Shown here piece after piece: positions 1 to 64,000 of a DNA stretch of 64,000 nt. The notes under the pieces were generated by a model. That model did not search any database. It was not told the DNA's origin and was given only the letters and a program-made list of their open reading frames with translations. Numbering within the stretch: position 1 is the first letter of the stretch; each line of letters begins with the position of its first letter. Origin of the DNA: an uncultured bacterium (GTDB lineage Bacteria > UBP4 > UBA4092); the NCBI GenBank assembly GCA_964644695.1, contig CAZXWN010000010.1, forward strand, positions 1 through 64,000. The letters are read 5' to 3'. A program made the position numbers and the translations under genes.

Positions 1-2
1 GT

Positions 3-53
3 GGCGGTTCCTCTCATGATTTGGTCAGCTCTTGTGGAGGAGGATGTTATTAA
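3..53 (+). CDS. Possible 3' end of an upstream gene (...GGSSHDLVSSCGGGCY*), candidate toxin C-terminus
   Basis: Frame is open from the window edge to TAA 51-53, which overlaps the next ATG 53-55 (TAATG coupling). Only 16 codons are visible. Confidence 0.3.
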   Translation, partial: GGSSHDLVSSCGGGCY

Positions 54-373
54 TGCCATATTACTTTCTGGAAAAAGGGGAAATGGTTCCTGTAAAAAAT
101 GGCGATATGCTAATGGAGTGCAACAAATACTGTTACTGGGTATTGCTGGATAAGGGTATAGAGGATTGGGATGTAGAAGTAGATGAGTATTCTGATCCGG
201 AGGGAATTTGGGCTTATTTGTTTGTGTTTGATAAAGAAAAACAAAAAATGGTATGGACAATCTCTGATCCACATCCAGATATATTTATGGAAAGCTGTGT
301 TAAGTTGTTGGACGCCTCTCATCCAGACAATATTTGGAATCAATATTGGAAGGGGTGGGAAAATTGCCTTTGA
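53..373 (+). CDS. Small hypothetical protein, candidate immunity protein
   Basis: ORF 32..373; GGAGGAGG SD at 36-43 favours ATG 44 or 53. Acidic/aromatic; weakly similar to the next ORF. Confidence 0.6.
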   Translation: MPYYFLEKGEMVPVKNGDMLMECNKYCYWVLLDKGIEDWDVEVDEYSDPEGIWAYLFVFDKEKQKMVWTISDPHPDIFMESCVKLLDASHPDNIWNQYWKGWENCL

Positions 374-627
374 GATATCAAAATGGACTGGAAGTCATGG
401 AAGGTGATTTGGTGATAGTGGATTTTCGTATATGCTGTTGGGTTCGATATTATGACGAAGACACGATTACGTTATATTTCCAAAGTAATTCAGGGCCTAT
501 AATGGAGCCCATTAAAAGAGTGAAAGATACACAAGGTCTGTATATGTGTAAACGGGCAGATGACGAGGACAATCCATTTAATGCATGGCTAACAGATACA
601 AGTATGAAGTGGTTGCCCGATGAATAA
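364..627 (+). CDS. Small hypothetical protein, distant paralog of the preceding gene, candidate immunity protein
   Basis: ORF 334..627; TTG 364 overlaps the previous stop. Shares V-x-x-G-D-hydrophobic...C-x-W-V and D-N-x-[WF]-N motifs with the preceding ORF. Confidence 0.55.
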   Translation: MPLRYQNGLEVMEGDLVIVDFRICCWVRYYDEDTITLYFQSNSGPIMEPIKRVKDTQGLYMCKRADDEDNPFNAWLTDTSMKWLPDE

Positions 628-674
628 AAGCAGGGCACTGTTGATGGTAAAACGCTTATATCAATAGGAGATAG

Positions 675-1031
675 ATGTTTATGTATCCATTTGTTTATCC
701 GTTTATTATGTTTTTTGTTTTTCAAATAATCTTTCTCACATTTTGTTGGTCAGTCTATATATCCGAGTTCCGCTATTTGAAAAAGAACTATCCTTTGCAA
801 GGAGATAAGTCATTAAGTTTTCGGAAGTATCAATCTATATTTAATACGGTGCGTTTGTTTTCACAAGATAAACGAGGTGAGTTTTATCAACAGATTGATG
901 AGATATATCCTGGTGCATCCCAGAAAATTGAGGCCAGGCGCAAGAAGAGTCGTGAAATTATTTTTATAATTTTTTCAGTTTTTTTAATTTTTTGGCTTAT
1001 GTGCGGTATATATGTTGTTTTACATAAATAA
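675..1031 (+). CDS. Two-TM membrane protein, tandem copy 1 (candidate immunity)
   Basis: AGGAG SD; hydrophobic N- and C-terminal helices; near-duplicate of 1090..1449. Confidence 0.75.
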   Translation: MFMYPFVYPFIMFFVFQIIFLTFCWSVYISEFRYLKKNYPLQGDKSLSFRKYQSIFNTVRLFSQDKRGEFYQQIDEIYPGASQKIEARRKKSREIIFIIFSVFLIFWLMCGIYVVLHK

Positions 1032-1089
1032 TGCTGGATTAGGATTGGTGTGGACAGACTTGTAAAAGGCTTGTATTGACAGGAGATAG

Positions 1090-1449
1090 ATGTTTATGGA
1101 GCCATTTGATTATCTGATTATTATATTCCTTGTTTTTCAAGTAATATTTATTACATCTTGTTGGTTGTTCTATATATCCGAGTTCTGCGATTTGAAAAAG
1201 AACTATCCTTTGCAAGGAGGTAAGCCGTTAAGTTTTTGGAAGTATCAATTTTTATTTAATACGGTGTATTTATTTCCAAGAGGTAAACTAGGTGAGTTTT
1301 ACCAGCAGATTGATGAGATATATCCTGGTGCATCCCAGAAAATTGAGGCCAGGCGCAAGAAGAGTCGTGAAATTATTTTTATAATTTTTTCAGTTTTTTC
1401 GTTTTTTTGGTTTGTATGTGTATATAGTGTGTTGTTTTTAAGTAAATAA
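1090..1449 (+). CDS. Two-TM membrane protein, tandem copy 2 (candidate immunity)
   Basis: Same SD/start context (aggagatagatgtttatg); shares EFYQQIDEIYPGASQKIEARRKKSREIIFIIFSVF with copy 1. Confidence 0.75.
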   Translation: MFMEPFDYLIIIFLVFQVIFITSCWLFYISEFCDLKKNYPLQGGKPLSFWKYQFLFNTVYLFPRGKLGEFYQQIDEIYPGASQKIEARRKKSREIIFIIFSVFSFFWFVCVYSVLFLSK

Positions 1450-1554
1450 TACTGGATTAAGACTATGCGTTTGCGGTATGCACTAATTTAGTTCTTTTTT
1501 GAAAACCAACTCTGATGAAATATTGAGGATTCTCTGATCCTGTTCTTGTCCTTA

Positions 1555-1679
1555 GCTCCCCGCCTTTTCAAGGAGGGGTCCGGCGAAGCCGGGGGGTGGT
1601 TAGTTCTTCTCAATCCCCCCAAACTTTCCCATCCCATTCCTATCGGACCCATAGGACCTATAAGACCTATTGGACCTAT
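1555..1679 (+). repeat. Dispersed REP-like element copy 1 (two hairpins plus four 9-mer GACCTA repeats)
   Basis: gctccccgccttttcaaggaggggt-ccggcgaagccgg-ggggtggttag...tcggacccataggacctataagacctattggaccta; homologous block at 23333-23457. Confidence 0.85.
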
Positions 1680-1724
1680 CACCCACCCTCACATCTTGAC
1701 ATCCCTGCCCACTCTGTTTCTTCA

Positions 1725-1751
1725 AACGAACCATATACGAAGGGGGAACGA
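1725..1751 (+). repeat. Second dispersed repeat (AACGAA-C/G-CA-T/G-A-T/A-A/T-CGAAG) copy 1
   Basis: aacgaaccatatacgaagggggaacga; 25/27 identical to 47930-47956. Confidence 0.7.
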
Positions 1752-2104
1752 CCCTCACATGGTCCCCCTGTTTCAGGTGATTACTCTGAATTTCTATCCG
1801 GCACCCCACCCCCGTGCACTCCTCCGTGAATACTTCGTTTTTTCCCTGCCTCCGCCTCACAATATCCTCATTTTCAAACCATCGGGGTCAGCCCCTGAAT
1901 TCGATTCAAAAACTGCTCTTTTATGGAAATCACTTTTCTGATCACATTTGCATTTAATCTATGAAGCGTTTTAATAAAATTTATTCAGGGTGTGGAAGTA
2001 AATATCTGTAATTGAACATGACTTTTCGATGAGATTATAATTTTCCATGAAATTTTTTAAAATTCAGTTTAACCCATTAAATCAATGGTATTTAGATGTT
2101 TTAT

Positions 2105-2197
2105 GGATTTAAAACTTGACATCTAAAAAATATTAAAAAAATACTGTTGACAGTGATGGATAACTCATGATAAAAATTACCTCGGAAAACTATACTG
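2105..2197 (+). promoter_or_regulatory. Promoter-like upstream region of the RHS gene; copy 1 of a 93-bp direct repeat
   Basis: Two TTGACA boxes (2116, 2147) followed by GGAGG SD; 78/93 ungapped identity with 8022-8114. Confidence 0.65.
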
Positions 2198-2209
2198 GGA
2201 GGTAATACC

Positions 2210-3049
2210 ATGAGCTGTCACTATTTACAAAAAAAAGAATACGGGTATTTTAATGTCAAAAATCTAAAGACTTGGGCGGCAACCTGCGTCTTGACGGGCT
2301 GTTTGATTTGTAGTGTGATAGGACAAACGGCCTCAGATTTAATGAGTCAGGGGTTGGCTTCCATCCAGAATAAGGATTATAAGGGAGCTGTTAGTAAATT
2401 ACAGGACGCTTATAAATCTGCTCCCGATGGAACTGAAAAAGATAAGGCTCAGTTCTACCTCCTGAAAGCATATTTAAAGTCTGGAGATGAAAAAACTGCT
2501 GTCAATGAATTAGCCGCATTGAAACAGAGGAGCCCCAAATCTCCCGCATTGGATGATGCGTTATTCTTTTTTGCTCATGAGCTGTTTGAGAACCAAGGCC
2601 AGTATGATAAATCCAAACCCTATTTGGATGAATTATTAACCCAATATCCTTCCAGTGATTATGTCGATAAAGCCTTGTTCCAGCGGATGCGTGTTGCCGA
2701 CCGAGAAAAAGACTTTACCAAAGTTGAAGAGTGTTTTAATAAGCTTAATAACGAACATGCGTCTAGTTCCGTAATGGCGGCCGCTACGTTGCGGTATGCC
2801 GAATCCCTCCGGAATGTTAAAGGGGATCCCAAATCAGCGGAGAAGTTCTACCGGAAAGTCGTTGCGGATTATCCCGCCTCTGCCTATGCTCCCCAAGCCC
2901 AATTAGGTATTGCAGAGTTATGGTGTTATACCCTGACCGGTGAATATGGCGTTTCAAACCCAAGAAAAGGGATAGATGAAGCCCAGAAAATTGTCGATAA
3001 ATGGCCTGGGAGCTCAGGCAAAATGTCATCAGGTGATGGCGTTAAATAA
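2210..3049 (+). CDS. N-terminal part (signal peptide + BamD/YbgF-like TPRs) of the frameshifted RHS protein
   Basis: GGAGG SD; hydrophobic stretch WAATCVLTGCLICSVIG; repeated Y-P-x-S-x-x-A-x-x-A TPR motifs; TPR pattern continues in the next frame near 3010. Confidence 0.8.
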   Translation: MSCHYLQKKEYGYFNVKNLKTWAATCVLTGCLICSVIGQTASDLMSQGLASIQNKDYKGAVSKLQDAYKSAPDGTEKDKAQFYLLKAYLKSGDEKTAVNELAALKQRSPKSPALDDALFFFAHELFENQGQYDKSKPYLDELLTQYPSSDYVDKALFQRMRVADREKDFTKVEECFNKLNNEHASSSVMAAATLRYAESLRNVKGDPKSAEKFYRKVVADYPASAYAPQAQLGIAELWCYTLTGEYGVSNPRKGIDEAQKIVDKWPGSSGKMSSGDGVK

Positions 3050-6000
3050 CTGTGGTAAATATGACCAAGCTCAAAAAGTAGCAGAGTCCATTCTCAGTCA
3101 ATATACCTATTCAGAAAACTCTATTCAGTATAGCCATGCCTTGTACAGCAAGGCTTTTTTAGAGTATATGCAGGGACATGGAGATAAGGCTTTAGCCGGA
3201 TATCAGAAGATGGTAGATGAATACCCTGATTGTGCCAATGCAGCAGAGGCCTATCGTGAGATTGCGCGTCTTTATTATTTTGATGGAAAACTGGATGAGG
3301 CAAAAGCCACTGTTGAAAAACTGATTGCAAAATGTCCTAAAAGTCCTTTAATTGATACAGCGAAAGAAGAACTGGCCTTATTAAATCAAAAGATAAATTA
3401 TCGAAATACAAAAACAGCTGAAGCCAAACAGGAAAAAGTTGTAGAACTATCTTCTAATTTATGTGGACCTGTGGCGGTACAGCTGCTTCTCTCTCATTAT
3501 GGAATTAACGAAGATTTGAAGGCGATTGCTCAAAAAGCTGAACACGATCCGGCCGAAGGAACCAGTTTTGCCGGATTAGCACAGGCCTTGAAAGAATATG
3601 GATTCCAAGCACAAGGATACAAGCTTTCACACAAAGCATTAACCAAAATGGCTTATCCCGTAATTGTTCAGCTAAATCACCGACAGAAAGACCATTTTGT
3701 TGTTTTAGAAAAAATGGATGAACGGGGAGCAAGATTTTCTGACTACCAAGGTGTTCATCAGGTCATGGAAAACAAGGAATTTAAGTACCAGTGGACAGGA
3801 TATGCTCTAGCTGTTACGCCCTCAAAACGGGTGAAAGAATCGACGGCCTCTCGTTTTATTCCAATATCAGGGCAGAAACTGACACAAAAACTAATGGAAA
3901 CAGTTATGGGTGGGAATCAGCTTCCTTCACCCTGCAATCGTCCTTGTCCTAATAATCATGTTCCTCCTAGCTGTCCAAAATGTAATTCCGGTCCCAATGG
4001 TAATGCTCAAGGTGGATATAATCCAGGAATGATGCCATCAATGTGGACAGACGAAAATGGTAATAAGTATGAAGTTAATCCGATTGATGGAAGCACAAAG
4101 ATGACAATGACAATTGGTGGTGGAGCTACTAATGCTGTGGGAGGAGGCTCTGGTAATAGTGCTACATCCTTATCTGTTAGCATGGCTAACGGGTGGGCAC
4201 ATACTACTTTTCCAGAGATGGCATTAAGAAATATTCCAGGTGTAGGGAGCATTGTTGTAAATAGATCTTATTCCTCCAGCCGCCACAATAATGATGTTAA
4301 TGATCATTATGGGGATTTCGGTCGTGAAACTCCCTGGGGGACAAAATGGACTTTCAATATAGCGACCTTCTTACTGTTTATTGATGGGGATTTATATTGG
4401 ATAGATGATATTGGGAATAGTTATTGTTTTACTTTGCAAGGTTCTGTTTATAAACCCTTAAGTCGCTATGGTTTGACTCAGTGGTTTACGGTCAGCGGAA
4501 GTGATTATACCCTGAATAAACAGGACGGTAGTCGGTATGTGTTCCATCGGATAGGTACCAGTGATTATGCTCGTTTGGAAAAGATGATCACACTCAGTAA
4601 TGTCACTGTATCCTGTGAATATACTTCAGATACCTCTCGTTATTTGAGTGCCTTGGCAGCAAACGAAACAACCAAACTGACCTTTGGCTATACCAATGGT
4701 AAGTTGACCAGTATTACGGATCCATTTAATAGAGTTGTTAACTATTGGTATGACTCTCAAGGTGATTTGGTACGAATAGAAGATCCTGATGGTTATAGCA
4801 TGTATTATCTTTATAATAGTTTAAGCCAGATAACAGCTACTCGGGATAGTTATAGTGCCGGTAGCATTAATATATACACATACACCTATGGAACAACGAC
4901 TTCACAGATGGATGACCACTGGACCCCTCGGTGTATTGCCATAACCGATTGTTTGGGAAATAGAACCGAGTTTACAGGCAGTCGGTGGTGGGGAGAACAC
5001 TCCGTAGTTATGAAAGATTCTACTGGGACTTTGGTGAAAAATGGTATAACCTACCATTTCAACAATGTGTGGGATAAACTTCTTTATCATACCTATGATA
5101 ATCAGACTTTAATCCGGTATATCTGGGCCGGGAATGATCCTACTGGATATGGTCAGATTACCGCAACTTATGATATGGTTGGTCATTCCAAATTTTATAT
5201 GGTTGACTCAACATATGGATCTACGACTGCATATTATGATGAAACAGGTTTGAAAGCATATTCATATTATGACAATACATTACATGTCATTACTTGTGCA
5301 ATAAATGAAGCAGGTAACAAGACTTTTTATGAATACAACAATTTAAGATTGCTTACCTTAATCATTGGTCCAACGGGTGAACGTACCCAACTGAAGTATG
5401 ATAGTTATGGGAATCTAACGTGTTCGATTGATCCTTTAGGTCAAGTAAGTGAATCCATTTATGACAGTCAGGGTATTTATCTTTTAATGCAGATATCTCC
5501 CAGTAAGGCTACAACTCATTTCTATTATGACAGTTGGGGGCGGCAGACTGCTGTAAAAAATCCTAAAGGATATATCTCTTCCTTTGGTTATGACACGATG
5601 CATCGTTTGATTTGGTCTAGAGATGCTTTAGGTGGATTGACCCAAACCGAATATTATGTAAATGGTTTGGTAAAAAAAGTTACAGATGCAAGGAATTATA
5701 CAACAGAATATGAATATGACCTGCGTAATAGGTTGACTAAAGAGATATATGCATCGGGAAAATATACCCAATATTGGTATGACTCTTTAGATAGAACCAC
5801 TTGCAAACGAGATTCAAGTGGTCAAAAAAGTTATATCACTTATGACAATTGGGGACATTATAGCACTCGTTACTATGAGTCTGGGACGACTTACAGCTAT
5901 TCTTATGATTCAGTAGGGCAGTTGATTTCTTTATCAGACCACCATATAGGTGGAAATCATTCCTTTAGCTATGATTCATTTGGTCAGACCACTTCATATC

Positions 6001-8030
6001 AAAACCCTTGGGGGACGACTACCTATACCTATGATACCTATGGTCGTAGAATTGGATTAAAGGATCCAGATGGAAATACCTATGAGTATATCTATGATTT
6101 TGTCGACCGATTATTTATGGTTCATAATTTTACCCTTGACCAATTTACGATGTATTCCTATGACTCCATTGGAAGACGAAGCATGGAGATCTATCCAAAT
6201 GGGTTAATAACTACTTATGAGTTTGATACCTGTGGGTGTGGCTCTCGAGTTACCAATAATCAAATCTATAAACCTACAGATAGCTTTAACCGGACATCCC
6301 TGGGCGTGAACTGGACTACGACTGGGACTTTGTCAATTGAGACGAATAGATTAAAAACAGGCGGAACAGCTTTAGCCATATATACTATGGGAGGCTCGTT
6401 CAGTGATGTTACGGTGGAAAGTTCAATAATAGTTACTGATAATGCCAGTAGTAAAAATGGATATTTGGTTCATGGATATAGTACGGGAATTTACGGGCCA
6501 AGCTTTAGATATGCGGGATATGACCACGGTTCTGGTGTGCTTAAAATCGGCCATAAAAATATCAATGATAGTACGATATATGTGGATATCAGCACTACTA
6601 TAGGTTGGGCATCCGGGATACCGTTACGAGTAAAGGCGACTGCTTCTGGTCCAACGACATCCTTATGGATGTTGGAACCCTCAGGATATGAGAAGAAACT
6701 GTCGTATGTTTTTAGCAGTTCAAAAGCAGGTACCACTGGTTTATTTAGCAACGCCGCTATTAGCCAATTCGATGATTTTATCTTGAATAACAATACGACA
6801 CTGGTAGCTCGATATGCGTATGACTATGATGCCAATGGAAATCGTATCTCTGTTACAGATAAGAATTATTTATCAACCTACTATTCTTATGACAGCCTCA
6901 ATCGGTTGGTCTATGAAAATCGAGCTGGGGTATACACCCGGAGCTATGGTTACGACTCCGTAGGCAACCGCATCTGGATGTATAACGGAACTTCTACCAC
7001 CTCTTATACCTATAACAACCTCAATCAGTTGCTTTCAGATGGAAGTAAGAATTATTCCTATGATTCCTGTGGCAATTTAATTCAGAAAGATTGGGGTGAC
7101 AGTGGTTGGACATATGGATGGAATGAAGACAATATGATGACATCTGTTTATCCTCCCTCAGGGGGATGGGTTAGTTATCTTTATGACTCTTTTGGCAAGC
7201 GAGTTCAAAAGGCGGGAAGTACTATAAATGGAACTAAGGCTGTTCGGTATTTTTATGACGGCATTAATGTTTTATTGGAAAAAGTTTCCACTCAAGGATC
7301 TGAGGCGGGTTGGCTGAATTTTCAGACACAGGCAGCTTATACCCTGGCTCCAAGTGAAACAAGTCAGATTATCTCTGTGAAAAAAGCAGATGGGTCAAAT
7401 TTGTTCTATCATTATGACCCGATTGGTAATGTGATTCTTATTTCCGACCTGAGTGGAGATACTACTGCTGGATATTACCAGGAAGGTTTTGGTAATGTGA
7501 TGCAGACAGTGGGCAGTGCGGACAATAACTATCATCTGACCACTAAAGAATTAGATCCAGATACCGGATTTTATTATTTCTATGCTCGCTGGTACGACCC
7601 TGAAACAGGACGGTTTATTAGCGAAGACCCTATTAGAAATCTTAATAGATACTATTATGTTGACAATAAACCCCTGACTTTTGTGGACTACATGGGGTTG
7701 GTTGGCTGTACCCCAAAAGCAATGGAAGACTATGCTAATTGTCAAGGTAATAAGCATCCTGGTTATGATAAATGGAAACATTGTTATATTAGCTGCCATC
7801 TTAATCGATGTTTACTGACATTATTCCCTCTTATTACCATTGATATTGGAATAGTACATGAGTTTCTCGGGTGGGAAGATGGTCTAGATGGATCATTTGG
7901 TGATATGTACTCAAACATGACTGGTATAAAGTGCTCTCGGATTTTTTTTCGTTCATGTGAATCCTGTTGTGATAAAAGGAATCCAAGTCAAAAGACAGTT
8001 GATAACATTTGGAAGGCTCGCGGATTTTAA
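2976..8030 (+). CDS. TPR - C39 peptidase - double-glycine motif - DUF6531-like - RHS/YD repeats - RHS core - C-terminal toxin (C-terminal part of the frameshifted gene)
   Basis: C39 motifs NLCGPVAV...GTSFAGL...HFVVL...D; LTQKLMETVMGG; many YDxxGR/YD repeats; core ELDPDTGFYYFYARWYDPETGRFISEDP...NKPLTFVDYMGL. Confidence 0.9.
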   Translation: MKPRKLSINGLGAQAKCHQVMALNNCGKYDQAQKVAESILSQYTYSENSIQYSHALYSKAFLEYMQGHGDKALAGYQKMVDEYPDCANAAEAYREIARLYYFDGKLDEAKATVEKLIAKCPKSPLIDTAKEELALLNQKINYRNTKTAEAKQEKVVELSSNLCGPVAVQLLLSHYGINEDLKAIAQKAEHDPAEGTSFAGLAQALKEYGFQAQGYKLSHKALTKMAYPVIVQLNHRQKDHFVVLEKMDERGARFSDYQGVHQVMENKEFKYQWTGYALAVTPSKRVKESTASRFIPISGQKLTQKLMETVMGGNQLPSPCNRPCPNNHVPPSCPKCNSGPNGNAQGGYNPGMMPSMWTDENGNKYEVNPIDGSTKMTMTIGGGATNAVGGGSGNSATSLSVSMANGWAHTTFPEMALRNIPGVGSIVVNRSYSSSRHNNDVNDHYGDFGRETPWGTKWTFNIATFLLFIDGDLYWIDDIGNSYCFTLQGSVYKPLSRYGLTQWFTVSGSDYTLNKQDGSRYVFHRIGTSDYARLEKMITLSNVTVSCEYTSDTSRYLSALAANETTKLTFGYTNGKLTSITDPFNRVVNYWYDSQGDLVRIEDPDGYSMYYLYNSLSQITATRDSYSAGSINIYTYTYGTTTSQMDDHWTPRCIAITDCLGNRTEFTGSRWWGEHSVVMKDSTGTLVKNGITYHFNNVWDKLLYHTYDNQTLIRYIWAGNDPTGYGQITATYDMVGHSKFYMVDSTYGSTTAYYDETGLKAYSYYDNTLHVITCAINEAGNKTFYEYNNLRLLTLIIGPTGERTQLKYDSYGNLTCSIDPLGQVSESIYDSQGIYLLMQISPSKATTHFYYDSWGRQTAVKNPKGYISSFGYDTMHRLIWSRDALGGLTQTEYYVNGLVKKVTDARNYTTEYEYDLRNRLTKEIYASGKYTQYWYDSLDRTTCKRDSSGQKSYITYDNWGHYSTRYYESGTTYSYSYDSVGQLISLSDHHIGGNHSFSYDSFGQTTSYQNPWGTTTYTYDTYGRRIGLKDPDGNTYEYIYDFVDRLFMVHNFTLDQFTMYSYDSIGRRSMEIYPNGLITTYEFDTCGCGSRVTNNQIYKPTDSFNRTSLGVNWTTTGTLSIETNRLKTGGTALAIYTMGGSFSDVTVESSIIVTDNASSKNGYLVHGYSTGIYGPSFRYAGYDHGSGVLKIGHKNINDSTIYVDISTTIGWASGIPLRVKATASGPTTSLWMLEPSGYEKKLSYVFSSSKAGTTGLFSNAAISQFDDFILNNNTTLVARYAYDYDANGNRISVTDKNYLSTYYSYDSLNRLVYENRAGVYTRSYGYDSVGNRIWMYNGTSTTSYTYNNLNQLLSDGSKNYSYDSCGNLIQKDWGDSGWTYGWNEDNMMTSVYPPSGGWVSYLYDSFGKRVQKAGSTINGTKAVRYFYDGINVLLEKVSTQGSEAGWLNFQTQAAYTLAPSETSQIISVKKADGSNLFYHYDPIGNVILISDLSGDTTAGYYQEGFGNVMQTVGSADNNYHLTTKELDPDTGFYYFYARWYDPETGRFISEDPIRNLNRYYYVDNKPLTFVDYMGLVGCTPKAMEDYANCQGNKHPGYDKWKHCYISCHLNRCLLTLFPLITIDIGIVHEFLGWEDGLDGSFGDMYSNMTGIKCSRIFFRSCESCCDKRNPSQKTVDNIWKARGF

Positions 8031-8114
8031 TCATGACATGTAAAAAATATTGAAAAAGCAAATTTGACATTGATAGATAACTCATGATAAAAATTGCCTC
8101 GGGAAACTATATTG
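8022..8114 (+). repeat. Copy 2 of the 93-bp direct repeat (duplicated RHS upstream region)
   Basis: 78/93 identity with 2105-2197; contains the RHS stop codon. Confidence 0.85.
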
Positions 8115-8115
8115 A

Positions 8116-8256
8116 CTGGTAAGACTATTAGTAACCTCTGGACTTGCAGATCCTGAAGGTACAAATGTCTTCGTAAAACGAGTTCCGCGAACAAAAGGGA
8201 AAAATAAAGACGCAGAAGATGCCTGTGGTTTTAAGCTTTACACACATAACTTTTAA
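8116..8256 (+). pseudogene. Possible orphan toxin-tip remnant with no start codon
   Basis: Open frame LVRLLVTSGLADPEGTNVFVKRVPRTKGKNKDAEDACGFKLYTHNF* ends just before the next gene's SD and contains a DPxG. Confidence 0.3.
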
Positions 8257-8268
8257 TGGAGGAACAAT

Positions 8269-9052
8269 ATGAAGAAATATATATTTCGTTTTGATATGTT
8301 TAATGATTGTTGGGTGTTCAAAAGAGGACCGTGTAGCATCTTCAATATATGATAAAGCTAAAAAGTTAGAAAGCTTAGAAAGAAGAGAAGAAGCTTATGT
8401 CTTATATAAGGTGATATGTATAAAATACCCGGATGAAATTATATGTAGAGATGCTCTTAGGAACATCTCTACATATATCCAAGATAAGGATAGCGAGTTC
8501 ATCTTTGATTTAGCCACTACGATGGAACCTTTATATGAAAAAGGAAAATATACTTCTGATAAAAGATATATGACGTTTATTGCAAATACATACTCAAAAG
8601 CGTCATGTTATCCAAAGGCGATGGCGTGGTATCGGAAAGTCTTAACAAAGTTTCCTGACTTCACTGATGCAAGTTTTGCCTTAGCCCTGACTTATGCTGA
8701 CCAAGAAGAATATGGGGAAAGTACGACCTTATTATTAAAAATAATTGAAAAGAATAGAAAAGATGAACTTTATTACAAGTCGTTGCTAAATCTGGGTGAC
8801 TATAATACTATTTTACGAAACTATGCTGTTGCTGAGAAATATTTGAATGAAGTAATGAATGATTGTAAATATGATGAAATGCGAGCTATCGCCATGTTAT
8901 ACAAGTCAAATATTAAAAATAAACAAGGTGACTTTTCTAAAGAAAGTGAATTACAGAAAAAAATAATAGATATGTATCCCGATACAGTTGCCTCGAATGT
9001 TGTTAAGTCAAAGATTGATAAAAAAAAGAATCCTCGTATTAAATATACTTAA
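8269..9052 (+). pseudogene. TPR lipoprotein with a +1 frameshift in the signal peptide (candidate immunity/accessory protein)
   Basis: GGAGG SD and ATG 8269 are out of frame with ORF 8291..9052. Removing one T near 8284 gives MKKYIFVLICLMIVG-C (lipobox). TPR repeats follow. Confidence 0.7.
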
Positions 9053-9381
9053 GAATCTGAAGTGTTTTTCACGAATGCAATAAATATTCACCTCCCTGCA
9101 TCAGAAATTTAAAGCAGGGAGCGAGAATATTCTTTTGTCCCGTCGGATTACATTCCTCTGTGCCTAAGGTGTTAGGTTGTATAGAAAAATAGAGTCTTAT
9201 CGTTTGTCGTTCTGGTATTTTTATTGATTTTTTCATCTTGTTAAAACTCCCCGCCTTTTTTCCCTGACCCTTTATCCCATAATATCCAAACAATCTTTCA
9301 TGACTATGCCTGGATACCCTTTAAAGGTGTGTGACGGAACAGTTGAGATTACAGAGTTTACTTCCGTATCAAAAATATTTA

Positions 9382-9445
9382 TTGACAGCCACAGGGGAAA
9401 GGTTTAATCTATAAAAATATTCGATAATCGAAATATTCGATATTG
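9382..9445 (+). promoter_or_regulatory. Sigma70-type promoter and probable MarR operator
   Basis: TTGACA(9382)-17 nt-TAATCT; near-palindrome atattcgataatcgaaatat at about 9417-9436, immediately upstream of marR. Confidence 0.6.
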
Positions 9446-9955
9446 ATGAAATATTTGAGGTTTGAAACAATGAAGCCCATAAACAAAAAAGCGCAGGAAA
9501 TGACCGGACTGCTGGACTGGATTATGCAAAATCTGGGTCCGGAACAGGATCCTCCAGAAGAAGATGTTTCCCTCTCCCATACGGAAATCCGTGTGTTGGA
9601 TGCTCTGGGAACTCAGGGGTCCTTACCCATGGGTCAGCTGGCAGAGATTGTCGGTTTGGCTGTGAGTAGTGCGACGGCTGCTGCCGACCGGATGATTCTA
9701 AAAGGATTGGTGATGCGTCACCGTTCTGAGGAAGACCGCCGGATCGTGTATGTATCTCTGGCCGAAAACGGGAAGCGTTTCTATAAACACATGCTGGAAG
9801 GTCGTATGAAAATGTCTCAGACCATCCTGAATGGTTTATCGGAACCGGACCAGGAACGAATGATTAAACTGTTTCGGAAGGTCGTGACTCACTACCAGAA
9901 TGATAATAAAATCGAAAGGAAACCGAAATTATCAGGAACAACCGACGACGCATGA
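9443..9955 (+). CDS. MarR family transcriptional regulator
   Basis: LSHTEIRVL...LAEIVGLAVSSATAAADRMILKGLV.R.RSEEDRR...LAENG motif; start may be ATG 9470. Confidence 0.9.
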   Translation: MMKYLRFETMKPINKKAQEMTGLLDWIMQNLGPEQDPPEEDVSLSHTEIRVLDALGTQGSLPMGQLAEIVGLAVSSATAAADRMILKGLVMRHRSEEDRRIVYVSLAENGKRFYKHMLEGRMKMSQTILNGLSEPDQERMIKLFRKVVTHYQNDNKIERKPKLSGTTDDA

Positions 9956-10030
9956 TCGTCTTATAAGTGAGGCGGTCTCTGGAATAACGAATTACTCTTT
10001 GCTACCAAAGAAACCAATACAAGTCTAAAG

Positions 10031-11308
10031 GTGAACACAATGAATCGAAGGATTCCCATAAAAATGAGGTTTGGACTCTTGATTGCGACCGGACTTCTGA
10101 TGGCCACCGGGTGGGCAGATACAACCTCCCGCCTGGGCATGGAAGACGCGGTGTCCACGGCCCTGGCAAAGCATCCCACTTTGGTCCAGTACCAGGAAGC
10201 TATCAAACAAGCTAAATACCAGCTGGTCATGCAGAAGTCTGTCTATCTGCCCCAGGTGGATGTCAAAGCACAATACAGCAAGGGCAAAACAGAGGATTAT
10301 CCCAGTGAAGATTCTTACACGGGATATGTAACCGGAACACAATTTCTATTCGACTTTGGAAAAACTCCGGCGCTCGTAAAACAATATGCAAAAGCAGTTG
10401 ATGAGAAGAAACTCGCTTTAACGGCCGCAGAGATAGACATTATCTATAATGTGAAAGCTGCCTATCTGAATGCGCTGAAAGCAAAACAACAACTGGATAT
10501 TGCCAAAGAAACAAAAGAAAGCGCCAAACTTCACTTAAAACTCGCCATGGGATTTTATGAAGTGGGTAAAGTCGCCAGACTCGATGTGTCCAAGGCGGAA
10601 GTGGAAGTCGCTAATGCGGAACTGGCGCTGGTAACGGCCGAAAATGATTATCGACTGGCGCAAACATCACTCATCAATACCATGGGGCTGGATGTTTCCC
10701 AGCAGCAGACCCTTGAACTGGTAGATACCCAGTATCAAAAAGAAGCGACTCCGGTGGGAACTCTTTTAGAAGAAGCCGTCAATAACCGTCCGGATTACAA
10801 AGCCTATAAAGTGAAACGGGAAGAATATAAAGCCGCCATTTTGGAAGCCCGGCTGGGTCATGTCCCCACTGTTTCAATGTTTGTTACAGGTTACAGTACA
10901 GGAAACGGTTTTCCCTTAACGGAAAGCGGTACTGCGGGAGTTGGTGTTGAGATGCCCCTGTTTAATGGATTCCAGACAGAAGCTAATTTACGGAGAGTTC
11001 AATCCGGCGCTAAAGGGTTGCAAGCTGAAGAAAAGAAAGCCCTGCAGGATTTACAGCTTGAAGTGACCAACTATTACCTGTTGATTCAAAGTGAACAGGA
11101 GAAAATAGTGGCGGCGGACAAGCTGGTAAAACAGGCGGAAGAATCTTTGAAGTTGGCAACAGGCCGCTATGAAAATGGTTTAGGAACCATGCTGGATGTG
11201 ACCGATGCGCAAGTGTCCTATACAGATGCTCGTGTCAGTCTGGCCCAAGTGATCTATGACTATCAAATTGACTGTGCCCGGCTTTACAAAGCGTTGGGCA
11301 GGAAATAA
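10031..11308 (+). CDS. TolC family outer membrane efflux protein
   Basis: Signal peptide; two OEP repeats (YLPQVD..., RYENGLGTMLDVTDAQ, LYKALG). Confidence 0.9.
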   Translation: MNTMNRRIPIKMRFGLLIATGLLMATGWADTTSRLGMEDAVSTALAKHPTLVQYQEAIKQAKYQLVMQKSVYLPQVDVKAQYSKGKTEDYPSEDSYTGYVTGTQFLFDFGKTPALVKQYAKAVDEKKLALTAAEIDIIYNVKAAYLNALKAKQQLDIAKETKESAKLHLKLAMGFYEVGKVARLDVSKAEVEVANAELALVTAENDYRLAQTSLINTMGLDVSQQQTLELVDTQYQKEATPVGTLLEEAVNNRPDYKAYKVKREEYKAAILEARLGHVPTVSMFVTGYSTGNGFPLTESGTAGVGVEMPLFNGFQTEANLRRVQSGAKGLQAEEKKALQDLQLEVTNYYLLIQSEQEKIVAADKLVKQAEESLKLATGRYENGLGTMLDVTDAQVSYTDARVSLAQVIYDYQIDCARLYKALGRK

Positions 11309-11326
11309 CGAGAGGGATAACAAATC

Positions 11327-12751
11327 ATGAAAAAACAAATGAAATGGAAAGCCTTAATTATTATTGCCATCGTGGCCATTGTGGCCTTGATACTGGGTGT
11401 TACCTACTTTAGTTCATCGAAAAAGGTCCAGGGATTCCGGACTCAAACTGTTGAAAAAGGCAGTTTGGAAAAGATGGTAACAGCGACCGGGACTCTGGAA
11501 GCGGTCACTCAAATTGAAGTCGGTTCTCAAATTTCCGGGACCATACAAAGTATCTATGTGGATTATAACAGCAAGGTAAAAAAAGGACAGTTGATTGCAC
11601 AAATTGACCCTCGTAATTATGAGAGCCAGTTATTGCAGGCAAAAGCCAGCCTGGAAGCCGCCAAAGCCGATGTGAAAAGTGCGGAGGCCTCCTTGGCCAG
11701 TGCAAAGGCTAACTATTCTAAGACAGAAGCCACTATCGCCAGTGCAAAAGCCAATGCCGTTAAAGCTAAATCTTTAATGGAAAACTCCCGGCGGAATTAT
11801 GATCGGTATAAACAGCTTCGTCTGAAAGAACTTATTTCTCAGAGTGAACTGGAAGACGCCGCAACGGATTATGAAAGTGCGCGTTCTGTGTATGATTCCG
11901 CGGAAGCAGACATTAATTCCGCCAAAGCATCCCTGGAAGCTGCGAAGGCCACCATTGCCTCTGCCGAAACACAAATATTAACAGCAAAGGCAGCCCAGGC
12001 CCGAAGCCAGGAATCCGTGAGTCAGGCCGCATTGAATTTGAGTTATACCCGAATCGTAGCGCCGGTCAATGGTACAGTTATTTCCAAGGAAGTGGAAGTG
12101 GGCCAGACCGTAGCAGCCAGCTTATCCGCACCGGTATTATTTGTTATTGCTGAAGACCTTGCCAAAATGCAGGTCGTCGCAAACATTGATGAAGCGGATG
12201 TCGGACAGGTCAAAGAAGGACAGAAGGCATCATTTACCGTTGATGCTTATCCGGATCAGGAATTTAAGGGCATCGTGAAACAAGTCCGGACGGAACCTGT
12301 GACCCAGTCAAATGTTGTGACCTATGAAGGTTTGATTCTGGTGGATAATCCGAATCTGGAACTCAAACCCGGCATGACAGCGAACATCTCCTTCGTAGTC
12401 GATGAAAGAACCGATACATTAACCGTCCCAAATGCGGCACTGCGATTCAAAATGGAAGATGCAGCCAGTTCTTCTATAAAGAAAACAACAGGGTCCAGTG
12501 CGTCAGCCAAGCTGAATACAAGCCGTGTCTATGTTTTGGACAAAGAAGGAAAGGCCAGCCCCGTTGAAATAACCACCGGTATTACGGATGGCAGTTCCAC
12601 CGAAGTATTGTCGGGTGATTTGAAGGAAGGCGATGAGGTCATTATGGGTTACGCCACTCCGGATATAACGGGAACCAGTTCACCCTTTAATCCTTTCAGC
12701 AATATGAAAAAACGAGACCAGTCAAACAAGAGTTCGACTCAAGGAAAATAA
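11327..12751 (+). CDS. MacA-like periplasmic adaptor (RND/ABC membrane fusion protein)
   Basis: N-terminal TM; VGSQISG...VDYNSKVKKGQLIAQID; long coiled coil; LKPGMTAN. Confidence 0.92.
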   Translation: MKKQMKWKALIIIAIVAIVALILGVTYFSSSKKVQGFRTQTVEKGSLEKMVTATGTLEAVTQIEVGSQISGTIQSIYVDYNSKVKKGQLIAQIDPRNYESQLLQAKASLEAAKADVKSAEASLASAKANYSKTEATIASAKANAVKAKSLMENSRRNYDRYKQLRLKELISQSELEDAATDYESARSVYDSAEADINSAKASLEAAKATIASAETQILTAKAAQARSQESVSQAALNLSYTRIVAPVNGTVISKEVEVGQTVAASLSAPVLFVIAEDLAKMQVVANIDEADVGQVKEGQKASFTVDAYPDQEFKGIVKQVRTEPVTQSNVVTYEGLILVDNPNLELKPGMTANISFVVDERTDTLTVPNAALRFKMEDAASSSIKKTTGSSASAKLNTSRVYVLDKEGKASPVEITTGITDGSSTEVLSGDLKEGDEVIMGYATPDITGTSSPFNPFSNMKKRDQSNKSSTQGK

Positions 12752-12752
12752 C

Positions 12753-13526
12753 ATGGCACCTATCATCCATGTAGAGAACTTAACGAAGATATACCGAATG
12801 GGCGATGTGGAAGTCCATGCCTTACGGAAGGTGTCTGCCGATGTAGAACCGGGTGAGTTTGTTGCCATCATGGGCGCCTCAGGTTCCGGAAAATCTACCT
12901 TCATGAATATATTAGGTTGCCTGGATACGCCTACTTCCGGTCAGTATCATTTAGATGGCAAAGATGTTTCCACACTGAGCCGGGACGAATTGGCGGCCAT
13001 TCGAAATCGGAAAATGGGTTTTATTTTCCAACAATTTAATCTGTTGACCCGGACAACCGCTCTGGAAAATGTGGAACTTCCCATGATGTATAACAATACC
13101 TCCAATCGGGAGCGTGAGGAAAAAGCACTGGAAGCGTTGCGAATTGTAGGCCTTGCAGACCGGGCTCATCATTATTCCAATCAACTCTCCGGTGGACAGC
13201 AGCAGCGTGTAGCCATTGCCCGCGCTCTGGTAAATAATCCGTCCATTATTCTGGCCGATGAACCGACAGGAAATCTGGATTCCAGAACCAGTGTGGAAGT
13301 GATGGAAATTCTGCAACGGCTGAATCAGGACAAGGGAATTACTATTGTCATGGTCACCCATGAGAAAGATATCGCTCAATTCACTCAGCGGAATGTGTTC
13401 TTCCGTGATGGAAAGATATTGTTTGACCGTGAAGTCGAAGACCGGTTGGATGCGCAACAGGTGTTGGCAACCATCCCTGAGACTTTGGAAGAAGAATTAT
13501 TGGAGAACGGTAAGGAGACAAAATGA
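12753..13526 (+). CDS. MacB/LolD-type ABC transporter ATP-binding protein
   Basis: Walker [33 protein letters not shown]. Confidence 0.95.
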
Positions 13527-14740
13527 ACCTCCTGTTTACAATGAAAACAGCCTTTATGGCTTTACTGCGAAATCGTCTTCGTTCTGGCTTAACGATGCTG
13601 GGTATCATCATCGGCATTTCATCGGTCATTGTCATGATCAGTGTCGGACAGGGAGCCAAGGCGTCTATTGAGAACCAGATAAAAAGTATGGGTACGAATA
13701 TGCTCATGGTCATGTCGGGGAGTATGAAGTCCATGGGTCAACGACAGGCCGCGGGTTCCAGCCAGACAATGACCCCGGAAGATGTGGAAGCCATCCTTAA
13801 AGAATGTCCGGCTGTTTTGAATGCAACCCCCAATGTGTCGTCCAGTGGTTCTTTAGTTTACGGCAATGCAAACTGGACTTCGTCTCTTTTGGGTGTTTCT
13901 CCAGACTATTTCATTATCCGTGACTGGCAAACCTCCTCCGGTACTGTGTTTACGGAATCAGATGTAAATGGCGCAAACAAAGTTTGTGTATTAGGCACAG
14001 AAGTTGTGGCTAATCTTTTCCCCAATGAAGACCCTATTGGAAAAATGATTCGTATCAAAGGAATCCCTTTTAAAGTCGTGGGTGTCATGGTCTCCAAAGG
14101 TCAGGCGGCGATGGGACCCAATCAAGATGATACAGTCATTATTCCTTACACCACCTTGATGAAAAGAATCTTGAACCAGACAAACATCTCTGGCATTATG
14201 GTGTCGGCCGTATCACAGGACCAAATCGCAGATGCAAAAGAACAGATAACGGAACTCCTTCGTACTCGCCATCGTATTAAAAAAGGTGCTGACGATGATT
14301 TCTTTATTGGAAGTCAGACAGATATCACTAATATGGCAACCTCGACCTCGTCTATTATGACTCTGTTACTGGGTAGTGTGGCGTCTATATCACTTATCGT
14401 GGGTGGTATCGGCATCATGAATATCATGCTGGTCTCGGTCCGGGAACGAACCCGTGAGATTGGGATTCGCATGGCATTGGGTGCACGCTCACGCGATATC
14501 CTCCTTCAATTCATGGTGGAAGCATTCGTGCTTTCTTTGATAGGGGGGCTGGTCGGGATAATCCTCGGAGTAAGTGGTGCCATGTTGGTGTCCAAGATTG
14601 CTAAATGGAGCACCTACATCTCCTTTATATCGATAGTGTTATCTATCGGCTTTTCCAGTGCCATTGGCATCTTTTTCGGATTTTATCCCGCTCGAATGGC
14701 AGCTCAATTAAACCCGATTGAAGCTTTGCGGTTTGAATAA
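13523..14740 (+). CDS. MacB-type ABC permease 1
   Basis: RSGLTMLGIIIG; GGIGIMNIMLVSVRERTREIGIRMALGA; PIEALRFE. Confidence 0.95.
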   Translation: MNLLFTMKTAFMALLRNRLRSGLTMLGIIIGISSVIVMISVGQGAKASIENQIKSMGTNMLMVMSGSMKSMGQRQAAGSSQTMTPEDVEAILKECPAVLNATPNVSSSGSLVYGNANWTSSLLGVSPDYFIIRDWQTSSGTVFTESDVNGANKVCVLGTEVVANLFPNEDPIGKMIRIKGIPFKVVGVMVSKGQAAMGPNQDDTVIIPYTTLMKRILNQTNISGIMVSAVSQDQIADAKEQITELLRTRHRIKKGADDDFFIGSQTDITNMATSTSSIMTLLLGSVASISLIVGGIGIMNIMLVSVRERTREIGIRMALGARSRDILLQFMVEAFVLSLIGGLVGIILGVSGAMLVSKIAKWSTYISFISIVLSIGFSSAIGIFFGFYPARMAAQLNPIEALRFE

Positions 14741-14936
14741 CTAAACAATAAAATGAAAACATTGAAACTCCTTAAGGATGACTTGAGGAGTTTTTTTGTT
14801 TCATAGGATAATTTGTAATACTGCAGGGAAGTTGAAAATAGAATAAAATAGACAAACCATTCTATATATATTGAAATTTGAATGGGAAGCCTGATTAATT
14901 CTCCGAGATATATGGACAAAAAGGAATAAAGTACTC

Positions 14937-16154
14937 GTGAAATTAATGTTTACACTTAGAACGGCCTTTATTGATTTACAGCGGAATCGGTTGCGTTCGT
15001 CCTTGACCATGTTGGGTATTGTGATTGGTGTGGCCGCTGTGATTATTATGGTTAGTGTGGGGCAGGGTGCCAAGACCGCTGTGGAAAACCAAATTGCCAG
15101 TCTGGGTACAAACGTTATATTTGTTGGCTCCGGAAGCGTAACCGCCGGCGGTCAAAGACAGGGTTTCGGGACTACGCAGACACTGACTGTTGAAGACGCT
15201 GAAGTAATTAATAGAGAATGTTCTGCCGTGATGCAGGCGACCCCCGGATTATCAGCCGGTGCCGGGTTGGTATATAACAATCAGAACTGGAGTGCCAGTA
15301 TGATTGGGGTGGCACCCGCTTATTTTGTGATTCGGGATTTGAAGTTAAGCAGCGGGACTTACTTTACGGAGGCCGACTTAACGGGTTCAGCAAAGGTTTG
15401 TGTCCTTGGCTCAGAGGTTGCTGACCACCTGTTTTTAGGGGAAGACCCTGTTGGTAAAACGATTCGAGTAAAAAAAGTCCCCTTCAAAGTGTTGGGTGTA
15501 CTCGAAGCCAAAGGACAAACCGCACTGGGTCAGAATCTCGATGATACCCTTTATCTGCCTTATACAACGGTAATGAAACGCTTGTTGAACAGAACTTATG
15601 TCCAGTTTATTTTGGTGTCAGCGATGTCCCAGGACCAAATCCCGGAAGCTAAGATGCAGATGACGGATTTATTAAGACAAAGGCATCGTATCGGGCCCCA
15701 TGATGACGATGACTTCTATATGACGGATCAGAAAGATTATTCAGCCATTGCTACCGCGACTTCGATGATTTTGACAGTCCTTTTGGGTAGTGTGGCGTCC
15801 ATATCCCTCATCGTAGGCGGTATCGGCATCATGAACATCATGCTGGTGTCGGTTCGGGAACGAACCCGTGAAATTGGGATTCGCATGGCGGTGGGAGCTC
15901 GTGGTGGAGATGTCTTACGCCAGTTCTTAACCGAATCCATCGTATTATCAGGTGTGGGCGGCACTGTTGGTGTCTTACTGGGAATTGGATTTTCATATCT
16001 GATATCAGCGTTATTTGGTTTGGTGACCTATGTATCACCCTGGTCTGTTCTGTTAGCCTTTGGTTCTTCCAGTGCGATTGGTGTGTTTTTCGGTTATTAT
16101 CCCGCATTGACGGCCAGCCGCTTGAATCCCATTGATGCTCTTCGATACGAATAA
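14937..16154 (+). CDS. MacB-type ABC permease 2 (paralog)
   Basis: Same motifs and same 405-aa length as permease 1. Confidence 0.95.
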   Translation: MKLMFTLRTAFIDLQRNRLRSSLTMLGIVIGVAAVIIMVSVGQGAKTAVENQIASLGTNVIFVGSGSVTAGGQRQGFGTTQTLTVEDAEVINRECSAVMQATPGLSAGAGLVYNNQNWSASMIGVAPAYFVIRDLKLSSGTYFTEADLTGSAKVCVLGSEVADHLFLGEDPVGKTIRVKKVPFKVLGVLEAKGQTALGQNLDDTLYLPYTTVMKRLLNRTYVQFILVSAMSQDQIPEAKMQMTDLLRQRHRIGPHDDDDFYMTDQKDYSAIATATSMILTVLLGSVASISLIVGGIGIMNIMLVSVRERTREIGIRMAVGARGGDVLRQFLTESIVLSGVGGTVGVLLGIGFSYLISALFGLVTYVSPWSVLLAFGSSSAIGVFFGYYPALTASRLNPIDALRYE

Positions 16155-16237
16155 TCCGTATAATTCAGACATAAAAAAGCCATGCAAACTTCAGGTTGAG
16201 CCTGACGGTTGCATGGCTTAATAATTTATGGATTAAT

Positions 16238-17332
16238 TTAGTATTTTCCGTAGAGTTCTGCCGCTTTGACCATGGCGAGGACATTTTCCCGGGGTGTCTT
16301 TTGTGGGATATCATCCCCCGACCCAAGCATATACCCTCCGCCCGGCATGCCGGCTTCAAGGCACATTTTAGCTTCGGCCATCACTTCCTCCGGTGTCCCA
16401 TTCAATAAGGTGAGTGTATTCACTCCACCCATCAAACAGACCCGGTCACCCACCCGTTTCTTGGCATCTTCGACCTTGACCCCACCCATTGGATCCAGAG
16501 GCTCAAAGCCATCCACTCCAGTATCGGCCATCATCTCAAACAAGGGTGTGGAATTACCGCAGATATGGAGATATACCTTCACTCCATACGCATGGAAGGC
16601 ATCTACCGCTCGTTTATGTAATGGCATACAGAACTCTCGATATTGTGATGGCGAAATGATGGAGCAGGATGCCCAGGCATCGCCAATATAAATGGCGTGG
16701 ACACCTGCCTCAATATAGGCTTTCCCGACCTCAATACTGATATCTGTACCAATATCCATGATTTTTTTAGCTAATTCTGGCTCTTCATACAGGTCCAACA
16801 TTCCCTGTTCGGAACCCCGCATTTCTGTCAAATAATTCATAGACTGACAGGCTGCGGACCCACTGATAAAATACTGGTCACCGTATTTTTTGACCATCTC
16901 AGCGACCGGTTGAACTTGTCCATTGTCCCAATATTCAGAGGCTTTGGGGACTCTGAGTTTATCTAAATCAGCCTCGGTTTTAATAAGGGGCTCCTGATTG
17001 ACGGGAACGGGTTGGTCATCATAGGGGATTCGGGTCACCAACTGGTCGGTCTGTTTGTTCTTGAAATAGGATTCTCCCTGATATTCAACGAGTTCCATAT
17101 TATCTCGGGCATTACTGGGCGGGATGATCCCCAGCGTAAATCCGTCAAACCCGTATCTCAACCCTTCTTGCATAATTAAATCGTTGAGTAACTGCGGATT
17201 ATGCACGACTTTTGAATAGGGAATCCCGGCGGCAAAAGCACCGTGAACTGAAGTAAATACGGGATATACCGGCACTCGGTCCGGGGTTTGGCGGGCAAAG
17301 GCTGCCATCACTCTTTCCTTGGAACTCCACAT
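16238..17332 (-). CDS. Uroporphyrinogen decarboxylase / MtaA-CmuA methyltransferase family protein
   Basis: SKERVMAAF...PDRVPV; ISPSQYREF; Zn-ligand-type LHICG; CLMGGV; GGGYMLGSG. Confidence 0.85.
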   Translation of the reverse strand: MWSSKERVMAAFARQTPDRVPVYPVFTSVHGAFAAGIPYSKVVHNPQLLNDLIMQEGLRYGFDGFTLGIIPPSNARDNMELVEYQGESYFKNKQTDQLVTRIPYDDQPVPVNQEPLIKTEADLDKLRVPKASEYWDNGQVQPVAEMVKKYGDQYFISGSAACQSMNYLTEMRGSEQGMLDLYEEPELAKKIMDIGTDISIEVGKAYIEAGVHAIYIGDAWASCSIISPSQYREFCMPLHKRAVDAFHAYGVKVYLHICGNSTPLFEMMADTGVDGFEPLDPMGGVKVEDAKKRVGDRVCLMGGVNTLTLLNGTPEEVMAEAKMCLEAGMPGGGYMLGSGDDIPQKTPRENVLAMVKAAELYGKY

Positions 17333-17434
17333 GAAAAATACCTCGAAATAATTAGAATTATTACAATATAACCGATTTATCTAATAGGAGTCCACTAAGC
17401 GCTAAACATCTAAATGCGATATAATATTAATGCT

Positions 17435-18844
17435 ATGTACTTCTCAGATAAATTGCACGAGGAATGTGGAGTTTTTGGAATATTTGGGCATCCAGAAGCA
17501 TCCCGCCTCACCTACCTTGGACTTTATGCCCTGCAACATCGGGGACAAGAATCCGCCGGCATTTGTACCTCTGACGGTAATAAACACTGTCATCATGTCG
17601 GGATGGGCTTGGTCGCCGATATCTTCAATATGGATACCCTGGACCGTTTGACAGGCGATATGGCTATTGGTCATGTCCGCTACTCAACCGCAGGATCCAG
17701 TATCATCACCAATGCACAACCTATCTGTGTGAACAGTAAAATCGGACCCTTGGCTCTGGCTCATAATGGGAACCTGGTTAATACGGATGAGCTGAAAGCT
17801 AAGTTGGTGCAGGAAGGGGCTATCTTCTCTGGGACGACAGACAGTGAAGTCATGGTCCACCTGATGGCTCGCTCCCGCAAGGAAACCCTTCCAGAAATTG
17901 TCATTGATGCCCTCTCACAGGTCAAAGGTGCGTACAGTATCCTGGTGATGAGTAAAGACACCATGATTGCCGTCCGTGACCCTATGGGGTTCCGTCCTTT
18001 CTGTATTGGACAAGTCAATGATGCATGGGTACTTGCCTCTGAAACATGTGCTTTTGACATGGTGGGTGGTAAGTATTTCCATGACCTGAATCCTGGAGAA
18101 ATGGTCATTATCCCGAAAAACGGGGAAATTCAGTCTATCCAGGCATTTCCTCCCGCTAAAAAGCTGCAGCAGTGTATTTTTGAACTGGTTTATTTTGCCC
18201 GTCCGGATTCCTTAGTTTACTCTCAAAGTGTGATGCAGTTCCGGAAAGCGATTGGTCACCAGTTGGCGATTGAGCACCCTGCCAAAGCAGATGTGGTCAT
18301 CTCGATTCCCGACTCAGCGAACTGTCATGCGATTGGGTTTGCTGAACAATCAGGGATTCCTTATGATATGGGACTGATTCGAAATCACTATATCGGCCGA
18401 ACCTTTATTGAACCCCGCCAGTCTATCCGGGATTTTGGTGTCAAACTCAAACATAATGCTGTTTCTTCGGTTCTTAACGGAAAAAGGGTCGTGGTGGTTG
18501 ATGATTCCGTTGTTCGCGGGACTACTTCACGAAAGTTGATGAAGATGATTCGAGCCGCCGGAGCACGGGAAATTCATTTACGGATTGCTTCCCCACCCTA
18601 TACAGACCCCTGTTATTATGGGGTTGATACACCTGATCCGTCTAAACTGATTGCCGCAAATATGACGGTGGAACAAATCCGGGAATATATTGGTGTGGAC
18701 AGCATCGGGTATATCAGTATTGAAGGTATGCTCGGCTGCGTTGGTACGCATAGCCATAAATTCTGTACTTCCTGTTTCACAGGGAAATATCCGGAAGAAG
18801 CTCTTCCGAATTGCGAAACCTGTAAAACATGTTCCAGTAAATAA
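17435..18844 (+). CDS. purF: Amidophosphoribosyltransferase
   Basis: EECGVFG (catalytic Cys after propeptide), LQHRGQESAG, GHVRYST, VVVDDSVVRGTT, Fe-S Cys residues. Confidence 0.97.
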   Translation: MYFSDKLHEECGVFGIFGHPEASRLTYLGLYALQHRGQESAGICTSDGNKHCHHVGMGLVADIFNMDTLDRLTGDMAIGHVRYSTAGSSIITNAQPICVNSKIGPLALAHNGNLVNTDELKAKLVQEGAIFSGTTDSEVMVHLMARSRKETLPEIVIDALSQVKGAYSILVMSKDTMIAVRDPMGFRPFCIGQVNDAWVLASETCAFDMVGGKYFHDLNPGEMVIIPKNGEIQSIQAFPPAKKLQQCIFELVYFARPDSLVYSQSVMQFRKAIGHQLAIEHPAKADVVISIPDSANCHAIGFAEQSGIPYDMGLIRNHYIGRTFIEPRQSIRDFGVKLKHNAVSSVLNGKRVVVVDDSVVRGTTSRKLMKMIRAAGAREIHLRIASPPYTDPCYYGVDTPDPSKLIAANMTVEQIREYIGVDSIGYISIEGMLGCVGTHSHKFCTSCFTGKYPEEALPNCETCKTCSSK

Positions 18845-18992
18845 GATATATTTGACCTGGTTCTGTCATTCTTACCCTCACGAATAATGAGGGTTGAGTG
18901 TGTCCGTTTTCTTGATGGAAGCATCGTTCTGGGTTATGATGTCCAAAATATATCCGATATATTTTTAAAATAGAATAATTAATACAACAACT

Positions 18993-19544
18993 ATGACATG
19001 GACAACTAAAAAAACCATTATGGATGCGGCGGAAATCACCCGCTGTCTGGAACGAATGGTTTATGAAATTCGGGAAGAACATCCCGATGGAAAAGACCTG
19101 TTGATTGTGGGGATTCGGACCCGGGGCGTTTATCTCGCCGAGCGGTTAAAATCCATTTTAGACTCCGTTTATAGCCAACCCGTTCCATTGGGGATTGTTG
19201 ATATTACTTTATACCGGGATGACCTGACCCGGTTGGATTACCAGCCTCAGGTCAAAGATACCCAGCTCCCCTTTGATATGGATGACCGAAAAATCCTCTT
19301 GGTAGACGATGTCCTTTATACCGGAAGGACGATTCGGGCGGCGATGGATGTTCTCTTTGATTTCGGGCGGCCTAAGAGTATCCAACTGGCGGTGCTGGTT
19401 GATAGAGGGCATCGGGAATTACCGGTACAAGCGGATTATGTGGGGAAAAAGGTTCCGACCAGCCGGACTGAACAAGTCCAGGTTTCCCTCAAGGAATCCG
19501 AGAATACTGACGAAGTGTTGATTTTAGAAAAAGCCAACGTCTGA
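18993..19544 (+). CDS. pyrR: Pyrimidine operon regulator / uracil phosphoribosyltransferase
   Basis: GIRTRG, DITLYRDD, LVDDVLYTGRT, DRGHRELP. Confidence 0.96.
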   Translation: MTWTTKKTIMDAAEITRCLERMVYEIREEHPDGKDLLIVGIRTRGVYLAERLKSILDSVYSQPVPLGIVDITLYRDDLTRLDYQPQVKDTQLPFDMDDRKILLVDDVLYTGRTIRAAMDVLFDFGRPKSIQLAVLVDRGHRELPVQADYVGKKVPTSRTEQVQVSLKESENTDEVLILEKANV

Positions 19545-19562
19545 TTATGATAATGAGGCCTT

Positions 19563-20504
19563 ATGGAACTCAAATCTAGACACCTGCTGGGCTTGGAACA
19601 TCTGGACAAGTCCGAAATTGAACTCATCCTGCAGACAGCCAAACCATTTAAAGAAATATTTACCCGGTCGGTTAAAAAAGTGCCTGCACTCCGGGGTAGA
19701 ACTGTTGTTAATTTATTCTTTGAGCCCTCCACTCGGACTCGTACTTCTTTTGAATTGGCCGCCAAACGACTCTCCGCTGATGTGGTAAACATTGCCATTG
19801 CACAATCTTCCGTAGTGAAGGGGGAATCCCTTCTGGATACGGTTCAAACCGTGGAAGCCATGAAGACGGATTTCCTTGTGATTCGGCATGCCTGTGCCGG
19901 AGTTCCGCATTTTCTCGCCTCACGAGTTAAATCAGCGATTGTTAATGCCGGCGACGGGCAGCATGCCCATCCAACCCAGGGTTTACTCGATTTGTTCACC
20001 ATTTGGGAAACAAAAAAACGGATAGATGGACTTCATGTCGCTATTGTCGGGGACATTCGGCACAGCCGAGTGGCCCGATCTAATATCTTTGCACTTACCA
20101 AACTTGGGGCGAAAGTGACCCTGGTAGGACCTCCCACCTTAATACCCCCTGATATTCAAAAACTGGGTGTGAATGTATCTTATAGTCTGGATGCTGTTGT
20201 GGAAGATGCGGATGTCATCAATATTCTTCGGTTGCAGCTTGAGCGCCAGAAAAAGAATATGTTTCCTTCCATTCGTGAATACCATGCAATATGGGGCATG
20301 AATGGAGAACGGCTTCGCAAGGCCAAAAAAGATGTCATGATCATGCATCCGGGACCTATGAATCGGGGCGTGGAAATATCTCCCGATGTGGCCGATAGTC
20401 CCCAGTCCCACATTCTCGAACAGGTCACCAATGGGGTGGCGGTTCGGATGGCAGTTCTTTATTTACTGGCTGGTGGGCGTCACGAAAAAGTCGAAACCGA
20501 ATAA
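19563..20504 (+). CDS. pyrB: Aspartate carbamoyltransferase catalytic subunit
   Basis: FFEPSTRTRTSFE, NAGDG.H.HPTQ, HPGPMNRGVEI. Confidence 0.97.
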   Translation: MELKSRHLLGLEHLDKSEIELILQTAKPFKEIFTRSVKKVPALRGRTVVNLFFEPSTRTRTSFELAAKRLSADVVNIAIAQSSVVKGESLLDTVQTVEAMKTDFLVIRHACAGVPHFLASRVKSAIVNAGDGQHAHPTQGLLDLFTIWETKKRIDGLHVAIVGDIRHSRVARSNIFALTKLGAKVTLVGPPTLIPPDIQKLGVNVSYSLDAVVEDADVINILRLQLERQKKNMFPSIREYHAIWGMNGERLRKAKKDVMIMHPGPMNRGVEISPDVADSPQSHILEQVTNGVAVRMAVLYLLAGGRHEKVETE

Positions 20505-20536
20505 TATCTTTAATATACCGGCTCTGTTTGTAAAAG

Positions 20537-20554
20537 GCTCCCCGCCTTTTCAAG
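20537..20554 (+). repeat. Truncated copy of the REP-like element
   Basis: gctccccgccttttcaag, 18/18 match to 1555-1572 and 23333-23350. Confidence 0.7.
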
Positions 20555-20635
20555 AAGAAATATTTATTTTCCGATAAACTGGTGCTGAGCACTGGACTTT
20601 CATCTAATCAACACCATAAAGGGATGGAATAAAAG

Positions 20636-21991
20636 ATGAAAAAGTTTTTTATACGGATGATTTGTTTAAGTCTGCTGATAGGGTTTTCCTTTATTTCTGA
20701 TGGTTATAGTGCTGCAGTGCCCGTGGTTAAAGAAGATACCCCACTAATAAAAGCTGTTATGAAGGGGCAGATTGATAGTGTCAAACACTTATTAGATAAC
20801 GGTGCAAAAGTAAATGTAAGAAACAATAATGGTGATTCACCTCTGATGATTGCAGCTGTTGATGGAAATTTTGAGATTGTTAAATTACTGGTACAAAACG
20901 GTGCGGAAGTGAATTTTCAAAATCCGTATTTCGGTGGAACAGCCTTGATTGGAGCTGCCGAGAATAATCATGTGGATATTGTTAAATTCTTACTGGATAA
21001 CAGTGCAAAGGTAAATGCACGGAAGAAAATTGATGGAACGACAGCCTTGATTGTGGGTGCGCATAATCCAAAAATAGTAAAGCTTTTATTGGACAAAGGT
21101 GCGGATATCAACATAAAACGTACAGATAATGGATCCTCCGCCATATTGGAATCGGTTTATGACTCACCAGAGTCTTTCAATCTTCTGTTTGAAAAAGGTG
21201 CGGATATTACGGTACAAAATAAATCAGGACAGACTGTTTTACTTAAGGCCGCACAATACGATCATCCCGATATTGTGAATTGTCTGATTAATACCGGAAA
21301 ATTTGATGACAACTCAGTATTTTTGGCGTCCGCAGCGATTGGTTCTCTTGATACGGTACGAGAACTGATGATTAAAAAAGGGATTAATGTTGATGTAAGA
21401 GATAGTATCAAGCGTACGGCTTTAATTTATGCGGCGATGAACAGCCGCAACGATGTTATTCAATATCTCTTATCCCAGGGAGCCAGTCTGAATGCCAGAG
21501 ATAATGAGGGTGATTCAGCCTTGATTCATGCAGCGACTAGTGATAACTCCGAAACAGTGAAGTTGTTTTTGGACAAGGGTGTTGATATCAATCAAAGGAA
21601 TAACGATGGCCAGACACCTCTGATAAAGGCTGCATGTTATGGCAATTTAACGACTGTTAAATGCCTTGTCTCCAGGGGAGCGGATGTGAATGCAAAAGAC
21701 GCAACATACGGTCAGACAGCCTTAATGTACGCTCTTTTTAATCAAGAATATTTTGATACCGTGAAGTTCCTGATAGATAACGGTGCGGATGTGAATGTGA
21801 AATCCATAAATAACTTAACACCCTTGATGTATGCAGCAGACACGGGTGACCCGCGCGCTGTTAAGTTATTGTTATCAAAAGGTGCCCGTGTGAATGCAAA
21901 AACCACTAACAATCTAACAGCATTGAAGTATGCCATTCATAACGGTCATTCTCAAGTTGTTAAAATCCTGAAAGCCGCTGGCGCTAAATAA
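20636..21991 (+). CDS. Secreted ankyrin-repeat protein (13 repeats counted by eye)
   Basis: Signal peptide MKKFFIRMICLSLLIGFSFISDGYSA; repeated TPL/TALxxA...G...VKxLLxxGAxVN. Confidence 0.93.
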   Translation: MKKFFIRMICLSLLIGFSFISDGYSAAVPVVKEDTPLIKAVMKGQIDSVKHLLDNGAKVNVRNNNGDSPLMIAAVDGNFEIVKLLVQNGAEVNFQNPYFGGTALIGAAENNHVDIVKFLLDNSAKVNARKKIDGTTALIVGAHNPKIVKLLLDKGADINIKRTDNGSSAILESVYDSPESFNLLFEKGADITVQNKSGQTVLLKAAQYDHPDIVNCLINTGKFDDNSVFLASAAIGSLDTVRELMIKKGINVDVRDSIKRTALIYAAMNSRNDVIQYLLSQGASLNARDNEGDSALIHAATSDNSETVKLFLDKGVDINQRNNDGQTPLIKAACYGNLTTVKCLVSRGADVNAKDATYGQTALMYALFNQEYFDTVKFLIDNGADVNVKSINNLTPLMYAADTGDPRAVKLLLSKGARVNAKTTNNLTALKYAIHNGHSQVVKILKAAGAK

Positions 21992-22231
21992 CAGTGTGCT
22001 GAAAGATTGAATAAAACTATAAAACGGGGCATTCCATTTATACATTAGGGGTTTATACCGGTGTTTATAAGAAAAGAACCGGCGTGTTTTGGATAGATGA
22101 AGAAAATTCCAGTGGAAATAATTTTGAAAAGGTTAATAATAAATATGTTTCAAATATAGTTTTATTATATTCACACATTACTTGATTTAATGATAACGAT
22201 GCCAAGAAGAAAAGGATTTGTTTAAGACGTT

Positions 22232-23095
22232 ATGAAAAACTATCAAACAGTAAAACTATATCTTTTTGAGGGAATTCCCAATGGCGCAAAAAAAATACAA
22301 GTAAGTAATTGGTCTGGTCTTGCTTTTCTGATTCCCAGAAATAGAATCAAGGTTGTTGATGATCGTGATGAATTCAAAAAACAATGTTTATATTTCTTGG
22401 TTAGTGATCTGTCTGGAGACCCTGAAGTCTATATTGGGGAGGCTGAAAATTTCCAAAAGAGAATCTCCCAACATAATAGGAATAGTGATAAGGATTTTTG
22501 GAATATATGTATAGTTTTTATGTCAAAAGATGAAAACTTGTCAAAAGCGCATGTCAAATATTTAGAAGCAACTTTTATATCTGATTGTAGGATAGCTAAT
22601 CGAGCAAAAAAACTTCATAACCGTAACAATCCCGAGGGTTCGAGACTTCCAGAGGAAGATTGTGCTGAGATGGAGGCGTTTAAAGAATATGTGAAGTTAG
22701 TACTTTCATCTATTGGGTACACTTTTCATGAAAATGTTAAATCTGAAGATAGAGTAATTGATAAATATCATATTAAAGTAGGTGATTATGTTACAGAGGG
22801 TATACGGAATTCAGAAGGCATGATTATTATTGAAGGATCAAAAATAGCAAAAAAAGAGTTAGATGAAAATAAATACAAATTATGGACTGAATACCGTAAT
22901 AAATACTTGGTTGAACAGTCTATAAAAGATGATGGTGATTACTATCTGGTAATGAAAAATATTGCTTTTTCAAGTGTTTCAACGGCGGCTGGGTTTGTTC
23001 AAGGACGAAATGCTAATGGTTGGAAAGAATGGAAGAATGATAATGGGAAAACTCTTGATGAAATTGAACGAAAAAGCATGAAGGCTAGTGGATAG
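22232..23095 (+). CDS. GIY-YIG nuclease family protein with DUF4357-like C-terminal domain
   Basis: LYFL...VYIGEAE..KRISQH; C-terminal FSSVSTAAGFVQGRNANGWKEWK; AT-rich. Confidence 0.8.
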   Translation: MKNYQTVKLYLFEGIPNGAKKIQVSNWSGLAFLIPRNRIKVVDDRDEFKKQCLYFLVSDLSGDPEVYIGEAENFQKRISQHNRNSDKDFWNICIVFMSKDENLSKAHVKYLEATFISDCRIANRAKKLHNRNNPEGSRLPEEDCAEMEAFKEYVKLVLSSIGYTFHENVKSEDRVIDKYHIKVGDYVTEGIRNSEGMIIIEGSKIAKKELDENKYKLWTEYRNKYLVEQSIKDDGDYYLVMKNIAFSSVSTAAGFVQGRNANGWKEWKNDNGKTLDEIERKSMKASG

Positions 23096-23332
23096 GCACG
23101 GTAAATACAAAGACCGGCATTTTGAAAAACTAAAATGAACTGAACTTGTGATAATTCTAAAAGATAGAAAAGTTTACAAATTAGGTTATTGATATTTTGT
23201 TCTTACTTTTAAGCTCCCCATACTCCACCTTGGATTAATCCTTCCCTGTTCTTAAGCTCTCTTAGTTTCGTCCTTGCTCTTGTACTTAGCACCCCTGACT
23301 TAGCTCTTTTCCTGCTCTTGCTCTGTTCTTAA

Positions 23333-23457
23333 GCTCCCCGCCTTTTCAAGGAGGGGTGGCGTTCTTCAGCCGGGGTGGTTAGCCCTTCCACTCTCCCCAA
23401 TCTTTCCTTCCCCATTCCTATTGGACCCATAGGACCTATAAGACCTATCGGACCTAT
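23333..23457 (+). repeat. REP-like element copy 2, preceded by a pyrimidine-rich CTTxxx tract (about 23240-23330)
   Basis: Homologous to 1555-1679, including the four 9-mer repeats. Confidence 0.85.
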
Positions 23458-23532
23458 TCCTCTTCCAATCCTTTTATTCCTCAAAATTTTATCCATAAGA
23501 CAGAAATCCCATCTTCACCTAAAATATTAATA

Positions 23533-24582
23533 ATGAAAACTTCTGATTTCTATTTCGATTTACCCAAAGAATTGATTGCTCAGACTCCCCCTGACCTCCG
23601 GGGTAACTCGCGTTTGATGGTGCTTCATCGCACCACGGGTGAAATTGAGCACCGCCAATTCTCTGATATTGTTGAATATCTCCGGCCAAACGATGTCCTG
23701 GTGGTGAATGACTCCAGAGTCATCCCCGCCCGACTCTATGGGGCCAATGCCGCCTCTGAATCCCCCGTGGAACTGCTCTTAGTGGAACGGATAGACACTC
23801 ACACCTGGCTGGCGATGGTTCACCCGGGGAAAAAATGCCGTCCCGGAGCCACTCTGACTTTTGGAAATGGTAAATTGACCGCAGAAGTGCTGCCTTCCAC
23901 TCACGATTATTATCGGACTGTCCGCTTCACCTTTTCCGGTACTTGGGAAACCATGTTGGCGGAACTCGGCACCATGCCGGTCCCTCCCTATATCCACCGT
24001 GACCGGTCTGACACCGAACTGTTGAATCTGGATAAAACCCGCTATCAGACAGTGTATGCCCGTGAGGAGGGATCCATCGCAGCACCCACCGCCGGCCTTC
24101 ACTTCACCGAGGAACTTCTCCAGTCCATCGAATCAAAAGGAATCCCCGTTCTCCGGGTCACCCTTCATGTCGGCACAGGGACTTTCCTTCCCGTGAAAAC
24201 CGAATCCATCGAAGACCACCCCATGCATGAAGAACGATACCTCTTGTCTCCGGAAACCGTGAACCGTATCCATCAGGCAAAACGGGACGGAGGACGAGTT
24301 ATTGCCGTCGGAACGACTACCACCCGGGTCCTTGAATCGGTGGCCGATGACAAGGGTAACCTCACACCCGGACCGGGAGCTACCCGCATCTTCATTTATC
24401 CCGGATATCGATTCAAATGTGTGGATGACTTGATTACTAATTTCCATCTCCCGGAATCCACCCTGGTCATGTTGGTCTCTGCTCTGGCGGACCGTGAGAA
24501 AGTCCTTCACGCCTACCACGAAGCCGTTGCCCATCAGTACCGGTTCTATTCCTATGGGGATGCGATGTTTATTACTCAATAA
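23533..24582 (+). CDS. queA: tRNA preQ1(34) S-adenosylmethionine ribosyltransferase-isomerase
   Basis: DLPKELIAQTP, RYQTVYA..EGSIAAPTAGLHF, TNFHLPESTL, YRFYSYGDAM. Confidence 0.97.
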   Translation: MKTSDFYFDLPKELIAQTPPDLRGNSRLMVLHRTTGEIEHRQFSDIVEYLRPNDVLVVNDSRVIPARLYGANAASESPVELLLVERIDTHTWLAMVHPGKKCRPGATLTFGNGKLTAEVLPSTHDYYRTVRFTFSGTWETMLAELGTMPVPPYIHRDRSDTELLNLDKTRYQTVYAREEGSIAAPTAGLHFTEELLQSIESKGIPVLRVTLHVGTGTFLPVKTESIEDHPMHEERYLLSPETVNRIHQAKRDGGRVIAVGTTTTRVLESVADDKGNLTPGPGATRIFIYPGYRFKCVDDLITNFHLPESTLVMLVSALADREKVLHAYHEAVAHQYRFYSYGDAMFITQ

Positions 24583-24643
24583 CGACCCTGTATTTCCCAA
24601 ACCAATTTCCTACAAATCTCGAATGTCTCCCCTCTGTCCCAAG

Positions 24644-24665
24644 AACGAAGCAGAAACGAAGAGGG
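24644..24665 (+). repeat. Second dispersed repeat copy 2
   Basis: aacgaagcagaaacgaagaggg, similar to 1725 and 47930. Confidence 0.55.
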
Positions 24666-24813
24666 TCAATTTTAATTTATAACCCCCAGATTAAAGTTAT
24701 AGTCTCACCTGTTGTTTAAATTAATTTGAACATTCCAAAAACTCTCTCCAAATCGGGGCGTATAATAGAAATACCATTTATGTAATATTGTTAAATCCCC
24801 GTGAGGTTGAATA

Positions 24814-26259
24814 ATGGCCGATTACCCAATTAAATCTATCAGTGCCGACACCCTTGAAAAACTCGCCAAAGAAGCCTTATCCACATTTGAAGTTCCGGGA
24901 TGTGCGATTGCTATTGTCACCCGGGATAAAGTCCTTCATGAGGTTGGGTTTGGTGTCCGCGATATTACGAAAAAAGACCCCATAGACCCCGACACTCTCT
25001 TTGTGATTGCCTCCTGCACCAAATCCTTTTGTACAATGAGCCTTGCCCAGTTAGTCGATGCCGGCAAACTCGACTGGTACAAACCTGTCCGGGATTATAT
25101 GCCGGACTTTCGGTTATGGGATGAGACGGCAACGGCCCAAACTACCGCACGGGATCTTGTTTCGCATCAAACCGGTTTACCTCGACATGATACCATGTGG
25201 TACAAATCTGGCCTGTCTCAGGCCGAAGTGTTTCAAAGACTTCGGTATCTGGAACCCAATAAGGGATTCCGGGAAAGCTATCAATACAATAACCTGATGT
25301 ATATGGTGGCCGGACTTCTTGTGGAACGGATTACGGGAATGTCCTGGAATGATTATGTCCGCCAGAACATCCTGGACCCCCTTGGAATGAAAGAGACCCA
25401 TTTCTCCAATACAGAAACCCCATCCCGGCCAAACTATGCTCTCCCTCATCGTAAATATAAGGGAAAAGTTCGCCTGATACCTTTCTTGAATGTGGACGAA
25501 ATTACTCCCGGCGGTGGAATGATTTCCTGTATCCGTGAAATGAAAAACTGGGTTCAGTTCCACATGGGTGATGGCACCTGGAAAGGGCAGAAGATTATCT
25601 CTTCAACCCAGTTAGATATGATTCACCGGCCCCATGTTGCCACAGAAGAAAAACCTGATTTCCCCGAACTATTCCATACTTCCTATGGTCTGGGTTGGAA
25701 CATCCGCAGCCTTCGGGGGCATGAAATTGTGGCCCATCCCGGGAATCTGGAAGGGTTCTCGGCCCTGCAATCCTTCTCGCCTGCACATGGTGTCGGGATG
25801 ATTATTCTCAATAACCGGGCCGGGTCCAAACTTCCCTTCGCACTCTCCTGGGCCTTGTATGACCGCCTCTTCGGGTTATCTCCGATTGACTGGATCGGCC
25901 GTTACCGGGCGAAAGAAGAAAAAGATGCCAATGATGCCCTTAATTATCAGAAATCCCTGGATAAAGGACGGGTCTCTGGCACAACTCCGACCCATGATTT
26001 GAAAGAATATACCGGAGTTTATACGAACCCCGCCTATGGAAAAGCCGAAATTGAACTTAAGGATGGGAAACTGGTTATGTCATTCCATGACATGATTTTT
26101 AATCTATCCCATCACCATTACAACCTGTTCAAAGGCAAAAACGACCTGTTTGATCTTCAAGTCCGTATGTCTTTCCATCTGGACCTGAAAGGAAAGATTA
26201 ACAAGGTGGGGATTGACCTGATGCCGGAACTTAAAAAAGATATCGAATTTACGAGATAA
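24814..26259 (+). CDS. Serine hydrolase (beta-lactamase/PBP fold) with DUF3471-like C-terminal domain
   Basis: SxxK (ASCTK), YxN (YNN), HPG; C-terminal YTGVYTNPAYG. Confidence 0.88.
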   Translation: MADYPIKSISADTLEKLAKEALSTFEVPGCAIAIVTRDKVLHEVGFGVRDITKKDPIDPDTLFVIASCTKSFCTMSLAQLVDAGKLDWYKPVRDYMPDFRLWDETATAQTTARDLVSHQTGLPRHDTMWYKSGLSQAEVFQRLRYLEPNKGFRESYQYNNLMYMVAGLLVERITGMSWNDYVRQNILDPLGMKETHFSNTETPSRPNYALPHRKYKGKVRLIPFLNVDEITPGGGMISCIREMKNWVQFHMGDGTWKGQKIISSTQLDMIHRPHVATEEKPDFPELFHTSYGLGWNIRSLRGHEIVAHPGNLEGFSALQSFSPAHGVGMIILNNRAGSKLPFALSWALYDRLFGLSPIDWIGRYRAKEEKDANDALNYQKSLDKGRVSGTTPTHDLKEYTGVYTNPAYGKAEIELKDGKLVMSFHDMIFNLSHHHYNLFKGKNDLFDLQVRMSFHLDLKGKINKVGIDLMPELKKDIEFTR

Positions 26260-26268
26260 TTATAAATT

Positions 26269-26307
26269 AAAAGTCCTCCCCATTTTGAAGTGGGGAGGAC
26301 TTTTTTT
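26269..26307. terminator. Bidirectional intrinsic terminator between convergent genes
   Basis: aaaagtcctcccca...tggggaggactttttt. Confidence 0.85.
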
Positions 26308-26339
26308 ATTGCACTAAATTGTAGGATGGGTAACTCTAC

Positions 26340-27746
26340 TTAAATCAGTTGTTTCCGCCATCGGGTACCCTGGGGCCCGTCTTCAAGGGCGATTCCCAGC
26401 GCTATCAGTTGGTCGCGGATACTGTCTGATGCGGCAAAGTCTTTCCGGGCACGGGCTTCCTGACGCATCTTGATGAGTAATTGAATCACTCCATCCAGAG
26501 CTGCTTCACTGTCACCTGCTGTATTGGTTTGGAATATACCAAAGACTCCTCCAAACACCATCAGGGTCTTCCATCCATTCATCAGGAATTCTTTATCTCC
26601 ATCGGTTAATTTCTTGGACGTCATCTTCTGATTCAGGTTGGTGACTAAATCAAATACCACCGACATGGCCTTGGAAGTATTGAAATCATCATCCATAGCT
26701 TCTTCGAAGCGGTCTGTATAATCTTTCAACACAACGGCCTGTTCACTCATCGATTCCAGCTGAAGTTTTAGGTTTTCCAGACAGTTATAAACGCGTTGAA
26801 GGGCTGAATTGGCTTCTTTTAATGAATCTTCTGAGAAATCCAGTGGAGACCGGTAATGGGAAGACAACATGAAATACCGAATTGCATCTACAGAATATTC
26901 TTTCAGGGCATTCCGGACCGTAACAAAATTCCCTAACGATTTGGACATCTTTTCTCCGTCCATCTTCAGGAAGGCCACATGGAGCCAGTAATTGGCAAAG
27001 GGTTTCCCCGTTGCCCCCTCTGACTGAGCAATCTCGTTCTCATGGTGTGGGAATACCAAATCCTCGCCGCCGCAATGGATATCAAAAGTCTCTCCAAGGT
27101 AACGGCAGGCCATGGCGGAACACTCAATGTGCCATCCCGGACGACCTTTTCCCCACGGGCTGTCCCAGGAGGGTTCACCCGGCTTGGCACTCTTCCATAA
27201 GGCGAAATCCAACGGGTCTTGTTTCCGTTCATCGACGGCAATCCTAGCCCCTGACTGTAAATCATCAATATTCCGGCCGGATAATTTCCCATAACCGGGG
27301 AAACTCCGCACTCGATAATAAACATCCCCTTCGATGGCGTAGGCCCGGTCATTGGCAATCAGTTTTTCAACCAGGGCAATGATCTCAGGGATATGGTCAG
27401 TGGCGCGGGGGTGGATATCCGCGGGAAGGATGCCCAGGGCAATCGAATCTTCATGAAAAGCGCGGCTGTATTTCTTGGCAACGGCTTCCGGGGTGGTCTC
27501 TTCCTCATGGGCACGATTAATAATCTTATCGTCCACATCAGTCAGGTTCTGAACAAAAGTAACCTGATACCCTTTATATTCCATATATCTCCGGAACAAG
27601 TCATATACCAGAAAGGTACGACCATTACCGATATGAAAATAATTGTACACAGTCGGACCGCAGGCATACATCTTTATCTGTGGTGGATTCAAGGGCTGGA
27701 ACTCTTCCAGCTGTCGGGTCATCGTGTTATATAATCGCAGCGCCAT
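26340..27746 (-). CDS. cysS: Cysteine--tRNA ligase
   Basis: YACGPTVY..FHIGN, GRPGWHIECSAM, KMSKS. Confidence 0.98.
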   Translation of the reverse strand: MALRLYNTMTRQLEEFQPLNPPQIKMYACGPTVYNYFHIGNGRTFLVYDLFRRYMEYKGYQVTFVQNLTDVDDKIINRAHEEETTPEAVAKKYSRAFHEDSIALGILPADIHPRATDHIPEIIALVEKLIANDRAYAIEGDVYYRVRSFPGYGKLSGRNIDDLQSGARIAVDERKQDPLDFALWKSAKPGEPSWDSPWGKGRPGWHIECSAMACRYLGETFDIHCGGEDLVFPHHENEIAQSEGATGKPFANYWLHVAFLKMDGEKMSKSLGNFVTVRNALKEYSVDAIRYFMLSSHYRSPLDFSEDSLKEANSALQRVYNCLENLKLQLESMSEQAVVLKDYTDRFEEAMDDDFNTSKAMSVVFDLVTNLNQKMTSKKLTDGDKEFLMNGWKTLMVFGGVFGIFQTNTAGDSEAALDGVIQLLIKMRQEARARKDFAASDSIRDQLIALGIALEDGPQGTRWRKQLI

Positions 27747-27880
27747 CGGTTCAGTTCCCTTTTTTTGAATAATATCTATTAGAAAAGATTAACAAACCGC
27801 CCCCATCTTCGTCAAAGCCTAAAGAAAAAGAGACTGGATATCATCCAGTCTCTATTCTTTACATTCTCTAATAATTTAGT

Positions 27881-28567
27881 TTATGGTTTTATGGCTTTAA
27901 CGATTAATGTACGCCCCAGAGTCGGAAACCACTTTGCCAATAATAGACTGGACAGTGACCCTGTTCCAAAGTTGATAATATCAGATTGATATTCAACAAC
28001 TTTGAATCCTTTGAATTCAAGGAAGGATATTAACAGCTCTTTTGTATAGAACCTTATATGACCAGCCGTTGCATTTTTAGGAAATCCAAAAGAAGCCTCA
28101 AAATAAGGGTTTTTTCCTAATAAAAGATATATTCGACGGCCAAAAGATGCTACATTTGGAGTGGAAATGACCAAACTTCCGCCAGGTTTTAATATTCTTT
28201 TGATTTCATCCAGAAAAAACTCTGTATCAAGAATGTGTTCCAGGATTTCTCCGGCCAGTACGCCATCAAACATATTGTCTTCAAACTGGAAGGGTGACTC
28301 AAGGTCTTGGGTTGTTACAATAAGTCCCTTTTCTCTGGCTAATTTCGTGGCTTCTTCGTTGACTTCAATTCCGTAAACCTTATTCCCCTGATCAATAAGT
28401 TGTTTTCCGATGGAACCTTCATAACATCCAACATCTAAAACTGTTTTTCCTGTTCCAATCATTTGCAACATAGTGCCAATACGAACTTTTTCAGCGGGAC
28501 TCAAATAATCAGCATGTCCATCAACATAATAGTCTTTTGCATAATCTGCAGTCTTTTTTGAGCTCAT
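27881..28567 (-). CDS. Class I SAM-dependent methyltransferase
   Basis: VLDVGCYEG, GEILEH, RILKPGG.L.ISTPN; AGGAGG SD before ATG 28567. Confidence 0.88.
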   Translation of the reverse strand: MSSKKTADYAKDYYVDGHADYLSPAEKVRIGTMLQMIGTGKTVLDVGCYEGSIGKQLIDQGNKVYGIEVNEEATKLAREKGLIVTTQDLESPFQFEDNMFDGVLAGEILEHILDTEFFLDEIKRILKPGGSLVISTPNVASFGRRIYLLLGKNPYFEASFGFPKNATAGHIRFYTKELLISFLEFKGFKVVEYQSDIINFGTGSLSSLLLAKWFPTLGRTLIVKAIKP

Positions 28568-28791
28568 CAAATTCCTCCTATATATAAGTCCGATTGATTA
28601 TAAATCATAAACCCAATAAATTTTTACAATTTATTAAAAAAATACTTGTAGGGCAAAGCTGCTTCGAGAATGTCTGCTTACATAGATAAAGAGAAAAATA
28701 TTGGCTAAAAAAAGTTGCATTAAAAGAACGAACGTATTAATATGACGGTAATTAACTCTATTTAAACGATGCGGTTTATTCAAAGGAGACG

Positions 28792-31050
28792 ATGATGCAA
28801 AGAAAGAAAAAACTACACTATTTAGGAGTGATGTGGTTATTGAGTCTTTTGACACTCATAACAACCCTCGCTCAAGCCCAAGTCCCTAATTATGGAGACT
28901 TTGAAGCTTTCCCCAATAATGGTGCTGCTCCACACCGGGTTGAATACAAAGTTTATCTAGATCCTGCGGTTACAGAGTTTAATTTGGACTCTGGTCCGGG
29001 TTTTGGTGTTTGGGCCGCCCCCACAAGCAGGATACATACCTTTTATTACAATTTTACGAGTCCAGGGACTTTCACTCCAAGACTGGGTGTGAGAGGTTCT
29101 TTTGGAGCTCAAACCATTACCAAGACAAACTACATCCACATTTATGATAAAACAACTTTTCCTGATTATGAAAATATTGGGGATAATGATTTTACAGCCT
29201 TCCCTAAATCTGGTAAAGCGCCACTTACTGTAAATTATTTTTGGAAGTTCGCGCCAGATGTCACTCATTGGAACATGGATTGCGGCCCAGGATGGGGAGT
29301 CTTTGTTCCCACATATAATCGCACAACCTCGGGGCCCTTCACATATTCTCAACCAGGGAAGTACACAATTAAAATAGCTTTCAAAAGCCCTTTGAGTGAA
29401 GTGACAGTTGTAAAAATAGATTATATTACTGTTTATCCAAGTAATGCCGTAGATATTAATTTGCCGGCAATAAAGCAAATGAAGAATAAAACCATACCTT
29501 TGGCCTACAAATTAAATGATTATGCACTGAAGGGGCATGATTATAATTATCTTATTACCAGTAACCTTATGGATAAAGCCTCTTTATCTGGGGATTCTGT
29601 TGCATTAGGACCTATTAGTATTGTTACATCAGGTGTGAATGTTTACTCCATTTCCGAAGGCAATACCCCAGTAAATCAGATGGTTAGTAGAATAAAGGTC
29701 TCGACCTATCGGATTTCCCGGTTACCACAGATATCCTTAAAGGCAGGAGAAAGCCTGGACTTTAACATTGGTGACTATACCTTTGACAGCACAGGGAAAG
29801 CAATTCCTCCTTCTTATGGTCAAGCTGGATCCTTAGTCGTCTCGGATTCAAACTACATTACTGCGGCCTGGGTTAATAATCAGACCATCCGCATTACTGC
29901 CCTGTCAGCTATTAGTACCGTCAATAAGCCGCTTTTTGTTGAAGTCGTAGCATCCCCTTCAAGTGTTCTTCCTTACGATGACTGTGACCGGGAACGGTTA
30001 CCCATCTATTTGAATAAAATTGATGTTGGCAATTTTACAAATAGCAATGGATTCCTAAAGGAATATGCAATTCAGACCTTTGAAGACAAACCGAGATTGC
30101 CTATCATGAGTTATCCAGAAAAAGGTGTATTGCGGGTAACCTTTACTTCCCCTTCGGAATCGCTGAAGCTCATGCCTAACCTTGATAGATTACTTACTTA
30201 TAAGACAAATAAGTGGTATATGGCTCGAATTAAAGTTAAAGCAAATTATTCGTGGACCAATGTGGATGTTGGGTTGTTCAACTTTAATGGCATTATTCCA
30301 AGTGCCCAGCAAGTCAATATTGGTTGTAATATGATTTTTGGTGTATCAACGGCTTGGACAACTATTGAGACCCCTCTTTATGTTCATGTTGGCGAAGTTG
30401 GATATCCACAGATTTATATTCGGAACCAAGGAACTTTTGGAGCAATTCAAGTAAAAGACCTTGAAATTTATGAAGCGACTCCGAGACTATTTGAAACACG
30501 CAGTAGTAATTTAGCCTATGCAGGAACCTTTAATAATCTGTCGTCCCTTAATGCTACTTGGGGAGTAGAAGGCAATGCCCCATTTACTGTTTATGAGCCA
30601 AATGGAATACAGATGAATCTGACTGAAGGTCCTCGTGAATACCTAAAACTGACAGCCAAAAAGGGTGATTTTGGAGTATATACACCGTCGGCTCAAATTG
30701 GAAAACAGGTGGGTATGAGAGTCCAGATTCCCAAAACCGTATTAACAGGTAGTTACCTGTCTTACGATACACACCTGCTTTTGGCTTGTTTTGGTGTAAA
30801 GGAAGAAGGAAGTTTTGATATTGGTGCAAAAGGAACCCAGATGTTGGTTAGTGCCCAAATGGGCGTTATGACTGACGCATGGGATCCCGTTAGTCAGGGT
30901 TATCATTATTTAGCTGGTAATGCACTGTGTCCATATTACCAGATTCAATGTGAACCTTCGACGCACATGGCAGGATATTTCAAGATTAAGAACATTGAAT
31001 ATCTGGTGGATCAGGATGAGCCATTTAATGGAGATGCATCATTGTTCTAA
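28792..31050 (+). CDS. Secreted protein with two PKD-like repeats and uncharacterised beta-rich C-terminal domains
   Basis: Signal peptide ending AQA; two DF.AFP..G.AP..V...PG....T..K..YI repeats. Confidence 0.7.
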   Translation: MMQRKKKLHYLGVMWLLSLLTLITTLAQAQVPNYGDFEAFPNNGAAPHRVEYKVYLDPAVTEFNLDSGPGFGVWAAPTSRIHTFYYNFTSPGTFTPRLGVRGSFGAQTITKTNYIHIYDKTTFPDYENIGDNDFTAFPKSGKAPLTVNYFWKFAPDVTHWNMDCGPGWGVFVPTYNRTTSGPFTYSQPGKYTIKIAFKSPLSEVTVVKIDYITVYPSNAVDINLPAIKQMKNKTIPLAYKLNDYALKGHDYNYLITSNLMDKASLSGDSVALGPISIVTSGVNVYSISEGNTPVNQMVSRIKVSTYRISRLPQISLKAGESLDFNIGDYTFDSTGKAIPPSYGQAGSLVVSDSNYITAAWVNNQTIRITALSAISTVNKPLFVEVVASPSSVLPYDDCDRERLPIYLNKIDVGNFTNSNGFLKEYAIQTFEDKPRLPIMSYPEKGVLRVTFTSPSESLKLMPNLDRLLTYKTNKWYMARIKVKANYSWTNVDVGLFNFNGIIPSAQQVNIGCNMIFGVSTAWTTIETPLYVHVGEVGYPQIYIRNQGTFGAIQVKDLEIYEATPRLFETRSSNLAYAGTFNNLSSLNATWGVEGNAPFTVYEPNGIQMNLTEGPREYLKLTAKKGDFGVYTPSAQIGKQVGMRVQIPKTVLTGSYLSYDTHLLLACFGVKEEGSFDIGAKGTQMLVSAQMGVMTDAWDPVSQGYHYLAGNALCPYYQIQCEPSTHMAGYFKIKNIEYLVDQDEPFNGDASLF

Positions 31051-31070
31051 GAACTGAATGAGAATGGAAT

Positions 31071-31107
31071 ACAGGGGTCTTTCGGAAGAAAGGCCCCTGT
31101 TTTTTTA
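31071..31107 (+). terminator. Intrinsic terminator
   Basis: acaggggtcttt...aaaggcccctgt followed by a T-run. Confidence 0.85.
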
Positions 31108-31195
31108 TGGGTAAACAAGAGGGGAATTGAGGGGAGTCTATTGATAGAATAATGACTGTAAATAATATCTATGGATTGATTCAAGAGGAAGAAAG

Positions 31196-31945
31196 ATGAT
31201 TACCCAGGATGAGTTATTGGCTGTTGAGGGTTTGGTGGCTTTTTGGGGGTTCCAGGAGGAATCTGGAAGAAATAGAGTGAGTTTGGGGAAGGTTCCCTAT
31301 GCGTTGGAGGAAGGAAATGGCCTGATAACGCGTGTTGAGGAGGGTGTTTGGGGGCCTTACAGTGCTCAGATGGGGCCGGGGAAATGGTTCCAAACCCCCC
31401 GGGAGAAGGTGGGGGACCTGGATATTCATGGAAAAGATGCGGAAGTCACGGTCATCGCCTGGATAAAAAGAGAGATAAAGCCAAAACCCGGTTGTGAGGC
31501 GGTAGCTGGCCTGTGGAATGAAACGCGTTGTAAACGACAGTATTGCCTGTTTCTGGATTTAGGGATTTGGGATAGTCGGGACCAGGTAGGAGGTCATATA
31601 TCGGGTGTAGGGGGCCCAACCGAAGGATATCCGTATTGCATGGATGCGGCCATAGGTGAAACCATGGTTCCGGTGCAACAATGGCAATGTGCAGGGTTTA
31701 CCTATAATGGGACCTGGTGTAAATCCTATTTGAATGGGGTTTTGGATGCCCGAGAAGGTCGAAATCCCGATTATTATGATAAAGGGCTTTTTGATGGGGG
31801 GATAGACGGGTCTGATTTTACGGTGGGAGCTGTTGACCGAAGTGGTGAAATGGGGAACTGGTATTACGGGTTATTAGGAGGTCTGGCGGTCTTCAATCGG
31901 GCATTAACTTCAGCCGAGATGGAAAAGATAGGTGAATTAACCTAA
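31196..31945 (+). CDS. LamG-like jellyroll / concanavalin A fold protein
   Basis: LVAFWGFQE, VTVIAWIK, WQCAGFTYNG...YLNG, LAVFNRALT..E. Confidence 0.75.
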   Translation: MITQDELLAVEGLVAFWGFQEESGRNRVSLGKVPYALEEGNGLITRVEEGVWGPYSAQMGPGKWFQTPREKVGDLDIHGKDAEVTVIAWIKREIKPKPGCEAVAGLWNETRCKRQYCLFLDLGIWDSRDQVGGHISGVGGPTEGYPYCMDAAIGETMVPVQQWQCAGFTYNGTWCKSYLNGVLDAREGRNPDYYDKGLFDGGIDGSDFTVGAVDRSGEMGNWYYGLLGGLAVFNRALTSAEMEKIGELT

Positions 31946-31975
31946 ATAAAGGTTCCTGACTCATATAAGACCTTT

Positions 31976-31996
31976 CTCCTTCGAATATGGTTCGTT
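31976..31996 (-). repeat. Second dispersed repeat copy 3 (inverted)
   Basis: Reverse complement aacgaaccatattcgaaggag, 19/21 match to 1725-1745. Confidence 0.6.
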
Positions 31997-32350
31997 TCAG
32001 GGGACGGAGTGATTCGGGATGTCAAGAGGATTTGGGGGGAGAGGAAAGGGTTTTGGTAAAGGAATGGGAGAGTCGAGAGAATAGACAAACAGCAAGGTAA
32101 AATGCACCGCAGGGGGGAACGGTATAAAGTCGCTCAGAAATGTCAGAAAACACTGGTATAATTGAGGGCCAGAGGCTTATAGTCTGGTTAAATCGTGGCT
32201 TTGAAAAGGGTTAAAAAAGCCTTCCATTGGATAAGTTTCAGAAATATTCCTGAGATAAATAGTTTACGAAAAAAATTACTTTTGACGAAATCGCTGGTTT
32301 ACGGTAGTATCTTATCCGTTTAGCCCTCTCTCTCCTTATTTATAAGAGGG

Positions 32351-32737
32351 ATGAAAGGGTATTGTAAAAATAAAGTTGGAACAGTTATGAGACTTTCAGA
32401 TGTAGTGGAAAAGCTGGGTGCCACAGAGATATACGCCATCACCGGCCGGAACCCGGAAGTAACTACAATATGTGCTGCTGATTTCTTAAGCGACATTCTG
32501 GCAGCCGAGAAAAGGAATTTTGTAATTCTGACGGGATTTACCAGTCCGCAGGTGATTCGGACGGCGGATGTGGTCGGAGCGCTGGCAGTGATTTTTGTAA
32601 GAGGGAAGTATCCCCCTCCCGAGACTGTAGGCCTGGCCAAGGCTCACGAAATTCCCCTGTATGTATCTCCTTTGCCTATGTTTGAGTCTTGTACGCGATT
32701 ATCAGAGTTTGACCCCGGAAGCCAGACTCAGGAATGA
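32351..32737 (+). CDS. DRTGG domain protein
   Basis: AADFLSDIL...LTGFTSPQVIRTAD....A.IFVRGK.P, typical of hydrogenase-operon DRTGG proteins; start may be 32387. Confidence 0.8.
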   Translation: MKGYCKNKVGTVMRLSDVVEKLGATEIYAITGRNPEVTTICAADFLSDILAAEKRNFVILTGFTSPQVIRTADVVGALAVIFVRGKYPPPETVGLAKAHEIPLYVSPLPMFESCTRLSEFDPGSQTQE

Positions 32738-32745
32738 TGTAATCG

Positions 32746-33714
32746 ATGGAAACGACTATGCCAGAAGGTAAAGACATCCGCGAATTCAGCTTGATACATG
32801 AGTTGGTTTATCAGCTGAAAGTGCGTGATGCCATGACACCGAATCCGGTCACAGTCTCTCCAACAGATACCTTCCGAGTTGCGCAGCGGGTTTTGCGCGA
32901 GAAACGCATCTCCGGGTTACCCGTAGTAGATAGGAATCGATTACTGGGAATCATCAGTGTTGAAGATATTATTCGGGCACTGGATTACCAGTATATGAGT
33001 TCAGAAATAGCAGATTACATGACGCGTTCTGTCATTTCTTTGAAACCTGATTATACTTTGGCCAAAGCCCTGGGAATTTTTGATCGTCACCCTTTCGGAA
33101 GATTTCCGGTCGTGGATAAGGCAGGAGCCCTGATAGGAATTCTGACTCAGGGGGATATTACTCGCCGCCTGATGTTTGAATTAAATGGCGTTGCCGAACA
33201 AGCCGCACTCAGAGAAGCGAAACAAATGGCGGCCTCCATTGACCCGACGACTAATTTTACGGATGGGGAAGTGATTCTGGAGACCTCGTTACAGTCGGGG
33301 GATTTCGATTCAGCGGGTATCTTATCTTCCCAAGTGAAAAAAAGGCTTCAGTCGATGGGTACCGACCCAGAAATCGTTCGCCGTGCGGCAATTGCCTGCT
33401 ACGAAATGGAAACAAATGTGATTATCCATTCTATCGGCGGCGTTTTGAAGGCTTGGTTGGAAAAAGGCTGGTTTGTGTTGGAAGCACAGGATAAAGGGCC
33501 TGGCATTGAAGATGTGGAAAAGGCACTTTCTCCGGGATTTTCAACTGCCAGTGACAGTGTTCGAGCCTTAGGTTTTGGTGCGGGCATGGGTCTTCCTAAC
33601 ATCAAGAAGTGTGCGGATGATTTCCATATCGACTCGGTCATGGGCCGGGGAACACAGGTTCAGGTGAAAATACATTTAAAATCAGCGGCGGAGAGTAACG
33701 GTACCGCCAAATAA
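32746..33714 (+). CDS. CBS-pair + anti-sigma-type GHKL (Ser/Thr kinase-like) fusion
   Basis: Two CBS domains; N-box EMETNVIIHS, G1 DKGPGI, G2 GFGAGMGLPNIK; no His-phosphoacceptor domain. Confidence 0.85.
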   Translation: METTMPEGKDIREFSLIHELVYQLKVRDAMTPNPVTVSPTDTFRVAQRVLREKRISGLPVVDRNRLLGIISVEDIIRALDYQYMSSEIADYMTRSVISLKPDYTLAKALGIFDRHPFGRFPVVDKAGALIGILTQGDITRRLMFELNGVAEQAALREAKQMAASIDPTTNFTDGEVILETSLQSGDFDSAGILSSQVKKRLQSMGTDPEIVRRAAIACYEMETNVIIHSIGGVLKAWLEKGWFVLEAQDKGPGIEDVEKALSPGFSTASDSVRALGFGAGMGLPNIKKCADDFHIDSVMGRGTQVQVKIHLKSAAESNGTAK

Positions 33715-33801
33715 ACAGTTCAGGAACTAACACGAGACACTCCGGTGTCCGTTGAAAAACAAATAGATTGATGCTCATATCCATGGAAAGGAGCAAGACG
33801 A

Positions 33802-34290
33802 ATGGTTCAAGTACTTGAGGAACACCCCAGCGGTGATATCCGGTTTTCAAAACTGGATGAAATCATGAACTCTTATGATAATTCTCCAGATGCTATTATC
33901 CATTTTCTGCAACAGGCTCAGTTACTGTTCGGATACCTGCGGGATGATGTGATCCAGTATGTTGCCGCCAAGACCCGAACACCCCTGAGTCAGATATACG
34001 GCGTGGTGACCTTTTATCACTTCTTCAGCACTATCCCTAAAGGGAAGCACACTGTCACTGTCTGTTTGGGAACGGCCTGCTATGTTAAAGGAGCAGATCG
34101 GGTGTTTGACCGATTGGCCAAAGAGCTGGGAGTGGATGATGGTGAGACTACCAAGGATGATATCTATACACTGTGTAAAGCACGCTGTGTAGGTGCCTGT
34201 GGTCTGGCCCCGGCCGTCATTGTGGATGAAGATGTTCATGCCAAGATGACCGCCGATAAAATGATGAAAGTTCTGAAGAAATATACTTGA
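33802..34290 (+). CDS. NuoE/HoxE/HydC-like [2Fe-2S] subunit
   Basis: YGVVTFY.FF, CLGTAC...CVGAC. Confidence 0.92.
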   Translation: MVQVLEEHPSGDIRFSKLDEIMNSYDNSPDAIIHFLQQAQLLFGYLRDDVIQYVAAKTRTPLSQIYGVVTFYHFFSTIPKGKHTVTVCLGTACYVKGADRVFDRLAKELGVDDGETTKDDIYTLCKARCVGACGLAPAVIVDEDVHAKMTADKMMKVLKKYT

Positions 34291-34314
34291 GCCTGAGGCT
34301 TGGGAGAACCGATC

Positions 34315-34698
34315 ATGGCAAAAATTAAAAACCTGGAAGAATTAAGAAAACTCCGGGAATCGTTACAGAAGGATATGACCGTCCGTAATCAAACGAACAC
34401 CCGTATTATTGTGGGGATGGGGACTTGTGGTATTGCCGCCGGTGCCCGTGAAGTCATCAAGGCTATCCTGTCTGAACTGGAAACGCGCAAGATGAATGCC
34501 CATGTTGAAACCGTGGGATGTATGGGTATGTGCGCCAGAGAACCCCTGGTGGACATTGAACAAGCGGGGATGCCACGCGTGACCTATACAAATATTCAGG
34601 CCGACATGGTCCCGAAACTCATTGAAGAACATCTGGTCAAAGGCCAGGTGGTGACCGAATGGGCTCTGGGCCGGCTTGATGCTGGATCCGGAAAATAA
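34315..34698 (+). CDS. Thioredoxin-like ferredoxin (HydD/HndB-like)
   Basis: VGMGTCGIAAGA...GCMGMC..EP. Confidence 0.88.
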   Translation: MAKIKNLEELRKLRESLQKDMTVRNQTNTRIIVGMGTCGIAAGAREVIKAILSELETRKMNAHVETVGCMGMCAREPLVDIEQAGMPRVTYTNIQADMVPKLIEEHLVKGQVVTEWALGRLDAGSGK

Positions 34699-34713
34699 CG
34701 GGAGACAACACTA

Positions 34714-36591
34714 ATGGATAATACAAATAAAACTGACTATCAGGAAAAGCTGGGTGGATTATTTCGCGCCAATGTCCTGATATGTGGTGGTACAGGATGT
34801 AATGCAGCGGATTCGATGGCTGTATTAACAGAGTTCCGTAAAGCAATTACGGATAAAGGCCTGGATAAGGAAGTCCGAGTCATTCAGACGGGATGCCGTG
34901 GCTTTTGTGCCATGGGTCCGGTCGTGATGGTGTACCCGGAAGGAATCTTCTATTGTCAGGTGCAGACCAAAGATATTAATGAACTGGTGGAAGAAACCTT
35001 AATCAAAGGGCGGGTTGTTGAACGGTTGTTGTTCAAAGAATCCGATAACCACAAAGCCTTACCGTACTATAAGGATATGCCGTTTTATGCGAAGCAGCGG
35101 CGAATTGTTTTGGAAAACTGCGGTATCATCGACCCGGAACGGATTGATGAATATATCGCCAGAGACGGATACAAAGCTCTTGAAAAATGTCTTTTTGAAT
35201 TAACTCCGGAAAATATTGTTGACGAGTTAAAGAAGTCTGGTTTGCGTGGCCGCGGTGGTGCCGGGTTCTCAACCGGAATGAAATGGGATTTCGCCCGCAA
35301 ATCCAAAAACGATAAGAAGTATGTTGTCTGTAACGCTGACGAAGGTGATCCGGGTGCATTTATGGACCGGTCCCTGTTGGAAGGCGACCCTCATCGATTG
35401 ATTGAAGGTATGACCATTTGTGCTTATACCATTGGATCGAATGAAGGATATGTGTACTGCAGAGCGGAATATCCACTGGCTATCCGCCGCTTGAAAATTG
35501 CAATGGCTCAGGCCGAGGAAATGGGCCTGTTAGGTGATAATATTCTCGGAACGGATTTCTCCTTCCATTTGAAGGTTAAAGAGGGTGCTGGCGCGTTTGT
35601 TTGCGGTGAAGAAACCGCTTTGCTGGCCTCTATTGAAGGCAAGCGGGGAATGCCCCGTCCACGGCCTCCTTTCCCGGCTATTTCCGGTTTGTGGAAGAAA
35701 CCCACCAACATCAACAATGTAAAGACCTATTGTAATGTTCGGGAAATTATTAATCATGGTGCTGAGTGGTTTGCTTCCATCGGAACTGAGAAGTCCAAAG
35801 GAACAGCTATTTTTGCTCTGACCGGTAAAATCAATAACACCGGTTTGGTAGAAGTACCCATGGGAATTACTCTCCGCGAAATCATTTATGAAATCGGCGG
35901 CGGTGTTCCGAATGGAAAAGAATTCAAAGCAGCACAGACGGGCGGTCCGTCAGGTGGATGCTTACCGGCAAAATATCTTGATACACCGATCGATTATGAA
36001 ACACTGGCCTCTCTCGGTTCCATGATGGGGTCTGGTGGTTTGATTGTCATGGATGAAGACTCCTGTATGGTGAATGTGGCGCAATTCTTCCTGGAATTCG
36101 TTATGGATGAATCCTGCGGCAAGTGCCCACCATGCCGAGTCGGTACCCAGCAGATGCATCGGATCCTGACCAAGATTTGCAATGGTCAGGGAACCATGGA
36201 AGACCTGGATGTTTTGGAAGAACTCTGCAATATGATTAAAGAATCTTCCTTATGCGGATTGGGTCAAACAGCACCAAATCCGGTGCTTTCAACTTTGCGT
36301 CAATTCCGTGATGAGTATGAAGCACATATTCTCCACAAAGCCTGTCCAGCCAAAGTTTGTAAGGCACTTCTGGAATTTAAGATTGATGAAGAAAAATGTA
36401 TTGGGTGTTCTTTATGCTCTCGTGCGTGCCCAACCAGCACTATCTTCAAGCGGACCGACGCCAAGAAGTATTATGTTGTGGAAGATAAATGTATCCGCTG
36501 CGGAGCCTGTTTTGATGCCTGTAAATTCGATGCGGTGTACAAACTAACCGGTCCGGATGCCAAACTTGCGGAGGTGGCTGAAAATGCCTAA
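34714..36591 (+). CDS. NuoF/HoxF/HydB-like NAD(H)/FMN-binding subunit with extra Fe-S domains
   Basis: N-terminal CGGTGC..C.GFC; GRGGAGF; CNADEGDPGAFMD; GGPSGG; SCGKCPPCR; C-terminal 2x[4Fe-4S]. Confidence 0.95.
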   Translation: MDNTNKTDYQEKLGGLFRANVLICGGTGCNAADSMAVLTEFRKAITDKGLDKEVRVIQTGCRGFCAMGPVVMVYPEGIFYCQVQTKDINELVEETLIKGRVVERLLFKESDNHKALPYYKDMPFYAKQRRIVLENCGIIDPERIDEYIARDGYKALEKCLFELTPENIVDELKKSGLRGRGGAGFSTGMKWDFARKSKNDKKYVVCNADEGDPGAFMDRSLLEGDPHRLIEGMTICAYTIGSNEGYVYCRAEYPLAIRRLKIAMAQAEEMGLLGDNILGTDFSFHLKVKEGAGAFVCGEETALLASIEGKRGMPRPRPPFPAISGLWKKPTNINNVKTYCNVREIINHGAEWFASIGTEKSKGTAIFALTGKINNTGLVEVPMGITLREIIYEIGGGVPNGKEFKAAQTGGPSGGCLPAKYLDTPIDYETLASLGSMMGSGGLIVMDEDSCMVNVAQFFLEFVMDESCGKCPPCRVGTQQMHRILTKICNGQGTMEDLDVLEELCNMIKESSLCGLGQTAPNPVLSTLRQFRDEYEAHILHKACPAKVCKALLEFKIDEEKCIGCSLCSRACPTSTIFKRTDAKKYYVVEDKCIRCGACFDACKFDAVYKLTGPDAKLAEVAENA

Positions 36592-38770
36592 TACCGATAC
36601 CCGACCTGAAATTAAACTTACAATCAACGGGAAAGAATGTACTGGCCGGGAAGGTCAAACCATCCTGGAAGTGGCCAATGATAATAGTGTATACATTCCA
36701 ACCCTGTGTTACCTGAAGAAGCTCTCCCCGGTGGGTGCCTGCCGAATGTGTATTGTCGAAGTGGAGAAAATGCCGAAAATCGTTACCTCCTGTTCGACTC
36801 CGGCAACCAATGGAATGGTGGTTCATTCCAACACCGAGAAACTTCAGAAAATGCGCCGAATGATTATGGAGTTGTTCTTCTCTGAGCGCAATCACTACTG
36901 TCCCTTCTGTGAAAAATCGGGTGGTGACTGTGATCTCCAGAATAAAGCATATGAAAACAATATGGATCATATTCGGTATCCATATTTATTCCCCAATCTG
37001 CCGGTGGAAAGTTCCCATCCGTATTTCTACCTGGACCACAATCGCTGTATTTTATGCTCTCGTTGTGTCCGTTGGTGCGATGAAGTAGAAGGTGTCCATA
37101 CGATAGATTTTGGCCATCGTGGCCGGAACACTCTCGTTTGTGTTGATTTGAACAGTCAGTTTGCCGGTTCATCCTGTACCTCTTGTGGTGGTTGTGTGCA
37201 GGCTTGTCCGACGGGTGCTCTTTTCAACAAGATGAGTGCATATCGGGGCAAGACCAAAGACTGTGAAAAAGTGGATACCGTTTGTCAGCAGTGTTCATTG
37301 GGTTGTGGAATCACTGTTTATAGTCGGGGAAACCATCTTGTGAATATTGATGGTGATGAATCCTCCTCCGTGAATGCGGGCCATCTTTGTGTGAATGGCC
37401 GATATGAACCTCTGACCAATCAGAAAGACAGAGTATTAAAACCGACCGTCAGTCACGGTTCCGGCAATGTTGAATTCAGTTGGGAAAAGGCTCTCGACCA
37501 TGTGGCGTATCGTTTACGTCGCTTGAAAAATGAAGACCCCTCTTCCATCTATGCTTACATCAGCCCGAAGATGACGAACGAATCCGTTTATCGGTTTATG
37601 CAGCTGTTCCGGGAAGTCATTGGGACCCCTAATGCCTATCTGCTCGGCTGCTATGAATATGAAAGTTACAGTAAGTCACTTGGCAAACCGAATACCGAAT
37701 TTGCCGCGTTAAATCTGGAAACCGATATGTCTGCTTTGGATGAATCTGACTGTATCGTGATACTGGGTGCAGACCCTGGCAAAACACATAAAGTGTTGGC
37801 GGCCAAGGTTCGCAGCCGGGTCCGTGCGCAGAAAGCCAAGCTGATTATTGTGAATGAAGATAAATCACAGCTTGATTTAATGGCTGATATTGCTGTCCAG
37901 TTATATGGTGGTACAGACGGTGTGTTATTAAACACCTTGATTGGACTGGAACTGACTTCTCCCGCCACCAAACATCAGGTGGAACTGCCTTACAGTCTCC
38001 GGGAAGAATTTTCGAACTACAGCCCGGAAAAAGCTGAAAAAGCAACCGGGATTTCCTGGGACAAAATCGTTCAGATTTCTCGGTTAATCAGTAAAGCTAA
38101 GAACCCGGTCTTTGTGTTTGGCACTGGATTGTCTCAACAGGATAATCCTGAATTGTTTGCGACTTTGGTGAATTTCATTCGTCAGGTAGGTTTCATCAAG
38201 GATGGGAAACTCCCATTGATGGGACTTCGGACAGGTGCCAATGCTCGGGGTGCTTTTGAAATCGACTTGATGATGCGCAGAGAAACCGGTGCTGTTTCGG
38301 CTTCCACGGGTCCGAATTTCCTGGACAAACTGGATCCGAAAGAAGCTAAACTGGTCTTCCTTGCCATGGGCGACGATGAAATTGAGTTGTTGGAAAATGA
38401 CTTGCACAAATTATCTCAGATTGAGTTCCTGGTGGTGCAAAGCAGTCATCCAAATGCCGCCCTTGCCCATGCGGATGTAAGTCTACCCAGCCCTGTATGG
38501 TACGAGAAGCAGGGTTCCATGAATAATGCACTGGGTAAGAGCCAGGGTATTATCCCTGTATTGCCAGCCACGGGTGAAATGTACCAGGAATGGCAAGTAT
38601 TTGGTGGATTAGCTCGCCGGCTATCTGCAAATGTTCCTGAAGGCCTGGCGGCAATAACCCAGGAAATATCTGAATTACAGGCGAATTATCGTTCCAAAGT
38701 AACCTCGGTGTCTGTGGATTCGCTTCCGTTCCGTTGCGTAGCTTTCCCGCTGAATGAGGGAGGAAAATAG
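36584..38770 (+). CDS. NuoG/HoxU-like Fe-S subunit with a formate-dehydrogenase-like scaffold (HydA of the NiFe-HydABCSL type)
   Basis: IPTLC..GACRMC; H.C..C.....C; CILCSRC/CTSCGGC; CQQCSLGC...C; molybdopterin-oxidoreductase fold with no recognisable Mo-ligand motif. Confidence 0.85.
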   Translation: MPNTDTRPEIKLTINGKECTGREGQTILEVANDNSVYIPTLCYLKKLSPVGACRMCIVEVEKMPKIVTSCSTPATNGMVVHSNTEKLQKMRRMIMELFFSERNHYCPFCEKSGGDCDLQNKAYENNMDHIRYPYLFPNLPVESSHPYFYLDHNRCILCSRCVRWCDEVEGVHTIDFGHRGRNTLVCVDLNSQFAGSSCTSCGGCVQACPTGALFNKMSAYRGKTKDCEKVDTVCQQCSLGCGITVYSRGNHLVNIDGDESSSVNAGHLCVNGRYEPLTNQKDRVLKPTVSHGSGNVEFSWEKALDHVAYRLRRLKNEDPSSIYAYISPKMTNESVYRFMQLFREVIGTPNAYLLGCYEYESYSKSLGKPNTEFAALNLETDMSALDESDCIVILGADPGKTHKVLAAKVRSRVRAQKAKLIIVNEDKSQLDLMADIAVQLYGGTDGVLLNTLIGLELTSPATKHQVELPYSLREEFSNYSPEKAEKATGISWDKIVQISRLISKAKNPVFVFGTGLSQQDNPELFATLVNFIRQVGFIKDGKLPLMGLRTGANARGAFEIDLMMRRETGAVSASTGPNFLDKLDPKEAKLVFLAMGDDEIELLENDLHKLSQIEFLVVQSSHPNAALAHADVSLPSPVWYEKQGSMNNALGKSQGIIPVLPATGEMYQEWQVFGGLARRLSANVPEGLAAITQEISELQANYRSKVTSVSVDSLPFRCVAFPLNEGGK

Positions 38771-38773
38771 AAC

Positions 38774-39319
38774 ATGGCCAAGAATGCCAAGGTAAAAATA
38801 GCGACAGTGTGGCTGGGTGGATGTGCTGGCTGTCACATGTCTTTTCTGGATCTGGATGAACGGTTGATTGACCTGTCTAAATTGGTTGAGATTACCGCCA
38901 GTCCGATTACTGATATCAAGGAATTTCCCGAAGTGACCGTGGGTATTGTGGAAGGGGCTGTCTGTAATGAAGACAATGCGGAAGTCCTGAAGGCTCTGCG
39001 TGCCAAAGCCAAAATCTTGGTTGCGATGGGTGACTGTGCCTGCTATGGCGGTATTCCTGCAATGCGGAATCAGTTCAAGAAGAGTGTTGTTCTTGATCGG
39101 GCTTATATTGATGCCGAATCGACCCTGATTGGGGAAATTCCCCATTCCGCAGAAGTCCCTGAATTATGCGGGCAAGTTAAAGCTATTAAAGATGTGGTGA
39201 AAGTGGATGCTTATATTCCCGGATGTCCTCCGGATGCTGACACAATCTTTTATGCTTTGAGCGAACTTTTGGCCGGTCGGATTCCCGCATGGCCTGAAGA
39301 TAAACTCCACTTTGACTAA
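38774..39319 (+). CDS. hoxY: Group 3 NiFe hydrogenase small subunit (HoxY/HydS)
   Basis: [23 protein letters not shown]; short one-cluster form. Confidence 0.9.
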
Positions 39320-39327
39320 GAAAGAGG

Positions 39328-40758
39328 ATGGAGACAATGAGCCAGACCATCATGATAAATCCAGTGACCCGGATTGAGGGCCACGCTAAAATTACCATCC
39401 AGCTGGATGATAATAAGAAAGTTAAAGACGCCCGTTTCCATGTAGTGGAGTTTCGCGGATTTGAAAAATTCTGCGAAGGCCGACATTTCTCTGAAATGCC
39501 CGCCATTACTGCGCGGATTTGCGGAATTTGCCCTATCAGCCATTTGCTGGCTTCCAGCAAAGCGGGAGATGCTATATTGGGTGTCACCCCGCCGAAGACG
39601 GCCCGGATGCTTCGTGAACTGATGCACATGGGCCAGATTGTTCAATCCCATGCCCTGAGTTTCTTCCACCTGTCTGCTCCGGATATGTTGCTGGGTTTTG
39701 ACTCTGACCCCGCTACCCGGAACGTAATGGGTTTGATTGAGAAAGATCCCGAAACAGCTCGTAAAGGGATTCGACTTCGGAAATTTGGACAGGAAGTTAT
39801 TAAAGCCGTTGCCGGCCGAAAGATTCACCCTGAATTTACTCTTCCAGGGGGCGTGAATAAACCGCTAACCGTTGCCGACCGTGATGCACTCCTGAAAGAT
39901 TTACCGGAAGCCTTCGAAACAGCGTTCCTGGCTATCGATATCCTGAAGGGTTTTATGGAGAAAAATCGGGAGATGGTAGATAGTTTCGCTAACTTCAATT
40001 CCAACTTCATGGGTCTGGTGACTCCGGAAGGTGGATTGGAGCACTATAACGGGAAGCTCCGGGTTGTAGATTCCAAAGGCCAGATTCTGGCGGACCAGGT
40101 GGACCCGAAAGATTACCTGTCCATCATTGCGGAAGCGACCGAAGACTGGTCATATCTGAAATTCCCCTTCTTCAAAGATAAAGGATATCCTGCTGGTGGA
40201 TATCGTGTCGGTCCTTTGGCGCGATTGAATGCCATCGACAAAATTGGAACGCCGAAAGCCCAGAAGGAATGGCAAAATTGGGATTCCATGAATGGTGGTA
40301 CACAGCACAGTTCCTTCTATTACCACTATGCCCGACTGATTGAAATTATCTTCGGGTTGGAACGCATTGAAATGTTGCTGAATTCTTCCGACATCCTGGG
40401 TCAGGATATTGTGACGACCGGATTCCCCAAAAATTCTGAGGGAGTGGGTTGTATTGAAGCCCCGCGCGGAACACTGTTCCATCATTACTGGGTCGATGAA
40501 GCTGGCCGCATTGAAAAGGTCAACCTCATAGTTTCCACCGGTCATAACAACCTTGCGATGAATGCTGCCATCACTGCCCTTGCTAAACAATATGTGAATG
40601 GTGAGGATGTCAAAGAGGGTATGTTGAACCGAGTAGAAGCCGGCATCCGGTGTTATGACCCGTGCCTGAGTTGCTCTACCCATGCTGTGGGCCAGATGCC
40701 GATGGTCGTTGATATTGTAAATATGGACGGTCAGGTGATTCGGACGATCAAGAAATAA
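39328..40758 (+). CDS. hoxH: Group 3 NiFe hydrogenase large subunit (HoxH/HydL)
   Basis: PVTRIEGH; L1 [11 protein letters not shown]2 DPCLSCSTH followed by a cleavable C-terminal extension. Confidence 0.95.
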
Positions 40759-40780
40759 CAATGCCTTTTATTAGTAATCC

Positions 40781-40811
40781 AGAGGCTCCTTCGATTCGGA
40801 GGAGCCTTTTT
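40781..40811 (+). terminator. Intrinsic terminator ending the hydrogenase operon
   Basis: agaggctcctt...gaggagccttttt. Confidence 0.85.
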
Positions 40812-40861
40812 ATTTGTCAAAAGAGGGTCCGAATTGAATGTGGTAAAATTTCAAACATATA

Positions 40862-42049
40862 ATGAGATGGAAGGAATATATTATGTTTATTTGTAAAAAG
40901 GGAATTGGAATTATAGTAGCAATGATATTGGTGGCCTCCTGGGTGCAGGCACAGAATTCTATTTTTTGTTACCACGATGTCGCCGCTGGGGAAGATATGG
41001 CGGCCCCTTATGATATATCCGCGGACCAGTTCAAGGACCAGATGGATTTCTTGAAGCGGCATAACTACAATATAGTTCCTTTGTCGGCTTTTGCTGACTG
41101 GGTCAAATATAAAAAGCCACTACCCCCTAGCGCTGTTGGAATTTGTTTTGATGATAATTACCTCGGCGTTTATAAAAATGCCTTCCCCATATTGAAGAAG
41201 TACAAATTTCCGGCAACCAATTTTGCTCACACGAAATATGTAGGAGTCATGACCGCCAAAGACCATGCCGATTGGAAAGAATTACAGGAGATGGAAGACA
41301 GTGGTCTGGTTGATATCGGATCCCACGCTGTGACTCACACCCCTCTGGCTACTCTCCCCATTGAAACCGCTCGTTGGGAATTGACCGAATCAATGGCTGC
41401 ACTGCAAACTCATTTGAAAAAGAAACCCCGTCGATATTTTGCTTACCCCAACATCTCTTACAATGATGAGGTTGTTGCCGAGGTGGAGAAAGCCGGATAT
41501 GACGCAGGATTTTATGGAATCGAAGGTCCGGTGGATCCGGAAGAATCTCCCTACAAGATTCGGCGTTTTCATTCCTCACAACCTACCACTCTGGAACGGT
41601 TCAAGAAGATGCTTGGATTTAATGGAGACGACCCCAACGGCCCAATTATTGTGGACAACGATTCTACTAATTTCATTGTGACCGGGGACTGGACGACCTC
41701 TTCTGAAAAATACCAACACTACGGTGATAATTATCGCGTGACAATGGCTTCAGAAAAACCCGCACACCGTGCGATATTCACTCTTGAAATTCCAAAATCT
41801 GGCAAATATCGGGCCTATGCCTGGTACACCTCAGACTCCACCCGAAGCGTAGCTGTAACCTATAACATTACGGATGCCAAAGGGACCAGGCAAGTCAAAA
41901 TTAATCAGAAATCCAAAGGTGGAAGTTGGGTCTCTCTGGGCACCTTCTCATTTGTATCAGGGAAAAATGCCCGGATATCGGTCATTCCAACCGGCGCAAA
42001 AGCGGCAACCGTGGCGGCCGATGCTGTGAAACTTGAACCGGTCTTGTAA
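40862..42049 (+). CDS. Secreted polysaccharide deacetylase (NodB/CE4) with a C-terminal golvesin/CBM-like beta domain
   Basis: CYH, CFDD, GSHAVTH, FAYP; C-terminal IIVDN...G.Y..YAWY...WVSLGTF...ADAVKL. Confidence 0.82.
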   Translation: MRWKEYIMFICKKGIGIIVAMILVASWVQAQNSIFCYHDVAAGEDMAAPYDISADQFKDQMDFLKRHNYNIVPLSAFADWVKYKKPLPPSAVGICFDDNYLGVYKNAFPILKKYKFPATNFAHTKYVGVMTAKDHADWKELQEMEDSGLVDIGSHAVTHTPLATLPIETARWELTESMAALQTHLKKKPRRYFAYPNISYNDEVVAEVEKAGYDAGFYGIEGPVDPEESPYKIRRFHSSQPTTLERFKKMLGFNGDDPNGPIIVDNDSTNFIVTGDWTTSSEKYQHYGDNYRVTMASEKPAHRAIFTLEIPKSGKYRAYAWYTSDSTRSVAVTYNITDAKGTRQVKINQKSKGGSWVSLGTFSFVSGKNARISVIPTGAKAATVAADAVKLEPVL

Positions 42050-42129
42050 AACAAATGGATAACGGTTGATTCAAATCAAGAACAATAATAGGCCTGAACG
42101 GTTACAATAAAATAAAGGAGAATCAGGAA

Positions 42130-42321
42130 ATGAGTTGGGCCTGCCCACATGAAGATGATGGACATTGTAATCGATTGAAGACAGACTGTGAACCGACCCG
42201 TAAAGGGTGTGTGTTACAGGGAAAATTGGTCCGAGCCATAGACTGTTGTCCAGAGGCGCTCCAGGGTTTTACTCCCTCATCTGAAGCCAGTAAAAATCAG
42301 GACAATCCTGAAACCGATTGA
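42130..42321 (+). CDS. Small Cys-rich hypothetical protein
   Basis: AAGGAG SD; C-x7-C-x6-C-x6-C pattern. Confidence 0.55.
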   Translation: MSWACPHEDDGHCNRLKTDCEPTRKGCVLQGKLVRAIDCCPEALQGFTPSSEASKNQDNPETD

Positions 42322-42324
42322 TTC

Positions 42325-42621
42325 TTATTTCTCGGTGGATTCAAATTCGGCTTGAGTGATGAACCGGCCGCCTTCGATTTCTTTCCGTACCATTCGGCGG
42401 CGGGAATCAAATTCTACTCGAATCGGGATTCTCTGAAAACATTTCGTGCTGAGCGCTTCTTTCTGACAGAAAAAAGTTTTCCCGTTATCAGCCTGTGATA
42501 CTTCTGAATTCATTTGTATTCGTAATTTCAATTTTTCTCCACATCGATTACACACCAGATATAAAGACACGACATCCGGCGGTGGAGTGAGAAATGATTT
42601 TAATTTATCCAATATTCCCAT
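42325..42621 (-). CDS. Hypothetical protein with a possible Zn-binding CxxC
   Basis: GGAG SD; CNRCGE plus two further Cys. Confidence 0.65.
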   Translation of the reverse strand: MGILDKLKSFLTPPPDVVSLYLVCNRCGEKLKLRIQMNSEVSQADNGKTFFCQKEALSTKCFQRIPIRVEFDSRRRMVRKEIEGGRFITQAEFESTEK

Positions 42622-42644
42622 AATATCTCCATTTTATCAGACGG

Positions 42645-43640
42645 CTATTCGTAGCGGCAGTTATTTCGATACCAGTTCCACATCAGGTCATAGGATGATT
42701 TCGGCATTCCCTTAAAAATGACATTACTGGTAGAGAAGATATAACCGCCCCCCGGTTTCCCGTTATCCATGGCATACTGACAAGACGCCAGGATTTCTTC
42801 ATCGGTTCCTGTTTGCAACAATCCGCAATTAACATTACCAATGAGACAGACCCGTTTCCCGTATTTTGCTTTCACGTCCTTAATGTCCATATTCCCCTGT
42901 GGGTCGATGGAGTGGAGGGCATGCGGATGACAGTCAATGATCTGGTCCAGGATTAACCGTAAATCTCCATCGGAATGTTTTATTGTCCAGGCACCCATCC
43001 TTCTGTATTCCTCAATCAACTGCGCCAAATAAGGAGTGACGAATTCCCCAAACATCGCTGGACTCAAAAAAGGTCCCTGATTAAATCCATAGTCTGAACC
43101 TAACAGGAATCCATCCAGACCTGCTGCCATTATCTTTCGGGCCCACTCAAGAGAGTCCTCAACCTTCTTCTGTTCCCGGTCCTTGAGTGCCTCAGGCGTT
43201 TCATAAATAGCTTCCGCCAAAGCCATCATCCCATCCCCATCATTAATACTTAATGTGGAGTCGCCATGTGCCAGCAGAAGATGTCGGCCGCCATCCCGTT
43301 CCCGTAATATTCGGGCACCCTCCAAAAAGGTATCCAAATCGGGGAAATAAAACCCACAATATAACAGCATGGAATAATTGAATCGGTCTGCCGTTTTAAT
43401 GAACAAGTCAGCATTATGAATCAAGAACTCTTCCCTCTTGGAAGGAGACTCCTCCCATTCGGCTTGAGTGATGTAGTGTTCTCCGAAATATTCTTCCGTT
43501 AACTGCATCTCCAGTTCGAAATGGGGGACTATATCTGGTTGCCCACCTTCAAGGGCAATGATAGCGCGCTGCCGGGGTGTCGGGGGGGCATTAAAAAAGG
43601 GAACGGAAAAAGTTCCGTTCCCTTTTGAATTAGATGTCAT
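42645..43640 (-). CDS. Uroporphyrinogen decarboxylase family protein (second paralog)
   Basis: TPRQR..ALEG..PD.VP, GSDYG...PFLSP..F, HSDG, CLIGNV, GGGYIFSTSN. Confidence 0.85.
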   Translation of the reverse strand: MTSNSKGNGTFSVPFFNAPPTPRQRAIIALEGGQPDIVPHFELEMQLTEEYFGEHYITQAEWEESPSKREEFLIHNADLFIKTADRFNYSMLLYCGFYFPDLDTFLEGARILRERDGGRHLLLAHGDSTLSINDGDGMMALAEAIYETPEALKDREQKKVEDSLEWARKIMAAGLDGFLLGSDYGFNQGPFLSPAMFGEFVTPYLAQLIEEYRRMGAWTIKHSDGDLRLILDQIIDCHPHALHSIDPQGNMDIKDVKAKYGKRVCLIGNVNCGLLQTGTDEEILASCQYAMDNGKPGGGYIFSTSNVIFKGMPKSSYDLMWNWYRNNCRYE

Positions 43641-43645
43641 GTTGA

Positions 43646-44218
43646 TTAAGACCTGATTTGGGGAGCAATTAAACGGCCTAAACCCACAGCAGGAATTATC
43701 TTCAGTAAATCACCGGCCACAAAGGGTAAGGTCCCCATCGTGAAAAGTGTTCCCGGGTGATGGATGCCCGTCAGTAATCCTAACCATACCAGACCGAATC
43801 CATGAATCATTCCGAAGTCAGCAACAACCATGATGGCTGCCAGCCCCGGAAATGTCCGGGTCCAGGTATAACGATCCGTCATATATCCCACGAACCAGGC
43901 CGCTGCAACAAACCCCACCATATACCCGCCCGTCGGTCCCGGCAGGTTGGCGCCACCGAAAGTCATTAAATACATCAACACGCTGGCGGCGCTGGCATGG
44001 GCTCCGAGAGTCATTCCTAATAAAAGTACGGCAAAAGTCTGTAATGTGATTGGAATGGGTGTCCAGGGCAGGGGAATCCTGATGGCGCTTGAGAGGGCCA
44101 GAAGCAGGGTTCCTGTGGCTACTAGTGCCAGAGTCTGGGGAAGGGTGGCTTCCCGGCGCCATTGAAGGGCGGACTCTTTTAAAGTCTCTATTTTGGTCCA
44201 AGTCGTTGTCGTCATGAA
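43646..44218 (-). CDS. bioY: Biotin ECF transporter S component
   Basis: PWTPIPITLQTFAVLL.G..LG, GPTGGYMVGF, PFVAGDLLK. Confidence 0.9.
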   Translation of the reverse strand, partial: FMTTTTWTKIETLKESALQWRREATLPQTLALVATGTLLLALSSAIRIPLPWTPIPITLQTFAVLLLGMTLGAHASAASVLMYLMTFGGANLPGPTGGYMVGFVAAAWFVGYMTDRYTWTRTFPGLAAIMVVADFGMIHGFGLVWLGLLTGIHHPGTLFTMGTLPFVAGDLLKIIPAVGLGRLIAPQIRS

Positions 44219-44281
44219 TTCCTCCAAATAAAGTCTATTTTAGGGGAATAACCCTGATGGGAGCAAGTGTACCCTGATCCC

Positions 44282-44325
44282 AAAAAAAACGCACCCCCAG
44301 CCAAGGGAAGGAATTCTGGGGGTGC
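44282..44325 (-). terminator. Intrinsic terminator after the ECF operon
   Basis: gcacccccag...ctgggggtgc stem with a minus-strand T-run. Confidence 0.75.
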
Positions 44326-44335
44326 TATGCTTAGC

Positions 44336-45445
44336 CTATTGCCATAGGTTTTTGTTTTCAGTGTCTGGTTTTTCGGGTGAGTCCGGGGGGGGCGGAGGAA
44401 GTTCTTCCGTCACATCCGGTTTCTCGATATTTAACGGGTTCACTACAGGTTCCGGGGGTACGACCGGTTCCGGAGTTACATCTTCGACGGGGGCCGGAGG
44501 TGCTGGGGGGACCGGTGGTGCCGGCGGTGGAGCCTGGACAACAGGAACCTCTTTCATGGGGCGTTTACCAAAGCGGGTCTTGATCACGGTTCCATAACCG
44601 GCTATAGCCATCACTAAAGCGATGGGAATACCCACTACGGCAATCTTGATGATGGCAAAAGCCAGCGCACCAATTAACATCAGGACCATGACAGAAGTGA
44701 TTTGCCATTTGAACTTGTCTCGGAGCCAGGTCCCGACAGCCACAGCAACAACCACTCCGGCGGTCAGCCATAATACGGACGCAACAATGACTGCTAATGG
44801 AACCAGGGGAATCCCAATGCAAGTGATAAATAATCCCAGGATGATGCCAATAGTTGCCAGTATCATTAAAAATCCATGGCCCAGAGATTCCCAGGGATTA
44901 GCCATCAACTCTGAAGACATGAAAGTCACTTTTTCAGGAGCCAGCAAGACAATCGCTACCATGATGACAATGGGAGTGATTATAACAACCCCAATCATAA
45001 AGATAATGAATAGGATACTGTAAACTTTGTGACTCCCATAATTATTCCCTGTGTATTCTTGGGGTGGGTTGGTTGACCACAACTGGGTGTTTATCGACTC
45101 TTGCTTTCCAATAATGACTCCAGTACTTTTTGTGGAGATAGTTCCCTTGACCGTTTTTACATTGCCGGTCACACTTCCATAAACATCCACATTTCCGTTG
45201 ATGGCAACAACATTTCCGATGACACAACCGTTGACGGTAATATTCCCATTGATAGTATTAAGGTCTCCCAGGAGAGTCTCATTTTCAGGGATTACGATAT
45301 TGTTGTTGATCTCAGAAATGCTATTCCTGATGGTTGTCTTATTGCTGAGAGTATCTGCTGCCCAGACATCTTTGACAACAACAGCCAGACACAAAAGAAC
45401 TCCTAGAATCAGTGCTGTCGATAATTTGAATGAATCTCGTTTCAT
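44336..45445 (-). CDS. Membrane protein with bactofilin-like (polymer-forming) beta-helix, several TM segments and a Pro-rich tail
   Basis: G.V...NG.V.V.G.V.GNV repeats; ITCIGIPL TM motif; PPPAPPVPP tail. Confidence 0.75.
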   Translation of the reverse strand: MKRDSFKLSTALILGVLLCLAVVVKDVWAADTLSNKTTIRNSISEINNNIVIPENETLLGDLNTINGNITVNGCVIGNVVAINGNVDVYGSVTGNVKTVKGTISTKSTGVIIGKQESINTQLWSTNPPQEYTGNNYGSHKVYSILFIIFMIGVVIITPIVIMVAIVLLAPEKVTFMSSELMANPWESLGHGFLMILATIGIILGLFITCIGIPLVPLAVIVASVLWLTAGVVVAVAVGTWLRDKFKWQITSVMVLMLIGALAFAIIKIAVVGIPIALVMAIAGYGTVIKTRFGKRPMKEVPVVQAPPPAPPVPPAPPAPVEDVTPEPVVPPEPVVNPLNIEKPDVTEELPPPPPDSPEKPDTENKNLWQ

Positions 45446-45464
45446 GTTTATTGGTCTCCTTTCA

Positions 45465-46037
45465 CTAGACCGACCACAAATAAAATCCTTTTGGTTTACG
45501 CCAGGTGATGACCACCAGGCAGAACAGGAACAGAGAGATTTGAGCTAAATAAAACCCAGGAACCAGATAAAGTCCTTCTCTGGACAGGGTTTGAGCAAGT
45601 TGACCATAAAGGTCGTGGAGGGAAATTTGACAAACAATAAAACACTCCTTGACCCAGATAACAGAAACCTCCCATAAACCCCTGAGAGTATCCACCGAAG
45701 GTCGATAATACCAAATCAAATATCCCGCCAGTCCTATCATAAGAGCACCCATCAGGTATGCGGCCGCAAACCCTATCCCCCACACCCACTTGGGGACTTT
45801 CACAGAAGGTGCAGGAAGTAACTCTATCTGGTCCATGACAGAAGAAACCATATCTGCCGGGATAACCGGTTCCGGCCAGTCAGACAAAACCTCCTGAAGT
45901 GACTGGAGGTCTTTCTCCATTTGACGGCACTCGGTACATTGTTCCAGGTGCAGCGCCAGATCTTCCTGGTCTGTCAGGGTGAGTTTCTCATCCATTTGGG
46001 ACTGAAGAAGGTTTTGATAATAATTACACTCGGTCAT
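45465..46037 (-). CDS. Zinc-binding anti-sigma factor (zf-HC2)
   Basis: HLEQCTEC motif plus TM helices; overlaps the sigma gene. Confidence 0.88.
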   Translation of the reverse strand: MTECNYYQNLLQSQMDEKLTLTDQEDLALHLEQCTECRQMEKDLQSLQEVLSDWPEPVIPADMVSSVMDQIELLPAPSVKVPKWVWGIGFAAAYLMGALMIGLAGYLIWYYRPSVDTLRGLWEVSVIWVKECFIVCQISLHDLYGQLAQTLSREGLYLVPGFYLAQISLFLFCLVVITWRKPKGFYLWSV

Positions 46038-46617
46038 GGGTCTTCTCCATTTTAGTTCTCAGAATGGCGCGGGCTCGGTATAGATGGCTTTTAACCGTTC
46101 CCTTGGGTAAATCCAGTTCCTGACTCATGGTGTCAATGTCCAGAGACTCCAGATAACGAAGGGTCAGGACGATTCTGTATATCTCTGGAAGGTTTTGAAT
46201 GACCTGAAAAAGATACTTCCGGTCATCTTGTTCCATTAACTGGTCTCGGACTCCCGGAGTTAAATCCTGAACAGACATTTCTTCATTCTCGGATTCCGTG
46301 TCCGTCAGAGACACTGTCCATCCTTGTCGGGACCGAATTCGAAGCCGGTCCAGACAATGATTTCGGGTGATTTGACGAACCCAGGGCCCAAAAGGGTCGT
46401 TGATTCGGAATAGATGCAGGGATTGCCAGGCCTTGACCAGACTTTCCTGGGTGGCATCCCGGGCATCCTCTGGATTTCCCAGTAACCGCCAGCAAAGGTG
46501 ATACACAGGTCTCTGGTAACGGGTCACCAGCACTCCGTAAGCCGAACGATTCCCGGTCCGGCACAACTGGACCAAATCACTATCGGGATATGTTTGCCAT
46601 TCCTGTTTCATATTCAT
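46024..46617 (-). CDS. ECF RNA polymerase sigma factor (SigW/RpoE-like)
   Basis: EDARDATQE...KAW, W...I.RN.CLD.LR, GTVKSHLYRAR. Confidence 0.93.
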   Translation of the reverse strand: MNMKQEWQTYPDSDLVQLCRTGNRSAYGVLVTRYQRPVYHLCWRLLGNPEDARDATQESLVKAWQSLHLFRINDPFGPWVRQITRNHCLDRLRIRSRQGWTVSLTDTESENEEMSVQDLTPGVRDQLMEQDDRKYLFQVIQNLPEIYRIVLTLRYLESLDIDTMSQELDLPKGTVKSHLYRARAILRTKMEKTHDRV

Positions 46618-46717
46618 TACTAAGATATACGCCTAAAAGAGTCAAAAGGTTGCATTATTTTTCAAAATTATCCAAAAATATCTGCAACAGGTTGATGTGA
46701 TAAACTATCGGGATATT

Positions 46718-47068
46718 ATGCATGAAGTTTCTGTGATTGAGGAAATAATCGAGGTCGTTAATGACCAGATTCGGGAATATCCCGGTAAAAAAGTCCAGTC
46801 TATTACGCTGAAAATTGGTAAATTCAGAAATTATGTGCCGGACATAATGAGATTTTCCTGGGAATCCATGACCAAAGATACCGATTTGGATGGCGCCTCT
46901 TTGAAAATTATTGAAATCCCCGTGGAATTAAAGTGCCGGGATTGTAAACATGTTTACCAGCCTGAGGAATACGACTTTATCTGTCCGAAGTGTGACAGTA
47001 CCCATGTGGATATGAATACCGGAGATGAACTTCTTCTCGACTCCTTGGAATTAATCGATATCCAGTAA
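46718..47068 (+). CDS. hypA: Hydrogenase nickel chaperone
   Basis: MHE N-terminus (ATG 46718), CRDC...CPKC, TGDEL. Confidence 0.95.
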   Translation: MHEVSVIEEIIEVVNDQIREYPGKKVQSITLKIGKFRNYVPDIMRFSWESMTKDTDLDGASLKIIEIPVELKCRDCKHVYQPEEYDFICPKCDSTHVDMNTGDELLLDSLELIDIQ

Positions 47069-47102
47069 ATCTTATAAAATAGAAGGATAACTGGGTTTAA
47101 AA

Positions 47103-47141
47103 CTCCCCGCGAGGGGGACCATGAAATGGTGGGGCGGTTAG
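47103..47141 (+). repeat. Shortened REP-like element copy 3
   Basis: ctccccgc-gagggg-g-accatgaaatggt-ggggcggttag; same layout as 1556-1603. Confidence 0.65.
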
Positions 47142-47191
47142 ACCTTGACCTTCCTAACCTGAACCCAGCCCAAGAAAGAAGGCTATACATA

Positions 47192-47851
47192 ATGGAAGTA
47201 AAAGTTGTAAGAAGACTGCTGAAAGCAAACGACGAATGGGCCGCTCGTACGCGGGAATGGCTCACGTCAAATCATATTCTGGCCCTGAACTTGATTAGTT
47301 CCCCCGGCTCAGGAAAAACCACCCTCCTTGAACAAACAGCTAAAACCCTCCGGGATAAATACCGGATGTTGGTTCTGGAAGGAGACATCGCTACAACCCG
47401 GGACGCAGACCGGATTTCCCGCCATGATGTCCCTGCCGTTCAACTCCTGACAGAAGGCTCTTGCCATCTTGATGCCCACCTGGTTTATAGTGCTCTGGAA
47501 CAACAGGCTCTCGATAAACTGGACTTGCTGTTTATTGAAAATGTAGGGAACCTCGTCTGTCCCTCTGAATATGACCTGGGGGAGGCGGCCAAAGTCGCTC
47601 TCCTGTCAGTGACGGAGGGCGATGATAAAGTCTTGAAATATCCCCGGATATTCCATAATGCAAAATGTGTGGTCCTGAATAAAATTGACCTTATCCCCCA
47701 TCTCGATTTCAAAAGGGAAGTCTTTTATGACGACATGAAACAAATCAATCCCGATGCCGTCATCCTGGAAGTATCCTGCCGGACGGGAGAAGGTCTGGAC
47801 CAATGGTATGGATGGTTGGACGCTCAAGTGAAAGCCGTCAAAGAATCCTGA
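47192..47851 (+). CDS. hypB: Hydrogenase nickel incorporation GTPase
   Basis: SSPGSGKT, CHLDA, ENVGNLVCP, NKID. Confidence 0.96.
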   Translation: MEVKVVRRLLKANDEWAARTREWLTSNHILALNLISSPGSGKTTLLEQTAKTLRDKYRMLVLEGDIATTRDADRISRHDVPAVQLLTEGSCHLDAHLVYSALEQQALDKLDLLFIENVGNLVCPSEYDLGEAAKVALLSVTEGDDKVLKYPRIFHNAKCVVLNKIDLIPHLDFKREVFYDDMKQINPDAVILEVSCRTGEGLDQWYGWLDAQVKAVKES

Positions 47852-47929
47852 CCATCAATTTGGACGATTTCAATTTGATTTGAACGGCTCCCTATTTCCC
47901 CAACAATTCTTATACTCGTTTCCCGCAAT

Positions 47930-47956
47930 AACGAAGCAGATACGAAGGGGGAACGA
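47930..47956 (+). repeat. Second dispersed repeat copy 4
   Basis: aacgaagcagatacgaagggggaacga. Confidence 0.7.
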
Positions 47957-48046
47957 GGAACCCCTGTCCCCAATATGGTTCGAGGATATAAGCCGTATTA
48001 GAGGGAGTTCCACTTCATACCAATAAAAATAAAACAGGAGAATTAA

Positions 48047-49039
48047 ATGGGTGGAAAACAGGACTTAGCGATGTGCGGTTGCCGTTGTGATTTATGCAAA
48101 GCCTACACATCAAATGTGAAAAAAAACGATCAGCGGAAAACATTGGCGGAAATGTGGAGCAAGTATTATGGTCTTGATCCTTCCGTGATGGATAGCTGCG
48201 GAGGTTGCAGGAATAATCCGTCCGACACGGATTGTCCCGTCAGAAAATGCGTGCTTGAGAAAGAATTGAACCATTGCGGAGACTGCGGCGATTTTCCTTG
48301 CAGTATCTTTTCCCAGCGTTGTGGATCATTCCCGGAGGAAAAGAAAAAAGATTTTGATATAGACGAGTATAACGAGTATATCCTTGCTTATGATAACGAA
48401 ACAAGGCTCAGGGAGTACAAATCAAAACAGGAGCAGCTCAAAAAAGTCAGCGAAGAAACCATGCGGTTCATGCGTGGAAAATATGCACTGGATGAGGTGG
48501 GTAATGGTAAAGATAAACTCGCCTTCGTCGACGGCGATAAAACCGTATTAACTATATACATACGCGACGGGTATTACGATTTTGCTGTGGGTCAAGAGCT
48601 CATAAGGGTTACCGATCTCAACGCACTCGAAAAAGCCAAAGAAATCATCCTTGCCGCAAAAAAGCCGAACCGTCAGCCTTTGCCGAAAACTCATATTCAC
48701 ATTGGTAATTGCGGGCATCGGTGCGACTTATGCGTTCATTACAAAGGTAAAACTTCTATCAGCGCTGAAGAAATGGAACACGCACGAGTGTGTTGTACCG
48801 CGGTATACGGTGGCAGTGTTTGGGAATTGAATTGTGATGGCTGTCATTGGCAGGACTGTGTCGAAAAGAGTACGTATTGCAGACAAGAAAAAGGGCTCGA
48901 AAAATGTTCGGCTTGCGATAATTATACTTCATGTACGAAATCGGCTGGCTGGCCGCCTGAAATTCATACACGTACAATTACTGCCGACGAAGTGACATGG
49001 GCGATATTGCCTTATGTGAAAGGGCAATACGGGAATTAA
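48047..49039 (+). CDS. Cys-rich protein with two DUF3795-like domains
   Basis: Two CG.RCDLC...C.GC...C...C...K.L..C..C repeats; CAGGAG SD. Confidence 0.7.
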   Translation: MGGKQDLAMCGCRCDLCKAYTSNVKKNDQRKTLAEMWSKYYGLDPSVMDSCGGCRNNPSDTDCPVRKCVLEKELNHCGDCGDFPCSIFSQRCGSFPEEKKKDFDIDEYNEYILAYDNETRLREYKSKQEQLKKVSEETMRFMRGKYALDEVGNGKDKLAFVDGDKTVLTIYIRDGYYDFAVGQELIRVTDLNALEKAKEIILAAKKPNRQPLPKTHIHIGNCGHRCDLCVHYKGKTSISAEEMEHARVCCTAVYGGSVWELNCDGCHWQDCVEKSTYCRQEKGLEKCSACDNYTSCTKSAGWPPEIHTRTITADEVTWAILPYVKGQYGN

Positions 49040-49131
49040 ATAATAAAACGGGTGGTTCAAAAACACAAAAACCCACATAGCCAAAACATTACGATATAGA
49101 CTTAACCCTTTGTTCAGGTTATGCTTAAGAA

Positions 49132-49869
49132 ATGTCGATGAAGAAAGATACGATGACCATTAATCCCGAATTGACAATTGTTCTTCCTTCTAAAAATGAG
49201 GAAGAAAACATCGGACGGACTGTGGAGAGTATTCTCGCACAGGATTATCCCGCTATAAGAAACACACGGATCATCCTGGCCGATAATCATTCTACTGACC
49301 GGACCCGTGAGGTCTTCTTATCGTTCCAAGACCGGGGCTTGGTCGAAGTTCTAGATGGAGGACTTCCCTCTATTGCCCGTAATCGTGGGGCTAAGTCTGC
49401 CCAATCGAAATATATATTATTTCTGGATGCGGATATTCTATTAGGTGAACCTTCGAGTATCCGCAAAGCCGTTGAACTGGCAAAACGAAAAGACTTGGAT
49501 TGTGTTACGACAAGGCTTCAATGTCGGGATGGAAACTGGAAAGACCATCTTCTCTATTTTATGACAAATCGGATTATTACCTGCTCAAAATGCTGGAGAC
49601 CTTTTTCAACGGGCGCTTTCATGTTGTTTAAAAAAGAAACCTTTGACCAGTTGGGTGGCTTCAATGAGAGAGTACACTTCTCTGAAGATTATTTCCTCTC
49701 GAAACAGGTGAAACCTCGGAAATTTGGGGTGGCTAAAACCTTCTTCTATACCGATAATCGCCGCTTCAAAAAAACTGGATATTGGAAGATGATTCGGATG
49801 TTCCTCAATACCGCTATCCATTCCAACGACCCCGAATACTTTTACCGGGACCATAAATACTTCGACTAA
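49132..49869 (+). CDS. Glycosyltransferase family 2
   Basis: IVLPSKNEE, ADNHSTD, ARNRGA, FLDAD, GGFNE...SED. Confidence 0.92.
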   Translation: MSMKKDTMTINPELTIVLPSKNEEENIGRTVESILAQDYPAIRNTRIILADNHSTDRTREVFLSFQDRGLVEVLDGGLPSIARNRGAKSAQSKYILFLDADILLGEPSSIRKAVELAKRKDLDCVTTRLQCRDGNWKDHLLYFMTNRIITCSKCWRPFSTGAFMLFKKETFDQLGGFNERVHFSEDYFLSKQVKPRKFGVAKTFFYTDNRRFKKTGYWKMIRMFLNTAIHSNDPEYFYRDHKYFD

Positions 49870-49995
49870 TAAATCTTAATACCATTATTATCCCTGACTG
49901 CCCTGAAATTTACCCAAAAACTTTCTCATCTCCCCCATGACCTCATCTGTCATACCCCCGGTTTTTAATAAATGAGTCAGAAATGATTTTATCTA

Positions 49996-50023
49996 TTGAA
50001 CCTAACAAATGTTCGGGTATAAT
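49996..50023 (+). promoter_or_regulatory. Promoter with an embedded Gram-positive-type LexA (SOS/Cheo) box
   Basis: TTGAAC-16 nt-TATAAT; spacer contains CTAACAAATGTTCG (50002-50015), 13/14 match to CGAACRNRYGTTYG. Confidence 0.6.
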
Positions 50024-50053
50024 ATAGGCAGAGCTCCAGGAAGGAGAAGACAC

Positions 50054-52822
50054 ATGATGCGAATACAAAAACTTAAAGAATACGGAATCCCCGCCGGCAT
50101 TATTGAAGAGTGGGAAAAACACTACGGTCCAGAACTATTATCTCTTCAGCATCGCGCTGTGGTAGAAGGTGGTGTGTTAAACGGCCGCAGTCTGGTCGTG
50201 TCTGGTGCGACTTCTTCCGGGAAAACATTAGTCGGGGAAATGGCGGCAATTCAACGGGCTGCCCGCCATGAAAAAGTGATTTATCTGGTGCCCTTGAAAT
50301 CTCTGGCGGAAGAAAAATACCGTCAGTTTGTCCGGACTTATGGTGCCTATGGTTTAAGAGTTCTGGTCTCCCATCGGGACCGTCAAACCCATGATGACTC
50401 TCTGCGGCAGGGTCAGTTTGATCTGGCTGTCGTGGTATATGAAAAACTCCAGGCGCTATTGGCGCGGGAACCTGATTTACTTCGGGAAGTCCGTCTCGTG
50501 GTTGTGGACGAATTGCAAACCGTGGGCGATCCGGAACGCGGCGGCGACTTGGAAATCCTGTTGACCCGTATTCTCCGCGATGCCAAACACCGAGGCGGTC
50601 CCTTCCAGATGGTTGGATTGTCTGCTGTCCTGGGAAATCCTGATGAACTGGCGCGATGGTTGGAAGCTGGATTATTGATTCATCCGGAACGACCATTGGA
50701 ACTTCGCCGCGGGGTTCTGTTCGGTACCCATTATCAATATCATGAAACTAACAGTGGACTGGTCGGTCATGAAATTTTGGCAACTCCCAATAGTACCGCT
50801 GGCGATGGACTCTCTGAAGACACGTTAGATGTTTCAGATACAGACCCCTATCATGGAGAGGAAGTCCGGAGAGCGGCACTGTTTTTTGCCGCTGAGTCTT
50901 TGGAATCCACCTTGGTATTTGTACCGACACGGCTTTTATCTCGGCACTGGGCGCAAATGGCATCGGATGAGTCAAATCTTCCTGCCGCGGTGGAATCTCT
51001 GCGGCGGTTGGATGTCATGGAACCTTCTGCTGCTCGGGACATCCTGGCCCAACAATTAGAAAAAGGTGTTGCTTTTCATAATAGCGACTTGGGTCCTGAA
51101 TTACGGTCTATCGTGGAAGAGGGGTTCCGTACCGGCGAAATCAAACTCCTGTTTTGTACTGCCACCCTGGCTCAGGGTGTAAACCTTGCCGCTAAGAACA
51201 CAATCATTGTACCAGAAACATATCGGTACTCAGAACGGTCTGGGGGATTTGTGAGTTACTCTCTCCCCATTAATGAACTGGAAAACCAAGGAGGCCGTGC
51301 CGGCCGTCCTGGCACTGGAGATACCTTTGGGCGGATGATCCTGGTGGCCTGTTCCGAACATGAGAGAAGCCACCTCTGGACTCGTTATATTGCACCCCCG
51401 ATGCAGACCGTGAATGGTACTGTAAAGGCCATGCCCTTTGAACCGGTTCGATCTGCTTTACCTCATCGGTCTTGGGATACCTTTGTCTTACAACTGGTAG
51501 CTTCTAAATCCGCATTTACGGTGGAGCATTTGGGTGCTTTTTTCAAAGAAACACTGGATGGTGAAAGAATCCTTTCCCAAAACCGTCAGGGTGAACCTGC
51601 CCTACTGGCTCGATTGGCAGAGAGTATAAGCCGACTGAAATGTGGTCGGTTCCTGGTGGAATTACCAGACGGGACTTTGGCTGCAACCCATGCAGGACAT
51701 CTGACCGCCACTTCGGGAATTACCGCTGAAGGAATGGATTGGTTACGGGTATGGCTGCCTCGGTTTGAAGAAGGCCGCCGGGATGTATTGGAACAGTTGC
51801 TGTTGTTGTGTCTGATGCCGGAAGCTCGGTGTCATCCTGTTCCCGTCAAAGAAACGGAATGGCGGGGAGCTTTGGTGCGTGAGCCTCTGTTTCGGCATAT
51901 TACCGAACGCGGACTGGATACTGGCCGTGTTCTGAAACCACTTCTGGAGGAGACCCCTCTGAAGCCCAGAGATAAGGCCTCGGCTCTCAAAAAGGCACTG
52001 ACCCTCTATGATTGGATTTCCGATATCTCTACCTTGGAATTGGAACGAAGACATAACCTGTTTGCAGGAACTATCCGTAATCTCGCCCATGAAATTGCCT
52101 GGTTGGCAAAAGCGGCTGCCGCCGCAGGTGCTTTGAGGGGATGGCCGGAAACGCTCTGGAAAACCTGGGACCGACTGGCGTATCGGTTGTATGCCGGTGT
52201 GGAAGAAGAATCTTTATCCATTGGAATTTTACCCGTAGAGGGATGGTCTCGGGATACAGCCCATGCACTCACCCGCCAGGGTTATGATACACCTGAAACC
52301 CTGAAGCAGGTCGGAGAATCTGAAATGGCTCGTTGGATACACCCGGTGCTGGCGTCTCGTATATCTGCCTGGGCTAACCGTAAGGCCAGAACCCAAGTGG
52401 TAACTCCGGAATTAGGCGCTGATGTAACTCGGGATCGGCTGGAGTTAACAGGTGTTCCCGTTAAACGGCGGACGGTTGCCCGATTTAATGGGCATCTGTT
52501 GGAATTACCGAACAGCTCTTATCTGGTCTTGTTGAAATTGGCACGAGCCCGGTTGGCAGAAGCTGCTAATGGGACACTCCGAGCCGGTTGGGTATATCGT
52601 GACCAGTTGGATTCATCCGACCAATGGCGCGCAATTTCCCGGCTTCGGGGTCAACTGGCACCACATCTTGCTGACCCTAAAGAAGCAATTCTTGAAAATG
52701 ATGGCTGCGGTTATTACAAACTCCGAGTCCATCAGGAAAATCTTTCTGTGGATGAGTCCGCTCATTTGAATCACTGGGATAGTCGGCTTCACCCAGCCCA
52801 GACCTTGGTTAAAACAGCTTAA
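50054..52822 (+). CDS. Ski2/Hel308-like SF2 helicase with a C-terminal OmpR-like winged helix
   Basis: GATSSGKT, YLVPLKSLAEEK, DELQ, LSA, AFHNSDL, TLAQGVN, QGGRAGR; C-terminal ISRLRGQL...ILENDGCGYYKL; AAGGAG SD before ATG 50054. Confidence 0.88.
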   Translation: MMRIQKLKEYGIPAGIIEEWEKHYGPELLSLQHRAVVEGGVLNGRSLVVSGATSSGKTLVGEMAAIQRAARHEKVIYLVPLKSLAEEKYRQFVRTYGAYGLRVLVSHRDRQTHDDSLRQGQFDLAVVVYEKLQALLAREPDLLREVRLVVVDELQTVGDPERGGDLEILLTRILRDAKHRGGPFQMVGLSAVLGNPDELARWLEAGLLIHPERPLELRRGVLFGTHYQYHETNSGLVGHEILATPNSTAGDGLSEDTLDVSDTDPYHGEEVRRAALFFAAESLESTLVFVPTRLLSRHWAQMASDESNLPAAVESLRRLDVMEPSAARDILAQQLEKGVAFHNSDLGPELRSIVEEGFRTGEIKLLFCTATLAQGVNLAAKNTIIVPETYRYSERSGGFVSYSLPINELENQGGRAGRPGTGDTFGRMILVACSEHERSHLWTRYIAPPMQTVNGTVKAMPFEPVRSALPHRSWDTFVLQLVASKSAFTVEHLGAFFKETLDGERILSQNRQGEPALLARLAESISRLKCGRFLVELPDGTLAATHAGHLTATSGITAEGMDWLRVWLPRFEEGRRDVLEQLLLLCLMPEARCHPVPVKETEWRGALVREPLFRHITERGLDTGRVLKPLLEETPLKPRDKASALKKALTLYDWISDISTLELERRHNLFAGTIRNLAHEIAWLAKAAAAAGALRGWPETLWKTWDRLAYRLYAGVEEESLSIGILPVEGWSRDTAHALTRQGYDTPETLKQVGESEMARWIHPVLASRISAWANRKARTQVVTPELGADVTRDRLELTGVPVKRRTVARFNGHLLELPNSSYLVLLKLARARLAEAANGTLRAGWVYRDQLDSSDQWRAISRLRGQLAPHLADPKEAILENDGCGYYKLRVHQENLSVDESAHLNHWDSRLHPAQTLVKTA

Positions 52823-52981
52823 TGGGTTTTTACCCCTCTGAGTGGTCTATGTTGGGGGGAAGAGTAAAACGTTTTCTAATTGATTTTCAGTGAGTTATCC
52901 AAGGTGATGAAGGAATGGTAAATTTGTGGTTTACAGGATTTAGGGAGAGGAGTACTATATGACAAAGGGATAATCAGGGGT

Positions 52982-55900
52982 ATGAAAATAACCTCTAAAT
53001 TTAACTTGCTGGTAATAAGCCTGCTTTTACTGGCTCTGGTTGGGTTGGTGGGATACCAGACACACCAGCAAAAACAACAGTCTTTATGGGTGGCCCGGGA
53101 ATTGGAGGCACACCAAGATTATCTATTGAATCTGGTTAGTCATGAACAGGATACCTTATCTCGTGAGGTTTGGGAATTAACACTTATTCCTGGTATCACG
53201 AATCACTTTATATCCGAAACAGATTCGATTGATTCCCGGTTACAGGGGGGACTGGATGATGTCTGGATTACAGATCCACAGGGTAATGTTCATAGTTATT
53301 ACCACAAAAATCCCCAATCGCCTCCGATTACTTTACCTGTCTCTTCAAATGAAATCGCAAGTTTATTCAAAGAAACTTATAGCACCCCTTTGTTTATCAA
53401 AACCGCACAAGGAGTATTGTTACTAACAGGTTCACCTGTCAGACAAAGTGGAACTCAGCCCACAGGATATGTTGTTGCTGGGCAAAGATGGGATAGTAAT
53501 TTTGAAAAAAGGATTAGTCAGCAACGGGGAACACCTATTCAAGTAATTCCCTATCCGACCACTGTAAAACAAGAAAAGTCTGACCCTAAACGCGGTTTAT
53601 ATTACAGTTCAACCTTTCTCTATACTCAAAGCAAGCAGCCTATTGCCTATTTGCAGGCGAAAATTCATTCTCCATTCCTGGAGCAGAATTATCGGTTCAT
53701 GTGGCAATTAAAAGTCATTAATCTGGCGATAGGAGTAGTCTTATTATCTTTGTTAGCAATGGCTATTACCTATTGGATTAATAAACCTTTGGAAAAGCTC
53801 TCACTTTCATTACAGACCCATGACATTAATTACTTAAAATCACTACTTCCTAAACAGGACGAGTTTGGAAATCTGGCTCGGACTATCAAGGATTTCTTTC
53901 AGCAACAGGAAGCCTTGCTGCAGAGTGAGAACCGGATGCGGCTATTATTGGAAGGTGCTATTGAAGCAGTTCTTCTCGAACGGGAAGATGGAACTATCAT
54001 GGATTGCAACAACCGGGCTTTGTGGATGTATGGTTATACCCGCAGTGAAATGTTACAGCTTAATGGTATTAAAGATTTGCGGGTTGAGGATGCCATACAC
54101 CAGATAACATCTCATACGGATTCCCGGTTTCCAGATAGCCAGCTTATTGAAGGATGGAATCGGCGCAAAGATGGCTCTTTATTCCCGGTTGAAGTTAGTA
54201 TTGTTCAAATAATACTAGAAGACAGAAAAGTATTCATGGTCTATGTTCGTGATATCACCCAAAGGAAAGAAGCGGAGAAACAAAGCAAGGCATTATATGA
54301 GCTGGCACTGAAACTGACAGAGGTGACGGATATCCATCAGGCTGTTTCAAGTTCTCTTGACACTGCTTTGTCACTCACAGGTCTTTCTTTCGGTTCAATC
54401 TATCTGATGAATCCAGCGACCCATTATTTTGAGCTGCAGGACAGTCGGAACATGACTCCAGATATGCTGGAGGTGATGCAGCAGGTTACTCCAGATACTC
54501 CCTGGTGTAGGGATATTATGGGAGGGAAGGTTGTATATGGACAGGATTATCTCCCTGAAAGTTTTATCGGGGACAGTTCCGAACTTATAACTGACACGGC
54601 ATTCATTCCAATCAAATCTGCCAATCAAGTGATTGGTTCTCTGAATGTGGCCAGTCGTCCCAACGAAATACTGACGCCTGAAGAATGTCGTGTTTTGGAA
54701 AGCGTGGCAAATCAGTTTGGAAGCGCACTGGTCAGAATACAATTTGAAGCTGAACTGCGTGAGACTGTGCAGATGTTGAATGCCTTAGTGGAATCTTCGC
54801 CGGCGGCCATTATCTTATTAGACAATAATGGAAAAGTCCGATTATGGAATGCCGCTGCTGAGGAAATCTTCGGTTGGACAAGTGAAGAAGTGCTTGGTAA
54901 GGTCCTTCCAAACATTCCGGAGAGTAAGGAGCAGGAATCTTATGAGGTTCAGCAGTCCATTTCCAAGGGGGTTCGTATCCGGGATATGGAACTCAGACGG
55001 ATGTGTAAGGATGGTCGGATTATTGATGTCTCATTGAATGGGGCCCCTCTTTATGGGCCTGAGGGTCAGCTGATCGGTCTGATGGGGATTATGCTGGACA
55101 TCACAGAGAAAAAACAAGCATTAGAAAAACTAAAGACGGCAGCCTTCTTTGACCACCTTACAGGACTCCCGAACCGAAGCCGATTCATGGAGCGGTTGAA
55201 TCATCTGACGGCCAGATCCGAACGGCATCCTGATTTTAACTTTGCTGTGCTATACATGGATTTAGATCGGTTCAAGGATATCAACGACAGTATGGGACAT
55301 CCCACAGGTGATCGTGTCCTCCGAGATGTGGGACAACGAATAAACCAATCTTTACGATTGACAGATATGTTGGCTCGAATTGGTGGCGATGAGTTCACTC
55401 TTTTGATGGAAGATGCTACTACCCCGGCAGATGTGATTCCCATGGCAAATCGTATTTTAGATGTTTTGAGTGAGCCTATCCGTATCCATGGTCGCGACTT
55501 GGTGGTCAATACCAGCATCGGAATTGCTTTCTCCCGTCGAGATGATGGGAGCTGCAAGACTCCGGAGGAGATACTTCGGGATGCAGATATGGCAATGTAT
55601 AGAGCCAAAGATACCAGTAAAGGAACCTATGCCTTATTTGACCAGCGGATGTTTGAAAGTATGCGGAGCCAGTTTGAGTTGGAAGCAGACTTAAGAACAG
55701 CATTAAGGGAGAATCAACTGTATCTTCGTTTTCAACCCGTAATGGATATTGAGAGAAATAATCTTTATAGCATAGAAACCTTGGTTTATTGGGACCATCC
55801 CGAAAGAGGTCCTATTACTCCGGGAGTGTTTATTCCAGTCGCCGAATTGACGGGATTGATTGCTCCTCTGACAGAATGGGTATTACTTGAAGCCTGTCGC

Positions 55901-56461
55901 CAGATAGCTCAATGGAAAATGGAGTTCCATGAGATGGAGAATGTGGGTGTCTCTGTCAATGTATCACCCAAGTTATTTGATATAAACCGAATCACGGGTC
56001 CAGTCCGGGAGGCTTTATTGGAAACAGATCTGAATCCTGAGTCTGTTTTTCTGGAAGTGACAGAGAGTGCGGTTCTGAAAACCCCTAATCAAGCCCGTGA
56101 GATTTTCCGCGAATTAAAAGCTATGGGTTGCCGAATTCATCTGGATGATTTTGGAACAGGTTATACATCCCTTCATTACTTATTGAATTACCCAATCGAT
56201 CTTATCAAGATTGACCGATCCTATATTCTCCATATGGAAGAAGACCCTCGGCATCGCAGGATGGTTATGGCTCTGCTCTCAATGGCACGGTCTTTACGTC
56301 TGGATGTTATTGCTGAAGGTGTCGAAACTCCTTCGCAACAAGAGTTTTTACGGCAGAATCACTGTCGATATATTCAAGGGAATCTTTATTCTCCTCCGCT
56401 TCGTTCCCTCGAAATGGAAGCCTTCCTGTCACGCCTGTACCGCGATCAGGTCTATGAATAA
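52982..56461 (+). CDS. Membrane-bound sensor-PAS-GAF-PAS-GGDEF-EAL c-di-GMP signalling protein
   Basis: Two TMs; PAS motifs (RKDGSLFPVEV; CKDGRIIDV); GGDEF with RLTD I-site; ETL/DDFGTGY/AEGVE. Confidence 0.92.
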   Translation: MKITSKFNLLVISLLLLALVGLVGYQTHQQKQQSLWVARELEAHQDYLLNLVSHEQDTLSREVWELTLIPGITNHFISETDSIDSRLQGGLDDVWITDPQGNVHSYYHKNPQSPPITLPVSSNEIASLFKETYSTPLFIKTAQGVLLLTGSPVRQSGTQPTGYVVAGQRWDSNFEKRISQQRGTPIQVIPYPTTVKQEKSDPKRGLYYSSTFLYTQSKQPIAYLQAKIHSPFLEQNYRFMWQLKVINLAIGVVLLSLLAMAITYWINKPLEKLSLSLQTHDINYLKSLLPKQDEFGNLARTIKDFFQQQEALLQSENRMRLLLEGAIEAVLLEREDGTIMDCNNRALWMYGYTRSEMLQLNGIKDLRVEDAIHQITSHTDSRFPDSQLIEGWNRRKDGSLFPVEVSIVQIILEDRKVFMVYVRDITQRKEAEKQSKALYELALKLTEVTDIHQAVSSSLDTALSLTGLSFGSIYLMNPATHYFELQDSRNMTPDMLEVMQQVTPDTPWCRDIMGGKVVYGQDYLPESFIGDSSELITDTAFIPIKSANQVIGSLNVASRPNEILTPEECRVLESVANQFGSALVRIQFEAELRETVQMLNALVESSPAAIILLDNNGKVRLWNAAAEEIFGWTSEEVLGKVLPNIPESKEQESYEVQQSISKGVRIRDMELRRMCKDGRIIDVSLNGAPLYGPEGQLIGLMGIMLDITEKKQALEKLKTAAFFDHLTGLPNRSRFMERLNHLTARSERHPDFNFAVLYMDLDRFKDINDSMGHPTGDRVLRDVGQRINQSLRLTDMLARIGGDEFTLLMEDATTPADVIPMANRILDVLSEPIRIHGRDLVVNTSIGIAFSRRDDGSCKTPEEILRDADMAMYRAKDTSKGTYALFDQRMFESMRSQFELEADLRTALRENQLYLRFQPVMDIERNNLYSIETLVYWDHPERGPITPGVFIPVAELTGLIAPLTEWVLLEACRQIAQWKMEFHEMENVGVSVNVSPKLFDINRITGPVREALLETDLNPESVFLEVTESAVLKTPNQAREIFRELKAMGCRIHLDDFGTGYTSLHYLLNYPIDLIKIDRSYILHMEEDPRHRRMVMALLSMARSLRLDVIAEGVETPSQQEFLRQNHCRYIQGNLYSPPLRSLEMEAFLSRLYRDQVYE

Positions 56462-56552
56462 TCGCGCTGCACGACGGATATCTTGCCTATTACAGGTCTA
56501 ACCGACTTATAATTAAAATAATGAAAACGCTGTCTCTGCAGAGGACCGGGAG

Positions 56553-57893
56553 ATGAAGTGGAACCGGTCTGTTATATCCCGATACCGGTCCGGATTGTGG
56601 ACGGGGTCCCTGGTGGTATTACTGGTGGTGGGAATCAATCTCAGCGGCTGGTTATTTTATCAGCAGGTGTGGGACATTCTCGATGATGGTCTGTCCCGGA
56701 GCCTTCAGTCTTTATCCACAGTAACAGCGCTTACACTTGATTACCGATTCACAGGTGATTGGGAAGCCTATTCTGAAGATACCCAACAGCAGATAGAAAT
56801 GAACCGGTATCTGGAAGAACTCCGTCAGCAGATTCGAGTTCCGGCCCTTTATCTTATCAGTCCTGCTAAAAACAAAATCCTGGCACAGGCGAAAGACAAA
56901 ACCCTTAATCTGGGAGACCCCTTATTACTGGTGGATCAGATGGAAATCGATTCCGCCTTTGCGGGTGTTCCGGCGGCCGGGTTAGTGTTCCCGGTACGGA
57001 ATCAGTATTTTAAGCGAGGGTATGCTCCCATCCATGGAACGGAAGGGAATGTCGTGGCTGTTCTGGGTGTAGAGTCTGGCGTAACCTTTATGACGATTAC
57101 CCGGCGAATCCAGGACGCTCTATATTTATTCAGTGGGATAAGTTTTATTTTGATTATTCTTGCTATTTATATGTTGCACCGAGTGTACCGAACCTCTCTG
57201 AGGCTGGAAGAACAGATGTTGGTATCAGATAAGTATCAGTCGCTGGCTCAGCTTTCTGCGGGAGTGGCCCATGAAATCAGGAATCCCCTGGGTATTATAT
57301 CCGGGAATGCAGAGCTCCTCCATGATGAGCTGGTAGGTCAACCGTCATTACGGCCGATGGCTGGCAACATTCTGGAAGAGACAGAACGGATGAATAAGAT
57401 ACTATCGAATTACATGGATTTTGCTCGTCCGTCTAAACTTCAGAACGAGCCTGTTTCTCCGAAGGATGTCATTGCAAAGAGTGTCCAGCTTTGCCGGTAT
57501 CAACTGGAAAAGGCCAACATTACTGTTGTAGAAGAATACCAGGAACCCATATCGCCTGTCAGGGGAGATGCCGGACGAATAAGACAAGTGTTCTTAAACC
57601 TAATATTAAATGCGCGGGATGCCATGTCCAAAGGCGGCACATTAACGACCCGGGTTATTGATCAGGACCGCTGGGTCCAGTTTGAGATAATTGATACTGG
57701 CAGTGGGATTCCGAGGGACCAGCTTGATAAGGTCTTTGATCCCTTTTATACAACGAAGAATACAGGCAGCGGATTAGGGTTGGCAATTGCCCGCCGTATC
57801 ATAGAAGATCATCAGGGAAATATTACGATCGAGTCCCACCCAGGAAAAGGAACCGTGGTCAGAGTCCGGCTTCCTCATTATAAGGAAAAATGA
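56553..57893 (+). CDS. Membrane sensor histidine kinase (orphan)
   Basis: H-box AHEIRNPL; N-box NLILNARDA; DTGSGI; GSGLGL. Confidence 0.93.
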   Translation: MKWNRSVISRYRSGLWTGSLVVLLVVGINLSGWLFYQQVWDILDDGLSRSLQSLSTVTALTLDYRFTGDWEAYSEDTQQQIEMNRYLEELRQQIRVPALYLISPAKNKILAQAKDKTLNLGDPLLLVDQMEIDSAFAGVPAAGLVFPVRNQYFKRGYAPIHGTEGNVVAVLGVESGVTFMTITRRIQDALYLFSGISFILIILAIYMLHRVYRTSLRLEEQMLVSDKYQSLAQLSAGVAHEIRNPLGIISGNAELLHDELVGQPSLRPMAGNILEETERMNKILSNYMDFARPSKLQNEPVSPKDVIAKSVQLCRYQLEKANITVVEEYQEPISPVRGDAGRIRQVFLNLILNARDAMSKGGTLTTRVIDQDRWVQFEIIDTGSGIPRDQLDKVFDPFYTTKNTGSGLGLAIARRIIEDHQGNITIESHPGKGTVVRVRLPHYKEK

Positions 57894-57894
57894 A

Positions 57895-59817
57895 ATGGCT
57901 GATATAAAAACTTATATCCCGACCGGGAATGAATATATTACTTTACCCACTCTCCGAGAGACCGATGGTGCTATTGAAAGTTTGAATGTTGTCTATGAAC
58001 AGTATCGGGGTTTATTGGAATTTACGGGATGTGAAAATCCAGTTTTTCCTTTTCTCCAACCTTGTTTGTATATCAATGAGAAAGAAATCCAACCCAAACC
58101 GGGTGAACTTCAGTGGCGGCGATTAGAGAACTGGATTCCTCAATTTATCTGGAAGGTGGGGGATATCCAACTGACAGGGACCTATCTTACTCCGACGGGG
58201 GAACGGGGTTTAGCCATTCGCCTGGATATTACCTGTCTGAGTGAAACGGAAGTCCCTGTTTTCTATGGATTGAAAGGGACATGGCAATGGCTGAATCATG
58301 CCATTAATATAACCAAGAAGATGCGAGTAGTGCGGCGAGTCGCTCCTGCGGCGTGGGGCAATACAATGATGCTGGAGGCAGCCCGAGAAACTTCCATTGT
58401 CTGTCTGGGATTACAATCCAGTCCGGACCTGGATACGATGTCATGGGGAACCCAGACCTATCCCGATCCGATATCCAGACAAGAGGGTTAACCTACCCTT
58501 GAATTTGATTATCCTAATACCACTCCTTTTTTCTGGACCCTTGGTAAGACCTATATTCTAAAACCCGGTGAGACTCAAACACAGGATATCTTCTTTGGAG
58601 CTGCGGTAGATGAAGTAGGTGCTTTTACTTCAGCATTGGAAATGAAACGAAAATCGTTTGATGTTTGTCTGGAGAATACAGTCCAGTTCTTGAAGTCCCA
58701 TCAACTTTCCCTGAATAAGACCCAGTATTCTTCAATTGAAGGGGAAGCCAGAGAATCCCTTGAATCCAGAATGAATCTCAATGCGTGGTTCTGTTATTTC
58801 TTTGCATTGGGTCGGTGTCTGGACACTGAACATCTGGCATTAGTTACATCGCGGTCTCCTCGATATTATGTGAGCGCTGGTTACTGGGACCGGGATATTT
58901 TGTATTGGGCTTTCCCGGTTATTCTGGACATGCATCCAGAGTTAGCCCGTGAGATATTACTTCGAGTGTTCACTACCCATAATCGGAATGTGGGGATTCA
59001 TTCACAGTATTTGGATGGGACAGTATTGGAACCGGGGTTTGAATTGGATGAATTATGTGCTCCGGTGATTGCCCTTGCAGATTATGTCGATGAGACCCGG
59101 GACGACTCCTTATTAGAATTACCGGAAGTTTGGAATGGATTAGAACATATTCTCAAGGTTCTTAATACCAAGAAACATCCTGAGGTGGATTTATACAGTA
59201 CCTTCCTGTTACCTTCGGATGACCCTGCGATGTATCCCTATGTAACTTATGACAATGTGCTGGTGTGGAGAACACTGACAGAGTTGTCCTGGATATGGCA
59301 TCAATACAAAGAAGGGGATAAAGGGACTTTATTAAAGAAGCAGGCGACTGCGGTCAAGTGGGCAATCAATACCCATTGTATTGTGAAACAGGGAGAGACG
59401 GACATATATGCGTGGGCGGTAGATTTGAAGGGGAACTTCCAGATTTATGATGACCCTCCGGGTTCACTCCAGCTGATGCCTTTCCATGAATTTTGTTCCA
59501 AGTCCGATGCTGTGTGGAAGGCTACTATTGATTACCTTCATTCTGCAGAGTACCGGTATTCCTTCGCAGGTAAACCCTTTGCTGCCATAGGTTGTGACCA
59601 CTTCCCACATCCGGCAGTTTTCTCCATGGTTAACATGATGTTAGGAAACAAGGCGGAAGAGGGTTTAGACTTGATTGTCCGGTCGCGGATGGATGATGGA
59701 ATAGCCTGTGAATCTGTCAATGAAGAAACGGGAGCGCTTCAAACTGGGGCAGCGTTCGCCACACTGGCGGGGCTGCTGGCCCATGTCCTGTATATTTCGT
59801 ATGACCCCAAAAAATAA
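57895..59817 (+). pseudogene. GH125-like (alpha/alpha)6 glycoside hydrolase interrupted by an in-frame TAA at 58489-58491
   Basis: ORFs 57895..58491 and 58636..59817 are in the same frame, and the sequence between them is open after the TAA. Motifs YWDRD, FELDELC, LPSDDP, YDDPPGSL, ACESV. Confidence 0.75.
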
Positions 59818-59846
59818 CCCCCCAGATGAATATCTGGAGGGTTTTG
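59816..59846. terminator. Hairpin terminator between convergent genes
   Basis: aacccccccagat...atctggagggtttt. Confidence 0.65.
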
Positions 59847-59861
59847 TTGTCTGTTTAGGTA

Positions 59862-62009
59862 TTATTTCTCAGTGATAATGAGGATGCCGGAAGTATTCAT
59901 ATCCGGGAGTTGGAAGGTGAACCCATTTTCCATTAATTCATCCCCGTTATGAAGATACTTTGAACCGGTATCCGGATTCTTCAATTCATACATTCCGTTT
60001 TCTTTCAGGTTTTTCATGGGGACAGTGAAGTCCGCATCCGGATGGTTTCCCCGGAAGAAGAAGAGGATCCCCCGACCATCAGACCGGTGAAGGAATTGAT
60101 AAACTTCCCATGCCGCCGGTGCTGTCTGTTCGGATAATCGTAATTCCGGCTGGGGTGTGAGTCGGAAGAGGGGAAATTCCAAATACTGTTTGTATTTTTT
60201 ATAGAACTCAATCTGTTTCCGAATGAGAGATTTCATATCAGAATCCAGTTCCGGTAAACAAAGGGAGAGACCCGGAACTCCGAACATTCGGGATCGGAGG
60301 ACATTCTTTATTTCTTCATCCTGAGTAGATTTCAGTTCAGACAAATCACCTTTTTGAATAATGGCAGTATTGAGGTATCGTAAGGGGAACATCAGAGATG
60401 CGCCGGAGATGTTATGACGACACACCTGCGGGTTGTCATTGGTGTCATGCAGCCAGGCAGTATGCAGATGCCGGATGATTCCGAAGTCTAACCGATTTGC
60501 CCCAGAGGAACTATTTTCAATGACCAGTTTTGGGTACTTTGCCCGGAGGGTATCTAAGACTTCATAAAGTCCTTTGATATGGAAATAATTACCATCTCCG
60601 ACCTGATGTCCATGGTCGGTCCGGGTACATAGGGCGGCCTGATTTTGGTCCCATCTCAACCAGTCGAGATTACAGGTTTCAATCAGATGAGACAATTTTT
60701 CGAGAATCCATTTTCGGGTTTCCGGACATCCCAGACAGAGGGAATGGGACTGAGTCCCATCAGGATCGGTGTGAGTCAGGATACCCGTTTCATTTCCGGC
60801 ACACATTAATTCTGTCCAGTCCACACCGGGGAGGTCTTTTGTATTTTTATCCACCCGTTCGGGTTCCACCCATAACCCAAACTTGAGGGCTTTCCCGTGG
60901 GTATAGTCAGAGAGTTTTTTCAGGCCGGAAGGATATTTCTCCGGATTAACAGTCCAAGTCCCCAGACCTTTGGAAGGGTTGTTGGTGTTTTCAGCGGCGG
61001 ACATGGGAGACCCTGTGTACCAACCGGGACCCACAAAAATCCCATCACACCGGGTTTGACTGGCACCGTCTATTTCATCTTTTAATAATTTTTCATCAAG
61101 GTTTATTCCATATCCAAACCAGGTGTTATCCATGACCCAGGGAAGTTTGGCGGGAGTGGAGGGAATCACTCTGGACTCCAGATAGTCTTTGGTTTTGATG
61201 CTGGCAAAATCCACATCGCCATCGGTGAGTCCGATGAATACAGATGGGAAGTCGATAGACTTTCCGGGTTGAAGGGTTTGTTTGAATCCATTCAGTCCTG
61301 ACTGAAGAACCAGTTGACCATCGGGGCAGGGATATAACCCCATCCGCCATTGTCCGGACCATTCAATCCCCATAAAGAGGGACTCATTGTTCCATTGATT
61401 TTCAAGAGCCATCCATCCAAAATTGAGTTCTGAGGACCGGGTCCCGGAATGAAGGTCCAGACCTTCGTCGGGTAACTCAGAGAGGAGCTTCGAAGTGTGA
61501 GTAAAGGAGGGATAAATGCCGGACTTGTTTTGACATTCTTCAGACCGGATTCCCTTGATGGTATGGATGAAGATATCCATCTCTTTATAGAGAGAAAATG
61601 AGACGGAAGGTTGTTCCAATATTTCAACAGGTTTAGACCCTTTGAGAAGTTTCTTGGAGGGTGTGAACCGGATAAGCGCCATCCTTGGGAATACTTCATA
61701 TTGGTAAATGCGCAGGTATGGCCGGTCGGAAGCGATTGCCTGAACACGCAGGACGACTCCTCCCCCGGGGATGACTTCCGCTGCGACTTCAAATTCAAGG
61801 AGGCTGTCTGATTCTGGTATTTCAATCAGGTGAGGATTCTCACCATCAATCCAGTTGATATCCGAACCGGGTTGAGAGATGGAAACCAGTCCCATCCCCT
61901 TATCAGGGGAAATCAGGAGTTCCAGCTGGATATATTCATTGCCGATTTGATACAGGTCCACCCGGCGGTCATAACGAGCGAAACACCCATGGGTTTTAAT
62001 TTCTTTCAT
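59862..62009 (-). CDS. Glycoside hydrolase family 36 (alpha-galactosidase-like)
   Basis: NTW, KYPSGL, FGLWVEPE, WDQN (nucleophile), ENSSSGANRLDFG. Confidence 0.85.
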   Translation of the reverse strand: MKEIKTHGCFARYDRRVDLYQIGNEYIQLELLISPDKGMGLVSISQPGSDINWIDGENPHLIEIPESDSLLEFEVAAEVIPGGGVVLRVQAIASDRPYLRIYQYEVFPRMALIRFTPSKKLLKGSKPVEILEQPSVSFSLYKEMDIFIHTIKGIRSEECQNKSGIYPSFTHTSKLLSELPDEGLDLHSGTRSSELNFGWMALENQWNNESLFMGIEWSGQWRMGLYPCPDGQLVLQSGLNGFKQTLQPGKSIDFPSVFIGLTDGDVDFASIKTKDYLESRVIPSTPAKLPWVMDNTWFGYGINLDEKLLKDEIDGASQTRCDGIFVGPGWYTGSPMSAAENTNNPSKGLGTWTVNPEKYPSGLKKLSDYTHGKALKFGLWVEPERVDKNTKDLPGVDWTELMCAGNETGILTHTDPDGTQSHSLCLGCPETRKWILEKLSHLIETCNLDWLRWDQNQAALCTRTDHGHQVGDGNYFHIKGLYEVLDTLRAKYPKLVIENSSSGANRLDFGIIRHLHTAWLHDTNDNPQVCRHNISGASLMFPLRYLNTAIIQKGDLSELKSTQDEEIKNVLRSRMFGVPGLSLCLPELDSDMKSLIRKQIEFYKKYKQYLEFPLFRLTPQPELRLSEQTAPAAWEVYQFLHRSDGRGILFFFRGNHPDADFTVPMKNLKENGMYELKNPDTGSKYLHNGDELMENGFTFQLPDMNTSGILIITEK

Positions 62010-62030
62010 AAAGGATTCCTTATCCTGGTA

Positions 62031-62477
62031 TTAGTTCAGATTTTTACGACGATGCAGGGTGACAGTCCAGGAGAACAGAGGTCTTCCCGGATTCCCGAGT
62101 ATTCCAACACAGGAATAAGTGTCGGGGCCGATTTGTTCCATTTTCTCCTGGCCTTCTAATTGTCCATCGGCGGTTGCGTAAGTGGACACAATAATATTTT
62201 CTTTAATGATGAATTGGCCCTGGATTTTACCCAAGTCGGGATTAAAGGAAGTCCACAGGGTTGGTGCTTCGGGTTGGTAAGGTTGTACGGTATAGGTATT
62301 TTGAAAGGATACCGGGGGTTCAGAGAATAAACTCATTTCCCCGGAGATAGTCCAGACATGGGGTTGATGGGTCACTGTGGATTGAGCAACACATCGGAAC
62401 TCCACACCCCGGGTCAAATCGGAGTAGAGTCCTTCGGCATCCCAGACGGCTTCCTCAAGAAGAAAGGTATGATTCAT
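62031..62477 (-). CDS. Hypothetical protein (beta-barrel-like)
   Basis: 148-aa ORF in operon context with SD; no recognisable motif. Confidence 0.65.
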   Translation of the reverse strand: MNHTFLLEEAVWDAEGLYSDLTRGVEFRCVAQSTVTHQPHVWTISGEMSLFSEPPVSFQNTYTVQPYQPEAPTLWTSFNPDLGKIQGQFIIKENIIVSTYATADGQLEGQEKMEQIGPDTYSCVGILGNPGRPLFSWTVTLHRRKNLN

Positions 62478-62480
62478 TCT

Positions 62481-63299
62481 TTAATCCTTTTTGGGGAAAA
62501 AGGGGAATAAAGCAGGGTCATAAGCTGCACCATGTTCTCCCCATTCAAAGGCTTCAGCATATTTGATGGTTTGTCCTAATTGTTCACCATATTCTTGTAT
62601 CAATAAATCCCGGTATCGGTCTGCATTCCAGCGGTGAGACCATTTTTCATCCAGCATGGCGATTCGGCCGGCCTCATCGTCTGCGGGAGGTACGATATCC
62701 AGATACCCATAGTTATAAGGTAACCATTCATAGAACTGAGAGGTATGCTGGTGCATCATTTTGAGTTTAGTATCCTGTACAGAGTCTATATTAATGGCGA
62801 CGGTGGGGGAGAATGGAAAGGGTTTTGTAAAGTTATCCGCCATATACATTAAGACGGGGTTATACATCAGGTGTTGAACATCAGGACAGATGTTTGGAAC
62901 GGTGACCATATACATGGCGTCCTGAACCAGTTGGGAGGTATAACGGTGGTCGGGATGGTAATCATTCGGGCGGTGGGTAATGACAATCCGGGGTTGGAAT
63001 AAACGGATAATCCGAATCACCTCTTTACGGTTAACCAGGGTCACTTCCAATTCCCCGTCATGGTTATCCAGGGTAATATATTCTGCTCCGATGACGGCTC
63101 CAGACGCACCCGCTTCGTTTCTTCTTCGTCTTGCCAAAATGGCACCAGATGCATTCTGATGTCCGGCATCCCCGTTTGTCAAGGAAACCAGTTTAACTGT
63201 ATGTCCCATTTTACGGAAAAGGGCCGCAGTTCCTCCTGCCCGGATGTCGGGATCATCGGGATGGGCACCAATCACTAAAACACGAATATCATCAACCAT
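62481..63299 (-). CDS. PIG-L/LmbE family deacetylase
   Basis: GAHPDD, LTNGDAG, RRNEA, HPDH. Confidence 0.92.
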   Translation of the reverse strand: MVDDIRVLVIGAHPDDPDIRAGGTAALFRKMGHTVKLVSLTNGDAGHQNASGAILARRRRNEAGASGAVIGAEYITLDNHDGELEVTLVNRKEVIRIIRLFQPRIVITHRPNDYHPDHRYTSQLVQDAMYMVTVPNICPDVQHLMYNPVLMYMADNFTKPFPFSPTVAINIDSVQDTKLKMMHQHTSQFYEWLPYNYGYLDIVPPADDEAGRIAMLDEKWSHRWNADRYRDLLIQEYGEQLGQTIKYAEAFEWGEHGAAYDPALFPFFPKKD

Positions 63300-63381
63300 T
63301 CATTAAACCCTCGATAGAAAGAATAAGTACATTATCGCAAAGAAACGAGTCTGCAGGAAATCCGTATGAACCCCAGACAAT

Positions 63382-63416
63382 AAAAAACCGGATTTGCCGG
63401 AGGGGCAAACCCGGTT
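63382..63416 (-). terminator. Intrinsic terminator after rubrerythrin
   Basis: aaccggatttgcc...ggcaaacccggtt with a minus-strand T-run. Confidence 0.75.
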
Positions 63417-63440
63417 AAAGCTGTGATTTATTTGAAATTA

Positions 63441-63986
63441 TTATTTATTGAAGTAGCGGTCGAGGAGGCCTTTGAAGGCAGCACCATGACGGGCTTCATC
63501 TTTACACATTTCATGGACCGTGTCATGGATGGCATCGAGGTTAAGTTCTTTAGCCCGTTTTGCGATGGCAAGTTTCCCCTGACAGGCACCGAACTCAGCA
63601 TCCACCCGTACAGACAGGTTCTTTTTTGTATCGGCACAAACCACTTCACCGAGTAATTCAGCAAACTTGGCGGCATGTTCGGCTTCTTCAAAAGCAATTC
63701 GTTTATAGGCTTCAGCGACTTCCGGATAACCTTCCCGATCGGCCTGACGGCTCATGGCCAGATACATACCGACTTCGGTACATTCACCGGCGAAATTGGC
63801 GCGGAGGCCTTCGAGGATTTCCGGGTCCAGACCTTCAACGGAACCAATGCGATGGACATCAGCCCAGGCTAATTCGCCTTTTTGTTCTATGAATTTAGAA
63901 CCGGGGACTTTACAAAGGGGGCATTTTTCGGGTGGTTCAGGACCTTCATGGACATAACCGCAAGCAGGACAAATCCATTTTTTCAT
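63441..63986 (-). CDS. Reverse rubrerythrin (NADH peroxidase)
   Basis: N-terminal rubredoxin CPACG...CPLC; di-iron EEAEH and DEARH motifs. Confidence 0.92.
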
Positions 63987-64000
63987 AATGATAAAACTCC

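Follow-up and report, generated by a model that had tools for sequence, protein, structure and literature searches.

How does a C39 peptidase come to share one polypeptide with its own leader, behind a Sec signal and heading a polymorphic RHS toxin? On the cytoplasmic side of the membrane, double-glycine leaders and C39 peptidases are the textbook partners of ABC exporters. Positions 2210-8030 of the 64,000-nt stretch analyzed here (hereafter the window; contig CAZXWN010000010.1, from an uncultured UBP4 bacterium) carry both in an RHS locus. The reading favored here, with a probability of roughly 0.6, is that the locus represents a family of polymorphic RHS toxins, lineage-specific and exported by Sec, in which a C39 prodomain cuts its own double-glycine leader, freeing the RHS cage.

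A preliminary description of the window treated 2210-8030 as a single RHS protein, whereas three-frame translation identifies two overlapping ORFs in different frames, with a change of +1 between them. ORF-A (2210..3049, + strand, 279 aa) is the N-terminal fragment of the ancestral gene and encodes a signal-like N-terminus (2210-2323, + strand, residues 1-38, ...CSVIG|QTASD) followed by TPR repeats (TPR_14, TPR_6 and YfiO, at 48 bits each in an HMM scan). Its hydrophobic stretch spans residues 26-37 (12-aa Kyte-Doolittle mean 2.55) and is followed by VIG|QT; an assignment as a lipoprotein ('LTGC') was dropped in favor of this type-I signal cut after comparison with homologs. ORF-A matches the N-terminal portion of single long ORFs at six homologous loci, and is 54% identical to L015 over 227 aligned amino acids. 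ORF-B (2976..8030, + strand, 1684 aa) encodes the remaining TPRs, the C39 domain, the leader-like motif, a Cys/Pro-rich linker, the RHS cage and the toxin tip. The two frames overlap at 2976..3049 (+ strand), a stretch bounded by stop codons of frame B (2973-2975) and frame A (3047-3049). From the reading frames, the break must lie within 2976-3047, most likely near 3005-3014, where 'KWPG' of frame A meets 'AQAKCHQ' of frame B. Because the gene is split there, ORF-B starts without a signal peptide (the best 12-aa hydropathy in its first ~80 residues is 0.47). The single exported precursor of the preliminary description is thus absent from the assembly: the signal/TPR part and the C39-RHS part lie in different frames, and the window copy, as assembled, would not be exported as one precursor.

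Homologs are uninterrupted at the break site (KWP[HK]SRW..QAL..), so the window copy is either frameshifted or misassembled. Logan contigs from four public runs, examined over 2600-3400, all end at 2967-2998, and none bridges about 2999-3030; they restart at 3031, 3062 or 3297, except in one run that has no restart. The 121-nt stretch at the break site is unique in the genome, that is, there is no repeat at this position. A programmed +1 frameshift was also considered and rejected, as neither a slippery nor a stop-codon context is seen at the break. That the break is real and the window copy a recently inactivated pseudogene has close to an even chance. ORF-A would then be exported alone as a TPR stub, ORF-B, if translated, would be cytoplasmic, and self-processing would hold for intact relatives only. 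Two overlapping ORFs in different frames at a site where homologs are uninterrupted point in this direction, as do the location of the gene in a lower-GC patch and the existence of a second family member split by a frameshift (G001:C62, there before the RHS core). Nevertheless, ORF-B is otherwise open over 1684 codons with all motifs intact, as expected if the event is very recent or the assembly erroneous, and the source genome is a 28-contig draft (98.67% complete), a type of assembly in which indel errors are frequent.

The C39 domain (3447..3827, + strand, ORF-B residues 158-284) scores 81.8 bits against Pfam PF03412 Peptidase_C39 (cut-off 22). Its catalytic codons are located exactly where the preliminary description had placed them (Cys163 at 3462-3464, His240 at 3693-3695 and Asp256 at 3741-3743, + strand), and all three align to the triad of PCAT1 (4ry2, E 9.5e-25). 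The C39-like domain (CLD) of HlyB (3zua) is a much weaker match. The domain is modeled by AF2 at pLDDT >90, and Foldseek searches with this model retrieve ComA (3k8u, TM 0.81, rmsd 1.9 A) and LahT150 (6mpz, TM 0.81), with the StbD-CT/Cpe1-type structures 8ssk and 8ssm also among the matches. By sequence and fold, the closest solved relatives are the leader-cleaving PCAT1, ComA and LahT150. The C39-RHS protein lacks ABC_membrane and ABC_tran domains, and hence the architecture of the PCAT/AMS ABC exporters. No second C39 domain exists in its own genome (98.67% complete; a single match, 87.8 bits).

Behind the peptidase, the RHS/YD-repeat cage occupies 4143..7700 (+ strand; RHS_repeat 124.2 bits, YD_repeat_2x 98.5 bits) and closes with the Rhs-associated core (7488-7700, + strand; Rhs_assc_core 60 bits, cut-off 32.5), which covers residues 1505-1575 and ends ...VDYMGL (Leu1575). 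The HMM scan proposed in the preliminary description confirms C39, TPR and RHS domains, while DUF6531, which it had also named, was not detected: neither this domain nor PAAR, VgrG or WXG, whose absence had been correctly noted, gives a match at E<=0.01 in the window protein. DUF6531 does occur in P0139, as well as in the genome's second RHS protein. The T6SS sheath gene TssC (PF05943) is missing from the genome (98.67% complete), so that neither a PAAR/VgrG-loading domain nor a T6SS, the two marks of a T6SS-delivered Rhs effector, was found.

The C-terminal tip with the stop codon (7701..8030, + strand; 109 aa, 8 Cys) appears to be an orphan polymorphic toxin domain, with no Pfam match at E<=1 and no occurrence in another carrier among proteins of 926-2947 aa. 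The bodies of P0004 and P0006 are 86% identical while their tips are unalignable, and P0004 and P0157 have bodies of 42% identity with similar tips (27/88). Judged from these alignments, the tips are polymorphic and vary on conserved bodies, as in RHS/YD-repeat polymorphic toxins. A TPR protein with a lipobox-like N-terminus (MICLMIVGC) is encoded 260 nt downstream (8291..9052, + strand). This protein may serve in immunity or as a partner; its sequence matches no known immunity family, and no homolog adjoins the RHS genes at other loci.

The double-glycine leader-like motif LTQKLMETVMGG lies at 3879..3914 (+ strand, ORF-B residues 302-313), as first described, and begins 46 residues past the catalytic Asp, close to the earlier estimate of about 45. 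The scissile bond is predicted after Gly313, between nt 3914 and 3915. Upstream is a linker (3828..3878, + strand) that differs in length and sequence among paralogs and is modeled at a pLDDT of about 50; downstream is the Cys/Pro-rich segment NQLPSPCNRPCPNNHVPPSCPKCNSGP (3915..3995, + strand), in which C180 and N182 are invariant in a nine-sequence alignment. The leader consensus quoted from PMC6363468 is L(-12)-S/T-x-x-E(-8)-L(-7)-x-x-I/V(-4)-x-G-G. The window motif, with L at -12, T at -11, M at -7, V at -4 and GG, agrees with this consensus except at -7, where Met replaces Leu, and at -8, where Leu replaces Glu. The missing Glu at -8 had been noted in the preliminary description; the family consensus has E or Q at this position. 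The motif is internal, behind the signal peptide, TPRs and C39 domain, rather than N-terminal on a small exported peptide.

Seventeen distinct C39-RHS fusions were found, mostly within one small candidate phylum (UBP4-like MAGs). A metagenome scan with a five-sequence alignment returned one locus, a near-duplicate of P0005, and a genome-contig scan likewise returned one locus. Signal-like N-termini occur in 11/11 homologs with complete N-termini; no conserved secretion partner adjoins the gene across seven homologous loci. The Cys/His/Asp triad is invariant in 17/17 fusions, and Asn is frequent at -2 from the catalytic Cys. The oxyanion-hole Gln, which lies six residues before the Cys in PCAT-type C39 domains, is unconserved (E in the window copy; S, D, P, F and K in paralogs). 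The canonical motif L-[S/T]-x-x-[E/Q]-M-x-x-[I/V]-x-G-G is present in 14/17 fusions, inside an otherwise variable linker; two more carry the near-variants AG or GT, and P0139 has no recognizable motif. Homologs therefore keep both the triad and the -12/-7/-4/GG pattern, as the preliminary description had anticipated. Residue counts over the 16 motif-bearing members are L13/V2/I1 at -12, S7/T5 at -11, E7/Q5 at -8, M15/L1 at -7 and I11/V5 at -4, with GG in 14-15 of them. The TIGR01847 bacteriocin_sig model matches the L020 linker at 15.9 bits (cut-off 15.7), ending at the GG. Curated GG-leader HMMs give at least one weak match in 4/9 linkers and none in the window linker, which, together with its Leu at -8, the unconserved oxyanion Gln and the fusions with AG, GT or no motif, counts against self-processing. 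In its favor, the genome encodes neither another C39 domain nor TssC.

With a C39 domain at the front and its own textbook cutting signal behind, we infer self-cleavage after export. The N-terminal prodomain would combine the signal peptide and the TPRs with a catalytically active C39 double-glycine peptidase, and the linker to the cage would carry the recognition sequence of this peptidase. Located behind a Sec signal and TPRs, the C39 domain should act outside the cytoplasm. Sec export would come first; the leader helix would then occupy the hydrophobic C39 groove, in the same chain or in a sister molecule, and cleavage after the GG would detach the TPR-C39 head from the RHS cage. Later, aspartyl autocleavage by the RHS core after ...MGL would release the tip, and the cage would presumably leave the periplasm. 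Two features may limit this scheme: the catalytic thiol may be inactive in an oxidizing periplasm, and in P0012 the linker ahead of the motif has only about six residues, which may make cis reach impossible.

Docking of the leader helix, put forward in the preliminary description, is supported by AF2: in two paralogs the motif is confidently modeled against the C39 domain, helical at -10..-5 and forming a strand at -3..-1. In the window copy, the motif has a pLDDT of 82-90 (helix 160-165, strand 167-169); in L023, a 27%-identical paralog, the values are 87 and 79 (helix 168-173, strand 175-176). The leader forms a high-confidence island between disordered linkers. Both runs were built on one shared nine-sequence alignment, and the docking call does not rest on the model coordinates; the predicted docking may reproduce solved leader complexes. 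AF2 gives docking, not cleavage, and an alternative is that the docked helix stays uncut and, serving as a latch or pseudo-substrate, keeps the TPR-C39 head on the RHS plug; its role would then be that of a chaperone or auto-inhibitor, comparable to the non-catalytic C39-like domains of RTX exporters. The unconserved oxyanion Gln and the AG and GT variants would suit such a role. It is nonetheless unlikely, because Cys, His and Asp are all invariant, whereas C39-like chaperone domains, according to passages of PMC5557850, have lost the Cys; the match to the HlyB domain is much the weaker one, and the GG is kept in about 14/17 fusions.

A trans version of the system occurs in two relatives, in which a Sec signal is followed by LSDMEMKGVLGG or LTTNEMKKVIGF and then by a small Cys-rich cargo, encoded next to signal-peptide C39 genes. 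The fused C39 could likewise act mainly in trans, on small Cys-rich GG-leader proteins or on proteins of a target cell, the internal motif being cut by another enzyme or left uncut; toxins whose C39 domain cleaves GG sites in cellular proteins are described in parts of bioRxiv 10.64898/2026.05.07.723447. This is quite improbable given that the genome has no other C39 domain, that the 64-kb window contains a single instance of the strict leader pattern, inside the C39-RHS gene itself, and that the C39 domain is N-terminal, lying outside the cage and ahead of the tip that is delivered. The motif is not a chance match: short motifs do recur by chance, and the ABC transporter P0118 also fits the loose pattern, but a chance resemblance or purely structural conservation is very improbable because the loose pattern is expected 0.043 times per 79-residue search window and is found behind 5/5 RHS-fused C39 domains (top representatives, among 90 C39 domains with downstream sequence), because positions -11 and -8 follow the published consensus although the search pattern did not include them, and because the unusual Met at -7 recurs in the leaders of the trans cargo genes beside C39 genes.

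Several known systems share part of this design. T6SS Rhs effectors have an RHS cage that is proteolytically separated from an N-terminal delivery module, as proposed here; that module loads PAAR/VgrG and is removed by the Rhs shell itself, a cut not known to involve a dedicated peptidase domain, whereas neither PAAR nor TssC was found here. The PCAT/AMS exporters (PCAT1, ComA, LahT150) have the C39 fold and the Cys/His/Asp triad in common with the C39-RHS family, and their leaders share the hydrophobic residues at -12, -7 and -4, the acidic or amide residue at -8 and the GG. In the C39-RHS family, by contrast, there is no ABC transporter part, the oxyanion Gln is unconserved, and the leader is internal to the same chain, with Met rather than Leu at -7. 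FapD of the Pseudomonas Fap amyloid system is a C39 protein with a Sec signal whose periplasmic activity depends on the catalytic Cys, according to sections of PMC5557850; unlike the domain described here, it is a stand-alone enzyme, and its substrate lacks a canonical leader. The window protein scores 37 bits against the FapD model (cut-off 330).

The preliminary description knew of no characterized example of this delivery and maturation route, which no longer holds entirely. StbD-CT, from a CdiA-like protein of Citrobacter rodentium, has a C39 domain that cleaves itself in cis behind a Gly-Gly of the linker (bioRxiv 10.64898/2026.05.07.723447, in the portions available); its layout nonetheless differs. 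In the same portions, the C39 domain of StbD-CT and Cpe1 lies within a polymorphic toxin, as here, and forms its C-terminal toxin part, which targets GyrB and ParE and is carried by CdiA or by T6SS-PAAR; in StbD-CT the GG is upstream of it and has no long leader consensus. Here the C39 domain is an N-terminal head that would stay behind, the GG is downstream, and the carrier is a Sec-routed RHS protein. Cis cleavage by a C39 domain after GG is thus already known, and the layout found here appears to be new. RHS toxins with Sec ('T2SS') routing and an autoprocessing peptidase inside the chain already figure, as a concept, in the parts of a 2012 survey available (PMC3482391), which list Tox-PLC39 only as a toxin domain and do not count it among the releasing peptidases. 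Those that they do describe precede the toxin tip, and none is paired with a defined recognition sequence of the leader type; in the present family the C39 domain is N-terminal, ahead of the cage, and has such a sequence. No description of an N-terminal C39 domain on an RHS protein was found in the literature outside subscription journals and the supplements of the 2012 survey and the 2026 preprint, and these supplements may list such architectures.

A broader interpretation, which has somewhat less than an even chance, is that this candidate phylum runs a Sec-dependent, ABC-independent double-glycine maturation outside the cytoplasm, in trans and cis forms. The trans form may comprise small Cys-rich bacteriocin-like proteins, with a signal peptide and a GG leader, encoded beside signal-peptide C39 genes; in the cis form, giant RHS toxins may incorporate protease and leader as a TPR-C39 head that releases itself. 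The leader may then serve as a proteolytic latch rather than as an export signal, gated by redox state or, at some loci, by an adjacent ECF sigma/anti-sigma pair, and the cassette of a C39 domain plus its own leader may also recur in unrelated giant secreted proteins. If self-processing is true for the C39-RHS family, C39 would join the releasing peptidases of polymorphic toxins, and Sec-routed RHS toxins, whose delivery is poorly understood, would gain a defined, mutable maturation step (Cys163, GG). It would also provide a clear model substrate for periplasmic C39 enzymes such as FapD.

The preliminary description treated 2210-8030 as a single gene and missed a frame change: the region holds two overlapping forward-strand ORFs in different frames, an N-terminal fragment of 279 amino acids (ORF-A, 2210-3049) and a 1684-amino-acid ORF-B (2976-8030). 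ORF-A is preceded by a ribosome-binding site graded good (GGGAGG) and starts with a signal-like N-terminus (hydropathy of 2.55 over 12 residues, followed by VIG-QTASD), after which a Pfam scan places TPR repeats; a hydropathy check found no signal peptide at the N-terminus of ORF-B itself. ORF-B encodes, in order, further TPRs, a Peptidase_C39 domain (residues 158-284, 81.8 bits), RHS repeats (124.2 bits), an Rhs-associated core (residues 1505-1575, 60 bits) and a 109-residue tip to which a Pfam search assigned no family. The positions first reported for Cys163 (3462), His240 (3693), Asp256 (3741) and the double-glycine motif LTQKLMETVMGG (3879-3914) are exact.

At the break, frame A reads ...KIVDKWPGSSGKM... 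up to a stop and frame B reads ...GAQAKCHQVMALNN..., and homologues run through the same site continuously in one frame (...KVIDKWPHSRWSIQALYHQNMAY...). ORF-A aligns with the N-terminal part of single long ORFs at six homologous loci (54% identity over 227 residues at locus L015). Because the homologues are in a single frame and ORF-A matches their N-termini, the ancestral gene was evidently one ORF, and the window copy as assembled has its reading frame broken by +1 near 3005-3014. Apart from this, ORF-B is intact across its 1684 codons, as expected either soon after a mutation or from an error in the assembly. The RHS gene of L015 (G001:C62) likewise has a frame change, which splits it before the RHS core; a 219-amino-acid ORF (4256-4915) overlapping the end of this gene continues the core, reading YDPIGNV...ARWYDSEVGRF...DPNGL and then a Cys-rich tip.

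A word-based search with residues 1-480 matched just four further proteins, each of them a metagenomic TPR-C39-RHS protein. When the C39 domain plus linker was compared exhaustively by phmmer with 1.84 billion representatives, 1331 matches had E<=1e-3 and no more than 27 reached E<=1e-10; among the longer matches, Pfam scans and inspection identified six C39-RHS fusions beyond the window's own (P0008-P0012 and P0023). Protein P0013 is a TPR-C39-plug fragment, and P0139 is a C39-DUF6531-RHS protein without TPRs. The single named genome record that has the gene is the MAG 'bacterium UBP4_UBA6127' from a candidate phylum. Among the genomes searched, fused genes occur in four of the five species of the window's phylum, with one to three long copies each, and the other 56 genomes yielded C39 matches that are ABC-type or short, or none. 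Seventeen distinct fusions remained after removal of duplicates; P0157, P0158 and L031 are extra copies of counted members and lie outside the 17.

The triad and the -12/-7/-4/GG pattern (counted back from the predicted cut after GG), which had been put forward as features to look for in C39-RHS homologues, are widely conserved. All 17 fusions keep Cys, His and Asp, and 14 of the 17 keep [LVI]-x4-M-x2-[IV]-x-G-G, with the GG approximately 35-55 residues after the Asp. Variant motifs are found in P0012 (...QMNSVIGT) and P0013 (...ELKSIWAG), and the linker of P0139 has no clear leader motif. The 16 motif-bearing members have Leu (13), Val (2) or Ile (1) at -12, Ser (7) or Thr (5) at -11, Glu (7) or Gln (5) at -8, Met (15) or Leu (1) at -7, Ile (11) or Val (5) at -4, and Gly in 15 members at both -2 and -1. 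Positions -11 and -8 were absent from the search pattern and match the classical LSxxELxxIxGG consensus; since these unsearched positions agree with the consensus and the window copy has Leu at -8, the family motif is more canonical than that of the window copy. In a nine-sequence alignment, the stretch from the C39 domain to the cage has no invariant columns other than Met(-7), both Gly residues and, a little further on, one Cys and one Asn; linkers ahead of the motif differ by as many as 14 residues in length. A looser pattern has a frequency of 0.043 per 79-residue stretch across the representative set and lies behind 6 of the 90 C39 domains that have downstream sequence (five RHS fusions and one ABC transporter). 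Curated leader HMMs match four of nine linkers weakly, each match ending at the GG, and TIGR01847 reaches its cut-off on the linker of paralogous locus L020; none of them matches the window linker. Directly after the GG lies a Cys/Pro-rich segment (3915-3995, CX3C...CX2C) with one Cys and one Asn invariant in nine paralogues; it possibly forms a disulfide or metal knuckle where the cleaved protein would begin.

The same type of leader is found on a separate gene in the operons of two relatives. In L018 (G001:C76, 198-3859), a 153-amino-acid cargo has a signal peptide, immediately followed by LSDMEMKGVLGG and then a Cys-rich domain, and one gene further downstream encodes a stand-alone C39 protein (193 amino acids, signal peptide plus C39). 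In L030 (G003:C12, 1-5347), a 196-amino-acid cargo carries ...LTTNEMKKVIGFGG... between an N-terminal hydrophobic segment and a Cys-rich domain, and adjoins an 888-amino-acid C39 fusion (signal peptide-C39-DUF1573-membrane, with a multi-TM tail). The unusual Met(-7) is common to these cargo leaders and the RHS motif, which gives independent support for C39 enzymes in this lineage acting on this leader type after Sec export. Both operons look like Sec-dependent, ABC-free bacteriocin maturation in trans. Two non-RHS proteins with signal peptides, P0017 (871 amino acids) and P0063 (2964 amino acids), also have C39 followed by a leader-like motif, located about 15 residues behind each C39 domain in P0017 (LASEEVKVIVGA, LTQEELKQTVGA) and much weaker, by eye, in P0063 (VSEAKAQAVTGS). 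They represent a second architecture with a C39-plus-leader cassette in cis.

The closest solved relatives of the family profile are PCAT1 (E 9.5e-25), ComA and LahT150, the same enzymes as in published work on leader recognition, an excerpt of which (Bobeica et al. 2019, PMC6363468) gives the ComA consensus as Leu(-12)-X3-Glu(-8)-Leu(-7) ahead of GG, GA or GS and states that LahT150 needs just the last 13 leader residues. AlphaFold2, run on the nine-sequence alignment with the window copy first, gave a mean pLDDT of 81 (C39 domain >90), with 50 in the linker at 141-150, 82-90 in a leader island and 45 after the GG; the island consists of a helix at 160-165 (-10 to -5) and a strand at 167-169 (-3 to -1). 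With L023 first, a 27%-identical paralogue with 8 more residues in its linker, the same small alignment, on which both runs rest, again gave a leader island (pLDDT 87 and 79; helix 168-173, strand 175-176, GG 176-177). Foldseek partners of the model are ComA (TM 0.81, rmsd 1.9 A), LahT150, PCAT1 and also the StbD-CT toxin. The suggestion that the leader helix docks in the C39 groove is thus upheld as far as a confident helix/strand island in two paralogues, but contact with the active site is read from confidence and secondary structure; the predicted placement may echo the solved complexes.

The window genome (3.07 Mb, 98.67% complete) has four secretins, and genome searches found neither a second C39 domain nor TssC. 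Its second RHS gene (L026, G000:C15, 1320-5648) lacks a C39 head and combines DUF6531 and RHS repeats with a TseH-like (cysteine hydrolase) tip. The family has polymorphic tips: between P0004 and P0006 the bodies are 86% identical and the tips unrelated, and between P0004 and P0157 the bodies are 42% identical and the tips related. Most tips are small and Cys-rich; that of the window copy is an orphan with 8 Cys. A conserved insert of about 190 residues inside the RHS body (6348-6905, IYKPTDSFNRTS...FDDFI), common to homologues and without a Pfam match, is possibly an additional cage domain.

Genes flanking the family loci include no conserved partner. In three paralogous loci (L027+L023, G004:C157; L028+L020, G002:C3; L029+L017, G001:C21), TPR-C39-RHS is immediately preceded by genes for an ECF sigma factor and a zf-HC2/FecR/TPR anti-sigma protein, and no such pair lies upstream at the window locus. 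Upstream of the window's toxin gene are tandem paralogous ORFs of about 118 amino acids (675-1031 and 1090-1449) with hydrophobic ends, low GC (33-37%) and no Pfam match, which may be orphan immunity-like membrane proteins. Directly downstream, at 8291-9052, is the gene for a TPR protein whose start, MICLMIVGC, resembles a lipobox; no homologue of it adjoins other family members. GC steps up across 9000-14740, with roughly 33-41% in the toxin region and 46-48% beyond; the genes there, all on the same strand, encode a MarR regulator, a TolC-like OEP (236.7 bits) and the products of three more ORFs, and resemble an efflux operon with no connection to the C39-RHS finding.

A literature search found no published description of an N-terminal C39 on RHS. 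Zhang et al. (PMC3482391) handle Tox-PLC39 as a toxin domain. According to a 2026 preprint (bioRxiv 10.64898/2026.05.07.723447), the C39 toxin of StbD cleaves itself in cis after Gly157-Gly158 when conditions are reducing, and Cpe1 has the same cut site; FapD is described, in an extract of PMC5557850, as an active periplasmic C39 whose substrate is not known.

Thus, the C39 triad, the motif and the RHS body noted in the preliminary description are real, but its one continuous frame is not. Its proposed mechanism, in which the C39 domain of an exported precursor would cut the GG site of its own chain, is the best explanation for the family (roughly 60%); in the window copy, self-processing would require the frame break to be an error. 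The elements involved all have precedents (C39 paired with a double-glycine leader, polymorphic toxins with releasing peptidases, and autoprocessing by C39 in cis), and the C39-RHS head is a variation on them rather than a new kind of system.
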